Shown here piece after piece: positions 1 through 64,000 of a stretch of DNA of 64,000 bases. Source of the DNA: Trichoplax adhaerens (lineage: Eukaryota > Animalia > Placozoa); assembly GCF_000150275.1 (NCBI RefSeq), contig NW_002060950.1, forward strand, positions 1,104,106 through 1,168,105, written 5' to 3'. The first letter of the stretch is position 1. Every line of letters begins with the position of its first letter. Below the pieces are notes generated by a model, which was given only the letters and a program-made list of their open reading frames with translations, was not told the origin of the DNA and searched no databases. A program made the position numbers and the translations under genes.

Positions 1-3000
1 ATATCGAAATATTTTGAAATTGCAATCCTTTACTGCAGTTGTAAATAAGGAGAAATGGTGATTAGTTTTATTGTTAAGTTATATAATTAAACGAATATAT
101 AACATTTCAGATCTTATAAATAATAACTTATACCAGTGTTCATGAAAGTCGAAGGATACAAAAGTTAAATTAGAACTGTCGTAGGAGATTATATTTTTCA
201 TAAAGGCATCATGGATAATCTATTAAAAAGTTTGTAGCACTTTTAATTAATTGCATTCATCTATAATTATCAATCTTTCAATTAAGTGTAGTACTTTATT
301 ACCTTCTCTCTTCCAATATGATCAATTAGACTGATGATTATCTATATAGAGGAGTAATTAATATTGAATAGCTATCAGATAACAATTACTTAGAAAGAAA
401 TCTAAATAATCATTATGATCACTAACTAGATCGCCATATATTGAGACAAGCTCAGAAAAATGTTTTGTTAATGCAGCTTGAGTATCTTCTTGACCTACAA
501 ACAGATAAAGATAATGTCAGGCATGAAATTTGGAAATAACAGCTGTTATAAGAGTATAGTAGTTTGCCATATTCCTTAACCTTTATCAATCACAGGCGGC
601 GGGCGATATTGTATGCCAGGTTGGCTCCAAAATAATGGCACCGATCCACGTGTAATAACAAAAGATAAAACATTCTGGTTGTACGTTGTTATCTGAAAAT
701 TAAAAAATTTAGAAATATTTAGGGTTAATTAAGGCTATTTGATATTAATAGGTATGGCTATTTATTACAGTAAACGCAATTTGAAGAAAGTGATTTTTAT
801 GTTATATGGATCATTGCCTGTTCAGTTTCCACGAAATTAGCACATGAGCCGCTTTTATCTATCCCTCTACGTTTATATCTAGTTCCTACAAAGAGGACAA
901 AATAAAATCTTAATGCTATAACTGATAATAAAATTTCTCATCTAGCATTCTAAAATTTTACTATCCAATTTTAATTAATCTTTCAGTCTGTTATACGTAA
1001 ATTGACAAGTTTAGTCATGACTATAGGAATTAGGAAGTTACGTTCAATCTTGGATTATTTTTACCTGCTCTAAAGCGACTTCTTCTAGCGATTAATAATA
1101 GACCAAATTCATCCGTATTGCGTTGATCAATAGATACCTTCTCGTGCATTGCTGCTGTTGTTGTCGTCGAGTGATCATGATCCGGGGATAAGTTAAATCT
1201 TTCTATTTGGATAAATCCTTGCATAATCGGTGTAATCCATATATCAGCTTCAGGATCCTACGCAAAAGATGTTATAACTTTTAGTCTTGTATACTAAGTA
1301 GGAAACAAATATGCTTTCGATAGGTAGTTCTATTTCTATAATAATACAAGGCGAAAAATCAAGTATGATCATTTATCTATTCATCAATTTCTGTCGAGTC
1401 TTACTTTCGAGTCAATTAGATCTTTTAACATGAATTTATTCCAGAAAAATCGCCTATTTACCTAAATAGATATTAAAATCGAATATCAGTGGAGTAATAG
1501 CGATTTTAATGCATATACACGACATAACATTAACAGTTTTACCCTTTTCCATAACGGTAATGTTGCATCGTAATCTGGACTATGTAAATTTTGCATAGAG
1601 TTTGTAATATCGCCAGTGGTTGAATAATAAAATGCACCGGAATCGTTAAACATTTTACATAATTCCTAAAGTTATAAAGTAACGGATTATTAGATGAAGT
1701 AATTTGCTACTCAAAAAGGTAGGGAGATAAAGTATAGGAGATTGGTAAATTTCTAGGCATTGATAAATTTGACCGTTGGTGAAGTAATGTTGGTAAACGA
1801 TATGTCTGTATACTTACCTCCAATAATCGCCTCTCTAATTTTTCTTTGATTTTTAAGCTTTTCTGTTATAACAGGAAGAGATTGATATATGTTAAAGTCA
1901 TTTTTTTTATGAGGTGAATAGACGATAATGCAATGTGATAGATATATCGAAATGTATGAAATTTTCTTGAAATCATTACTGAGATATGCCATAAGCATGC
2001 AAAATAATTTAGATGTTATTTGTAGAAGGCGTTTACACGTATAGTTATATTAAGATTGAATTATTCTGTTAATATATTGAAAATTGTTTATAGCCACAAG
2101 ATAAAAGCTAGTAGCCAATAAAGAAAGAATTAGCTTTTATATTTTAAATGTAACGTTGACAAAATGAAAACTATAGAAAGGCAAGGTAGAATGAAATGAT
2201 GCTATTAATCTGGATATTGCATATATACTTCACTTTGCTTTAATACAAGAATTGCCATAATATTGGCTTACTCTTTGCGTTTTATCCGGCAAAGCCGAAC
2301 CATATTTCAATGAATTCCAAGCTTGACTGAAAGCTATTTGCTTCTTATGTGGATCAGATGGTCGATTGGTACGATTATTTGATGGACGGTATTTAACCTA
2401 ATAATAGAAGAAATTATAAGTTCTTTTCCGATATTGGGCAAAAGACTATTGCTATTATTATAAATGTTTCGCATGACGTGATAGATTTACCGAATTCCTG
2501 GCGATTATTATCAATACTTAACGATATAAAATTTATTTGTACCAAATCTAGTCTAATTCCTTAGGTTAAAAACATTTTATTATTTCGACTATCTAACGTT
2601 TTGTAAACATTATGTTTTACTATCTAAGATATTGCTAGCTATAGCATTTGCACGTATTTGAAAACTGTTAATTATAGAGCATATAGCAACCTAATTATAT
2701 CAATTCAACTACTACTCTTGTTAATACCAATTAGACCTATTGGAAGCACGAGATGAGCTCTTGACGATACGAATATCAGCTGAAAATGAAGTTATAGCAG
2801 TCGTCTTACTTGTAAGTCTTGGGCTGGATTATTTCTTGATAGCGGCAATGCTGCTACTCTGTCAATACGATAAATTAAATGGCCTCCTGGTAGCTTTCCA
2901 ACTACCGTCTTGCCACAAATGACCAGTAGATACCACGAGCAATCTAACAAACGGGTGAAAAATATAACAATTTAATTGAATGCGTTGGCAAGTAATTTTA

Positions 3001-6000
3001 ACTTTGACTTCAGATTATTACCTATTAAACTATATTAGCATTTTAAGATGTAACTAGTAAACATCATGAAAAAGCTGGTAAAGTATGGATCTAAATACAG
3101 CATTTAGCTGAATCTATTAGTAAATATTTTAGAATCAATCTGTCACAACATTTAATTGTAAAGGTTATTATCGGTTTAAGTATGTTTGCACTATATTTTA
3201 TGTAGCTCACAATTCTTACGAGCTATCAATACAGTAATTACTTTAAAATTTTGATAATTTGTTTTAATTGAATCTGCTGGTATTAAATTGAGAAGGAAAT
3301 TGGTTACAGAGCTCTTAATTATAGTTTATCATTAATTTCAGCATATTTATGCTATTATATATAACTAATATATCAATGAAAAAATTCTTAATGATGGTAT
3401 AGCAGCAATTGCATAGCTATACATGGAAAGCAGGATATCGTGACTTATTTGTCATGATTGGAAAGGGAATGGATTGATTAAATATTTTGATCCAAATATT
3501 ATTTGTTTGAGCTTCAAAACCGGTGAAAGGATTGCATAATCTCTTTTCATAACCCTTCCATACAAGAACTGAATTCCAGAATGGATCATTTTACAAACAA
3601 AAATAATTGCGAGTTGGGAATTATTATAGACGAAGAAAATAAAAGAAAATTAGGGGAGCCAACAAACGCAATAATCGTCTACATATAGCTATACTTTGGC
3701 ATTGTAAATAAGAGTATATTATTACGGACAGCGCAACACTGGTTACAAAACTTAAGTAAAAGGAACTATTTCTTCATTTTCTGTAGAGAAATGAACGACT
3801 TTGAACATCTATTGAAGTATTGTAATGTTATTTATCTGGTTTTATTAATCCACTACTAGAGATTATCAACATGGCAACAACTTTGTTGGTTGTAAGCTTC
3901 AACAGGAGGCATACTACTTCATAGGATGCTCTCGGGAAAAATGAACAGCTATTAAAATGATCTCACTATACAGATCATAAAGGTATTGAACCGAGCCGAA
4001 CCTTCCTCAGGTCTAAATTCCCACAGAATTAACATCTGGTTGCACAAATCAGTCGTTTCTTCTAGAAAAATCAACTAAGATGTAGGTTGAGAAGATACTT
4101 ATTTTTATTGGATCGAATTGGTATCACAGCAAAACTAGAATTACTTCAAGAATTTTCATTATCGAAACAGTCAGCGATTAATTTTCAGTAGTTAATTCGA
4201 CAGGAAATAAAAGACATTTATTAATAATTTTTCTAGAAGAAAAATCAACTATTCCATGGGTAGGAAGATATTCATATTTTACTGATTGGTCTTGTATCAC
4301 AGTAAAACTAGGATTACTTCTAGGCTTTCCATTGTCGAAATAATCGGAGACTAATTGCCAATCATTTAGCTAGAAATTAAGATATTGATTTATGGTTTCT
4401 TCGAGAAACTCAGCTCTAACTAGGATACGAATATTATCGTGTTTATCTGGTTGGATTTATATCACAGCAAAACTAGGATTACTTCCAAGCTTTCTAGTAT
4501 CGAATTGATCAGTCACTAATTTCCAATCATTTGAATATTTCTACAAGACGAAGAGATTACAATGTTTCTCATTCATTGGACGAGAATCATTTAAAATTGG
4601 ACGTAGAGTAATTAAAATATTTTTACTACCATGTCCATTTAGATAATTGATGAACTGATCATTCAGTTCACTGCTATAATTAGAGGGCACTTAATTGTAT
4701 TACTTTAGCTGTAATCAGCAAATTTAGTCACTGATAGTTTACAATAAGTCCTCAGTATTCGTTGTTGTATCACTATCCTAGTCTATCGTGATGGATATTA
4801 AAGGAAATTTGTTGATTCGTCAACTTTGTATAATTATTACTTACAGTGGCAAGTTGGATCTATACGTATTGAGCAGAATAAATATTACCCTTATATGTAA
4901 TTGTCGAAAAATAAAATAATCATCCGGTTGTTCTATAAAATGGTCAGTCTGTTATAATGATTAGCTTAGATCTTTCCTTATTTTAGGAAGGGGGATAGGG
5001 ACGGGTTATGGGCTTCAAATTAATAGCGGTATCTTGTCAGAAGAGATCTTTTTTAGGTTGTACAGATGGAATGGTATTAAACCTTACCTATTTCCGTATC
5101 TAGGATGAATATATTCTTGCACTTAGTTTCAATTTTCTATGGAGCATCCAGTCTGAGAAGAACTACTTCCAGAATGAATAAATTTTTTAGGCGGAAAGCA
5201 TTGAGTATTTTTCCTACTTTTACTAGTAACAGAGATAAAATCGATTGTATTGGCCTCAGGCGAATAGTAGTTACAAGTTTTGAGAAAATGATCTTAACGG
5301 GTAAATTGCTAATTGATATTGCTACTACTGTAGTACAATGTACATCCGAATTTTGTTATTTACAGAATGTCGATAAAGCTGATTTCAAGGATTTTAAATT
5401 CATCCCAGCAACTAGTCAGAACAAGAATCATCCTTTATGTGATGAATAAAATCGATTACTCTATGCCGTAGTCAATTTGCATTAAGACAATATCGACAGT
5501 ATCCCTTCAAAGACTTAACTTTTTGGTGAACAGAATTGCAAATGGAAATTTTACCACGGCCTCTTGTCGTTTATTTTTACGGTAGCGGTACTTTTATTGC
5601 GTTAAGTCGATGTTTATGATAGCATATAATGAGAACAGAATCTATTCTATTTTGGGGGGAGGGGAAATAAATTTCTCTCAGATATTTGTTATTCTTCGCT
5701 TTCGCTATAATAGTAGTGATGTGAATCTCTACACATTGGTTTTCAATTCATTGTACCATCTGGCTAGAAATTCTTTCTGTAGTCAAGCAATATCCAATAG
5801 AAAATGTTACGTAAGACTTTCGCAATTTATCTTAAGATAGAAACATACTCTGTTGCGTTATTTTTAAGTTAACAATAACATTCGAACAGGAGAAAATGAT
5901 TGTTTGGGGAAGAAATTTTAAATGGGAACTTTAACTTGATATGGATTATTTTACTATTAGCATCGGTATGATATATAGGCATGCAAAGGCTAACTATCCA

Positions 6001-9000
6001 TCGGCAAAGTCCAGCTTTATTACTAGATCTAGTATTGGAGAGTTGTCGTTGCTTTTAATACAATTATCTATTAATGTTTATTGCTTTCAATTGGAGTGGA
6101 GTCAAAGTGGATACGATATCGAATTAGGTAATAGTCTACGAAAGAGAAGCGAGAGCATCATACAACTTAATTTCATTTACTTCTTATTGTAAATAAATAA
6201 CTCCAAGGGATATTCAATTGGCAAGTTGTTTACAGTCAGTCAGAACGGCAAAGATTGATATAACTTTATTAATTGGAAAACTACGTGATTCAATCGATTA
6301 ACTTACTATAGGTAGTCTCATTTACTTTCATTTAAATTGTTCATAAAATCAAAAGGGGGTTTGGATCGTCATATTCCATTAGCAAATATTTTGTTGGGAA
6401 AGATTGATACAAGTTGATTAATGGGTAAACTACAGAACATAATCTATCCCTTACTTCCATTTTCAAGGGAATGATTTTCTTTAAATTATTATTCCATTGC
6501 ATTACAAGTACGTAATACTAATCAAAATTTGACGAGAATGATTCTATTTATAAGAATAGGCGTATGGTAAAAATAAAAATAGAAAAGATTAAGGGTGTTA
6601 GAAAAGTAATCGATCATTGTAGCCTATCATTTGAGATCAAGAGTGTAGATGAGGAATCGATTAAAGTTGATAGGTATCCGTCAAGTCTGAGCCGGTAGTG
6701 CAAATGATTGTAGGTTAGGGATTGATTAAAGTTGATGGGTATCGCTCAGGATTAAAATGGATGGGTATCCCTCGGGTCTGAGCAAGTAGTGTAGATGCAT
6801 ACGCCAGTACGTGATGTGAAAACATGGCGGAGAGCCAGGCATGACATGAATCCCCTAATCATATTGTTCGTCCTTTCAACTAGGAAATGATGCAAATTAC
6901 TGTATTGATGAAGATAATTAGATAGAATGAGTGGTCATAAGCTTATTAGCTAAGGAGAAGAAAAACTATGTTACCTTTAATAATTAAACAATTAATAACC
7001 ATTAACAAGCAGGGTCAAGGATGAAAAATCTACCATTCATTATCCATGCATTAAAAATATTACTATACATTAGAAATGTTGCAGGAAAGCGAATGATCAT
7101 AGTTTTAACAGGGGTAATTGATAGGAAAAGTTTCAGGGAATGATTAGAGAAGTTAGTCAATACTTTGTTAGAGTTGAAGAAAATGTACCAGAAACGGATT
7201 GAATAAGATGATGAATGGAAGTACGAATAGTAAAGGGATTCTATCAAATCAAAACAAGGATTCTGTTTTGACGTTATCAAAGGACGAACTAATCATCAGA
7301 CATTGAAATGTTCTAAAATAGGCTATATATTGTATCATTTGCAACGATGAATATATGACGAAAGCAAGAGGTTAGAAATAGCAATGTTGATGGAGAAATA
7401 ATGATGCATAGAGTTGATATTGCTGAAATAACGAAAGTCCATTTCCATAAAAATCAAGCCGAAGTGACCAATAGGGAGGGAGAGAAGATATTGACTTAAC
7501 AACTATTCTACCAAAAAATGTCGAAACATATTGTTCATAAAGAGGAAGGAAAGTGATCGAAAACGGCACCGTACGCCACTTGAATTTCGTAAAGAAGCAC
7601 TTAAAAAGGGAAGATGTAGATGTTTAAATGGAATACTGGTGGAATTTTTCTCATCGAAGTATTTGAGTCTTGATTCAAGTACTGTACAGATCTACCTTTG
7701 GTGTATTTAGGAAAGCGGTCGAAAACGTCACAGTAAGTAGTCTACTTTAATTTCATAAAAGAAGCTCTCAAGAAGGAAGAGTATTTAATGATAGCATTGG
7801 TAGCGTTTTTCCATCAAAGTGTTTAAGTCCTGATTCAAGTACGGTGATCAAGCTTTGAAGCCATGTTTTGCTTCTTGCTATTGCCACCCTATTACGCTTT
7901 GATGGCAGAGTAGCGATTGGTACTACTCAACCATTCTTTGCGCTGCATTGCGTCAAGATTCAACGACTATTGATTAGACTAAGTTGATTTAAAGTTTTGA
8001 ACTATCAATGATCTTTTATCCTATTGATAGTATTCTAACTGGATATGAATATGAAAGATGATGTAGTTATAAATTGAATCTTATTATTACGGCATCATAA
8101 TATAAGGCAGCAATAGCTTGCTAGACAAGGACATTGAATTATTAGAATAATTAGGATAGGGTAACAGCCGATGTATTGTGTTGTTTATTCACTTCTCCAT
8201 AAATGAATGAAATAATCAAAATGTCGATCCCATTTTTTTCTCTCTTTGAAAAATAATCATATTACGTTAGGCAAATTAATTAATGTAATTGGCAGTATTG
8301 AAATTCAGTAAGGACTGATATTAACTTGAGGTTAAACCCTACATAAGTATTTTCATCCGTCTCTTACAATGTTTCACTACAATCAGTTTGGATGGGATTA
8401 AAACTTGACAACATGGTGATCGACTCGAAGAATGATATATACGATGATGAAAGCGAACTTATCGGCCATTCAAATTTTACCTATAAATAATTCTATATTG
8501 ATGATGGGGTGGAAAGAATTGATTGCTACTATTATCGATTTATTGTAGTGGTTGCAGTCTAAAAATGGAAACCTTCCATCTTATCGACGATCATTTTTCT
8601 AGCCGGATACTTAATATCGTTTACCAGTTGATTGTTTAAAATAAAGATATTATGTCACGCAGCAATAAAACTCTGAAACTGATGAATGTTGTATGAAAGT
8701 AAAAAAAAAATTATGACAACTATTCCGTGTACTGACAGTAAAATGAACGTAGTTTTGTAATGGTATAGAGCCAATGCTTGATCAATCTGATCGACTTCGA
8801 TTGGATCAAGTTTATTCAACAAGAACGTAATAGTAAAAATTAGTCTAATTTACTTACCATGAAAAAAACGAATACGACCGATATAAGCATCAATTGAGCC
8901 AACATGTTCTAAATCACTGACATCATGAACATCAATATCTGTTGAAAGAGAAAAATGGTATATCAACGATAAAACTCTAAGATGGCAAGAACGTTAGTTT

Positions 9001-9704
9001 ACGTATAAGCAGACTTGTCTAACATTTTGTTTCATTGGATAGGGGAAAATAGAGAGAGAAGTAAAATGTATAAGACTTTTGAAACAAATATACTGTACTG
9101 TAATCATCAACAATATCATGATGATCATATTGAATAATAAAGTCAAACTTTCCAAGTTATTATTAATTAAGGTGAAGCATGAATTCGGTTAGGTTGAAAG
9201 ATTAGTTTAGACAGTAAGATGAATGATGAGAGGGTACGATAGTGAGGAAACGAAAGTGGACGCATTTTCTATTGGTTATATCCTACTGTATAATTCCCAC
9301 TATGGTCGAATTGATTGGAATGATATCGAGGATTCTTGCAATGCGTTCTTGAATTACGACTTGTAGATCAATTTTGCTGTCATTATAGTCCACTAGAAGA
9401 AAGTTGACAACACTAACCCTTGTAATATGGTGATCCATCATCGTTTTTAATGTTCACTTACAGACTGACGTAGTTCATTTCGTTAAATCAAATTAAGAGC
9501 AATTAAGAAATGCAAGTTGTTATTCTAACCATTCCAATCATGATGATCAACATGGTCAGCTAAGACGATGCTGACTCACTTGATCTCGATGATAGACTTG
9601 ATCTTACCTTCTTTGAGTGTAAATTTACCATCAAGACGATTAACCCATAGTGTATGATGGCCCCAACGTAGGACATAATTACAAATAGATCGAAAAACAT
9701 CCAT
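1..9704 (-). CDS. INPP5F: Phosphoinositide phosphatase SAC2 (SAC1 domain), 5' part of a multi-exon gene; 3' end lies outside the window
   Basis: Spliced minus-strand exons: 9608-9704 MDVFRSICNYVLRWGHHTLWVNRLDG; 8858-8938; ~2810-2943 WYLLVICGKTVVGKLPGGHLIYRI; ~2270-2398; ~1820-1855 KEKLERRLLE; ~1542-1666 ELCKMFNDSGAFYYS; ~1405-1462 RRFFWNKFM; ~1063-1258 IMQGFIQI...LIARRSRFRA; ~818-887 GTRYKRRGIDKSGSCANFVETEQ; ~581-693 RGSVPLFWSQ; ~134-229 FVSFDFHEHC. These are SAC-domain motifs. The N-terminus and the KEKLERRLLE segment match the Sac2/INPP5F subfamily as I recall it. Confidence 0.92.
4050..4532. repeat. Degenerate tandem triplication, ~170 bp unit, inside INPP5F intron 2
   Basis: Core TATCACAG(C/T)AAAACTAG(A/G)ATTACTTC at 4122, 4295 and 4460 (periods 173 and 165); flanks align loosely. 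Confidence 0.8.
6655..6797. repeat. Short degenerate direct repeats (GATTAAAGTTGATRGGTATC...GTCTGAGC)
   Basis: Three related copies start near 6659, 6724 and 6750. Confidence 0.65.
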
Positions 9705-11838
9705 TTTAATCGATCACCGCTCGATATCTACTAGATAAGTACTTGGAAGAGAGATAACGTCAATAGACAATCTTGTCTTGACATTATCCGATCATTCCTT
9801 TATCTACTTGCGTTCGTTTACACAGCCAATGTGGTGCTATTTCTTCTCTCAATGGATGAAAATAAGATAGAAGGAACTCAATTTTTATACATGCATCAAT
9901 GCCTATGGATAGGATGGATGTCAGTTCTTTGTCAGGCTTTACTAAATTATCCTAACGATGTTTGTGGAAAATTGATCATTTCTGAAAGTTGATTAACGAT
10001 CTCTTTTAGTTTGCAGCTATTGTTTCGAGGGTGATCACGTGGACATACTTTACAATGCACTTGGCCAGTCATCGGCCGCATGCGTGAAAAGGATTGAAAA
10101 TGTATGACATCCAATGAAGACCGAAAGGACAGCGCCACCAATGGAGCTCATGGAGAATCTCCATGAGAGGTTAATAAGGACATCTCTGATCTGGCTAATT
10201 TCGGAGAATGAAACAGTATCGAAAGTATTCGGGTAATATCAACAATGGGTCCAATGTGGGAGAATTAGGGAGAACACCGATACTACCCTTTATAGCGCCG
10301 ATATTTATGAACTAAAATGTCTCAAAGACAATGGACTAAATTAAATCAATTATGATGGACTTTTAACCGAGTCTTTATCTTGATATTGAGAGACTATTTT
10401 GCTGGCAATTTCTACTCCACTGCCCATCAGTATGGATTCCATATACTTTAAAGCAGTTCGTACTACCGGTAATCAGTATGAGCTATACAATGACGGCCTA
10501 CTAGAGTGGCTAGGTTGATTGGTTTGTATACCACGGAATTTCTAATGCGTGAATGGCAGTTTTTTGAAGTATTTTCTCATCAGTATTGAGAGCCAACGAT
10601 AGTATCGCTATGTTTCAATTGACAGTTTAATACTACATGTTGGCATAAATGCAAGCGATGACGTAGTATTTAGTGAAATTGAAATCCTTTGCTGCTGTAC
10701 TTAATCCATTCAACAGCAAAAGGATTTTGTTTCTTTTGACTGGAAGCTAAAATAAACTATCGCACTGGAACTGGATACTAGCTGATATACCTCCTATTAT
10801 ATATATAATTGCATTGTACTGTACGTACATGATTGCTGTCAGCGAGTGACGAGATTTTCTAGTATTTCTATTTTGATATACTGTTGGTATTGTGCATGTG
10901 CTGAATATTGATTCTTCTTATTAGTAATAAACAGTCCTTCGAAATTGAAATATTTAGGTATATGGATTTTCCTATTCATTACACAATTATAGTTTATCAA
11001 TGCAAGGAAAAAGGATCTATTTCACAATGTGAAAGAATATGAGGCAAATCAATCGATGAATTGTTTATCTTGCAAATACGAGCTCCTAGATGACCTACAG
11101 TATAGCATTGTACAGTATACGAATTCCAGCAGAAATACTAGTCATCAAAATCGCGAACTAAAACACATCACTGTAGAAATATTAAGCATACTATTGTGCG
11201 TAGCCAACACCAAGCTTGAGATGAAGATCGATATAAGAATTAAATAAATCAATTCTTCAAGGCACTGTTGAATCCATCGAGGTCAAAGAAATAGCTCTAG
11301 ACCTCTGGCCGTGTTGTACGAATATACTCTGTACAGAATATTACAGTATACTGGAGATCTGGTAACTGTACTTTCATATTCAATAGACAGTACATCACGA
11401 TAGTGGACATTTACACGACACTGCTGTTGCAGAATTGAGTAATCATCATGAAATTACAGTGGATTTAGGCCAAATTGAAAAATTCGACCAGTTTGGAGAT
11501 GGTTACGGAGCATCTTGGCAGCTAATCCCTCCGGCTCCTACCTTGATAATATGAATTAATGAAACATCGCCTCGACCTGGTATCTCCCTTTTTAGCGGCG
11601 CTTCGGACAGACCGTCAGACAACAACCGCACTGGTAGCTTGACTTCAAGCTGCTTCAACTGTGAATCGGCGCAGTAGCCTAAAGGCAAGGCATGATGTCA
11701 TTGTCTGGACGTTGTACTGTACGGACTGTACTGAGCCACACAGCAAGCGGTAAGTGAAGGGAGTCAAGAGTCAAGTGAAAGTCAAGCTGGTTACCCCAAG
11801 CAATCATGCAAGAAAGTTGGCTGCAGCATTCTGTCTGA
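9705..11838. promoter_or_regulatory. Divergent (head-to-head) intergenic region of INPP5F and ZFYVE27
   Basis: Lies between oppositely oriented ATGs. Locally GC/CpG-elevated near 10010-10170 and 11500-11830. E-box CACGTG near 10037; sparse TACTG motifs at ~10815, ~11330 and ~11712. Confidence 0.6.
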
Positions 11839-14800
11839 ATGGCTCCAGTAGAACAAATTGAGCGAAAGATAGAATTAGCTGTGTTAGTAGACAATTATAA
11901 GAAAGTCAAACGATTTCTTCGACCTCTACGCTATTTCTATCAATGGTTAGATGATCTTTTAAAGTAAGTTGAAATGAATATCGAGACGATCATTTTACAA
12001 CGTATGTTCCACGCTTGCCTTTCCATTGCAAATGAACAACCCAATTGCATGGAAGGTTAATTGATTCATTATTCAATTACCATTCGATGAACGCCTCATT
12101 ACTCCATCAACCTTGCCCTATTTGCTACAATTTTCACTATCAAGTCATCATACATCGAGTTGAGTCTGTCTCGATCATCATGCAATGGCGGATGCAGTCT
12201 TAGTAGACCAAGATATGCAATACAATAGATTGACACTACGTTAACAACACTCGATCATGCTTGTATACGATGGAGTCCATGGACAGTAATCGATTGCGAT
12301 CAACTTAGTCAAACAGGACTAATACTGTACTTTTTTCATGGTTTGTTCTTGTTAAGCCCAGGAAACCAAATAATTTGTATACAATATGACGAAGGTCAGT
12401 TTTTCTTGAAGATATCTTAATAGAGGAATAGGTGTACATCTGGCCGCTCCACAATGCATCCGCAACCAAGCCATTAGGCAATGACATCAGCCAACACATT
12501 TCTTTTCCATTTCATCTTACGAATCGTGATGACGTCCACCTTTAGTTCTTGTACCATTACTCATCATCTACCACATTTGGTAACATTGTCTAGTATGTTC
12601 CCTGGTGTAGTAGTAGAAATACAAATTGAATGGGATAGGTTAAAAATGTCATCATCTCTTTATATACTAGTTATATTAATCAACGTATCAATGGATGCCT
12701 GGATTTATCTTTCTAATCGACAGACCTTATCGGCAGATATGGCTGTAGCTAACATTTTCTCTTTACTTGCATGTTCAACTTGTAGACTATTGCTCTATAT
12801 GAATAATATGTTAAGAATGATTTATCTTCTCGTTACAGTTGGAAGTCAGGGCTTCGTTCTTTGATTGCTTTATTATTGTTAACGACTATCACATTAGGTA
12901 AGGACAAATAATGTGAAATGGCTGAGTTGTGAGGTGATGTTGTACAATGTGTTACTACATGCTAACTACAATATTTGCAGATGAAATTTCAGTTCAACTA
13001 TGACTGATATTTATTGTATATGTTACGCATACATATGAGTATGCTGCTTTTATGTGCAATGATTAATTATCAAAGATGGACTACACTCTCGATAATAGTG
13101 TGTATATACGATATAATTACATTTAAGGATATAAATCTTAAATTTGAAGCTCATGGAAACCTATGAATTATCATTCTAAATATTAGATGCATTTATACTA
13201 ACGTTGCTACTGTCGCTGCTATGCCTATTGGTCGTTTCTCGTTGGATATACTTGCCTAAAGATGTTATAGTTGAAGACTTGAAAAGCAATCTTCCTGAAC
13301 CGGAAATGCAAGATCATGATTTTGTAATAGTTGTAAGTTTACTGAAGTACTGTAGTTTCCACTTTACGAAAAATGTATGTTCCTTTACTTCTGGTTTTCA
13401 TATTGCCATATTAACAATAGATAGTGACACCGAAAGTAGTATCTATCCATGGGTATTTTACAAAATCAAATATTGCTACGCTATAAATTTATCTCAAAAT
13501 TTTGTCATTTCTACTGTACTAGAAAGCTCTCATTGACAACGATAAATTTCATCTGATGTAATGTTGTCCAACTTGTTGATACCACGATTAGGACAACTCT
13601 AATTGTCTTATAAATATCTTTCACAACTAGAGTGAGCAAGCCGCTAACGAAAAGCTATCAAAAACTGCTATAAAAGAATATAAGCAAATGTAGGGACATT
13701 AACATACTACTGATCTTCGAAATAGTGAATGTCATTTTATGTAATTTTTTTATCGTTAAATCTTATCCCGACAATGTTGGTTTAAGAATTCTACAAAAAT
13801 TTCTTTAAATGTATTGATTATATGCAAACTAACTGTGAGTCTTTTGTACAGGCTTGCAGAAATGGACGATTTACTAAATAAAATTCGTATTGCGCGAGAT
13901 CATTTTATCAGGTATTAATGATTTTTCGTTTTAGCAGGCAATAAATTGTAGAAAAAATACGAATTCTATATGGATGCATATCTCTTTCAATCAACTTGAA
14001 GCGCGATATTTCATGTTTTGTCGTGAAAATAAACTAATGTGATCGGTTTATCTTTTGTAATTGATTAGTATTGTGAAATGGAATCGACCAAAAGCTACAA
14101 TGACGTAAGTCTCCAACATTCGAGATTCCAGGCGCTTTGTACTTACTACCAGCCAATTATACTTATCTATAATTGACATATGATGTTGCACTAATAAATC
14201 TGATACTTCTTCACACAGAATTACAATAATTGTCCTCTTAGCAACTCTGGCTTATCCTGTAATGCCTATTAGAGGTTATTGGATTGGCTTTGTAACTACA
14301 GCATTCCTTTTCCAACCTTATATAAGCAATGGTATGTTCATTTTAAGTTACTAATCTATCATCATGCTCCATTTCGCAATGCAATATTGCTATATGACAA
14401 CATGCTCTAAAAACTTATGGTTAAACTACAAGCTTTACGGTATTCAGTTAGAGTAGCGCTGTATACCTTCCTTTAAGTTTGTTATAAATTTAAAATTTAA
14501 AATAAAGCATCAAAGTCTCCTGAAAATTCTGAAACTCAGCAAGCAAGTAACGAGGAGGTAAGTTCATGATGGTAGTACTAGTGACCCATGCACGGCGCGT
14601 AATCAGTAAGTAACTTTCATTTTACGAAGCAGAATGATGATAACCTTGCAGCTGCCGGTGATACAGCAGCGATCAATTCTGAAAATCAAGTCGACAGTGA
14701 CGATGAAGTAGATTTTGAATCTGATGACGACGAAGAGGTAAAATTTCAGGCTTTAAAGAAGTATTGTTGATCCTGTAATCTTCATTAAAATTTTTATTAA

Positions 14801-15645
14801 TTTCTCTAATTTTTTTATTTGTCTTAATATTAAAATAGGCCATCCCTATGTCTAAGAACGATTTAAGATCTATAAGTAAGCTATTGCCAGGCATTCTATT
14901 GGTTAACCGTTTTATTTTATGTTATCGAATACGCATTAATGAATTAATTTGAATTAATTTAAGCTCATCGGAAATCAGTGATGACAAGATTTAATGAATT
15001 AAAACGGCGTCGACGACATATAAAGAGTGGTATAGTGACAATAATATTGAATTTGTTATCTACGTTTAACTAGGGCATAATATTTAATTTACTCTGTTTA
15101 CAGGTCACTGTGCATCGTGTGATTCATCTTTCTCGAAGATGCTGATTCGCCGGGTAAGTAAAAATTTGTCTGCAGTACACTAGCATTAAGAAAATACCAT
15201 TGGAGTGCAATATTAAAGTACACAAAAGTAGCTATCATAAGAAAACCGTTACGCTTATTTCTTCAGCAATACTGTAGAGCATGTGGTGACAGTTTTTGTT
15301 CTCGATGTTGCTCAATGAAAGTTCCACGCGCGGTTTTTGGAGCGACAGGTAAGAGGCAATGGGTATTTACTGGCGATACTTTGTAAAGTTGACCGCGAAG
15401 TCGCGATTTTTCTGCGAGACACTCGAGATATTTTACGCGTATTGCAAATCACTCAAAATTGACAAAATTCTCTTTCCTTTCCGTAATTTATAATAGCTCC
15501 TGCTGCATACGTTGAAACCGTTTTGGTATGCAATTCATGCTATGCTGATCTAAAAGATACACTTTTACAAGTTCAAGCTGCTGCTAACCGTCAGAATATT
15601 ACCGATGCGTCTGCATTCAGCCATAGCAGCAATGTCAATACTTAG
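11839..15645 (+). CDS. ZFYVE27: Protrudin (TM/hairpin segments, acidic region, C-terminal atypical FYVE finger), multi-exon
   Basis: Exon 11839-11963 MAPVEQIERKIELAVLVDNYKKVKRFLRPL; 12839-12897 WKSGLRSLIALLLL; hydrophobic exons at ~13187 and ~14219. FYVE exons at ~15103-15645 read HCASCDSSFSKMLIRR/QYCRACGDSFCSRCCSMKVPRAVFGATA/PAAYVETVLVCNSCY, matching the protrudin signature FCSRCCSFKVP...GATAP...ETVFVC. Probable 5'UTR intron 11750-11826. Confidence 0.9.
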
Positions 15646-16912
15646 TATTCTAGTGGAAGACTGTTCTTATCTCGTGAATTTAAAACAAGCCAATGAAAAG
15701 CGAATTTTTTATACAGTAAGCAGAGCCCTAATATAGACAAGAACTTTAAATTTAAACTTTTGGTATGAAGGCACTTTCATTTTCGCGCGACAGCTCAGCA
15801 ATAGCTTTATTATTATCTAGTTTGCGATATTACGTGAATGTACAGTACATATCTACAGAATTATTACCTAAATTCTACTGTATTATATTGTGTTATGGCT
15901 ATATTTTTTTCATATAATTTAAAAGATTAGGCAAGTTTAGATTCGGATTCTATTATTTAGCCTTACACATATTATTGTATTGTGATATAACTCTCTAAAG
16001 AGCTTTTACAACATTACGAACAGTTGGATGACGTAGTCACTCATTGCTGTAAATGACAAATCGCTAATGGCGTAGATATGATTAGTATACACAACGCTAA
16101 AGGGAAGAGACAACATAGAATTTTACTACTCACTATATCGATTATCTTGGAAAGAATATAGAAAATTAACTATAAATCATGCGATTGTTATAATTCATTT
16201 TATTAAAGAAATTTAAATCAAATATTGTTGAATTCTATATTGCATGCTAAAATTTCGCTATTGATAGAATACATCTTCGTGTCTCTAAATCCTCATATAG
16301 ATGCAAAGATGTAGATAACTATGAAGTGTATTCTAGACAACTGTACAAGTTTTCGATAACACGCAGATTATAATTATTAATTATGAAGATAAAAAATGCA
16401 ATTTACTGTCAATACTCGGCTATGACTGGTAAAAAGATATGTACTTATTTTCATCAAAGGATTATCTATATGTATGTATAATAAACTGATAACGCTACAT
16501 CTTGCTTTGAAATTCGTACAATTCTGTTGGGCAATACGATCTATGATTTGATTGCTGAACAAAATTTGATACAGATACGCATACAATGCGACCTGATATC
16601 GAAAAGATGTAGGCAAATAATATAATCCTTGATAAAAACTATACTATCACTGTCGTCAGAACCGCGTAACTTATCATGTTATAGAATTAATCAAAATTTA
16701 CCGAATTTACTGCTTTGGCAATGGCATAATCCAAATAGTAAAACAGAACTGTGATAGTAGCTATTACAACATAGATTAGTATTGCATCACAAAGTATAGT
16801 TTGGGCTGAAGAAATACCGAACCTGAATATATAACTTACAATCAATTAGTTAAATTATAGGAAATGTTCCTATCAAATTTCAAGACTTTTATATTTGATT
16901 AGGCTAGCGAGA

Positions 16913-19900
16913 CTAATAAAATCTCTTTTTCGCATTGGTTTGTTGCCTCTTAACCAAGAAAAATACGATACCACCACAGACGATAAGCAATATCAGGAAC
17001 ATGAATATAGTCGACATTGATTTACGTTGAAATACACCAACAGGTTTATCTTGCGTCCTCTCTGCATTTGTTACAAGTGATAAAGTAACGGTAAATTAGT
17101 TCTAGCAGAGACATCATATCAGAATTGTTCAGATTAAAAAGACTGTTTAGACCAATAACAATCAATTGATTTCAAAGATAGTCAATCCTAAAATGGTTAG
17201 CTACAGCGGCCTAAGTCACACTTTAGCTTAGATGTTATCTGTTACATAAAGTGTACTGTATATTATCGTTAGGCATCACTGCTCTACTACTCACCTCGAG
17301 GAGCTTCTGCAGTCTTGGCGTGCGGTACTAAATTTAATAGAGCAGTGTCGCTAATATCGGAAGTCTCATCAGCGGGTAATTCAAACACTTTAAATGTCAG
17401 AATATCATGGTTGTCTAAGCCAAAGAGGAAAATAATCATCAGCCTAAAGGTAGCAGAACAGGAGCATGAATACTGCATCACTAAAACAAGCAACTTATCT
17501 TACCAGCTAAGTCCCCGGTAGCTGCGGAAATCCCAAAAAAGTAACCCAGTGGCAAAAAAACCTCATCAGCATCGAAACACTGACGCCATTCTCCGTTACC
17601 ATCGATATCAAGTTTTGCCTATAACAGAGTTGAATATCACTTTAACGTGCGCTTAGAATAAAAAATTGATCTTAAAGCCATTGATGTAATATTAAAATGC
17701 TGCATTAATTTTAATTAAAATAGTTAACATCCAAAACTTACCGTTAATCGATTGTTAACAAAGCGGATAGATGCAAAAGTATCATGTTCTCTACCGCGGA
17801 ATGGAGCCTACGATATATTTGTGCAATTATTTTGTTGTACATGTCAAACGATAAATCAAATTATTGTATATATCCAAGTATTACCGAACATCCAGCGATC
17901 TGAATGTGCGTTCCATCATAGTCGTGATCGTAGCTCATGGAGCCGTTATTGACAACTGCCGAAACATAGGGGTGAACGTGCTAAAATGCAATGAATAACA
18001 ATTATTGTATGGTAGCTAGGACTGGGCTATTATCATGTCATCATTACAAAGTCATATGGGTATTAAACACATTAAATATCATGTCATTTTAAGAATGAAT
18101 CAATTTCTGGAAGTTTCTTACTAATCATATTTGTACTTACGGCATGTTCACCATTTTGGTTGCTGTAAGTATCGAAGAAAATGGCTAGGCCACTAAAGGG
18201 ATCTTTACTACCGAAAACTTTGCCTACATGCGATAAAAGACAAACGTCAATGAAGTATATCATCATCAATATATCACAAATAGCAATGATATGAAATCGT
18301 CATAGTAACAGTCATTAGTATATATATATATATATATACCCATTTCGTTTCTACCCTTTGTGAGCCAAAACGCAAATCCATCGCCATACAAATCAACACC
18401 ATTACCATGAACTTTAAAGTGAATTAAAACTTCCCAATTGCGGAGCATGCATGGCTAATAACGATAAATAAACGAGATCAGCCTTCTATCTATATTTTGC
18501 TTACTGCTATCAAAAATTGCCTTATAACTGCGATATTCTTGTCAGGAGGACAGTTTGACAAGACAGTGTAATACTTGCACTCCGGATGTGAAATATCTAG
18601 CATTATGAGTTGCTGAATTTCAGTTAATTATTGAAATACTTGAATTTTTTTATCAATAGATTAAATTAGTATATACCCGAACTCGTACTTATTCTTATGT
18701 ATGCTTTAATATGAGTAAAAAAGTTTATGGTCGATCATCGTACGATTTATTTAGTATACTGATAAACATCTAAAGTCATGCACGATAAATTTACCATCTG
18801 GCAAAAGGAAAATTTTCCAAAACTGGCATAGGGCAGTGAATAACAATGTAATTGATTACTGTGCTATTATCAGAGTGATATCAGTTTTTAAGCAGTAGCA
18901 GTTATAATAAATTTGTTATAATACGCGTAGAAATGGAGTCGTCACCAAAATTTAAAATTAGGCTTCCATAATAAAACGTCACGATCAAAAGGTAAATGAA
19001 AACTTACTATTCTATTCCAAATTGCGCCAGCTTTACTTTGATGATCAGGTGTTAATCGGATATGGGTGCCAGTAACAATAGTACTTCCAGTAAAGTCCCA
19101 AAGTTCAGCTCCAACACCTAATTAATGAAGCAGGGTATTATAAAGAAAGTAGATACGCTAAGTTGAATAAAGGTAAAGTTAACAGTTTATTATTTTAGTC
19201 GTTCGATCGGTTTCATGTCGAATGGATACAACATGACGTAGTTTGTCAATATCTTGTGTATGAAGATAAAAAGTTAACGTTAATAGCTTTGTTACTTTGT
19301 TATTGATCAACTGAACATATTGACACGTTATGCTTGGTAAAAAAGATGCTATATCATCATATCTGAAGGTATTACGCTCCAATTATTGATGAAAATGGAA
19401 ACACTGTAGCAATTTTCCCTTTTTTTTGCAATGAGCAAATAAGATAACGACTACTGTTTCGGCATAGCATTCTACTAGCCGTTACCAATTCCTAGTCTTC
19501 CATATTAGGCCAGTCCGCGCAGATACAGAGTGCGTTGTTAATTAATTCAAGTCCACAATGAAGTGAACAAAGCTACCCGCACAACAGTTGATCGAAGTTT
19601 ATTAATCATTACTTGGTATTACTTCATTAATTAGTTGATAGCCAGTCTACCACAACAATGAAATTGAATGTTTTCAAACTTACAAACCATTTTAATCCTT
19701 AAAGAAAGCCTTTTTTTTAAAGATTAAGATTTAATATGGGCGCATTGACTGACAATGTTAAAGGATTAGCATTGTATGGAGTAATTTTAACGTACAGTAC
19801 TGGCATAGGTACTGTATTGGCAGGAAATAGTACGGATAAAGTAGACGATAGAATCCACTATTGGGTCATTTCAGGGGCTAATGCATAGTAGGCCTAGGAA

Positions 19901-21324
19901 ATGATGTACGCATCTACTCGTACCGTGGCCGTACGTGGAAGTAAATACAGGACTACGGAGATTTGAAGATCCCTTGTTTTGTACGATCAGCAGTATTGAG
20001 CATGGTTTACATACAAGTCGTCCTATGCTATATTTGTCAGAGTGTTATTTGGATGAATTAATCCCAATTTCATAGTCAGTAAGGTTATCCAAATACTGCG
20101 TTTATTTGCCTAAATCAACATCAATGGATCAATAAGGAAATGCATCGTCAGAATGAATGAAAGGTATCTAATTCAGCCATTCCAGACAGTCATGGAGTTG
20201 ATATTAATTATCAGGTACACTGTTGTGTACCTGCATAACAGTGAATTATTCACGTTTACAATATTGGATCAACTTTTAATTGCAATATTTCGCAGTTCAT
20301 AAAGTAAAGATTAGCCACGTTATAACATAAAGAGGAGATTCTTTAGGAAAGACGGCCAACTCGACATTGTACTTTGCATTGTTGGCCACCATTGGCACAG
20401 GATGGCCATTCTTTGAAGACTGTATTTTCGTGCGTGCATAGGCACGAGTACAGCATGGCGTCGACCGGCATACTGTAGTACATTGTACAATTATTGCAGT
20501 GTTCCAGTCAAGTCTACCAACAGTTGAGATTTTTGTCTGGTAGTCATTTTCTGTCCAAGTCCGTCTACTGTACTGCATACATTAGTATGTAGAGCAAGAG
20601 TTTGGAATGAATTGAATTGGATGGATTGCGCTTTCAGTATGTTAGGCCAGTGAAAACGCCGATATTTCTGAAAGGATTTTGAAACGATTGAGCAATACCC
20701 TGTCCAGAGAGCGTCTAGTTGATACTGTATTTCCAATCAGGCTTAGCCCTATTTCATTGGAAACTAGAATACGAGTAGGCTATCCAGCCAAATGAGTACA
20801 GTGGGCAATTGCTTTCAGAAAGGTAGTGGAAATTGACTGTCCATTGAACGTCTATACTCGTATAATACGTGCACGCAAAGTATTCTACAGTACACTACTG
20901 AATTATTTTGGGGTTGGTTTATTTGGATTCGTTGTCGAAGTCGATGATGTTACGACAGACCTACTATGGCGATTAATAAACAGGCTGGACTGAAATTTCA
21001 TCCACTATCCATATTGGATTTTATCCTATGACCTACTTAAGCAATACTATCAATATAGAAAAAGCCCCTATGCTATGGAAATGGTTCAGTTTAAAGGGCT
21101 TACTGCAAGAGTGATGAAGGCTATGTAGGCTCCATTTTCAATTTGATCAATCAATCAATGAGAGGTGGTCGACCGTATACTAGTACTGTACCTTGAAAAG
21201 GGCGAACCAAGGTGTGCTCTCTTTTGAGGAAGCCTTCAGCTCCTGGTTCCAAAGATTGTTCATCGTTGCATGTGACGATAGGCCAGCAGAATAAAGCAAA
21301 GGTAAGATAGAGTAAGATTTCCAT
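16913..21324 (-). CDS. LMAN2: VIP36-like L-type lectin cargo receptor (LMAN2/LMAN2L), multi-exon
   Basis: Exon 1 (~21192-21324): signal peptide then FLKREHTLVRPFQ. Further exons: WDFTGST...RLTPDHQSKAGAIWN; NWEVLIHFKVHG...GDGFAFW; FSGLAIFFDTYSN; YDHDYDG; LPLGYFFGISAATGDL; DNHDI; then a TM segment and C-terminal KKRFY-stop. Confidence 0.95.
18318..18338. repeat. (TA)n microsatellite in an LMAN2 intron
   Basis: About ten TA units adjacent to the splice donor. Confidence 0.8.
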
Positions 21325-21508
21325 CTTGGATTTGTACAGCGAGCGGTAGCTGTCAAGATGTCGTCAGAACCGATCAAGATGAAAAGTCAATGCGTCTGAT
21401 GTTCAACTGAACACGACAATGAATGCAGCGTGTGACTCGTCAGCGTCAACTTGAACAAACGACCACCAAAAGAGTCAAGGTGTTGCCGTCTCAGGCGAAT
21501 GGATGATG

Positions 21509-22640
21509 TCCAGTAGAGTACGCTATAGACCAGTACCACGTAAAATAGTGTACAGTACTGTACTGTACTGTACAACTGTCTGACAGGATAGTTGTACTGT
21601 AGACTTCAGTACAGACAGTTTACTGTACTGTACAGTACTGTACAGTACGTAATGTACATTGTACAGTGTACAGTACTATGCTGTACTGTAGACAACCTGT
21701 CATTTATACTGTACTGTACTGTAGAGAATTGAAAGCTTTTACACACGGCCGTGCCATTTGTACAGTACTTTACAGTCCAGTACAGTACTGTAGAGTAGAG
21801 TACGCTACTGACCAGTACAGTACCATGTAAAATAGCGTACTGTAGAACTGTTTGGCAGGATACAGTAGTTGCAGACTTCAGTACAGACAGTTTACTGTAC
21901 TGTACTGTACTGTACTGTACACTAGTGTACAGTACTATGCTGTACTGTAGACAACCTGTCATTTGTACTGTACTGTACTGTAGAGAATTGAAAGCTTTTA
22001 CACACGACCGTGCCATTTGCACTTTACAGTCCAGTACTGTACAGTACGTACTGTACTGTACTGTACTGTACTGTACTGTACTGTACAGTACTGTATGTAC
22101 TACACTGTACAGTACAGTGTACAGTACTATGCTGTACTGTGGACAACCTGTAATTTGTACTGTACAGAATTGAAAGCATTTTACGCACGACCGTGCCATT
22201 CGTATTATACAGTCCATTACACTATATGGAAAATTATACAGTACTCCAATTATTCAGAATAATTAAGGAATGAATACCATTTACTACCATTTACTACTAA
22301 TTAAGACCATTTACTAATGAATACCATTCGTACAGTACTGTACTATGCTGTACAGTGTACAGTGTACAGTATTACAGTACAGAACCTGTAATTTGTATTC
22401 AAAGCTTTTCCATACTGTACTGTACTGTACTGTACTGTAAGGAAAGCTTTGACACACGACTAGTGTATTGTAACCCCACTACGACTAAACATTTAATCCG
22501 ATTGAAAGCGCTACATAAAATCCGAATCCGATCCGAAATCCGATTTTACAGTACAAAGTATTATAGTTTACAGTACAAAGTTATATTAGTTTACAGTACA
22601 AAGTTAAATAGTTTACAGTAATGTGCTGTACTGTAGTACT
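21509..22640. repeat. (TACTG/CAGTA)n pentamer-rich compound array with a ~190-260 bp higher-order unit, in the LMAN2/UVSSA divergent intergenic region
   Basis: Long TACTG runs (e.g. 22049-22085). Unit core GACAACCTGT...GAATTGAAAGC...CACGRCCGTGCCATT at 21691, 21950, 22142, with a degenerate copy near 22381. A ~22 bp minirepeat TAGTTTACAGTACAAAG lies at 22545-22620. Confidence 0.92.
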
Positions 22641-22912
22641 TTATCTTAATTTGGAATTTTCGGATTTAGTCGGATTAAACGAATCTGTTTTGCCTCGATT
22701 GGAATTCAGCAAAGAGGCAGTTCCAATTCTGAATCCGCTCACTCCTCGAAAATACAATTTGCCCCAATAAAACGACTTGCACAGTTGATTTCCTTGCTCA
22801 GTGGGTACCATCAGTTTCACAACTACTGATCAAGGATGGCTCATTGAGGAAGGAATGAGCTTACAACTCGTATCTACTGGAAGCGTATTTTGTTCAACGC
22901 GTAGCGTTAAGC

Positions 22913-25900
22913 ATGGATGATCAACTCGTCGATATCACTTTATGTCAACAACTTAGCCAGTTAATTACTCAAGTAACAGAGTCGGGCCAGGCTAAACTAG
23001 ACGAGAAAGCAAGCAAAGAGATTAAGAAATTATGTCGGTTAGTCCATACATGCCTGTCATTGATACAGTCTTGCTACAGTACAATCAACCATTCCGTCTA
23101 TCGTAGGACAATCATTCCATGATTGCAAATCCATTTTGCTCACTCGCTATCCATGACAACAACCAATTCACTTTACTAGTATAGTCATGATCTATGGTGT
23201 CTCCTCCTCTAATCAAAATTGGACCAGTTGTAGGATGCATCATACTGTCCATGGTACAATGGACATGTCTTCATCTTATACTTTGCGTCCTTGCCGATCG
23301 TGAAAGATGCGCCAATAAAAGATGAACATCGCTTATATAGCAATGACACTAGTCTAGACGAGCTTGGTCAACGATCATGATTCGCCTAGTCAGCGAATAA
23401 ACTGTATATTAGTATAGGATATTGTTCTGCAGTTTGTATTTGTAATCAACATACAATAAAATATTGCTTTTTAAGTCAGCAACGACATGAACCTGGCCAT
23501 CTATCGACGTCATGTGTCAATAGGGCCATTTCTCGCCGTACTATTTATTAAACATGATGTATTTTTCAAAATATTGCAGTATATCCGATGGCTACATCAA
23601 GCAAGCCTATCATCGACTGATGACTCAACTAGCTAAAGATCATGCTGAGATCCGCTTATCTGCCGTGCAAGTTATAGATGAACTATTCATGCGCTCACAT
23701 ACATTTCGAGAAGCACTTTTGAACGATTTCAATCAGTTTCTTGATCTTACTGTGGAAACCAATCTTAAAATGCCCCTTCCACCTCCACAAACAGTAGCTA
23801 GAAATTTGAAAAGACTAACGTTAGAAGCCATGCGACGATGGCATCAACAATTTGGTAAAGGTTACCGAAAGTTGCAACTCGGATATGTATTCTTAAAAGA
23901 GAAGAAACATGTTAGTAGATTTAAAATAAGTATTACGATGATACGTTACACTAGCAGAATCAATCAATTGCTTCGTAACCAAGATGGTTTAACAACAATA
24001 TCTTACGCGTATACTGCATTATTTTAACTCAACTACTGTAGTAGATGCAGAAATACAATACAATCACACACTCTTGCAGTTTTGCAAGCCTATTAATACT
24101 TCTCGCCTTCTATCGCAGATTGATTTCGAAGATATCTATGCTAGATCTTTAATTGAGCGCCAAGAAGAGGAAAGGAAAAAGAAAAAGGCAGAAGAATTAG
24201 CTACAAGAAAGCGAGAATGTGTATGCAAGAGCATGGAAGGTAAAAGTAGATTGATGTAAATTAGAAATTCCCTACACTAAATGTGATGTAATTGATTTTA
24301 AACTTTTCCAATCCAACAATACCTAGAATTTGTACCTGATATTCAAAGGATATTAACAGAAATGATGACATGTTTCGAGTTACTGATACCTTCTTACCGT
24401 CACCATACTGACGATGATTTGTCCAAAGTAACTGAAAAAACTGATCAGGCAAGCATTGCTAATAAGAATGACCATCTTACCAATAATAATCAAAATAATG
24501 AAGAAATTTCTGATGCAAAGGGAGAAGAAAAACCGTTATTGGACTCCGCACTTCACCATACTTCAAATCAAACGTTGAGCAAAGGTAAACGTGGCTAATG
24601 TCAAACAGTTCTCTTGATTTTGATAATCGATATCTTCCATTCTGACGTAATGGTATCCTTTTATAGCTGATGAAAACCTTAGAGAACACGGAATGCTGTC
24701 CCATAGTCATAACGTTGTTGTCGTAATTGATCAAGATAATATAATGCAGATTCGTGAAAATGCCGATAACTGTGATATTTTGGATTTATTAAACGATTCA
24801 CAGAAGTTGCTTAAACACAAATACTTACTTATGGTTAACAAATGGTTAGATGTAAGTCCATTTAAATTAAAAGTCATGATGCTACGTAAAGTTCTTTACT
24901 TTGATTAGTTTATTCATGCAATATGGAGTAGCTAGTTAGCTAGGCTAAAGGTCATTTGGAATAATACTCGTATATACTATCCATCTTTGGTATTAGATGA
25001 TGACCAAAGCTCAAGGAGATCAAGATTCACTGTACAAAATTATCGATATCAGGGATGAAATCACTCAAACTCTGGACAAGTTTAGCAAATTAACGATAAT
25101 TCCTATGTCTCCTATTAGTAAAAAGTTACTAAAAAATAATGTTGCAGTTGAGGAAGGTAAGATTTGCCTTAGAGTACAAGCAAAGACTTCTTAACCCTTA
25201 GAGTAAAAACCAAACTGATTCTTAATCTAACAAATAAATAGACGAAGATTCATCAGATGAATTTATTGAAGTGGAAGAGCAAGCAAATAGCGACAATGAC
25301 GAGGACATTTTTGGAGAATCTTTGGATTTAGATAGTGAGAATTTTTGTGACGAAAATACTGCCTGTTACACTAGTCTAATAACATTGACGCACGATTAGA
25401 CGCATCTTCAATTGAACAGCTGACTTCCTTTTTAAAAATACTTAGATGATAATGCTGACTTGGAAAATTTCAAAATGAGGGCGTCCAAGTAAAGTTAAAA
25501 TGATCTCTTGCGCTTGAGTTAGACTATAAGAATACTATGTCATGCATTAAGGCTTATATCATTAACTTATTACTGTAGCGAGAATGAAAACACTTTTGAG
25601 CAGCAAAAGTTACGAAAGCGGCGAGAACTTCTTGCTGTGGCTCCCGTTATTCCATTTGGTATAGATCTTTATCATTGGGAGGACAAAGATAGTGAAATTC
25701 CTCGAATAGAAAAGTATAAATATGATTTAGCTGATGCGTTGCATACAAGCTGCATTACATTTCAGTTAATTAGTACTAATACTCTCATTTATGATCGCAG
25801 TAAAAATACTTCTCAACACCAATTTTGGTTTAACAGCAACGAGGATGACGTTGATATTCCAGAGGTAATCTCTTTTATGGAGAAGATGTTTTTATTACTA

Positions 25901-26882
25901 ATTTTTAAAAATTGTATTCGTATCATAAACTGTCGTTTTTAGGACGAATTAGCAGCTGCAGTGCGAGCTCGCATGTTCACATTTCCTATCAAATACGAAC
26001 CTATAAAATGGATGTGTCGAGCCTTACTCCCGAATGGAAAATTATGCCAGAGGCGCGATAGATTTAAGGCAAGATATCATTTTTTCCTTATTTGTAGTTT
26101 GTACTAACTAAATGAGTCTCTTCTTTAACTTAACTTAATAGATGATTTGTAAAAAATGTAATTGTATATATATATATAGTGTCCTTTTCACGGCATTATA
26201 ATTCCCCGCAATGCGAAAGGACAACCTGTCAATCCTGATGGAAGTGTCAAAAAGGACTCCTTAACAGAAGCATCAGCAACTCGAGGTACTGCTTTACACT
26301 GTTGAAGATGTTAAATTAATTTCTTAGTATAGCCTGTAGCAAATATGATAAATAGCAACTACTGTTAATAGAATGAATTTATCCAATGTATTCGCATTTG
26401 CAGAAAGTCAAGCAGGACCTTCTTGGAAAGATATTCAGGAAGAAATTGAAGCTGGCACTGGAATAACTTTTACAAAACCTGGGAAAAAGCGAAAAGGTTG
26501 TCATCAAATTGCTGAGATATCATTTATTGCATGGATATCATGGTACATTAGTAGTAACTCTGAATAAGAGTGACTCATTAGCACTGTCATTTCCGAAATT
26601 AGGAACCAAAAGGAAAAGTAAATCTAATTTAACTAATCTTAAGGAAGCAAAAAATACTTCTCGCTATCGTCTAGAGGATAAAATATTTAAGCCGTAAGTA
26701 GCTCGTTCGTGCTGATTTCACCAACTGCGTCAAATTCTGTGCTCTAACGAATAATATTGTCTGATACTCATACCACCCACAGTTCAGTCGTAAAGAAAAT
26801 GAAGAAAGCGCAAATAGACGAAATGCAAAGGAAAGCTCATGATAAATTTATGCATAATTGGAATTATTCTCTTCGGAAATGA
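22913..26882 (+). CDS. UVSSA: UV-stimulated scaffold protein A (transcription-coupled repair), multi-exon
   Basis: VHS-like N-terminus LSQLITQVTESG...IKKLCR, HAEIRLSAVQVIDELFMRSHTFR, PLPPP, YRKLQLGYVFLK; APVIPFGIDLYHW; zinc finger CRALLPNGKLCQRRDRFK/CPFHGIIIPR; C-terminus DKFMHNWNYSLRK-stop at 26880-26882. Confidence 0.95.
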
Positions 26883-27628
26883 TTCGGTTTAATTGATTTC
26901 TATGACCAATCACAAAGATATCCAAGTATATCATTATGACTGTAAATTAGACTGCAGGCCGTGTAACATTAATTTATCATGCGTAATAAATTATAAATTT
27001 CGTATGTGCAATCTCTACTGGTTACCGGTAACTTACAGCTATTGGCCTGTTGCTAATGTAACCACGCCGATATACAGTATTATAGGGATTAGATTACTAT
27101 CTGCAAATTCTAATTTGAACTGCTGATTAACTACTAATTACTAAATAATTGACAATTCTGATTTGCATGATGTGCATTTGTGCAGATCTTTTATTGATGA
27201 ACTTTCCATTATAGATATATATAATTTACAAATGGAAATTTTGCATGTATATCACATTAACGACCATGTAATATTCATTTTGCTTCTTGTATGTAAATAA
27301 AATGGATTAAAAAAGTAAGATTTTATTGACTCTAGTGCTTATTATGTCTACTGCACACATGCCTGCGGCATATAATTATAACTGATTTCAATTTAGACTT
27401 GCTATACGCATTATTAAGTGTGCGTCTAATATATGATCGACGTGCCCAGCCCGAGAACAATAGACTATTTTTTTAATATTCGCCCTGGTGATAATAATTA
27501 ATAAGCGGCAGTAGTAAAACGGCATTAGCACCTTTCATAATCGAGAAAATAAAATTAATCTGCAAGAATTAGTGATATTCTGTTTTATAATTGATCAACT
27601 GCGCCATTAAATCGAAGTTCAGAGAATC

Positions 27629-29550
27629 ATGTGGAATATGTTAGAGAATTACGTTGATAGCCTTAATCCATCAAGCCTTGCTAGATACATTGAGAAAACC
27701 AAATTAATTGATGGAGCGGATCCGTATCGTATTATGAAAGACCAGTGGTCGACAGATGATAAAGATCTTCCCGATATTACTTACCCGGATATTGTAAATT
27801 ATCTAGTCACAACTGAAAGCTCTTATACATTAGAAGACTTAAAAGATTATAGATCTTTGCAATCCTACAATTACTTTGTATCTGGATGGGTATCCGATGT
27901 AATGCATTGTACAATAAATGACCGATCGATAATTATAGCCAAGGTAAGGATACACTCAATATTTCACACTTGCGTAAGATTATTCGATGCTATCAATAAT
28001 ATTTTAGATGCTCGAAGATTATAACAAGTCATCAGCGGATAATTTAATTGCTTTGCTTTTGCAAGTCTCCTTGCAGAACTCTTTTGTGATACAATTTCGT
28101 ATCAACAAAATTTCTGGCTCAAATCACTTTTACTATTATACAGTAGTACCATCAATTTAAGCATTCGTGTATATGACAAATAATTAGCATTATAATTATA
28201 TAACGATAGGTCCAGCGCTCACTAAATGTTAAAGCTGCCCCATTTTTACCGTGGATAATAACTGAATCGAATGGAGTCATTCGAGCAGCACACTGCAACT
28301 GCATTACAGGTTTAGGAGAAACTTGCAGTCATGTAGGTGCAATACTATTCACAGTTGAAGCAGTTGTAAAAGTACGCCAAATGGCTTCAGTTGTTGATGA
28401 ATCTGCTTACTGGTTAATGTCACATAATGTTCAAAAGATTGAATTTAGCAAAGTGCAAGATATTAATTTCGAATCAACGGAAACATTGAAAAGAAAAAAA
28501 AATCAAAATGTAACTATTTCACCTTTTCCAACTGTAAAATCGTCCAATAAAGTTAAAGTACTAGAAGTTGCACCCCCTACTGAGCAAGAGATGGCAAAAT
28601 TTTTTAGAGAACTGCACGAAAGTAACGCAAAATCAGCTATTCTATCATTAATACCTGAATATTGTCATTTTTATGGCCCTTGCTACTTGAATGGCCCTCT
28701 TCCTAAGTTACTTTGTGATCTTTATGATGAAAATTGGACTAAAATGTCCAAATATGAATTATTTGATTACTGTAAAAAAATTATGCTATCCTTTGCGGTT
28801 ACAGCAGAACAAGCAGACGCTATTGAAAAGGAAACCCGTGATCATGACTCAAGTAAGCAATGGTTAATATTTAGGACTGGATTAATTACGGATTCGAAAT
28901 TGAGAGCAGTTTATAGTGACGATATTGGACAACCATCGATCTACCTACTCAAAAGCATTTGCTATCCGAAAAAAGTAAAGCCTAAACAAACAAATTGCTA
29001 TTGCAACCATCTTAAATTAGCGCATGCACTTTATACAGAGACTATGAAATCGCAACATCAAGATTTCGTCATCTATAAATGTGGATTAATTATCAATCCA
29101 TCTTGGCCATTTCTTACTGCACTTCCAGATTACCTAACTAGTTGTCGATGTTGTGGCGAAGGAACACTTCAATTAAAATGTTTATGCTGTAACAAGCCTG
29201 ATGAGTTGATCGATCCATCTGCTGTTGACAATTGCTTTATTAAAACAGAGAATGGACAAATATTGCTGCGTCAAGATCATCCTATTTACTATCAGATCCA
29301 AGCACAAGTCAATATTTCCAGAAAGGCCTATGCAGATATTGTTGTTATAACCAGTCAATTTACTCATGTAGAACGAAATCAATCCAATACCAGGTTTTGG
29401 GAAATCATTATTAAAAAGGTGATCGACTACTTTCGCTATATTATATTACCTGAATTAACCAGTAAATTCTATACAAGATCAAATTCTAAGTTAGCCATTA
29501 CAGATGATCAAAACAAAGACTTTACAGGCGAAGAAGCGCTACTTAGTTAA
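27629..29550 (+). CDS. ISL2EU-derived SWIM zinc finger + YqaJ/lambda-exonuclease-fold protein, 2 exons (~551 aa), active-site motifs degenerate
   Basis: Exon 1 27629-27943 (PDITYPDIVNYLV...YRSLQSYNYFVSGWV), phase-0 GT-AG intron 27944-28209, exon 2 28210-29550 in frame. SWIM motif AHCNCITGLGETCSHVGA; YqaJ motifs W..FRTGLITDS, GLIINPSWPFLTALPDY, CRCCGEGTLQLKC, YYQIQAQ. Confidence 0.88.
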
Positions 29551-30474
29551 CTCGAATCTAATGATTTGGTTTTGCTATCTCTGGTTATAATCCTGTACAA
29601 TCCAATTATACTATAAGCATTCACTTTTATATTCATTACATGATTAACTAGATCGTAGTATTGACATTAATATCTAGATTATAGAAAAATAGAATGTAAT
29701 ATTAACTGTAACTCAGGATCGAATTTGGTGCAATTTATTAATACTAGTGCAAACTCCCGCCGCTTTGCTGACGAATGAAATAAAATATGTTACTTAAGGA
29801 GATAGGCTCAATGTTTATTTCTTTTCGTGTGATGTACTGTAAATTTAATAGCAACCACTGTACAGTATATGCTCCAACTATTCTAGCTGCACGTATAGAG
29901 GCCATTTCAGATCCTCTATCAAATATTTTTCAAGGTATGAATTATGATCCTGTATGAGACATAACTTTAATTCAATTCAATAAAAGTCTGCAATCGGCTT
30001 TCCTGTTTTTCTTCGCTGTGATCTACAAATATGACTATTTATCATTTGTTATTCCACTTCATATCTAAATCTAAAAGTACCATAAATATCTTCCACTATT
30101 ACTAGATCTAAACCTTTTTAAACGTTAGTAACAGGTGGTAAGTTACTTATGGGAAAGCTTAATCATTTATTGCCCAAAACCATTACGAAATTATTCCGTT
30201 GATCGTCAACCTTTTATTATGATTAAATAGAAAGAGCTGAACAGGCTAATACAATTTATGACATGTATCCAAAATTCTGTTATACGTATACTCGTAAGTA
30301 AATCAAAGTTATGCAAATAATTCAATGCTTGATCTCAAAATCGGTTAAAATCACGGCTGCTAGTTTATTAAGTATAAGATTTCAGCCACCAATTTTTATT
30401 TATTCATTACTTTTGCTATGGCTAGTTTGAACCGAATTCATTCCTTCAATGGGCTTGTAAAATGCGTTGGTTCA

Positions 30475-31848
30475 TTAATTGATTGGCACGATGCATGGGC
30501 ATAAATTAAATAAGGCACAACATACAGTAACTATTTTGTCGATGGAAAGCATTTCTTTATGATCTTGAAAGGTGGATAATTTTAAAGTACTTTGTAATAT
30601 TTTATATTTAAGCCGGATGAAGTCAATGATTCTTTCGACTTGAATTGTAATATGGGCTATCTTCCTTGCTCGTTCAATATCGAAAGCCGGTAATTGATTA
30701 TTACCTTTCGCTGAGTTTGGAGTGATTAGTAATGCTCCTTTTGAGCTTACGCTTTCTGCTATATTAAATCTTCTATCAGCTAAGATAATATCGCCAGGCG
30801 ATAGTTGATCTAATATACCGCAATTTTCAGTAATATGTTTATCAGAGACACGACCACCCCAACCTTGAGAAATAAAAGAAATAGTTCCTTGAGGAGTAAC
30901 ACCAATTAGATATTTAATAGTATTATGCATTTTATAAGGCGACCACGTTTTAGCTCTAGCTAATAGATTGGAAGGGCGTTCTATAAATATTTCAAAGCAA
31001 TCGATAATAACGACGATATCGGAGCCAAAATATTGCTTAAATCGGATCGGCATAGTTCGGGTACGTTGGTCTTTATTAGGCCAAATAATAAGAGGTTTCA
31101 ATTTAATATAGAAAGTATTGAGCATTTCCGATACTATTCTCGCTGAAGTCGCCGCTTTAACGCCAAATCGGTAAGCTAAATCTTCTCCACTTAAGTTTAA
31201 GCGCAATTTCATAAGCACTAGAATAAACTTTTGAAAAGAAGTTAAAGAATTGTTGCCATGATAGGTCACATTAGCTATTGTATAGCGATATATTATCATC
31301 ATCATGTTATAGCCTGGCAGTCCGGTATAATATTCAACTTTTTTCTCTTCCTGAAAAGTCTCTGGTGTAATTTGTAGCCGCTTTAATTGGTTGCTCGCCA
31401 TTGTATTTTCTTTTTGTAATCGTTCTATCTCATAAAATAACTGATAGCAAGCATTAGTAATGGCTTCAATTTGCTTATTGACCTTGATAACACTTGATTG
31501 GGATTCATAATTTTCATCATCTTCTTCTTGACTATCATGATACATTATAGGTTTTATTTTAAGGTAAGCTGCAAGTACTGTTTCTTTCAGTTTTAGATTT
31601 TCTTCAATTATTAGTTGCGTGGCTTTTGTTGCTTCGTTATAGACTTCACAGTCTAACTTTAATGGTAAGGTTGTTAAATCAGCTTCTGGATCAATATCAA
31701 ATTGAAAATTGTTATATGATTTTTCTTGTAACATTTCTCTGAGTTGTAGCGTCTCTTCTTTAAATTTAGTTAACATCTCGAGTTCTGTAGATACCCATTG
31801 CGATTCTTCTTTTTCCGTTGCTACCTCTTGCTTATTGCAATCGTCCAT
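30475..31848 (-). CDS. ISL2EU/Harbinger-type DDE transposase-derived protein (coiled coils + HTH + DDE_Tnp_4-like domain), 457 aa from first ATG
   Basis: Uninterrupted ORF. Motifs KVEYYTGLP, LMKLRLNL...DLAYRFGV (HTH), IIDCFEIFIERPS (D), [37 protein letters not shown] (D), QVERII (E), DKIVTVCCALFNL. Confidence 0.92.
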   Translation of the reverse strand: MDDCNKQEVATEKEESQWVSTELEMLTKFKEETLQLREMLQEKSYNNFQFDIDPEADLTTLPLKLDCEVYNEATKATQLIIEENLKLKETVLAAYLKIKPIMYHDSQEEDDENYESQSSVIKVNKQIEAITNACYQLFYEIERLQKENTMASNQLKRLQITPETFQEEKKVEYYTGLPGYNMMMIIYRYTIANVTYHGNNSLTSFQKFILVLMKLRLNLSGEDLAYRFGVKAATSARIVSEMLNTFYIKLKPLIIWPNKDQRTRTMPIRFKQYFGSDIVVIIDCFEIFIERPSNLLARAKTWSPYKMHNTIKYLIGVTPQGTISFISQGWGGRVSDKHITENCGILDQLSPGDIILADRRFNIAESVSSKGALLITPNSAKGNNQLPAFDIERARKIAHITIQVERIIDFIRLKYKILQSTLKLSTFQDHKEMLSIDKIVTVCCALFNLCPCIVPIN

Positions 31849-32200
31849 GATAATTGTGAATTGCGAGTAGTATGCAATTGAAGTAATCAATGCTAGGACG
31901 TAGTGGTTAGCAACCTGATTGAGAACTTATTTTATGTTGCAATTGATCTGTCTCGCGTTTAAAGACAACAATTCAATACTAATGGCTGAAATTGAAATGA
32001 TTTTGAGGAATTACTCCTTCGTCGATGCTATCATCTTTAACCAATCACTTCGATAGGTAGGTGGAATAGCAAGAGCACTTTTAATCTTTAACTGATTTGA
32101 AATATGCGTTCAAAGACCATTTGAAGGATTTTCACTATTCGCTCTTTTCAAGAGGTAAAATTGCCTTCAGTTCAATTCTAGTTTTTCGTTTACTCCCTAA

Positions 32201-32408
32201 AATGCTTGATTTTAAGATTAATTCAGAAGAATTTCGGTAGATACAGATCGTAGTATTATGCGTATAAATGCATAAAGATATCGAGATGTCGTTTAATATT
32301 ATCTCCAGAATGCTTGATTTAAATACTGATCGGAATAATTGAAGTAGATACAAGTCATAGCATTTTGCGTACAAATGCACGAGGATATGGATCTGTCATT
32401 TAATATCA
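32201..32408. repeat. Degenerate ~107 bp tandem duplication between the two transposase copies
   Basis: AATGCTTGATTT...GTAGATACA...TGCGTAYAAATGCA...TTTAATAT begins at ~32201 and ~32309. Confidence 0.75.
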
Positions 32409-33007
32409 ATTTATTAAGTACAGTGTTTGTCTTATAGTGTTAGCATCTAATTTCATATTTTTTATTGATTAAAGTAGAATATTATTTTATAAATGCAATC
32501 AATAATTACTATGGGGTCATCGTAGGCGTTTAATAAATTCTTAGAAAGCACCAGAATTCATAGCAGAGTTATAAAGCAATAAATTTTTCATTTTAATAGG
32601 CAATAGTAAAAGACTAATTGGAGTAATAGCTTACACACTGTTGTGTAATTTTTACTTGCTATTATCTTACTTAGGAAGATTAATAGATTTATATTGCACA
32701 TTTATTTATAAATCCTTTAAATACTCCTAAAAAGGATGGATTACACATGATTGAATTGTTGCTTTAGCATTTGATGATGCTAGATTACGAACTAGAGAAA
32801 TACTTCTAACCTTACTAATGTCCCCATCTTAACTAGGTAAATTAACAGAGTCATCATATTCCTTCATAAACTAGTAACAAGTATATACGTAAGTAAGGTA
32901 ACAAAGCCATGATTAATGGACGGTAATAGACAAAGATCAATCATAATAATCTTCTAATTTTTCTAATTTCCGCTCGTTACAACGCATAGGTTAGTTAAGA
33001 AATCAAT

Positions 33008-33700
33008 TTAAACTCTACTGCTAGGAATGATCGATGGACAAAAGTTAACTAGAGCGCAACATACTGTAACTATTTTGTCGATGCTTGCTATATCATTATG
33101 AACTCGAAAATAAGTTAATGGCAAAACATCTTGCAGTATCTTATATTTATTACGGATGAGACCAATGATTCTTTCGACTTGAATTGTAATATGGGCTATC
33201 TTCCTTGCTCGTTCAATATCGAATGCGGGTAATTGATTATTACCTTTCGCTGAGTTTGAAGTTATTAGTACTGCTCCTTTTGAGCTTATGCTTTCTGCTA
33301 TATTAAATCCTCTATCAGCTAAGATAATATCGCCAGGCGATAGTCGATCTAATATACCGCAATTTTCAGTAATATATTTATCAGACACGACCACCTCAAC
33401 CTTGAGAAATAAAAGAAATATTTCCTTGAGGAGTAACACCAATTAGATATTTAATAGTATTATGCATTTTATAAGGCGGCCACGTTTTTAGCTCTAGCTA
33501 ATAGATTGGAAGGGCATTCTATAAATATTTCAAAGCAATCGATAATAACGACGATATCGGAGCCAAAATATTGCTTAAATCGGATCGGCATAGTTCGAGT
33601 ACGTTGGTCTTTATCAGGCCAAATAATGAAAGGTTTCAATTTAATATAGAAAGTATGAAGTCCTTGCATAAATTTTCTTGATATTGTAGTACAAGAACAT
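33008..33700 (-). pseudogene. 5'-truncated, frameshifted second copy of the ISL2EU transposase
   Basis: 33164-33655 is near-identical to 30625-31115 but has a 1-bp insertion (~33485) and a 2-bp deletion (~33384). These split it into ORFs 33469-33669 and 33008-33442. The N-terminal half is absent. Confidence 0.88.
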
Positions 33701-34538
33701 TCATTGAGTAGAAAATTACTGAAATTCTTAATACTACATAATGGAAGACTGTGCTCTTCTTACTAATAACGGAATCGAGAGCTTTTCCTACGAAATCAAC
33801 GACTACAGTATCGAGATAATTAAAACAATCTTTTTTAGGGTTTGATGTAGTGATATAAAAATTTGGTTGTGCATTAAAAACGAAATAAATTATCAAGAAA
33901 TCTAAACTTAATATAGCTAGTGTATAGCGCTGTTAAAAGTAGAAATAGATTGTTGAGGATCTCTCAATAACAAATACCATGTATAACACTGACAACGATT
34001 TGTTCAATTATTTTTATTAGGTTAGATGGAAAGTGTGCTTCAATTCATATCCCAATCTCCACTGTATTATTCAATCTTATGTAATCATTTCTTGGAGATA
34101 CGTTTATACTTTGCTTGTTAACCATATCCACATTATCAGTAGGTTATAGTGCTTTATAATCTAAATTCAGTTAACTATTCTTATTCATTTCATTCTGATA
34201 TCAGAACTAATTTTAACTACTGTATTATATTATATAAAAGCAGTTCAATCTTCACTTTTTAAAATATAATTTGGAGATAAACAGTAGAGTTGAATGTTAA
34301 CTGTTCAGTAATTTGCGTATAGCAATCTTTGTAGACTACAATGATATATCATGCTATCATTGTCCAATTCTCTCTATATATAGTTGTGATTATATCCAAA
34401 ACGATGTTATAAATAGCGATAGAAAGCAAACACAATATTAGATTGATAGGATAGAATTGCTATATGATAGGAGTTATGGTCATAGTTGATGCTGACGATA
34501 CCGTAGCATGCCTATGTGATGTAGTAGCTCTCCTGCCA

Positions 34539-37500
34539 TTACCAATTGACTAATCTTTGATTATCGTTAGAATCTCCATTTGAATAATGATATCTTAAAT
34601 TATACAGTCTAGTTGACACATTACAAAAAAAAATAGATAAGACAAAGACAGCAATAGCGAACGTGATTAACAGGATAGTTACCAATATTAAAGCTAGATT
34701 TTTATTCGATATTATTCTATAGGTACTGCTAATATTAATTGATGTCGATGTACTTGATTCGGATGATGTGGCTATTTTTAAATGGCTTATATTAATCTGA
34801 TCGTTAGGTTGCTCACATCGATAGTACTTAACTTGTAGTAATTTCTTCTCGATACCTTTCTTGCATTGATCAGCAGGTAATTTTCGATAGAGCTGGATTG
34901 ATGGCAAAGTTTGGTTACACTTAATATTGTTATTGAATGATGTCGGATATACGCTACAAGTATAGTTATTTTGACTGTTATTGCTATTTATTCTTCGAAA
35001 ACCAAAATTGCACGTGAAATCATCTTGTGTACAAGAACATGCTGTTGTCGATAATAATCCTTGATATCCTGCACGATGGATACAGCAAGAAGTATTTTTA
35101 CGCAATCGATAGCTTTTTACTTGACCAAGGATGCAATGATGCTGATTACTTCGCGTATAACTTCCCGATTTCCAGGTATAATAATCGTTGGTATTACAAT
35201 ATCGTCGCATAATTTTAGAAAAATCCAACGTTATAGCGGACCAGATAGAATGTTGACTAAAATTGCAACTTAACATGTTCAAAACAAGCGATTGATAGTC
35301 TGGATTATCTACTACAAATGTTGCTACACTAGTAACATTCTTAATGTTTAGACGATGCCATTGGTTTCCATTATTACAACTGTAGAGGATACTAATTCCA
35401 TTTCGATTGTAAGCTAACGATGACTTGCTTGTTGCAATGACTGAGCCATAATCTAATAGTGCGTAGGAATAATGATAATCAGATGAAATCTTCCATGTAT
35501 GACCACCATCTTGGGAGATGACTAGAACTTGCTCGAGTGAATTTAGTGATTTCCCGCAGTTTCCGGCTGCTAAGATTAAACCTGGTACTGTAGCACTAGT
35601 AATAATATCTCGAATGATCAACAGCTTTGATGTTCGTTTTAGTTGGATATGTAAGGAACAGTTTGGTAATTGGCAATCTTGGCAATGACCATTAAAAGAA
35701 TTTTGTGGCGGATTAATCAATTGCCAAGTTACTCCTTTATTGAAAGTAATTTTGGTTACAATACCATTCTCTCCATTTTGGTTAGCAAAGTAGGTTCCGC
35801 CCTGGCTATGAACTTTGTAGAAGGCGATACGATGGTTATTAACAGATCTAATTTTAACATTTAAATTGGATAACGATAAGTGAAAATGCGTCCCTTCTCG
35901 ATTAGATATATACAGATGGGTACTCTTATATAGACTATGATGGCCAGCTAATGTAATTACATCTTCACTTGTATCTAAAACCGTGATACCCTAGATTTTG
36001 ATCCAAAGAATAGCAAGTTAATAAATTTATTGCAATCGCTAAATAAATTCCAAATTGTAAGACGACCTGTATTACCTGTAATAACATTTCACTAGGCAAT
36101 GTGGCTAAATTGAATAATTTACGATCGTAAGAAACATATAGTCTAACATTGTTTCCATGTTTCTTCTATAAGTGTATCGAAATGCAAAAGTCCGTTTTAT
36201 TTGTCAAACAAGTGGTTGAAAGCATTCATTTAACTTATTCTTACGTTTGCTGCGAAAAAAATTTAAATATTTCAACTTACTAAGGCGATCACGTATTTCT
36301 CTTTTACTATTAGGCTGTCAGCTAAAATAGATGTTAAACTGGTCTGCCATAGGATACTTGTCGATGTACGGATAATATACTTGTAGATATTAGATGTCAA
36401 TTTTGAACTGGCTTTTTCGTAATAAATAATTGCCGGGTCAATATCTACTTTGGGTACACCCCTAAAATTTTGGACATAAAGAGAAGAATCAAATGTAATA
36501 TAAATATGCTATAAACTGAATTATTTCTTTTTTACTCTTTGATCGACAGAAACTGCAAACCGGTAACTAAAAATAATTTATGTTACAAACTCTCACCAAA
36601 AGTATCGATTGACGCCTGTATCGATCAAATTCCATGAAAAACCAAAGTTCTTAGATATGTAAAGCTATGCAGTATAATTATGATTACAATAATAAATGAA
36701 AATGATTGCAGGATATCGAGTTTTTGCAAAACTTTTACATTATTATACTGCACTTAAATATTGAAATTTACTTTACTATATTAAGTGCATCTGCATATGT
36801 ATAATAAACACTCGGTAGTAATTTGTCACTAGTGGTAGTTTCTTAGCAAATTATTACTTCTACAATATTTTAAAGTACGTAGGTGCCAAACTGCATTGCT
36901 ATAAAAATGAGTAGCTTAGCATACTAAAGATAATAAATGATGTTTAGATTGAACATTTCGATCTTGGGATGATTACATAGTTTGAGTATTGCGTCTAATT
37001 AGTAGTAAGATATGTTATAATAAAATCTTCAAAGATGTACGATACCTTTTTTCTTCTACTGTCGCAGCCTAGCAGCCACGTTGAATACTGAGGACTAGGG
37101 TGGAAGATGAGTTTTACAGGATTAAATGGTACTTTTATCACTGCGGTAAACGTTTTCGCTGAGTTATGCGAAAGAAGAATGATTCTGCAATGGCTACAAG
37201 TAATGATAATCTAAGATTGAAAAAAGAATGAATATGATTCAGTTTGCTTAAAGTTTAATCTATCATGAACGTAACTAAGATTTCATTTTATTTTATCATT
37301 TCGTAGGTGGATTGTAAGTTAGGATATAGATACGCTTTAGAATGGATGAGTGCAAGTTTCTTACCACATTGCCATTATAGAGATTGATATATAAGTACAG
37401 CTCAATACGTACAGTATATAATTCAAATTGGATTGTTACCTTACTACCGTTATGGGGGTTTCGATATAACTTTCGTAATTTTCGACATCTTTCCGGTGGC

Positions 37501-38470
37501 TTTATGACATCATAGCTGAGGCCCCGATCTTCAGATCTGATTTTTTAAAGAAATATTGGCAACTCATTTCTTTATTCAATTTCTAGGTAATTTATTATAT
37601 TGAAATATCTAGCTTATATCATAGATGTAGTCAAGAAGGAAACTTTAAACTTTACTTTATTAGTTGTTCTTCTATCGATACTGAAGTAATTCGCTAAACA
37701 GTGAATCAACATTTCAGCAAATATATACGATTTAAAACTAATCAAGCTAATAACATTTTCTTAACCTGAATATTCTGTTTCGGAATGGGCTCAATCTGCT
37801 GTTGTATTTCTTGGATAAAATCACTATAATCTGAAGATGTGATCAAAAATACGATTAAAGCAAAGGATATCATTTTTAATCAACACATTTATTACAGAAA
37901 ACTTGAATGGCTATAATGGTTATTTTTGACAGATAATGCATAATTTATGACTTATTTCCAATCGTTTTAATCGACGATTACTTCTAATCATAACTCTAAT
38001 TTTAATCCATCGAACAGTATGCAATAAGGCTGTTACGGCAAATTAATTCGATATGCTAGTAATTTATTACCATAACAGTACTATATGTCGTTTTCTTTCA
38101 GCAGCTAGCTAAATATAATGCTTACAGTTGGAGAGATGAGTTATTTAAGTTGTCGATTATTGTCAATTTCTCTTACATTATGCCTTTCTCCCGTGTAGTA
38201 GATGGAAATCGAAGGCCCAGATTGATTCAGTTTGGTGATTGTCACTAATTGATCGATATCAAAACTTTCAATGATTTTAGTCAAATTGTCCAGTTTACTT
38301 TTTTCGACCGATCGAGTTCGTCGTTTGATAGAGTTGGAGCTCTTCTGAAGCCATTTACTTCTATTTAATTGAATTTCAGTTGTTTCCAGTTCTTGTCCAG
38401 TATTTACCTCCATATCCACGCAGGAAGATAGGGCTAGAATAACCACCGCGATATTAAATCGCTTATTCAT
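34539..38470 (-). CDS. Vps10p-domain receptor (SorCS/sortilin family), multi-exon, type I membrane protein
   Basis: Signal peptide MNKRFNIAVVILALSSC; furin-type site KRRTRS; Asp-box repeats (SKNFGFSW, TFNKGVTW, SQDGGHTW, SCNNGNQW); CSLHIQL and PGLILAAGN motifs; 10CC cysteine module; Ser/Thr stalk, TM helix and short tail. Large terminal exon 34539-35990. Confidence 0.9.
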
Positions 38471-40080
38471 TTTTCTGATTCACAATACGCCTTGAAGACC
38501 AGATCTACTTTGCCGAAAGGTTGGAAGAATACGTCTTAGAGCTGCTTGTTCGCAGTTTTATAAGAACTTTTTGCGCACTGGAAGCTCATTTATATTGTAT
38601 ACATAGTGTTTTAATCGCCGTCTCTGTTTTCAGCTTACGCTAATAACGATATGAAGTAAGTTACACACAGTACCCTATACTAGTTATCCACTAGCAGGGC
38701 AATCAAGTTAAAATACCAGTAGCAACGCTAACTACTATGCACTAGTTAGATATTTCAATGGGAGCCACAAAAAGAAGCCAATTAAAATACGTTGAGAGAG
38801 ACTGCACCATCCATGTTTGAGTATGCTTAATGAACAGACGACATTTCCTTCGTTTCCTATGTGCTAATAATCTGTACACATTCAATTCAAGATCATTCAT
38901 TATCATCTTATAAAGAAAGAATTAGTTTTATTTTGTATGCCCGTGCGATAGACTTATCTAGTATCTTGATTCAATTTATTTTTTCGCAGGGTATACTGGT
39001 ATTCGATGTTGCATCGGACTTAGTAATAGAAAGTATGAACTTAGCATTGATAGAAATAGCTATTAGTGAAATTGATAAAGGTTATTTGCCTCAATGTTTA
39101 CCTACTACGTCGTATAAACTTTGGCAGATCAGTGGGTATCCCAAGAATAAATTAAATTAGATTAAAGGCAGTGCACCAATCAGTTGCTGTACGAATTAGA
39201 TGGAATGTAGAAAGGATAGTTTGCCAAGTTGTTTTTATCCAATACTAATATCTAACGCTACCAGATATCTTTGGCTGAAAATTTATTTTTGGGGAAATGG
39301 ATCCATTAATTCATGAATTCTCCAATCCCTCATAGGAAAGGTACACGAGTATTTCATTTTTTAATTTTGTAGATATTCTAATGCAGTCATAGTTATAATG
39401 GAATTTTCGGCTCTATCAATTGTAGTGAGTATTTCTTTATCCATGCTGATGAATATTCTGTTTCAGTACTGCGGATCAAGAGCGAGTTGACACTGCACTA
39501 TTTCAATACGAGTCCTTGAATGAGTAATGACAAATGAGAAGCGATCAAATTTGAAATGGCGTAACTTATTTATCAGTGTTAGCGTTTTAAATTACTTCTC
39601 CGATGGTATTGAAGTCAAGCGCTTTATACTGTAGGTGTGGACGTTTTGGGAATGATCCAAATCAACGAAATGATTTTTGATTCAGTAAAGTTTCTTAATT
39701 CTGCCACAACTCCAGCATCAAGATTGCTCTTATATTTATGTAGTTCATTCTAATATCTAAATTACTTCACTTTCCTATCAGATTGGTGTTTTCGAAACAC
39801 TTTGCGATCAATATGATTGTAATAGTTACCTAGGAACATACGGGAGAACTGATCAACTATATGGGACGGTACTGGACGTTATTGCATTCTGATTTTCTAT
39901 CTGCTTGAAGAAATCTTGCGCATTTCTAGTACATCGAGAGAGCCAAAGTGGTATTCATTTCATAAGCAATCGAAAATTGAGCGAAATCACTGCTGTAATA
40001 ACTTCGACATGTTGATGTTCTGTTAAATTTATCTGTTATGAAAACGGAGTAGATAGATCGAAATTGACTAGTCAATACTA

Positions 40081-40370
40081 CCTAGGATGCAATACACATC
40101 CAGTATAATATAATGGATGCTGTTAGCGATAAACTTGGATGTGGTGCATCATTTTAAGATTTAAAGCAAAGTTTCATACAATCCCTTATCCTAAAATTCA
40201 TTCTATTTTACCATGGACTATGATCGAAATGGAGTAGTCTATCACTGCCTAGGGTGCAATACGCATAGAATATCATGGATCTCGTTCACGGTAAACTTGG
40301 ACGCATCATTTCAGATTGGATGAAGACAAAATTTCATACAACTCCTTGTCATAAGAATTCATAGACTATA
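40081..40370. repeat. Degenerate ~168 bp tandem duplication
   Basis: CCTAGGRTGCAATAC...TAAACTTGGA...GCATCATTT...TTTCATACAA begins at 40081 and ~40248. Confidence 0.7.
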
Positions 40371-40530
40371 GAAAAAAAGTTCAATTTTCAAGCACTTGCA
40401 CTTGTACATGCAAAAAAGGCTAGAGAAAATTTCGAAAAGACGCCCATGGATCCTATCACTGATCAATTTCTACGAAATAGGCTGTGTATTTTTTTGGGGG
40501 GGGGGGCAGGTGATATAATTATTGAATTTT

Positions 40531-40718
40531 GGCAACTGCGGCCATCGCCTTGCCGCGTTGCCGTGGCCGACGGTATCGCTTTCGAGTCCGGTACGATACC
40601 GTAAAGTCATGGTAGGGAACCGACGAAGCGCGGTTGACGTCGACATAATCGGTTCCGTTTCGGTTCGCAGTAAAAAGTGGAAGGTTCAGAACCGGACCGA
40701 ACCTCTGACAGGTCCGGT
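40531..40718. other. GC-rich cluster of four consecutive inverted repeats (potential stem-loops)
   Basis: GGCAAC-T-GCGGC/GCCGCGTTGCC (40531-40562); ACGGTATCG/CGATACCGT (40570-40602); GGAACCGA/TCGGTTCC (40616-40656); ACCGGACC/GGTCCGGT (40691-40718). Confidence 0.75.
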
Positions 40719-40745
40719 AAAGGTACAGTACAGTAAAGTGTGATA

Positions 40746-41626
40746 CTGACTGACTACCATTCTGATGACTGGTTACGGACCGTACGACTGTACGTACGGT
40801 AGACTGTACAATGTACAGTACGTACAATACTGTACTGTCTGTGGTTTGTTTCATTTTCATGGAGACTCGGAATTTTGGCTACTGTAGCTGTAGGCACTGA
40901 TATGAACAGTACTGGACCCTGTAGCCTGTACGTGGACTTGCGCGTTGTGGGAAATACAAGTCCAGATTGGCCATCGCATTGTCGTTGTTGTTGGTCAATC
41001 CAGTTGAATGCGGCGGCGGTTGTCGGTTTCAGCGTCAACCTGACTGACTACCATTCTGACTACTGGTACAGTGCAGTACAGTACAGTACGACTGTACGTA
41101 CTGTAGACTGTAGACTGTACAGTGAACAGTACAGTACTGTTTGTGGTTGTTTCAGTTTCATGGAGGCTCGGCATTTTAGGTACTATACTGTACCTGTAGG
41201 CACTGATGTGAACAGTACTGGAGCCTACAGCCTGTACGTGGACTTGCGCGTTATGGGAAACACAAGTGCAGATCAGCCAGCGCTTTGTTGTTGTTGCTGT
41301 TCAATCCAGTTGAAATGCGGTTGTCGGTTTCAGCGTCAACCTGACTGACTGCCATTCTGACTACTGGTACAGTGCAGTACAGTACAGTACGACTGTACGT
41401 ACTGTAGACTGTGGACTGTACTGTTTGTGGTTGTTTCATTCTCGTGGAGACTCGGAATTTAAGGTACTGTACCTGTAGGCACTGATGTGAACTGTACTGG
41501 ACCCTGTAGCCTGTACGTGGACTTGCGACTTACGGGAAACACAAGTGCAGATCAGCCAGCGCATTGTCGTTGTTGTTGTTCAATCCAGTTGGAAGTGAAT
41601 GCGGTTGTCGGTTCTAGCGTCAACCG
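40746..41626. repeat. Tandem triplication of a ~295 bp GC-elevated, TACTG-containing unit immediately upstream of MED24
   Basis: CTGACTGACTRCCATTCTGA at 40746, 41040 and 41341; each unit ends in AGCGTCAACC. The array ends ~105 bp before the MED24 ATG. Confidence 0.93.
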
Positions 41627-41731
41627 AGTTAAGTCACTGCAAGAGTCAATCACGCTGGAAAACGTGTTGTCTGCCAGCTGTAGCGAGTCGTCTATTCATT
41701 GCTTACAACTCATTTCGTGTCGCCAATCGCC

Positions 41732-44700
41732 ATGCCAGTGGTGGGCAATGATGAGCAAACGCAAGAACTTCAAGCATTTTTAATACGCTGTTGGAAAGAA
41801 AGATGGAAGCCCAGTCGGTGGGCAATGAAAGTGCGAAAATTCTTACTTGCAAAAGAAAATAGTTCCAAAATGCTTGCTGGTATAACAACACACTGGATAG
41901 CTTGAATGATTAACGTTTCTATGCATTCAAGTCACCTGTATTCTATCTTTTTCACTGCAATACTTTTACCTCGTATTCAATATACTCAATTACTGTTCAA
42001 GTAGTATTCAATACGATCATGTTGTAGTCTTGATCAGTCGGTTATCATTGCTTGCATGCCATTGAATTGAGCAAGGCTAAGAAAATTGGAATGAAATTTA
42101 TCACTATCATTGCTATTGATGCTCTAATTTTCTATTTTTTTCTTCCTGGATAAACTATTAGAATTGCTACTGAAGCAGATTTTCATTGGGACTATTCCCA
42201 ACGAGTTGCTACTATCCTATATGAATTATGCCACAACAACGCAGGTAATCTTGTGATCCTTTTGCCATCAATGAATGTAGTAATATGCCCAAGGCAGGCT
42301 TATCGTAGAGCGTTCCGTACCAAATGAAAATCTGCCTACAACAGCTAGTTGAGGCAGTTGCGAGTATACGTAAGAATAATACTGCATTCTTAAAGTCCTA
42401 CTTTTATATTGAATGGCTATGCTAAAGGTTTTCATGCATCAGTGAACGCATATTTTATGACGGCAATGACTTACAGGCCTATACATCAATTTATCCAGCA
42501 ATATTGAACCCTTTTTTTAATGAAAGCCCCTTTTATCGTGACGTTGCCGCTCAGAACTGTACTCTTCTTGACAACCTTTACTGATGCGGAGTTTTGTGAC
42601 ATGTATGCAGTACTACTGTATGTTGGCAGTTGTCGTGTATATTGAAATGTAACTTATACACCCAATGCAGGGATTGAATAATGCTGTAGTGGCTAGAGCA
42701 CTTTATTGATGACGAAAAATGACAAACTGATTGCTTTTGTTTTTTCTACTAGTTAATCTCCCACACCACCTTTTACTCTACAATTGCACAGGTAAGTATT
42801 ACATGAAATTGTATGCTAACAGTAAAGTCTACAATACGCATTGGAAGCGCGGAGTTGTGATACAAGCAAATCAAATCTAATATGTGTCTGCTATATTAAA
42901 CTTGCAGCTTGTGGACTTTAGCAAGCCAAGATGCATGAATCGAATCTTAGAGTTGGTCATTCTTATCTTGCCATCAACTAGGTACCTTGCTAGATGCCTT
43001 CATCATACGTATCTTTCTTGAGAATTGTGCATGTTGTTCCAATAAAAACTACCTCCTTTATGATTGTAAAAACACTAACATTGAACTTCAATAATCTATT
43101 GCAGTTGTAAAACTAGAGAAGATAGCTTAGACTTGGCTAAAGCTCTTCTAAGTTTGTTATCATGGCTTCAAACCGTGTGCATAATGTCTATAAGATTTTC
43201 GCAGGTAGGAGGCATTGGGCGCTGGTACATGAATATCTTTTAATTTTGTTTGTATGGTATATGCAATTGACTCACAATGTAAAAAGAGGAACAGAATCGA
43301 ATGTATAGAAATACGTACATATCCTGTAGTAGTGGAATTATCAATCTTATGAAAGTGACCCCACAACAATAAATCATAAAAATATTATCTACATATACAA
43401 TTTATGCCGCTTTCTTAGGCTGGTGTTACAGAGTTATGTAATGCTGCACTTACCTTGATTTTGGACAATCAGAATCTCTGCGGACTTATTCGTATTGGCA
43501 GCTTTAATAGCACTGGTAAATTATTTTCAGGTCCATTTTGGTATACAAGATTAATATTTTTTTGCTGCTGTATAACTTATTAAGTCTTGGTGTTATTCAA
43601 TACTTTCTATCGACCCAAGAATTATGGAACGTCGTGAATCAACTTGGAGAACAGTTATGCGAAGTAGATATGTCGATGCTTGCGGAAAAACCTCGTAATA
43701 AATTATTAAGGATAGCAAGCAAAATTGCGCGGTGAGCCGGACTATTGTACAGTTTTCGATATTTTATGATATGAATTTTCAAATAGTAAATTCTCTCTTC
43801 CATTTATTACAAGCATTTCGGAACATTGATTGATTACTTTTCACATAGTTTTCATGCACGAATAAATATCTGACTAAAATTTGTATCTGATTCTGTAGGC
43901 TAACTAATCATCAATTCGACGGGAATCCATCAATGCAACAGAATAGTAAGGATGGTGGACCATCGACGTCAATTCAACTTATCATTTACATTCAGGTAGT
44001 GTAAGGTTTATGTGTTTCTGTTAAGAAATATGCCAGATTACCCTTACAGCTTTCCTGTATGATGACATGGTCGGTCGTTTATACCTACCTGTTAATGTAA
44101 AACGTTTTATCTCCTTCAGTCTTTGATACGACCATTAAATTCCGAGGAAACCATTGCGTGCTTGTTGGAATCGGTTGATTCGTTTAAGGTTCTTCCTCTA
44201 AATTATCATGTCTTGTTAAGCCGAAATGATGAGTGACATAATAGACATATTCCTCACAACACATTGGTGTTCAAATTTTAGAGAATTAACCCATGTGATT
44301 TCTTTGTGGAATTATATCGAGCCTGTCTCACTGCCATATCCGAGTCTGCAAGTGGCTCATGGGATGAGGTTAAAATAGTCTGCTTTACCCATTTTAAGGT
44401 AAGAAATTGTTGGGACTTAGCGAAGTGTAAAATATATTTGTGTTACATAGTAATTTTTTATATACTACGGTTGTTTATTCACAAATTTCATTTTCTAACC
44501 AATGTTCAATGTAATGAAGCTTCCTAAGATTATCAAGGCCTTGCTTAGGCGTAGCTTTATGCAGGTACTATTGATGCGATTCTGAATAATTGCTAATACG
44601 GTGTCCATCCATATATACGGAAATCTTTTTCACTCGATATGTAAACAAAATTTTCTTTACCCAAATCACATTTTAGCAACTGATATCACAACACGGGTTG

Positions 44701-47700
44701 TCCTTTATGAAATTAACCCGCCTCGCCAATCTTCTTGACGTCATCGATAAAAAACTAAGGTACAATTCGTAATCGGACATCGAGTTGGCGATCTAAAACT
44801 ATTCCAAATTTGACTTTAGCCACCAAAAATTCTTTTATGATTTTGTAGATGCGATACTGTAAGTGCTATTGCAACCTCCCTTCGATTGGAAAATATTATC
44901 ACAGCAAAAGGTTTTGAGGAGCTTATAAAATCTAGGTTGGAAAAGTATCATTTTAACCTCTCTTGTGTACTGATTTCATGCTCAAGATTACTGTTCGTGC
45001 TATTCTTAGAAGCTTCCTTCTGTTGTCCGATTAATGATTGTATTGTATTAATAATAAATCTTAATTAGACCTGAGAAAAGTGACGATATGAATGAATGTA
45101 ACCTTTATAAACAAATGGACGATGCAAGTAAGAGCCCATAATTTGTTCATAATAGCTTTACATTTAATTAATACGATTAAATATTGCAATATCTTTCTAC
45201 CGGATATTAGAAAGCTATTTGGATCGGTTACTACAGGTGAATATGCATTGTAATTTATAGATAGGCACTACTTATGTATTCATACACAAGTTTCGTAAAT
45301 AATGATTATACATATTATTATTTAATTCAGTTAATTAACGCTGGAGACATCGTCGAAGTTCGTTCACAAATAAACTACTTTATTGATCATATGGACGTTG
45401 TGCTTGCTACTGCCGCTTGTAGTGGCTGTATGAAAAATTTAGCCTTGGCATTAATAAGGTAATTATTTTAATCCATCCAATTTATGTATAATTGTAAATT
45501 TTAACATCAAAGTCACGTTTGAAAAATTATGATTTAATCCATTTTTAACAGGTTAAATGACTCCATTAAAAGGCAAACATCAAGAGGAGATCATTTGCAA
45601 TTGTTTGATGTTACCTTCATTTTGCTTTGTTCTGTTATACAACGATATGGAAAACAGGTTTGGCTAGTAGCCCGTAGAATATGTATATTGAATTCTTGTA
45701 ACAAAGTAAATCATAAATTCATAGTCCATTTTTCTTTTAGATTTTGACGGATGATAATCAATCGACGGTGAATTCATTCTTTTATCAATGGGCTAACCAA
45801 TACTTACATGAAGAATACCCTTTTGAGTCTCAAGCTCAACAAGTTCCTAAAAGTGCGAGCATTTCAGTACCCTGTACTCCAACACAATCAATTTTAACTA
45901 TGGCTACCGACACAGTAGATTCGATGTTAAGTGTTTTCACTAAGTCATACGATACTGAGTTTGACTATTCAAATTTATACCAAATGTGCATGATGGCGAG
46001 TGGTTTTGTTAAGGAAATTATTAAACCTTGGCATTTAAATTTTATTAGTGAATCAACTGTCAAGGTATCGAAAATTATATAATCTTGCTATTAATTGCTA
46101 ATTTTTACCTTGTCATGCTGGAATGGATACGTTTCCATTGATATTAACTTGGTCATGATATGATTTAGCAATATTTAGACCGTCTAAAGGGAAAAGCTTC
46201 TTGTCTATCGATTGCAATTTATGCCGCGTGGTATAAAATTGCACTGAGAAGTTCTTCATCGGAGCGCAAAAAGTGCTTTAGGTAAAACGTTTTATCCGAT
46301 AAATTGGTATTATTAATTGCATTCGAATGGGTTATAGTGCCCTACAGATAATTCATCTTATAAGTTCCAAATTGTCTTGATAGTTGCCTTAATCATATTA
46401 TGGAGAATTTGAAAAAGGAGGAAGCGGAAAATGCAAATGATAAAAGCAGATTGAATAAGTAAATTATCATTGTTATTCCTCGTAAAATTTTAAATCATCG
46501 TTGCCATAAAAAATGACCAGATATGCTTTTTTGCCAAAGATTGCAACTTCAACGAGAAATCTTGTCCAGAATTTGTCCAGAGAATTCTCTCATTGAAGAG
46601 AAAACGCGAAACAATTCAACTCTTGGTAAATTTTAATATTCTTTTAACATTATGTACTTTTAGCTTATTATGTTTACGACGCTTACATTTTAAAATTGCT
46701 ATTTATGGGTGTTAATATAATTAGCTCCTCTCCTCTATTTTTAATTGTGTTAGTTAACAGCTGCGGGTCTGATGTATTTATGCAATCGAAAAATTCCCCT
46801 TATGAAGTTAGAAATTATCTCTTTTTTAATTGTGTAAAAATGTGAATTACATTGCGGTAAATTGACTGAGATACTTTGCTCTACCATGTGCCGTAGATTG
46901 TATCCGACATTTTTTCGGAGTTTATGACGAAACGTTGGCTAGGCTGTGCACAAATAAGTAATATTTTTAAGCTATGGTCTGCCACATCTTCTGATTGGTT
47001 CTGTGAGGCATTACTTCAGGTATGGCTATTTTTACGTTGTAGAGCATTTATTATCGTATTACGTGACTTATATAAATTAACACACTGTAGATGCTGAATG
47101 AAGATCGCGGAAAGGATAACTGTATTATGATAGGTGAGTTGTAAATTCTAAGTGTCATTGTGACCGATTTGAGGTTTTTGGGTAATGTCAGATCTCTGGA
47201 TAGCTTATATGCTTACTATTTGTTTCAATTTATTTAAATGTAAAAGATTAGTACTAATATCTATTTAGATATATTTTCGTAAGTTTTTAAATCGATAATC
47301 GTAAAAAGTATTAATTGAACGTTATCTATATGACTTTTGTCAGCTGATGCAATAGCTTGTTTAACTCTGATTCATCCAACTGAATTAATACCAACGGTTT
47401 TTGTACAAGTAATACAACATCATTTAAAGCCTACAATTCACCAATGGAAGGTACTTTCAGTTTCAGTTCTTTATCTGAAAAGAAAGTTCTGATCTACCGA
47501 TAATGTTTACTTTTTATTGTATGCTTCCATCCAATCTAGGCGCGAGCTTTGGCTCATGTGTTGGTGAGATGTATGCAATTTGGCCTCACTTATAGCGGGG
47601 GTACGGTAGACTCTATTTTTAACATCTATCTTTGCAACTGTTGTATTTTACCATTGAAGCTGTTACAAGCAATTTTACTATTTTTTAGATTACAACCCTA

Positions 47701-48579
47701 ACAGTATGTTCAAGCTTGGCAATATAAATAAAAGAGGAAGAAGTGAATCTTTGTCGGAAACTGTGAGTGAGCTATCGTCTTATTTTATCAATGAGGGATG
47801 ATTAATTATAACACTATGATTATCTTGTTATTACCTGTATTTCTTATCATAAAGAATTCATCTGCCACCAACGGCGAGAGGTAAAGTAGGATATAAAAAT
47901 TTTAGGAATTATCTTGAATTTGGCTGTAGTGGTACTATTAAAAATATTAAAATATGTCGTGTATGATATATTTTAAATTAGGCCACCGAAAATTCAACGG
48001 GTTGATGAACCGTTTGATTCAAGTAGTGAAGCAAGCTTAGCTATATACTGTATGGAAACTGCGATGGATACCGAATCTGTGTTAGTCGAAAATGGTTACG
48101 ACGACAATAGAGCAGAATCCTGCTTTGGGAAAGTATTTATTGCAATACTAGGTAAATCTCTGATTAAGGCACTTGTTTATATATTCAATTTGTATTTATA
48201 ATGTTTATTTTTTCCTTTTGTGGTATCATTAGAAACGTTACTGCTAAAGTTTCGAGAAATATTCGAAAAAAACCACATTGGACCGTCAGTAACATTTGCT
48301 ATGTACTTTCTGCAGCGGTATTGCTTAACTAACATGGATCTGTTCTTAAAGCCTGGTTTACGCAAGCTGGTATGTAACGGATTGAATTGTTAATGCAATA
48401 AGGCAATGTTAAAGGCGTATTAAAGTGCCTTTTCGTTATTGTAGGCGATCGATCTTATCCCTTTAATTCCTGGACAAGTTAGCGTAGATTTATTATTACG
48501 GCTTCATGACTTAAACTTGGAAGAGCATCGGAGGGATTGCGCGAAATATTTAGCATATCCTCAAATGATATCAAAGTGA
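41732..48579 (+). CDS. MED24: Mediator of RNA polymerase II transcription subunit 24, many small exons
   Basis: N-terminus LQAFLIRCWKERWKPSRWAMKVRKF, then ELLLKQIFIGTIPNELLLSYMNYA, matching MED24 LQAWKERW...WAINMKKF...GPSPNPLILSYLKYA. Internal LFDVTFILLCSVIQRYG. Last exon LLLRLHDLNLEEHRRDCAKYL, stop at 48577-48579. Not all internal exons were resolved. Confidence 0.88.
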
Positions 48580-49335
48580 CTAAGTTATTAATGATACCAA
48601 AAATGTTGCTAACGACTGTAATATACTGCTGATAATACGTTCACCTCGTATTTAGTTCAAGTAGGTTGATTATATAACCTTTTACCATGATCCCTTCTCA
48701 TTTGCACCTAATGCTGACAATATTGTTAAAAAGCTTGTACAGTTTTGAAATATTACATTTTTTTTAATTCCCTCTATTAATTAATGATCTACTGTACAGT
48801 ATAGTATACTATATAATATTGTATGCCGTGTTATTAATGAATCTGTCTGTTCTCAAGATTAGACCAATTCAAGATATTCTACATAAGTACGTGCACTGTC
48901 AGCTTGTTTACGTTGCGTTAGGCAGATACACAATATGACGAATTTATAATTGACACGCCATAATCGTACTGCGGCTGTATTGTTAAACTCATGATGTCTA
49001 AATGTGGTCGATACAAATACATGGTAATCTAGGCTTCTTCTCAACCCTCTTAAGACAGTTATGGAGTCTGATGATCTACAGTAGAAACTGATACTTGTAC
49101 CAGCTTACAATTTTTTTATTTTTAAGTAGCATTTTGTAGTTGTAAAATAAACTCAATTGTAAGAGATAATAACTTCGTGCAACTGCCTAGCTCTCTCGAA
49201 CTGCATAAATCATAATGTCACGCCTTTATTATTAAATAAGAATATCATCATCACTCAATGAGCGTTCCATAAAGAAATACATTGTTGAATAGATCATACT
49301 ATGTGATAGGCGTAATCGAATGTCCAGTATTCCAT

Positions 49336-51357
49336 TTACACGAGTTTTTTAGCTTCAAAAAATCTTTTCAAATTTGTCATCTGCCATATCCCAGTGGCGA
49401 TAAGAACCAACGTTTGTGCAACTGACCACCACAATACACGGGTATTGGTACTATCACTAGTTGTTCGAAATCTTTCTTCTCTAGACTGTTGGTGAAGGAA
49501 GGAAAAGTGACTCATTTGACATATGACAACTTTGTAAAAAATATCCTGAACTACTGGTTGATAATTAATACTGTAGCACATAATACGAGTATAAAATCAA
49601 CTACTAGATGCTTCATTAATCCTACAGCAAATAGACACTAGCAATTGACTCACCCTTTGGTATCCCTGTTCTTTAGCAATTTGATCGGTTTGATCTATTA
49701 ACTGCCTTAAGCGTATCTGCAAATCTGATAGCTTTTGTTTCTCGGCCATATTACCATAATCGTTGGCATGCTCGCCAATGGACATTGCTAAATGGACACG
49801 CTACAGAAGAGAAAGGAGTCATTAGCTTACCAAGTATTAAATATTAAGATCAAAAATTCTTAAGTTCAGGTAGAAATTACAGATTACAACACAATTCATG
49901 AAGTTACTCCTCTATTGCATATGGTTATGGAAGGTGGACAATATAGAAACTAGTTTTAAATTCGAGAGCGTATAGAATTGTTCTATTATTTATGGATTAA
50001 TTAGCAGCGGAAAAATTAATTCAGCTAAGGTAACACAGCTATGTTGAAATAAAAGATTTATCATTCATACTGTTTAACATCACTTTGCAAATACAATTTG
50101 TAGAAGTATAGGGTTTTGTTTCAACTTGATTCGAGTTTTGATAAACCCTTCTCGTAAGTATGGCACAAATATAAGCTACCGTAGTTCTAGTAGCATATGA
50201 TATCTCTGAAGTAGTATGAACCGAATAGAACAAGAGATGGAAGTTGGATATCGTTTAGTAGGTTAATACAGTATATTTGCGTAGATGTATTACGATGAAT
50301 CAATACAAGGCATAGCTGGCTTAAGCAGACCTTGATGAAGTAAAATTAGTAGTGGCCTGCTTGCAGGCTCTCTACCAATCATTTTAGTTATACGTATAAC
50401 TTACCAATTTCCCGCTGTTGAACCAACCGCGACTACTGTTAGAATATAAGCAGATTACATGCTCTCCAGAAGTATGTGAAGTGAAAGTTATCCTGCCTTT
50501 AGCTTCATAAAATTTATTGAGAAGCATCTTTTTGCTAGGGTCTTTAACATCAACATGGATTCCAATGCCAGGACTATCTTCTAGATATTTTTGTTGTTGT
50601 TCATCGAATTTCTGAACACGGTAGTTGACTATATTGCAGTATTGGTATCAAGCATAACATAACCATGAGAATGTAGACTAGTTTTTACATTGGTTGATAA
50701 AGTTACGGTACATGATATGTATGAATAAGATTGTGTTCAATTTTTTGAACTCATTATGCATTATCGACCACTCTACAACTGACTGTTGGCTATTCATTCA
50801 ATTGTAATGAGTTACTGTAAAATTAAGATTAAGACAGATAAAGATCAAGGTATCGTTAAGAATTGAGAGTAAAGTAAACATGCGATCATCTGCGTAACAG
50901 GTAGATTTGGATCCTTGTTATGACGTTGGCTTTGCATGTACAAAGTGACATTTGAACTAGGGTATGAAAAAACAATTCTAGATATATACTGTACCGTACT
51001 GTAGGCGTACATTTAATATAGCAATCCGTCACTTTCTGGTACGATAGCAAAGTAATACAGAAAGAGTAGCTTTAACTACCGATTACTACTTGTAGTTACA
51101 ATTTTTGATTGGGAATTTTTTGAATTGGTGATGGCCAGTTGATGCCACGTCATAAACAGTACGCTAATGAAGTTGGTTTATTATTTGCCTAATCGACTGG
51201 GAGGACAAAACTTACCCATGACCATCGTTTCCTCCGGTATTTCCTCAATAAAACATTTCTTGGAGCTTTCCTTCATATGAAAATATAAGCAATCTACAGA
51301 GCATACTAAGCTAAGCCATGTTATCATTAATAATTGAACAAGTCTTCTCATTGCCAT
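49336..51357 (-). CDS. TMED9: p24 alpha-subfamily GOLD-domain cargo receptor (TMED9/TMED4-like), 4 exons
   Basis: Signal peptide then [25 protein letters not shown]; [17 protein letters not shown]; [23 protein letters not shown]; [20 protein letters not shown]...FFEAKKLV-stop. Exons ~51216-51357, 50405-50630, 49653-49801, 49336-49485. Likely co-ortholog of TMED4/9. Confidence 0.93.
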
Positions 51358-51474
51358 CTTTTGGTCCAAGTGGAATGCAGTTCTACGTCGTTGAAGAAAG
51401 TATTCCAAAAGGAAAACGATTGTCTACAAATGGCGTACGGCAACAAACGCTTTGAGAGTGAGTGTGCGAGCAAC

Positions 51475-52445
51475 CAGTACAGTGTACAGTATGTCGCATG
51501 GAGTACAGTACAGAGTACGGTAAATTGTGCAAGACGTACTGTACAGTACTGTACAGTACTGTACTGTACTGTACTCCGCTGTATGATTTACAGCCTACGT
51601 TACTATACTGTACTATGACATTGGCAGGTGAAAAATCGCCAATAATACTGTATTGAGTACCGGCTACTATACTGTACAGTACTGTACTGTACTATAGAAA
51701 TGTTGACGTGTACAAAGTGGCCGAGAAATGGTGACTGATTTCAACCAAAGCAAAATCCCCCCAAATGTTCAGAACTTGAACCAATTGCATGCCAAGCCAT
51801 ACAGCAGAAATCCAATAACGCCAATCCATCGTTATAATTGAAAAATCATTAACAATACTGTATTGAGTACTGTGCTGCTATACTGTACAGTACTGAGTAA
51901 TGTTGTACAGTACACTGTACTGTACACCAGTCTGTGACTTGAGTGATTTTACCGTACGGTACAGTACAAAGTGATCGAGAAATGGTGACTGATTTCAACC
52001 AAAGCAAAATCCCCCAAAATGGACAGAACTTGAACCAATTGCATGCCAAGCCATACAGTAAAAATTCAATAACCCAATCCATCGTTATAATTGAAAAATC
52101 ATTAACAATACTGTATTGATTACCGTGCTACTATACTGAGTAATGTTATACAGTTATAATTGAAAAATCATCAACAATACTGTATTGAGTACCGTGCTAC
52201 TACAGTGTACAGTACTGTATGTACAGTACAGTACACTGTACACTGCACATCAGTCTGTGACTTGAGTGATTTTACCGTACGGTACAGTACAAAGTGATCG
52301 AGAAATGGTGAATGATTTCAACCAAAGCAAAATCCCCCAAAATGGACAGAACTTGAATCAATTGCATGCCAAGCCATACAGCAAGAATCCAATAACACCA
52401 ATCCGTCGTTAGAATTGGTGTACGATGTTGCACTTGTACAGTGTA
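51475..52445. repeat. TACTG-rich tract plus tandem triplication (periods 254 and 323 bp) upstream of TMED9
   Basis: GTACAAAGTG..CGAGAAATGGTGA.TGATTTCAACCAAAGCAAAATCCCC at 51710, 51964 and 52287, separated by TACTG/CAGTA tracts. Confidence 0.93.
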
Positions 52446-52907
52446 CACTTTGAGTCGGACCGTGCCACCCTCTTTGCAGGTGTCTCTTGGCATTACTGAT
52501 TCTATCAAGAATTCAAGATACGATCAGGAGACTAGCGAGACGATACATTACTAATTCTATCAAGATACGATCAGCAGACTGTCGAGACGATACGCACTGC
52601 TACAAGTACTATCCATGATAGCGAAAGGATTCAAACTGTTTGATACGATCTCACGGTGGTACAACTGTTGGTACTGGTCCAAGCAGCTATCATGGATTCC
52701 TAATGTACTGTACAGCGCGCTCTTATCCATTCTAGTGTTACATCCTTCCCTATTTCCCACATCAACAGCCATCTTGAATCACTTCCACTGTGTGCAAATG
52801 ATGTCATGGTCACACTATCCGTCCGGGTTTACCCTGGCTTCATCAAGTTAGTAAGAGTAACTTACTGTTTGTGAAGCTGATCAATTTCAATTAGTTTATT
52901 AGAAAGT

Positions 52908-53503
52908 GTTGAGCTCACAATATATCAGCAACGTGACGGGGTGTAGGACTACTGAGTATACTGCATGTGATTCCATCCGATCCGAAAAAATAGGGTGCAA
53001 CGCTGTGCAATATGAAGGCAGACGATCAAGTGGCGAAAGTGATGGAACTGAATCAGGAGTAGTCTAGAGTCAAGTATCCAATCGACAATACTGTACAGTA
53101 TATATTGTTGAGCTCACAATATATCAGCAACGTGACGGGGGTGTAGGACTACTGAGTATACTGCATGTGATTCCATCCGATCCGAAAAAATGGGATGCAA
53201 CGTTGTGCAATATGATGGCAGACGATCAAGTGGCGAAAGTGATGGAACTGAATCAGGAGTAGTCTTGAGTCAAGTATCCAATCGACAATACTGTACACTA
53301 TCCACCATACTGTACAGTATATATTGTTGAGCTCACAATATATCTGCAACGTGACGGGGTGTAGGACTACTGAGTATACTGCATGTGATTCCATCCGATC
53401 CGAAAAAATGGGATGCAACGTTGTGCAATATGATGGCAGACGATCAAGTGGCGAAAAGTGATGATGGAACTGAATCAGAGTAGTCTTGAGTCAAGTGTCC
53501 AAT
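52908..53503. repeat. Tandem triplication (periods 199 and 219 bp) upstream of FAM136A
   Basis: GTTGAGCTCACAATATATC.GCAACGTGACGGGG at 52908, 53107 and 53326. Copies are highly similar, with small indels. Confidence 0.95.
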
Positions 53504-53731
53504 AGGCTAGTTTGGTCGTGACAAGGCGCTAGTCGAACTGTCCGACCGTCCGAGTCGAGTGTCTCTTCTACACTTGTGTACACTTTCCACTATAGTGTAC
53601 AGTATACATTATCGACTTGGATTGCAGCCAAAGTGGCCTTACTGAGTCAGCGTAGTCTGGTAGACAGACCGGTAAGTGCACATTGCATCATCTTAGCCAT
53701 TGGCCTGGTGTCCATCTTTGATCGTTGGTTA

Positions 53732-55295
53732 ATGATGGAGAGTGTTGCATCTCGTGCATCCGCTGCTTTGGAAGAAGTTGTTAAAGAAGTGGAAGATCGC
53801 TATATTCGAAAATTACAGGTCAGTTTAGCCATAGCAGTGGAGATAGACGATGCGATCATCATCTGATGAATGACGACAATTCATCATGATCAATCATCAA
53901 GCACGATCGAGACTAACTGGATGGCCAAGAATGTCTCTTTTCTCCATAGGCAGATTGTAGAATGGTGTCCTGTGTGGTCGAGGTTATTTTCCCTTCGATC
54001 GGTCTGGATAGTCAAAACTTTGATCATGCGATAGCCGATTGATTGATTGATTGAGATAGTCTTGGCGATAATCTATAGCCACTCAATTTTCATTGATGTG
54101 ATCGTAGCCCAATTGAACTTAGCATATATTGGAGATGTGTGTGCTTAAGGTTAATGGGACTTACTTTTGTAGGGCAAAGCTTACAGATGTTGTGCAGCTT
54201 GTTGTGAAAACAAATCTCTAACTGGCCATCTTGTACAAGACTGCGTAACCAATTGCGTTAGTGATGTCAATAGGGCTCAAGAAATTTGCAATCAAGAATT
54301 TGGTAACTTTCAGGTAAATATGCCTACATCATTAGATCGCAATAGAGTTACCACTACTATTTCACTAGTACTGGTATTGAAATGACTCTTATCATCAGAT
54401 CTTACTTTGCTCTAGTAACAGTCCTTTTCCATCATGTCGATAGTAATCATTTAGCGCAAGCAGAATGGCTCAACGCATTTGCCACGTACAATGCTAGGCA
54501 AATTGTTAGGGTTATAGTCTTGGCTTTAGAATTGCCATTAAAAATAGTGTAAACATACACGAACGACGATGGTGCATGTCTCGATCTTAGAAGTGGAGGA
54601 TTACCGTACGATAATCTTTCAATCCTATTTTACAGTATGGATTCAATCGGCCGGCGATCAACCTTTTAGCATACAGATGACTAGGAAAAACAAATGGTAG
54701 AGCAAGTGACAGATCCTTTTCATAGTGCATTGCTAGTGTACAGTACGTATACTAACCTAGGTAGAATTAGCTTACGATCAACATTCGTACAACTTAATGG
54801 ATAATCATACAGCAGTGTGAGCTATCTTGAGAAAGTTATCGAACGTGACGATGATGTGCAAGCCAGTCTGCATGTTGCGCCTGCAATAAATAGCTATCGT
54901 AAATCGCGGTCGATATCAATATCATTGCTCTGAATAATCTCCTTAGTCATACAGTACTAAATTATGGACCGTATATTCGGTGGATCTTGCTGAGCAACCG
55001 GTGTTATTGCATACAGTATTACAACTTTGTCATTTGTTCTCAATGGTTTGATATAATGGGATAATAACACTATTGATTTAATCGCTTGCAACAGGAACGA
55101 CTTAATAGATGTGCGCTAGATTGCCAAGATAAAATTAAAGACAAAATGAGTAGCAACATGAATGACGTAGAAATGTCTAAATTAACTAAACAGATGGAAC
55201 AATGTTTTAGTGAATGCGTCGATACCCGAATTAAACTTTTAGCCAAAATGAGGAAAAGGCTAGCGTCTCAGTTGGATAAAATGGTTGATTTCTAG
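53732..55295 (+). CDS. FAM136A: Protein FAM136A (~142 aa), 3 exons
   Basis: Exons 53732-53818, 54173-54313 and 55095-55295: YIRKLQ/GKAYRCCAACCE...VQDCVTNC...EFGNFQ/ERLNRCALDCQDKIKD...EQCFSECVD. Twin CX3C pattern. Confidence 0.93.
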
Positions 55296-57386
55296 TCATT
55301 GGAGTACTATCAAGTCTTGGTTCTGAGATATATGGATTATTATTTCCTTTCTAACCTTTATGGATTTAAAAATATCGCATGTGCAATGCTCAAATCATTA
55401 GATATCCTTGCTAACTGTCTCGAGTACAAACTTTTTTATGTCGTTCACGCGGACTTGATCTTTTGGATCCAGGTCAACTGTAATTTTACATATATGGATA
55501 ATATGATACGCTTTTCTGGATTGTAGATGTTATTTAATTTAAAAGTGAGTTGAACTATACATACAGTACATCAGTTTCTTGTCGGTAAGCATTTTTAAAG
55601 TTGATGCTTTTAAATTTTTTAAGTTAGAGCATTATAAAGTTCCTTCATGAATAATTTTGTTGTGACACAATTAGAGTGAGTTTCTATTTCCGTTATAAAT
55701 TGAGTAAAATTTTTTTCGGCAATGTTGAACATCAATATAATATCATGTTCAGTGACACTTTAAATCGATGCGACTATAGGCAGTAGTTCACATCCCAATT
55801 GATATGTTAATCGTCGATTTAAGAATCCTCCACTGATAATGGTAATTAAATCAAGAAAATAATTCTTTCTCACGGCTTTGTTACACGTATATTGCGATAA
55901 TACTGCAAGTGGTAGAAATCAATCTATGATAGAATTACTTCATCAGATAAGTTGTAAAAAAATGATACTTATACACAGTATAAACTACATACTTACAATA
56001 TAAATCTTGTAAACCTTGCTTTTCATTTTCGATAGCTAATTAATTACATCACGCTTATAATTTAATATTTGAAGTTTATATATTGTCTACACCATTGGAA
56101 TTTAGTATTTTTAGGGCAGATGAAGTATGTTCAGAAAAATTCTTTCCAGTCTACTTACTAATTGTGCTACACGACAATTACGCATTAATTTAATTCTCAC
56201 CCAAGAATAATCCGATGTATTGTAAAATGGAAATCGATGCCCTAGATAACTGTCTAAAAAATAGTCGGCAGTATTAACGGAATTTTATGCAAAACTAGTT
56301 TATAAAGTACAGTACAGTATATGCACAGTATTATCCGTCGCTTTCTTGATTTATCTCTATTTACTAACGTACTAAATTGTTGACTATCTGACATCTCAAA
56401 GATACTGAAATCACTATGATACAGATTCAACAAATACAATACTAGAATTCTTTTTTCTTGTAATAAATAATAAGTACAGTTTTCGTTCTTGAACAAATGA
56501 ACGATGAGAATGATATTTTAGAGTAAGACCAGGTGCGCTGTTGCTGTAGTATGTAAGACTTTATAGTTATTTCAGGAAGTTAATCACGGCGCAGCATTTT
56601 ACAATAACTTTTTTAGCTATTCTGCCGGAACCTGTTATATTCTACAGCTCCGTCTTCTATGTAATCTCAGTCGTAGTGCCTACATTATCCAGTAGATATT
56701 TCCTTTTCGAAAACTAAAGGCATTTCAGAATAGAGTAGATTAGCTACTGATACAAGCAATCAAACACGATAAGAGTTCGTCGGTATTCATGTCCTATTGT
56801 ATTGGGAGGCCAAATCTGATAGTATGCTCGTAGTGTTTAGTTTTCTGTAGTATTTTTAATTTTATTATTACAAATTTTGATCTGTAATATGTAGCATATT
56901 TAAAGATACTTCAGTTATTTTTGCTCACAAAGTATGCCAAGTTATCAATTCCATACTACGGTACTACGTAAATCACTTCCAAGGCAGTATACTTATTGAA
57001 ACCTTATACGGTAAATTTAGCCGTTACTTGCACTTTCAGGAGATTTCCTCTTACATGTATATTATTATATTTGTGAATATAACAAAGATTAGTCCATAAT
57101 TAAGCAATATGCAACGAACAGAAAACAGATAAGGTGGCAACAGTAATCAGGAAAACAACCGAAATCTACGGAAATTTTATTTTATTGTATTGATGCTGGC
57201 AATATTACCTAACCGTCAGCAGAGATATAATAAGGGTTTAAATTATTTCTCGATTATGCTATTAAGTAGATCAACAATACATGTTTGTCCACTAGATATG
57301 AGTATCAGAATTTAAATTTCGTAATATTGGTAAGAAGATTCCAACACAAATGTTACGGTATACAGCGACAGCAATCGCTAGGCAAT

Positions 57387-60300
57387 TCAATAATCTGATT
57401 TACTTAAAGTTATAACTTTGCTAACAAGCTTTTTAGATTGATCTCCTCGCGTGAGTTCTATAGCATCTCCAGTAATTTCAGGCAGACCGCCTAATTCTTT
57501 CCTTATTTCTACCATTGCATTGACTACGTAATCCATTTGCGATTTACTTATGGCACGATTTACAGTAAAGCGCATTCGGCCATGACCTAAAATATGAAAG
57601 TGTAAGATAAAATGACTTACGATCTCTCATATTCAATTCGTTACAGAATCGTTATCGAGTAAATAAATATTTGGTCTGTTCTTCTCGAATAAGTCTCTAA
57701 AGTAAATTATCAATCACCAGGGTATTTTACTTGAGTTAAATAGATGTTTATGATAAATAAAATATATTCTAAATACGAATACTTTAAATTTGCATCGATA
57801 AATCGAAATTAATGTAACATTTTCTTGTGATATGAGGGCCATTAATAATAAGTGTGGCTTAATGTTATCTAGTAATAATTCATAAAATTTTTGATTGCGA
57901 TTATCTTCCATTACTGATAATTATATCATGAGAGCTGAGTAGGATGATCTCAGTTTTTTAATATAATATTAATATTAGTCAAGACGAACCTTTTGGTACG
58001 GCTGGAAAGCGAACACCAACACCTATGATTCCACGTTCTAATTTAATATAAAGATAAACATGGAATGAATCAGTTAGCTCTAGGAGTATTCATATCTCAT
58101 TAACTTCTTAGAATAGTATCATCTCAGGAGAGCGGGATCATAAATATACGGTGAAGTAACGGCACATATGATTATTAAAGTCTTATCACATATGCCGTTC
58201 GGTGACGTTATTACTTTGTAGACATTTACGTCCGATTTGTAGAAAATATTTTTATGGTATATGTAATGAAATCAATACATCAAATTTCTAAATTCACGAA
58301 TCATCAAGTTCTGTTAGTGTCTAAGCTATAATAATACAAACTGGCTCCAAAATTTACATTATTTTAATATTAAAAAGTAAAATCTCTAGGTTACCACAAT
58401 AGCAATAATTTTTTGAGTGAAAATCAAAATTGCTTTTCCTATCCTATATATATTGAGATATAACACACTGTAACGAGGCCATAAGTATCAAAATCTCACC
58501 TAATAGTCTATCGTAAACCTCGTAAACAGTTCTTTCTGATCCAATAATAATTGGGACAACGCCTGCCTCCATAATACCCTATCAATTTATGCAATTTCAA
58601 AAGAATCCTCACAAAACTATTGGTACCGGAATATTACAACCATTTTTATGTAATCTCGTCCAAAGTATTAATGATAAATTGATAATAAACTAATAAACTT
58701 TATATCCTTTTACGATATTACCCCATAAAGGTTCAATATAATCCAGCTACTTAGAATCAAGTACTATACTAATGGTTGAGACTAAATAGTACTACTTACG
58801 GATGTGGTATAATAATTATTTTTAAATTTTCTACTAAATCATAACTTACTATATGTAGAAATATAGCATATACATGCGTAATTAAACATTACTAACAGGA
58901 AGATCGAATCCTTGAGATAAAAGATTTTTCTTGAAATAGATGATATTTTCCTGAAGCGTTTTAACATGTTCTGGCTCATCACTCATGATTTTGAACGACT
59001 AATTATAGTGAATGAGGAGATCAAGAATTAAACTTGAATAGTAATAAAGTTATCCAACATCATTTTGAAAATAATGGCATCAGAATCCTACTAACATTAG
59101 CATAACTTTATAGCAGATGAAATTTTAACTAACTTCTTTAATAGCTGCGCAATCGGCTACACTATTGAATGTACTCATAAACCACTGACGGCTTGTATGA
59201 CGAAGATAAGTAGTGAAATTTGCCGGTCCGCATACATAGCCACCATTACATCCAGAGCCTGCTTTTCCGCATGAGCCAGTTATAATATCAGAGTAATTTT
59301 TAACGCCATAGTATTCGTCCGTGCCTCTGGAATGAAGAAGTAAAGATATCATTAACAATTAACATATCATTAGGTGTATTTTTTTCTAGGTCACATCATA
59401 AGCTCTGATTATGTTTCGGCATACAGCTTTAAAACTGTTGCTAGAAAGTATTTGATAGAAATACACATATATACTATTTATTTATGATCATTACATGCGT
59501 CCGTTTATGCTCACATAGATATAAAATTATGGCCAATGCATTGACCCGGGACAAATACTGCATTATGATTAAGCAAAGCTATATGTTTCAAGTATATTTA
59601 CTACAAAGAAACAAATTTATTCATATTATAATGATTGTGGTACCAGTGCATAAATGTGCATTATCATTGTACTACTATTTACAGAGACGTTATGTAAATT
59701 TTCCAGTTTTAAGGTAATAGGTGCACCGTAAAAAACTAAATTAACTACTATGTCTACATACGTGAAAATAGTAACAGTAGTGGCAGCAACTGCTAAGTAT
59801 TGCAGGCTTTGAAACTGGTGTAAAAGTTCAATATTTTAGTCATAATGCAATCATAAGATCAATTTACAAGCTCGAAAATATTAAGCGATTAAATCAATTA
59901 GTAATAGCGACCGTTATCAGTAGTATGAAGTAAAGTAAATTTAGTTGTAATCTTTTTGACACTGACTTTAGTAAAAAATGATCGTCGTTTGAAAGGACTT
60001 AATAAACGCTACCATGTCATAAATGGAAAAGCTGTAACTTTTGACATCTTCTTAAACTTCCAGTATTACTGATATGATATACTTTGGATTTACTGTTTGT
60101 ACTTACAGTAGGCTATAATTCAGGCTATACAAACATAGTCTGAATCATATACAGTTATGTAGTTTTTAATAATAAATAGGTAAAAGAATACAATCAAATA
60201 ATAATAATACTGTGCTTGGAATATTTAATATAGGTCATACTTCATATTTAATCTGATAAATGATTCATTTACCTGCCGGTCGCCCCTATAACGCCAGCAC

Positions 60301-62578
60301 CATGGCAGTCATCATTAACAATGACAGCATTATATTTATCAGCTAATTCTCTCATTTTGCTAAAGTAAGTTTGTTGTAAGAAAAATAGAAGATAACGGTA
60401 TTAATATTTTATGCATTCTTATAAATATATCTAGCATTAATTTTTCGTTATTTTGTAGCAAATAATTGAGGCAAGGACTAAAATTTAATAATACTTGGAG
60501 ATAGATTACGTATGGAAATTACTTAAGTTCATATTGTGACATACTAATCTATCAATTGAGCTCGTTGTAGTATTTATATCAAAGAGTCTATAAATTTATA
60601 GTTATTTAAACATCTTGAGTTTACATTATATCGACTATGGTGCCCTCCATGGAAAATATGCCATCTGTAAAGATGAACGTTCTTCGAGGATTGAATTTTT
60701 GGCCTTCTATAAGCTTGGCTTCTAAATCTGAGATATCAAAATATTGCTATTAATAGCTTTATAAACTTGCATAATAGCGATTGTTAGTAAACCTTAATAT
60801 GAACAACAACTTTTGCTATGCTACAATATTAAAGTGACAAACTCATATTTTTAACTTTCAGTTCCTGAATTATTCCTAGCTTTAACAATTAGCTAGTCAT
60901 TGATTATTATACCTTTCATATCAAGTGTCTTATAGACCAATTTTTTAGCCGGAGATAATCTTACTCCCATAATAATACTTGCATGGTTATTGGCATCACT
61001 AATGATTAGATCATCCTTTGTTGCAACCGCAACTATAAACGTATTACCAAGATATAAGCTATTATATAGTACAGCATCTTCAGTACCATGATATCTGGCA
61101 ATTTCAGCTTCAGTTTCGCGGTGTATATCCTAAGTGAGCAATTTTAAAGAAGGTAAAAGTCAACTTTAGCTTATATCTATTAAGATTTACACAGATTATA
61201 TTTGCTATGATTATTTTTCAACATGAATTTAATATTTATCAGAAACACATAAACACCGCAGTCAGCTGAAATCATTTCATTCTCATATTATGATTAAAGT
61301 GAAGATACTGTTACTTTATATTATACCAATCCAATCAATTTTCCAGAACCACCAGTAGAGATAGTACTATGAGTATCTAATGCCTTTCTGATTGCACTAA
61401 AAATCCTTGGATGTCCCTAAAATTTTCATATGAATTAAATTTAATCGTTATTATTACAAGAATTGCCTGATATTAGATATTACAGCAGCCAAGTAAATAT
61501 TATTTGAAATCTATTTTCAGGATCGAAGAAAGAGCATTCTACGATATTGCTAATTCGCTCATGAACAACTAACATTCAACATGAGGTAAGAGTTGCTCAA
61601 CATGTTTATCATATTTTTTCCTTTTGTTGGTATCAAGTCTGCTCCCTTCATATCCTTCACTTGAACAGTGGTATGCCACCAGCCCATATCTTTATATTCT
61701 TGAAGACCTTTCGCACATTCTTCATCAAGTTTTCTTAGCGGCTTGGACCATTCAGCAGCTGCCGCTGTCGCATGTCTTATATGATTAGGAAGCTGAAATG
61801 CTGTAAATTTAATTAAAACCTTAATATGGTATGAGATAATTTACTACTTATAATGTAAAATTCACTGACGAAGCGTCATAAGAAATGAGTGTTAATAATA
61901 GTCAGTTAACAAGGAAGTTATAATATATTTTGTAGCAATAGTTATAGATTAATCTATTATATCAAATAATAAAAATTAGTATTGTAAAAAGGATTTTTTG
62001 AAGCTGTGATACTACTCTAGGAAAGTCATGTTTTGGATGGCAGAGCGATTTAAATCTGTATAGTAAATATAAATACCAATTACATAATAAAGGGTACTAG
62101 ATAATAGCAGGAGTAGATACTTTTTGTGGATATTTACTAACTTGTATATTTCTAAGTCGTTTAATCTGAAAAGATCTTCTAAACTGTTTAAATAAATAAT
62201 ACGGCATTGACGCAAATTAATAAAACCTCTGTTTGTACGTAATTTTATCAAGCTTTGCAAAATGTAGTACTGAATTTATAACAAATTCAGAATTACGCGC
62301 ATATGAGTAGAGAAGGTAGTGATCGATTTTCTATCAATTCTGGCTAGGCTGATACCAAAGTATTAATCTGTTATTTCAATTAACCTACACGATTATTTTT
62401 TCCCTTGCTAAAAGCCCAAGTAAATTAGTTTGAGACATAATTAATGAAATTATTTCTAGTGACAGTGTTCGTAATTTTACTGCTATAAGTTAAGTATATT
62501 ACTCTTATAAAGATTACATCAACCTTACTAAGATTTAAACGCTAGTTTCATACCTAATCTCTTAGTAGGAAGAGCCAT
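57387..62578 (-). CDS. PLP-dependent alpha-oxoamine synthase (class II aminotransferase), GCAT/KBL-like but divergent; probable mitochondrial presequence
   Basis: Spliced exons give SNSYLML/GHP, HRETEAEIARYHGTEDAVLY, IISDANNHASII, FTDGIFSMEG, VNDDCHGAGVIGATGR, IITGSCGKA (PLP lysine), FPAVPK/GHARMR. Putative first exon ~62554-62578 (MALPTKRL) splices in phase to AFQLPNHIRHATAAA; this exon is less certain. Confidence 0.85.
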
Positions 62579-64000
62579 TGATTTACAGGACGATTCTTCT
62601 AATTACCTCTTTGGCAATGTTAAACACCTTGGCTAAAAATCGATGAAAATGCAGTGATATGATGGCAATACTGCAGAATTTATACCTGAACAGGTGGTAT
62701 GAACATTGAGCTAAACCTTGTGGTCAAATTACAGTTATAGAGTTTGTAAACAGGAGGTATGGGATAGTAATACTATAGAAGATGAAAATTGACCTATGGA
62801 CCGTATAATTGATCAAATGATCTTCGATCAGATTTTAACCTAACCAAGAATAGCGGAATGTCTGTTATAGGTGGGTAATAAAGTAACAACTGATACATCA
62901 ATGCTTTTTAATAATTTTAATGGTATTTATCAATCTGCATAATGTTCTACCTCGTATTTTAGATTTCAGCAACAAATTCAGAATTTTATAGCAGTCTATA
63001 ATTAATTAATATATAATATGTATCGTACATAGCTTGACCGTCTCTATAGTTCTAAAGATCAGATTGGAGCGCGCTACGACTCAATTTTTTCAGTTTTATC
63101 CTCCATTTTGGTTTAATAAAGATACTGACCCCTATTTACTACTTGCAGCTAATAAATTTAATGTATTGCTAATCGATGATGACGATACCAGCATGTTTTT
63201 TGACTTACTAGGGTTCAAAGTTCAGACCCGGAATATATCTACATAAACAATTTTATTTTTTAGACTTTGTGCGTTGTAAATACTGGTACAGTAGCATGGG
63301 GGGGGGGTTGCCACTTACAAGTGTCAAACTATATCAAGGAGCAATTGCTAAGGAGTTCATGAGGTATAGGTAAAGAAAGAAATATATCGAGCCAAATTGA
63401 TACCATTTTTGCAATTACGTGCATGAGCGTAAGCTTTAGATTATTTAGGCTAGAGATATGGCTATGACGCGTTAATCATTTATGTATCGTTAAGCTTGCT
63501 GATCATCAAGATAAACCATGTTGTAGTAAATCTAGTCAACAGACATTATAGCAAAAGCTTAGAAATATTTACTAGTTGGTGCTAATTCAGAAAATTGACG
63601 ATATTCCAATTTTATTTTGTCTACCTAACATGAAATTGAAACCAAGCATAAGATATGCATAGTCATGATGATTTAAACCTTTAATTACCGATTACGTCAT
63701 GATGCCGCGGTACTATGCAGCTAATGTTCCTGAATTTACCGGTATACATCGAATATAGCATAAGCATGTCAACAGGATTATCCTGTTATGAACGACTTTT
63801 AGCAACCCATTACATCTACGGATATGAGTAAATCGGCTGATGCTTGTTTACCTAAGTAAAGAGCGAATATGCTAATAAAATCAATTAAACAGTATACATA
63901 AAACAATATCTCAACATATACAGTAGTATCGGTAATTTTATAAAGTGACTCTTACAATTTATAAAAAATTACGAATATCTACCCAGATAACTTAAATGAT

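What the first reader, a model, noticed from the sequence alone, without database searches (positions are those of the whole stretch)
27629..31848. Candidate co-domesticated ISL2EU transposon gene pair (dead YqaJ nuclease + THAP-less transposase)
Seen: two long intact convergent reading frames (~551 aa spliced; 457 aa), separate AATAAA signals in the 925 bp gap, host-like base composition, and no recognisable TIRs. Known: ISL2EU elements of the PIF/Harbinger group encode a THAP-DDE transposase plus a SWIM/YqaJ(/PHD) protein. Harbinger pairs have been co-domesticated as chromatin regulators (HARBI1/NAIF1, ALP1/ALP2, HDP1/HDP2), but those use a Myb/SANT partner. Inference: both genes here lost mobility-related residues or domains yet stayed open, as expected of a host-recruited two-protein complex with a YqaJ-type partner. 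I know of no described example.
Basis: partly seen in the sequence, partly recalled or inferred. Interest (0 to 1): 0.85.

Follow-up and report, generated by a model that had tools for sequence, protein, structure and literature searches.

The report
Immobilised ISL2EU transposon gene pair, Trichoplax
Between two ordinary genes of the simple animal Trichoplax lies the stranded remnant of an ISL2EU "jumping gene" whose two proteins are still intact, evolve under constraint and are predicted to bind each other, so the host probably keeps them for a use of its own, though this is not proven, least of all for the transposase.

Summary
The window is Trichoplax adhaerens. A spliced 551-aa SWIM + YqaJ gene (TRIADDRAFT_58549, 27629-29550, +) faces an intact 457-aa HTH + DDE transposase gene without THAP (30475-31848, -). 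The layout is the canonical convergent ISL2EU one, as in a mussel element and a second Trichoplax locus.

For host retention:
- The DNA is single copy, with no TIR/TSD and no THAP relic.
- The same UVSSA-sortilin position is occupied in Trichoplax sp. H2.
- H1 vs H2 in place: nonsynonymous changes 8 against 20 expected (P=0.002), synonymous 6 against 5; dN/dS about 0.35.
- A relative of the SWIM-YqaJ gene at Hoilungia-like distance (CDS distance 28.5%) keeps the intron position and gives omega about 0.14.
- The two proteins are predicted to bind (ipSAE 0.80, best control 0.00).

- The DDE triad is intact.
- A broken transposase fragment lies 1.2 kb away (33019-33690) and exchanges sequence with the gene.
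- No transposase orthologue was found in the distant relative.
- RNA support is weak for the YqaJ gene and absent for the transposase.
- "Dead nuclease" rests mainly on one E-to-Q change specific to Trichoplax.

Verdict: co-domestication is plausible (about 0.45). Domestication of the SWIM-YqaJ gene is better supported. This scan had already noted a similar gene at the second locus.

The parts
27629..27943 (+). SWIM/YqaJ gene, exon 1 (aa 1-105; N-terminal domain that leads into the SWIM finger)
   Evidence: ORF and splice model. The product equals P0129 / TRIADDRAFT_58549. RNA contigs of runs X8 and X9 lie on 27600-27860 and 27419-27620 at low depth.
27944..28209 (+). Intron (GT..AG, 266 nt, phase 0)
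   Evidence: It is the only GT..AG pair of this length that gives one open 551-aa frame. The same position and GT/AG signals occur in the distant relative L012. No spliced read or contig was seen.
28210..29550 (+). SWIM/YqaJ gene, exon 2 (aa 106-551). SWIM CxC...CxH is at about 28294-28332. The predicted transposase-binding linker, aa 179-263, is at 28429-28683. The lambda-exonuclease-like domain, aa about 300-525, is at 28792-29469.
   Evidence: Pfam Viral_alk_exo, E=1.5e-4. The family profile hits LHK-Exo 3syy at 3e-9. The AF2 domain has pLDDT 80-94, and Foldseek finds 3syy and 1avq.
29128..29178 (+). Nuclease motif region: D412 (29128-29130) is kept, Q426 (29170-29172) replaces the Glu of ExK, and K428 (29176-29178) is kept
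   Evidence: Alignments A1 and A3 and the profile-to-3syy alignment. The relatives P0123 and P0128 have E at this column.
29551..30474 (.). 924-bp gap between the two convergent genes, with separate poly(A)-signal hexamers
   Evidence: Hexamer positions. The same convergent spacing is seen in Mytilus (1.16 kb) and at C1400 (about 0.9 kb).
30475..31848 (-). Transposase gene, 457 aa. The orphan N-terminus is aa 1-140. HTH_Tnp_4 covers aa about 200-252 (31251-31093). DDE_Tnp_4 covers aa about 282-448 (31005-30505). Catalytic codons: D283 at 31002-31000, D358 at 30777-30775, E405 at 30636-30634. The H1-only G360R change is at 30771.
   Evidence: Pfam E=1.5e-50 and 2.1e-16. Alignment A2. The N-terminus has no relative among 1.84 billion representatives. 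H2 orthologue P0121 differs at 3 aa.
33019..33690 (-). Broken, 5'-truncated transposase paralogue (matches aa 248-457) with stops and frameshifts; it exchanges sequence with the intact gene
   Evidence: tblastn pieces with TGA stops. Identity to the gene is 96.5% over 31118-30626 and 69% over 30625-30478. A conversion tract shows in the four-way H1/H2 alignment.

Best explanation
One ISL2EU transposon inserted between UVSSA and a sortilin-family gene in a placozoan ancestor and then lost its ends and the THAP DNA-binding domain of its transposase, so it can no longer move. Both of its genes have since been kept as single-copy host genes in Trichoplax. The SWIM + YqaJ protein keeps a lambda-exonuclease fold. 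In Trichoplax it carries Gln for the metal-binding Glu, Leu for the pocket Ser and Asp for Ala in the ITAS motif, so it is probably a weak or non-cutting DNA-binding partner. Its central linker (aa 179-263) is predicted to clamp the DDE core and C-terminal tail of the THAP-less HTH-DDE transposase. The product would be a heterodimer analogous to HARBI1-NAIF1 or ALP1-ALP2, with a YqaJ-type rather than a Myb-type partner. Shown here: anatomy, copy number, shallow synteny, constraint and fold. Inferred: host function, binding in vivo, and loss of nuclease and transposition activity.
For: ISL2EU origin:
- The domain set is HTH_Tnp_4 + DDE_Tnp_4 facing SWIM/YqaJ.
- The same convergent layout occurs in a Mytilus coruscus element that has THAP and at C1400.
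- This matches the ISL2EU definition in PMC4482050.

Immobility:
- The whole interval 26883-34541 is single copy in the 105.6-Mb genome, except for a 40-bp dispersed repeat.
- Protein searches find only this locus, the adjacent fragment and C1400.
- There is no TIR/TSD and no THAP relic.

Constraint in place:
- The H2 locus is syntenic, in the order UVSSA, YqaJ, Tnp, sortilin, at 99.1% nucleotide identity.
- Nonsynonymous changes number 8 against 20.1 expected from the local rate (P=0.002). For Tnp alone it is 3 against 9.1 (P=0.02), and for YqaJ 5 against 11 (P=0.04).
- Synonymous changes number 6 against 5.2 expected.

Deep constraint on the YqaJ gene:
- L012 and L015 carry an intact relative with the same intron position.
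- Its CDS distance is 28.5%, equal to the mean Trichoplax-Hoilungia orthologue distance (PMC6067683).
- dN is 0.25, dS about 1.8, and omega is 0.14 across SWIM, linker and nuclease parts alike.

Binding and fold:
- Complex prediction gives ipSAE 0.80 with best control 0.00. That mark was reached by 51 of 78 solved complexes and 2 of 108 mismatched pairs. The runs agree in at least 86% of contacts, and the partner's pLDDT is at least 69.
- The fold of the nuclease domain is kept.
Against: - The DDE triad and 78 of 88 family-invariant residues are intact, which also fits a young or still competent transposase.
- No transposase orthologue above 54% identity was found anywhere except H2.
- No transposase lies within 1.3 kb downstream of the distant YqaJ relative.
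- RNA evidence is thin. Four low-depth contigs (about 3x, against 58-133x on the UVSSA 3' end) lie on the YqaJ gene. None lies on the transposase, and no spliced junction was seen.
- The H1-H2 counts are small. Three of the five transposase differences lie in a zone of gene conversion with the neighbouring fragment.
- The test against the genes' own synonymous changes is only P=0.05.
- The organism behind L012 and its synteny are unknown.
- A binding prediction is expected for transposon partners as well as host partners, so it does not separate the two readings.
Confidence: 0.45

Rival explanations
1. Only the SWIM/YqaJ gene is a host gene. The transposase next to it is a passenger that has not yet decayed, kept open partly by chance and by sequence exchange with its neighbour, and is on its way to the state seen at C1400.
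For: - The YqaJ relative at Hoilungia-like distance has no transposase at the canonical spacing, and no transposase orthologue turned up.
- At C1400 the SWIM/YqaJ frame is open while its transposase is frameshifted and carries a stop.
- H1 has two derived nonsynonymous changes in the DDE domain, one of them at a family-invariant Gly next to catalytic D358.
- No RNA contig lies on the transposase.
Against: - If the insertion predates the split from the distant relative (dS about 1.8), a 1374-nt AT-rich frame should not have survived without selection.
- Nonsynonymous depletion in place for the transposase alone is P=0.02.
- The predicted interface uses the transposase C-terminal tail and the YqaJ linker. 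That linker is 74% identical in the distant relative against 61% for the rest of the protein, which is not significant.
Confidence: 0.27
2. The locus is simply a low-copy ISL2EU transposon lineage that persisted vertically in placozoans and went extinct recently, or is still rarely active with unrecognised short ends. Neither gene has a host function.
For: - Wang et al. 2010 counted two ISL2EU matches (6071 bp) among the inactive transposon remnants of Trichoplax (PMC2871265).
- The catalytic triad is intact.
- An adjacent fragment and a second locus are typical transposon debris.
- ISL2EU TIRs can be as short as 6 bp (PMC4482050), so the ends could escape detection.
- One weak candidate pair of ends (27485 and 32308) spans 4.8 kb, the usual element length, but it scores at chance level and has no AT duplication.
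Against: - Orthologous copies of a dead or dormant transposon should evolve neutrally in place, but nonsynonymous changes are depleted (P=0.002) while synonymous ones are not.
- There are no further copies, no non-autonomous derivatives and no repeated termini in 105.6 Mb.
- THAP, the N-terminal DNA-binding domain of ISL2EU transposases (PMC4122938), is gone and is replaced by an orphan sequence.
- The YqaJ gene gives omega 0.14 over a genus-level distance.
Confidence: 0.2

Closest known systems
Autonomous ISL2EU transposons (PHIS / PIF-Harbinger-like group; Han et al. 2015, PMC4482050)
   Same: An HTH + DDE_Tnp_4 transposase (up to 54% identity to mollusc copies) sits convergent with a SWIM/YqaJ second gene across a gap of about 1 kb, as in the Mytilus element.
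   Different: There is no THAP domain, no GG... TIRs and no AT target-site duplication. The locus is single copy. The N-terminal 140 aa are orphan, the nuclease motif is altered, and nonsynonymous change in place is depleted.
Co-domesticated PIF/Harbinger pairs: HARBI1-NAIF1, ALP1-ALP2, HDP1-HDP2, and the insect DPLG pairs (PMC7282668, PMC9710019)
   Same: Both genes of a two-gene DDE transposon are retained as immobile single-copy genes. A transposase-derived protein is predicted to bind the product of the second gene.
   Different: The partner here is a SWIM + lambda-exonuclease-fold protein, not a Myb/SANT protein. The two genes are still adjacent at the original insertion. No host function, expression pattern or deep orthology has yet been shown for the transposase.
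Lambda exonuclease / YqaJ / LHK-Exo PD-(D/E)XK nucleases (PDB 1avq, 3syy)
   Same: The fold and motif order are shared (R..G.ITAS, SPD, ExK, Y.Q.Q). Foldseek gives E=4.8e-7 with target TM 0.66 to 3syy, and the family profile gives E=3e-9.
   Different: Gln replaces the Glu of ExK, Leu replaces the Ser before PD, and ITAS has become ITDS. A Cys-rich insert surrounds the motif. The domain is fused behind a SWIM finger and a long linker.
Second Trichoplax ISL2EU-type locus on contig C1400 (earlier scan notes s1-762672 and s1-762653)
   Same: It has the same convergent layout with a SWIM/YqaJ open frame. The earlier follow-up also read that gene as a constrained, nuclease-impaired transposon derivative.
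   Different: C1400 keeps a THAP frame, but its DDE part is frameshifted and carries a stop. Its proteins are only 47% and 27% identical to those here, so it comes from a separate, older or different ISL2EU lineage.

Membership tests
ISL2EU transposon (autonomous element) | DDE transposase of the DDE_Tnp_4 type with an HTH | tested here: met
   Pfam DDE_Tnp_4 at 1.5e-50 and HTH_Tnp_4 at 2.1e-16. D283, D358 and E405 are invariant in the alignment and present here.
ISL2EU transposon (autonomous element) | THAP zinc finger at the transposase N-terminus | tested here: not met
   There is no THAP in the protein. No THAP relic or C2CH frame occurs in 26.8-34.6 kb. The N-terminal 140 aa have no relatives.
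ISL2EU transposon (autonomous element) | Second gene that encodes a YqaJ-type exonuclease protein, convergent with the transposase | tested here: met
   Family profile to 3syy at 3e-9 and fold match. The layout is the same as in Mytilus and at C1400.
ISL2EU transposon (autonomous element) | Terminal inverted repeats that start with GG, flanked by an AT target-site duplication | tested here: not met
   Repeat finder and an exhaustive pairwise scan of both flanks gave only chance-level matches, none with AT flanks. Very short TIRs cannot be excluded.
ISL2EU transposon (autonomous element) | Several dispersed copies or non-autonomous derivatives | tested here: not met
   The DNA of 26883-34541 is unique in the genome apart from a 40-bp repeat. 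Protein matches occur only here, in the adjacent fragment and at C1400.
Domesticated (host-retained) transposon gene pair | Orthologues at the same chromosomal position in related species | tested here: inconclusive
   This is met for Trichoplax sp. H2, which is only 0.9% diverged. The relative at Hoilungia-like distance lies on 2-3 kb contigs with no flanking genes.
Domesticated (host-retained) transposon gene pair | Purifying selection on both genes at the locus | tested here: met
   H1-H2 nonsynonymous changes: 8 against 20.1 expected (P=0.002). Tnp alone gives P=0.02 and YqaJ alone P=0.04, with dN/dS of 0.39 and 0.33. YqaJ against L012 gives omega 0.14. The counts are small, and the binomial test against the genes' own synonymous changes gives P=0.05.
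Domesticated (host-retained) transposon gene pair | Transcription of both genes | tested here: inconclusive
   Low-depth contigs from two studies lie on the YqaJ gene only. None lies on the transposase, and no spliced junction was seen. Only assembled contigs of small runs were available.
Domesticated (host-retained) transposon gene pair | Physical interaction of the two products | tested here: inconclusive
   This is a prediction only: ipSAE 0.80 against best control 0.00. The mark was reached by 51 of 78 solved complexes and 2 of 108 mismatched pairs. No experiment has been done.
Active lambda-exonuclease / YqaJ nuclease | PD-(D/E)XK catalytic Asp, Glu and Lys | tested here: not met
   Asp412 and Lys428 are present, but Gln426 replaces Glu in H1 and H2. 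The relatives P0123 and P0128 and the transposon homologues have Glu.

The most novel reading that the evidence does not exclude
Placozoans have turned ISL2EU transposons into host genes at least once, and possibly twice. At this locus both products survive as a heterodimer in which a nuclease-impaired SWIM/YqaJ protein clamps a THAP-less but still DDE-intact transposase through a conserved linker. This would be the first ISL2EU-derived host gene pair. It would also give the first structural hypothesis for what the enigmatic second gene of ISL2EU elements does, namely bind the transposase.
Probability: 0.4. Interest if true: 0.75.

Novelty: new variant of a known kind. Interest (0 to 1): 0.6.

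Why it matters
Co-domestication of both genes of a two-gene DDE transposon is known only for PIF/Harbinger elements with a Myb-like partner. I found no paper in the held library that describes a host gene derived from ISL2EU. The role of the ISL2EU YqaJ gene is stated to be unknown (PMC4482050).

A constrained, immobile ISL2EU pair in one of the most transposon-poor animal genomes would extend the rule that the transposase and its partner are recruited together to a different partner type. The predicted interface (YqaJ linker aa 179-263 with the transposase core and C-terminal tail) makes the partner's function directly testable. The locus also offers a natural series for study: an intact pair here, a pair with a broken transposase at C1400, and a solo gene in a distant relative.

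Tried and rejected
- A control search with the neighbouring sortilin exon, meant to identify the organism behind runs SRR30664516 and SRR30664517, returned nothing. The tool's length filter excludes the 803-aa protein, so the organism of L012 and L015 remains inferred from distance, GC content and intron position only.
- Two metagenome scans, one with the placozoan YqaJ alignment and one with the transposase, found no relatives.
- A paper search for the run numbers and gene identifiers found nothing.
- The best non-Trichoplax transposase hit from Logan (P0003, 54% identity) lies on a 42% GC contig and looks like a consensus transposon copy, so it was rejected as an orthologue.
- Runs X4 and X6 cover the intron and intergenic DNA evenly and carry H2 alleles. 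They were therefore treated as DNA-like and not as evidence of transcription.
- The TIR candidate at 27485/32308 (13 of 16 matches, span 4.8 kb) was rejected as chance-level and lacks an AT duplication.
- The interface residues of the YqaJ protein are more conserved in the distant relative (74% against 61%), but the difference is not significant and was not used as evidence.
- The exons were never joined as typed letters for any search. Exon-wise references were used. Full-length work used the database record P0129, which is the same 551-aa product. Joining was done only inside scripts, to check the frame and to count sites.
Full report
**Identity of the window.** The genome has 105.6 Mb in 1414 contigs and about 33% GC. 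The spliced gene product is the database protein TRIADDRAFT_58549 / XP_002114575.1 of Trichoplax adhaerens (P0129). The transposase is P0001. Its only close relative is RDD42710.1 of Trichoplax sp. H2 (P0121).

**Anatomy.**
- The plus-strand gene has exon 1 at 27629-27943, a GT..AG intron at 27944-28209 and exon 2 at 28210-29550, giving 551 aa.
- That protein carries an N-terminal domain that runs into a SWIM finger (CNC...CSH), then a roughly 150-aa linker, then a lambda-exonuclease-like domain.
- The minus-strand gene (30475-31848, 457 aa) has HTH_Tnp_4 and a full DDE_Tnp_4 domain.
- The 924-bp gap between them holds AATAAA hexamers for each strand.
- The host neighbours are UVSSA, which ends near 26882, and a sortilin-family gene at 34542-38476.

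**Is it ISL2EU?** Yes, by gene content and layout. Han et al. define ISL2EU by four features: a THAP-HTH-DDE transposase, a YqaJ second gene, AT target-site duplications and TIRs that start with GG, in an element of about 4.8 kb (PMC4482050; PMC4122938).
- A Mytilus coruscus copy shows the same convergent order across a 1.16-kb gap.
- So does a second Trichoplax locus on contig C1400. That locus has a THAP frame, a frameshifted DDE part with a stop, and an open SWIM/YqaJ frame.
- Wang et al. 2010 already listed two ISL2EU matches (6071 bp) among the inactive transposon remnants of Trichoplax (PMC2871265). The presence of ISL2EU-derived sequence is therefore not new.

**Mobility hallmarks are gone.**
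- No inverted repeat above chance and no AT duplication flanks the pair.
- The transposase lacks THAP, and no THAP relic exists between the host genes.
- Its first 140 aa have no relative among 1.84 billion representative proteins.
- The whole 7.7-kb interval is unique in the genome, except for a roughly 40-bp dispersed repeat at 29732-29773.

**State of the catalytic sites: transposase.**
- D283, D358 and E405 are present.
- 78 of 88 positions that are invariant in nine homologues from other phyla are kept in H2, against 49 of 73 in the C1400 pseudogene.
- The losses cluster near E405: T380A, K383N, R401T, G409D and P423K.
- R401 lies four residues before E405. In IS4-type enzymes an Arg at that spacing touches the transposon end. 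This point comes from my own recollection and was not tested here.
- H1 alone has G360R, next to catalytic D358.

**State of the catalytic sites: nuclease.**
- The family profile aligns motif by motif with LHK-Exo and lambda exonuclease.
- The AF2 model of the domain (pLDDT 80-94) finds 3syy and 1avq first.
- D412 and K428 are kept, but Gln426 replaces the Glu of ExK.
- The Ser before PD has become Leu, and ITAS has become ITDS.
- The Glu-to-Gln change is specific to H1 and H2, because the more distant relative keeps Glu.
- "Dead nuclease" is therefore plausible for Trichoplax but is not an old feature of the gene.

At 33019-33690, on the same strand as the transposase, lies a 5'-truncated copy of its last 210 codons, with stops and frameshifts.
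- Identity to the intact gene is 96.5% over 31118-30626 but only 69% over the last 148 bp.
- In the four-way H1/H2 alignment, five consecutive sites (30750-30688) read the same in the H2 fragment and the gene but differ in the H1 fragment. One site (30685) is swapped between gene and fragment.
- This is the signature of ectopic gene conversion after the H1/H2 split.
- The unconverted tail shows that the two copies are old paralogues or come from different elements.

**Selection in place.** The H2 locus is collinear at 99.1% identity. The local substitution rate is 0.84%.

| Gene | Nonsynonymous observed | Nonsynonymous expected | P | Synonymous observed |
|---|---|---|---|---|
| Transposase | 3 | 9.1 | 0.02 | 2 |
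| SWIM/YqaJ | 5 | 11.0 | 0.04 | 4 |
| Both | 8 | 20.1 | 0.002 | 6 (5.2 expected) |

- dN/dS is about 0.35 for the two genes together.
- Orthologous copies of a dead transposon should not show this depletion.
- The caveats are small counts, conversion within the transposase, and P=0.05 when the test uses only the genes' own synonymous changes.

**Deeper conservation.** Exon 2 finds a 444-aa protein at 62% identity in Logan assemblies of three runs (P0123, P0128 and P0127).
- The contig has 33% GC, the tail of exon 1, and an intron at the same position and phase with GT/AG signals.
- It shares the odd motif variants (RTGLI.DS, KCLCC) that set the Trichoplax protein apart from transposon homologues at 42% identity or less.
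- Its CDS distance is 28.5%, equal to the mean for Trichoplax-Hoilungia orthologues (PMC6067683).
- NG86 gives dN 0.25 and dS about 1.8, with omega 0.14. The SWIM, linker and nuclease parts give similar values.
- This fits an orthologue in another placozoan genus, but neither the organism nor the synteny could be checked.
- No transposase lies in the 1.3 kb downstream of it.
- No transposase above 54% identity exists in the protein collection apart from H2.

**Transcription.** Only assembled contigs of small runs were available.
- In a declared RNA library (X8) and in X9, four low-depth pieces lie on 27419-28590.
- None lies on the transposase, and none spans the intron.
- The UVSSA 3' end is 20-50 times deeper.
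- X4 and X6 look like DNA.
- So transcription of the SWIM/YqaJ gene is weakly suggested, and that of the transposase is not shown.

**Binding.** Complex prediction on P0129 with residues 10-457 of P0001 scored 0.80, with best control 0.00.
- That mark was reached by 51 of 78 solved complexes and 2 of 108 mismatched pairs.
- The runs agree in at least 86% of contacts, and the partner's pLDDT is at least 69.
- The interface joins YqaJ-protein residues 179-263 to transposase residues 178-189, 244-268, 292-342 and 424-456.
- The model supports binding but does not show it. Binding would be expected of transposon partners too.

**Weighing.**
- The SWIM/YqaJ gene is probably host-retained, at about 0.7.
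- That the transposase is retained with it as a functional partner is less sure. The evidence for: an intact frame, nonsynonymous depletion in place, and predicted binding. The evidence against: no deep orthologue, no RNA, derived changes in the H1 catalytic domain, and conversion with a pseudogene.
- I put co-domestication at about 0.45. The solo-domestication rival gets 0.27 and the plain-relic rival 0.2.

**Comparison and novelty.**
- The locus works like the Harbinger-derived pairs HARBI1-NAIF1 and ALP1-ALP2 (PMC7282668, PMC9710019), but the partner type is different.
- It is not a member of the autonomous ISL2EU elements, because the THAP, TIR/TSD and copy-number features were tested and not met.
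- Searches of the held library found no described ISL2EU-derived host gene.
- Earlier notes of this scan had already flagged the C1400 pair, and a follow-up read its SWIM/YqaJ gene as a constrained, nuclease-impaired derivative. I confirmed only its anatomy.

**Method note.** The joined exon model was never sent to a search tool as typed letters. Exon-wise references or the database record P0129 were used instead.

Noticed in passing
window 29732-29773: A roughly 40-bp GC-rich dispersed repeat has at least 40 copies across the genome. It sits in the gap between the two genes. H1 and H2 differ there by a 31-nt indel and clustered substitutions, and 31-mers from it reach very high depth in all four runs laid.
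   Followed up: partly
window 32194-32406: Two tandem copies of a roughly 107-bp unit (about 77% identical) lie upstream of the transposase start codon. No function is evident.
   Followed up: no
G000:C1400:1043900-1050300 (L010 4986-9252; combined coordinates to about 11200): A second ISL2EU-type locus. It has a THAP open frame, a DDE part with a frameshift and a TGA stop, and a convergent open 410-aa SWIM/YqaJ frame with a distant exon 1. Its proteins are only 47% and 27% identical to the pair in this window.
   Followed up: partly
L012 (SRR30664516) and L015 (SRR30664517): Short AT-rich contigs from two adjacent public runs carry an intact SWIM/YqaJ relative at Hoilungia-like distance. The two copies differ by one residue. 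The organism could not be identified with the tools at hand.
   Followed up: partly
window 27000-27326: RNA contigs at 58-133x depth end at about 27224 (X8) and about 27326 (X9). This probably marks the 3' UTR end of UVSSA, some 300-400 bp past its stop codon and about 300 bp before the SWIM/YqaJ start codon.
   Followed up: no
window 30685-30837 and 33224-33376: Ectopic gene conversion between the intact transposase and its broken neighbour continued after the H1/H2 split. This inflates H1-H2 divergence of the fragment (1.8%) and confounds simple dating of the duplication.
   Followed up: yes
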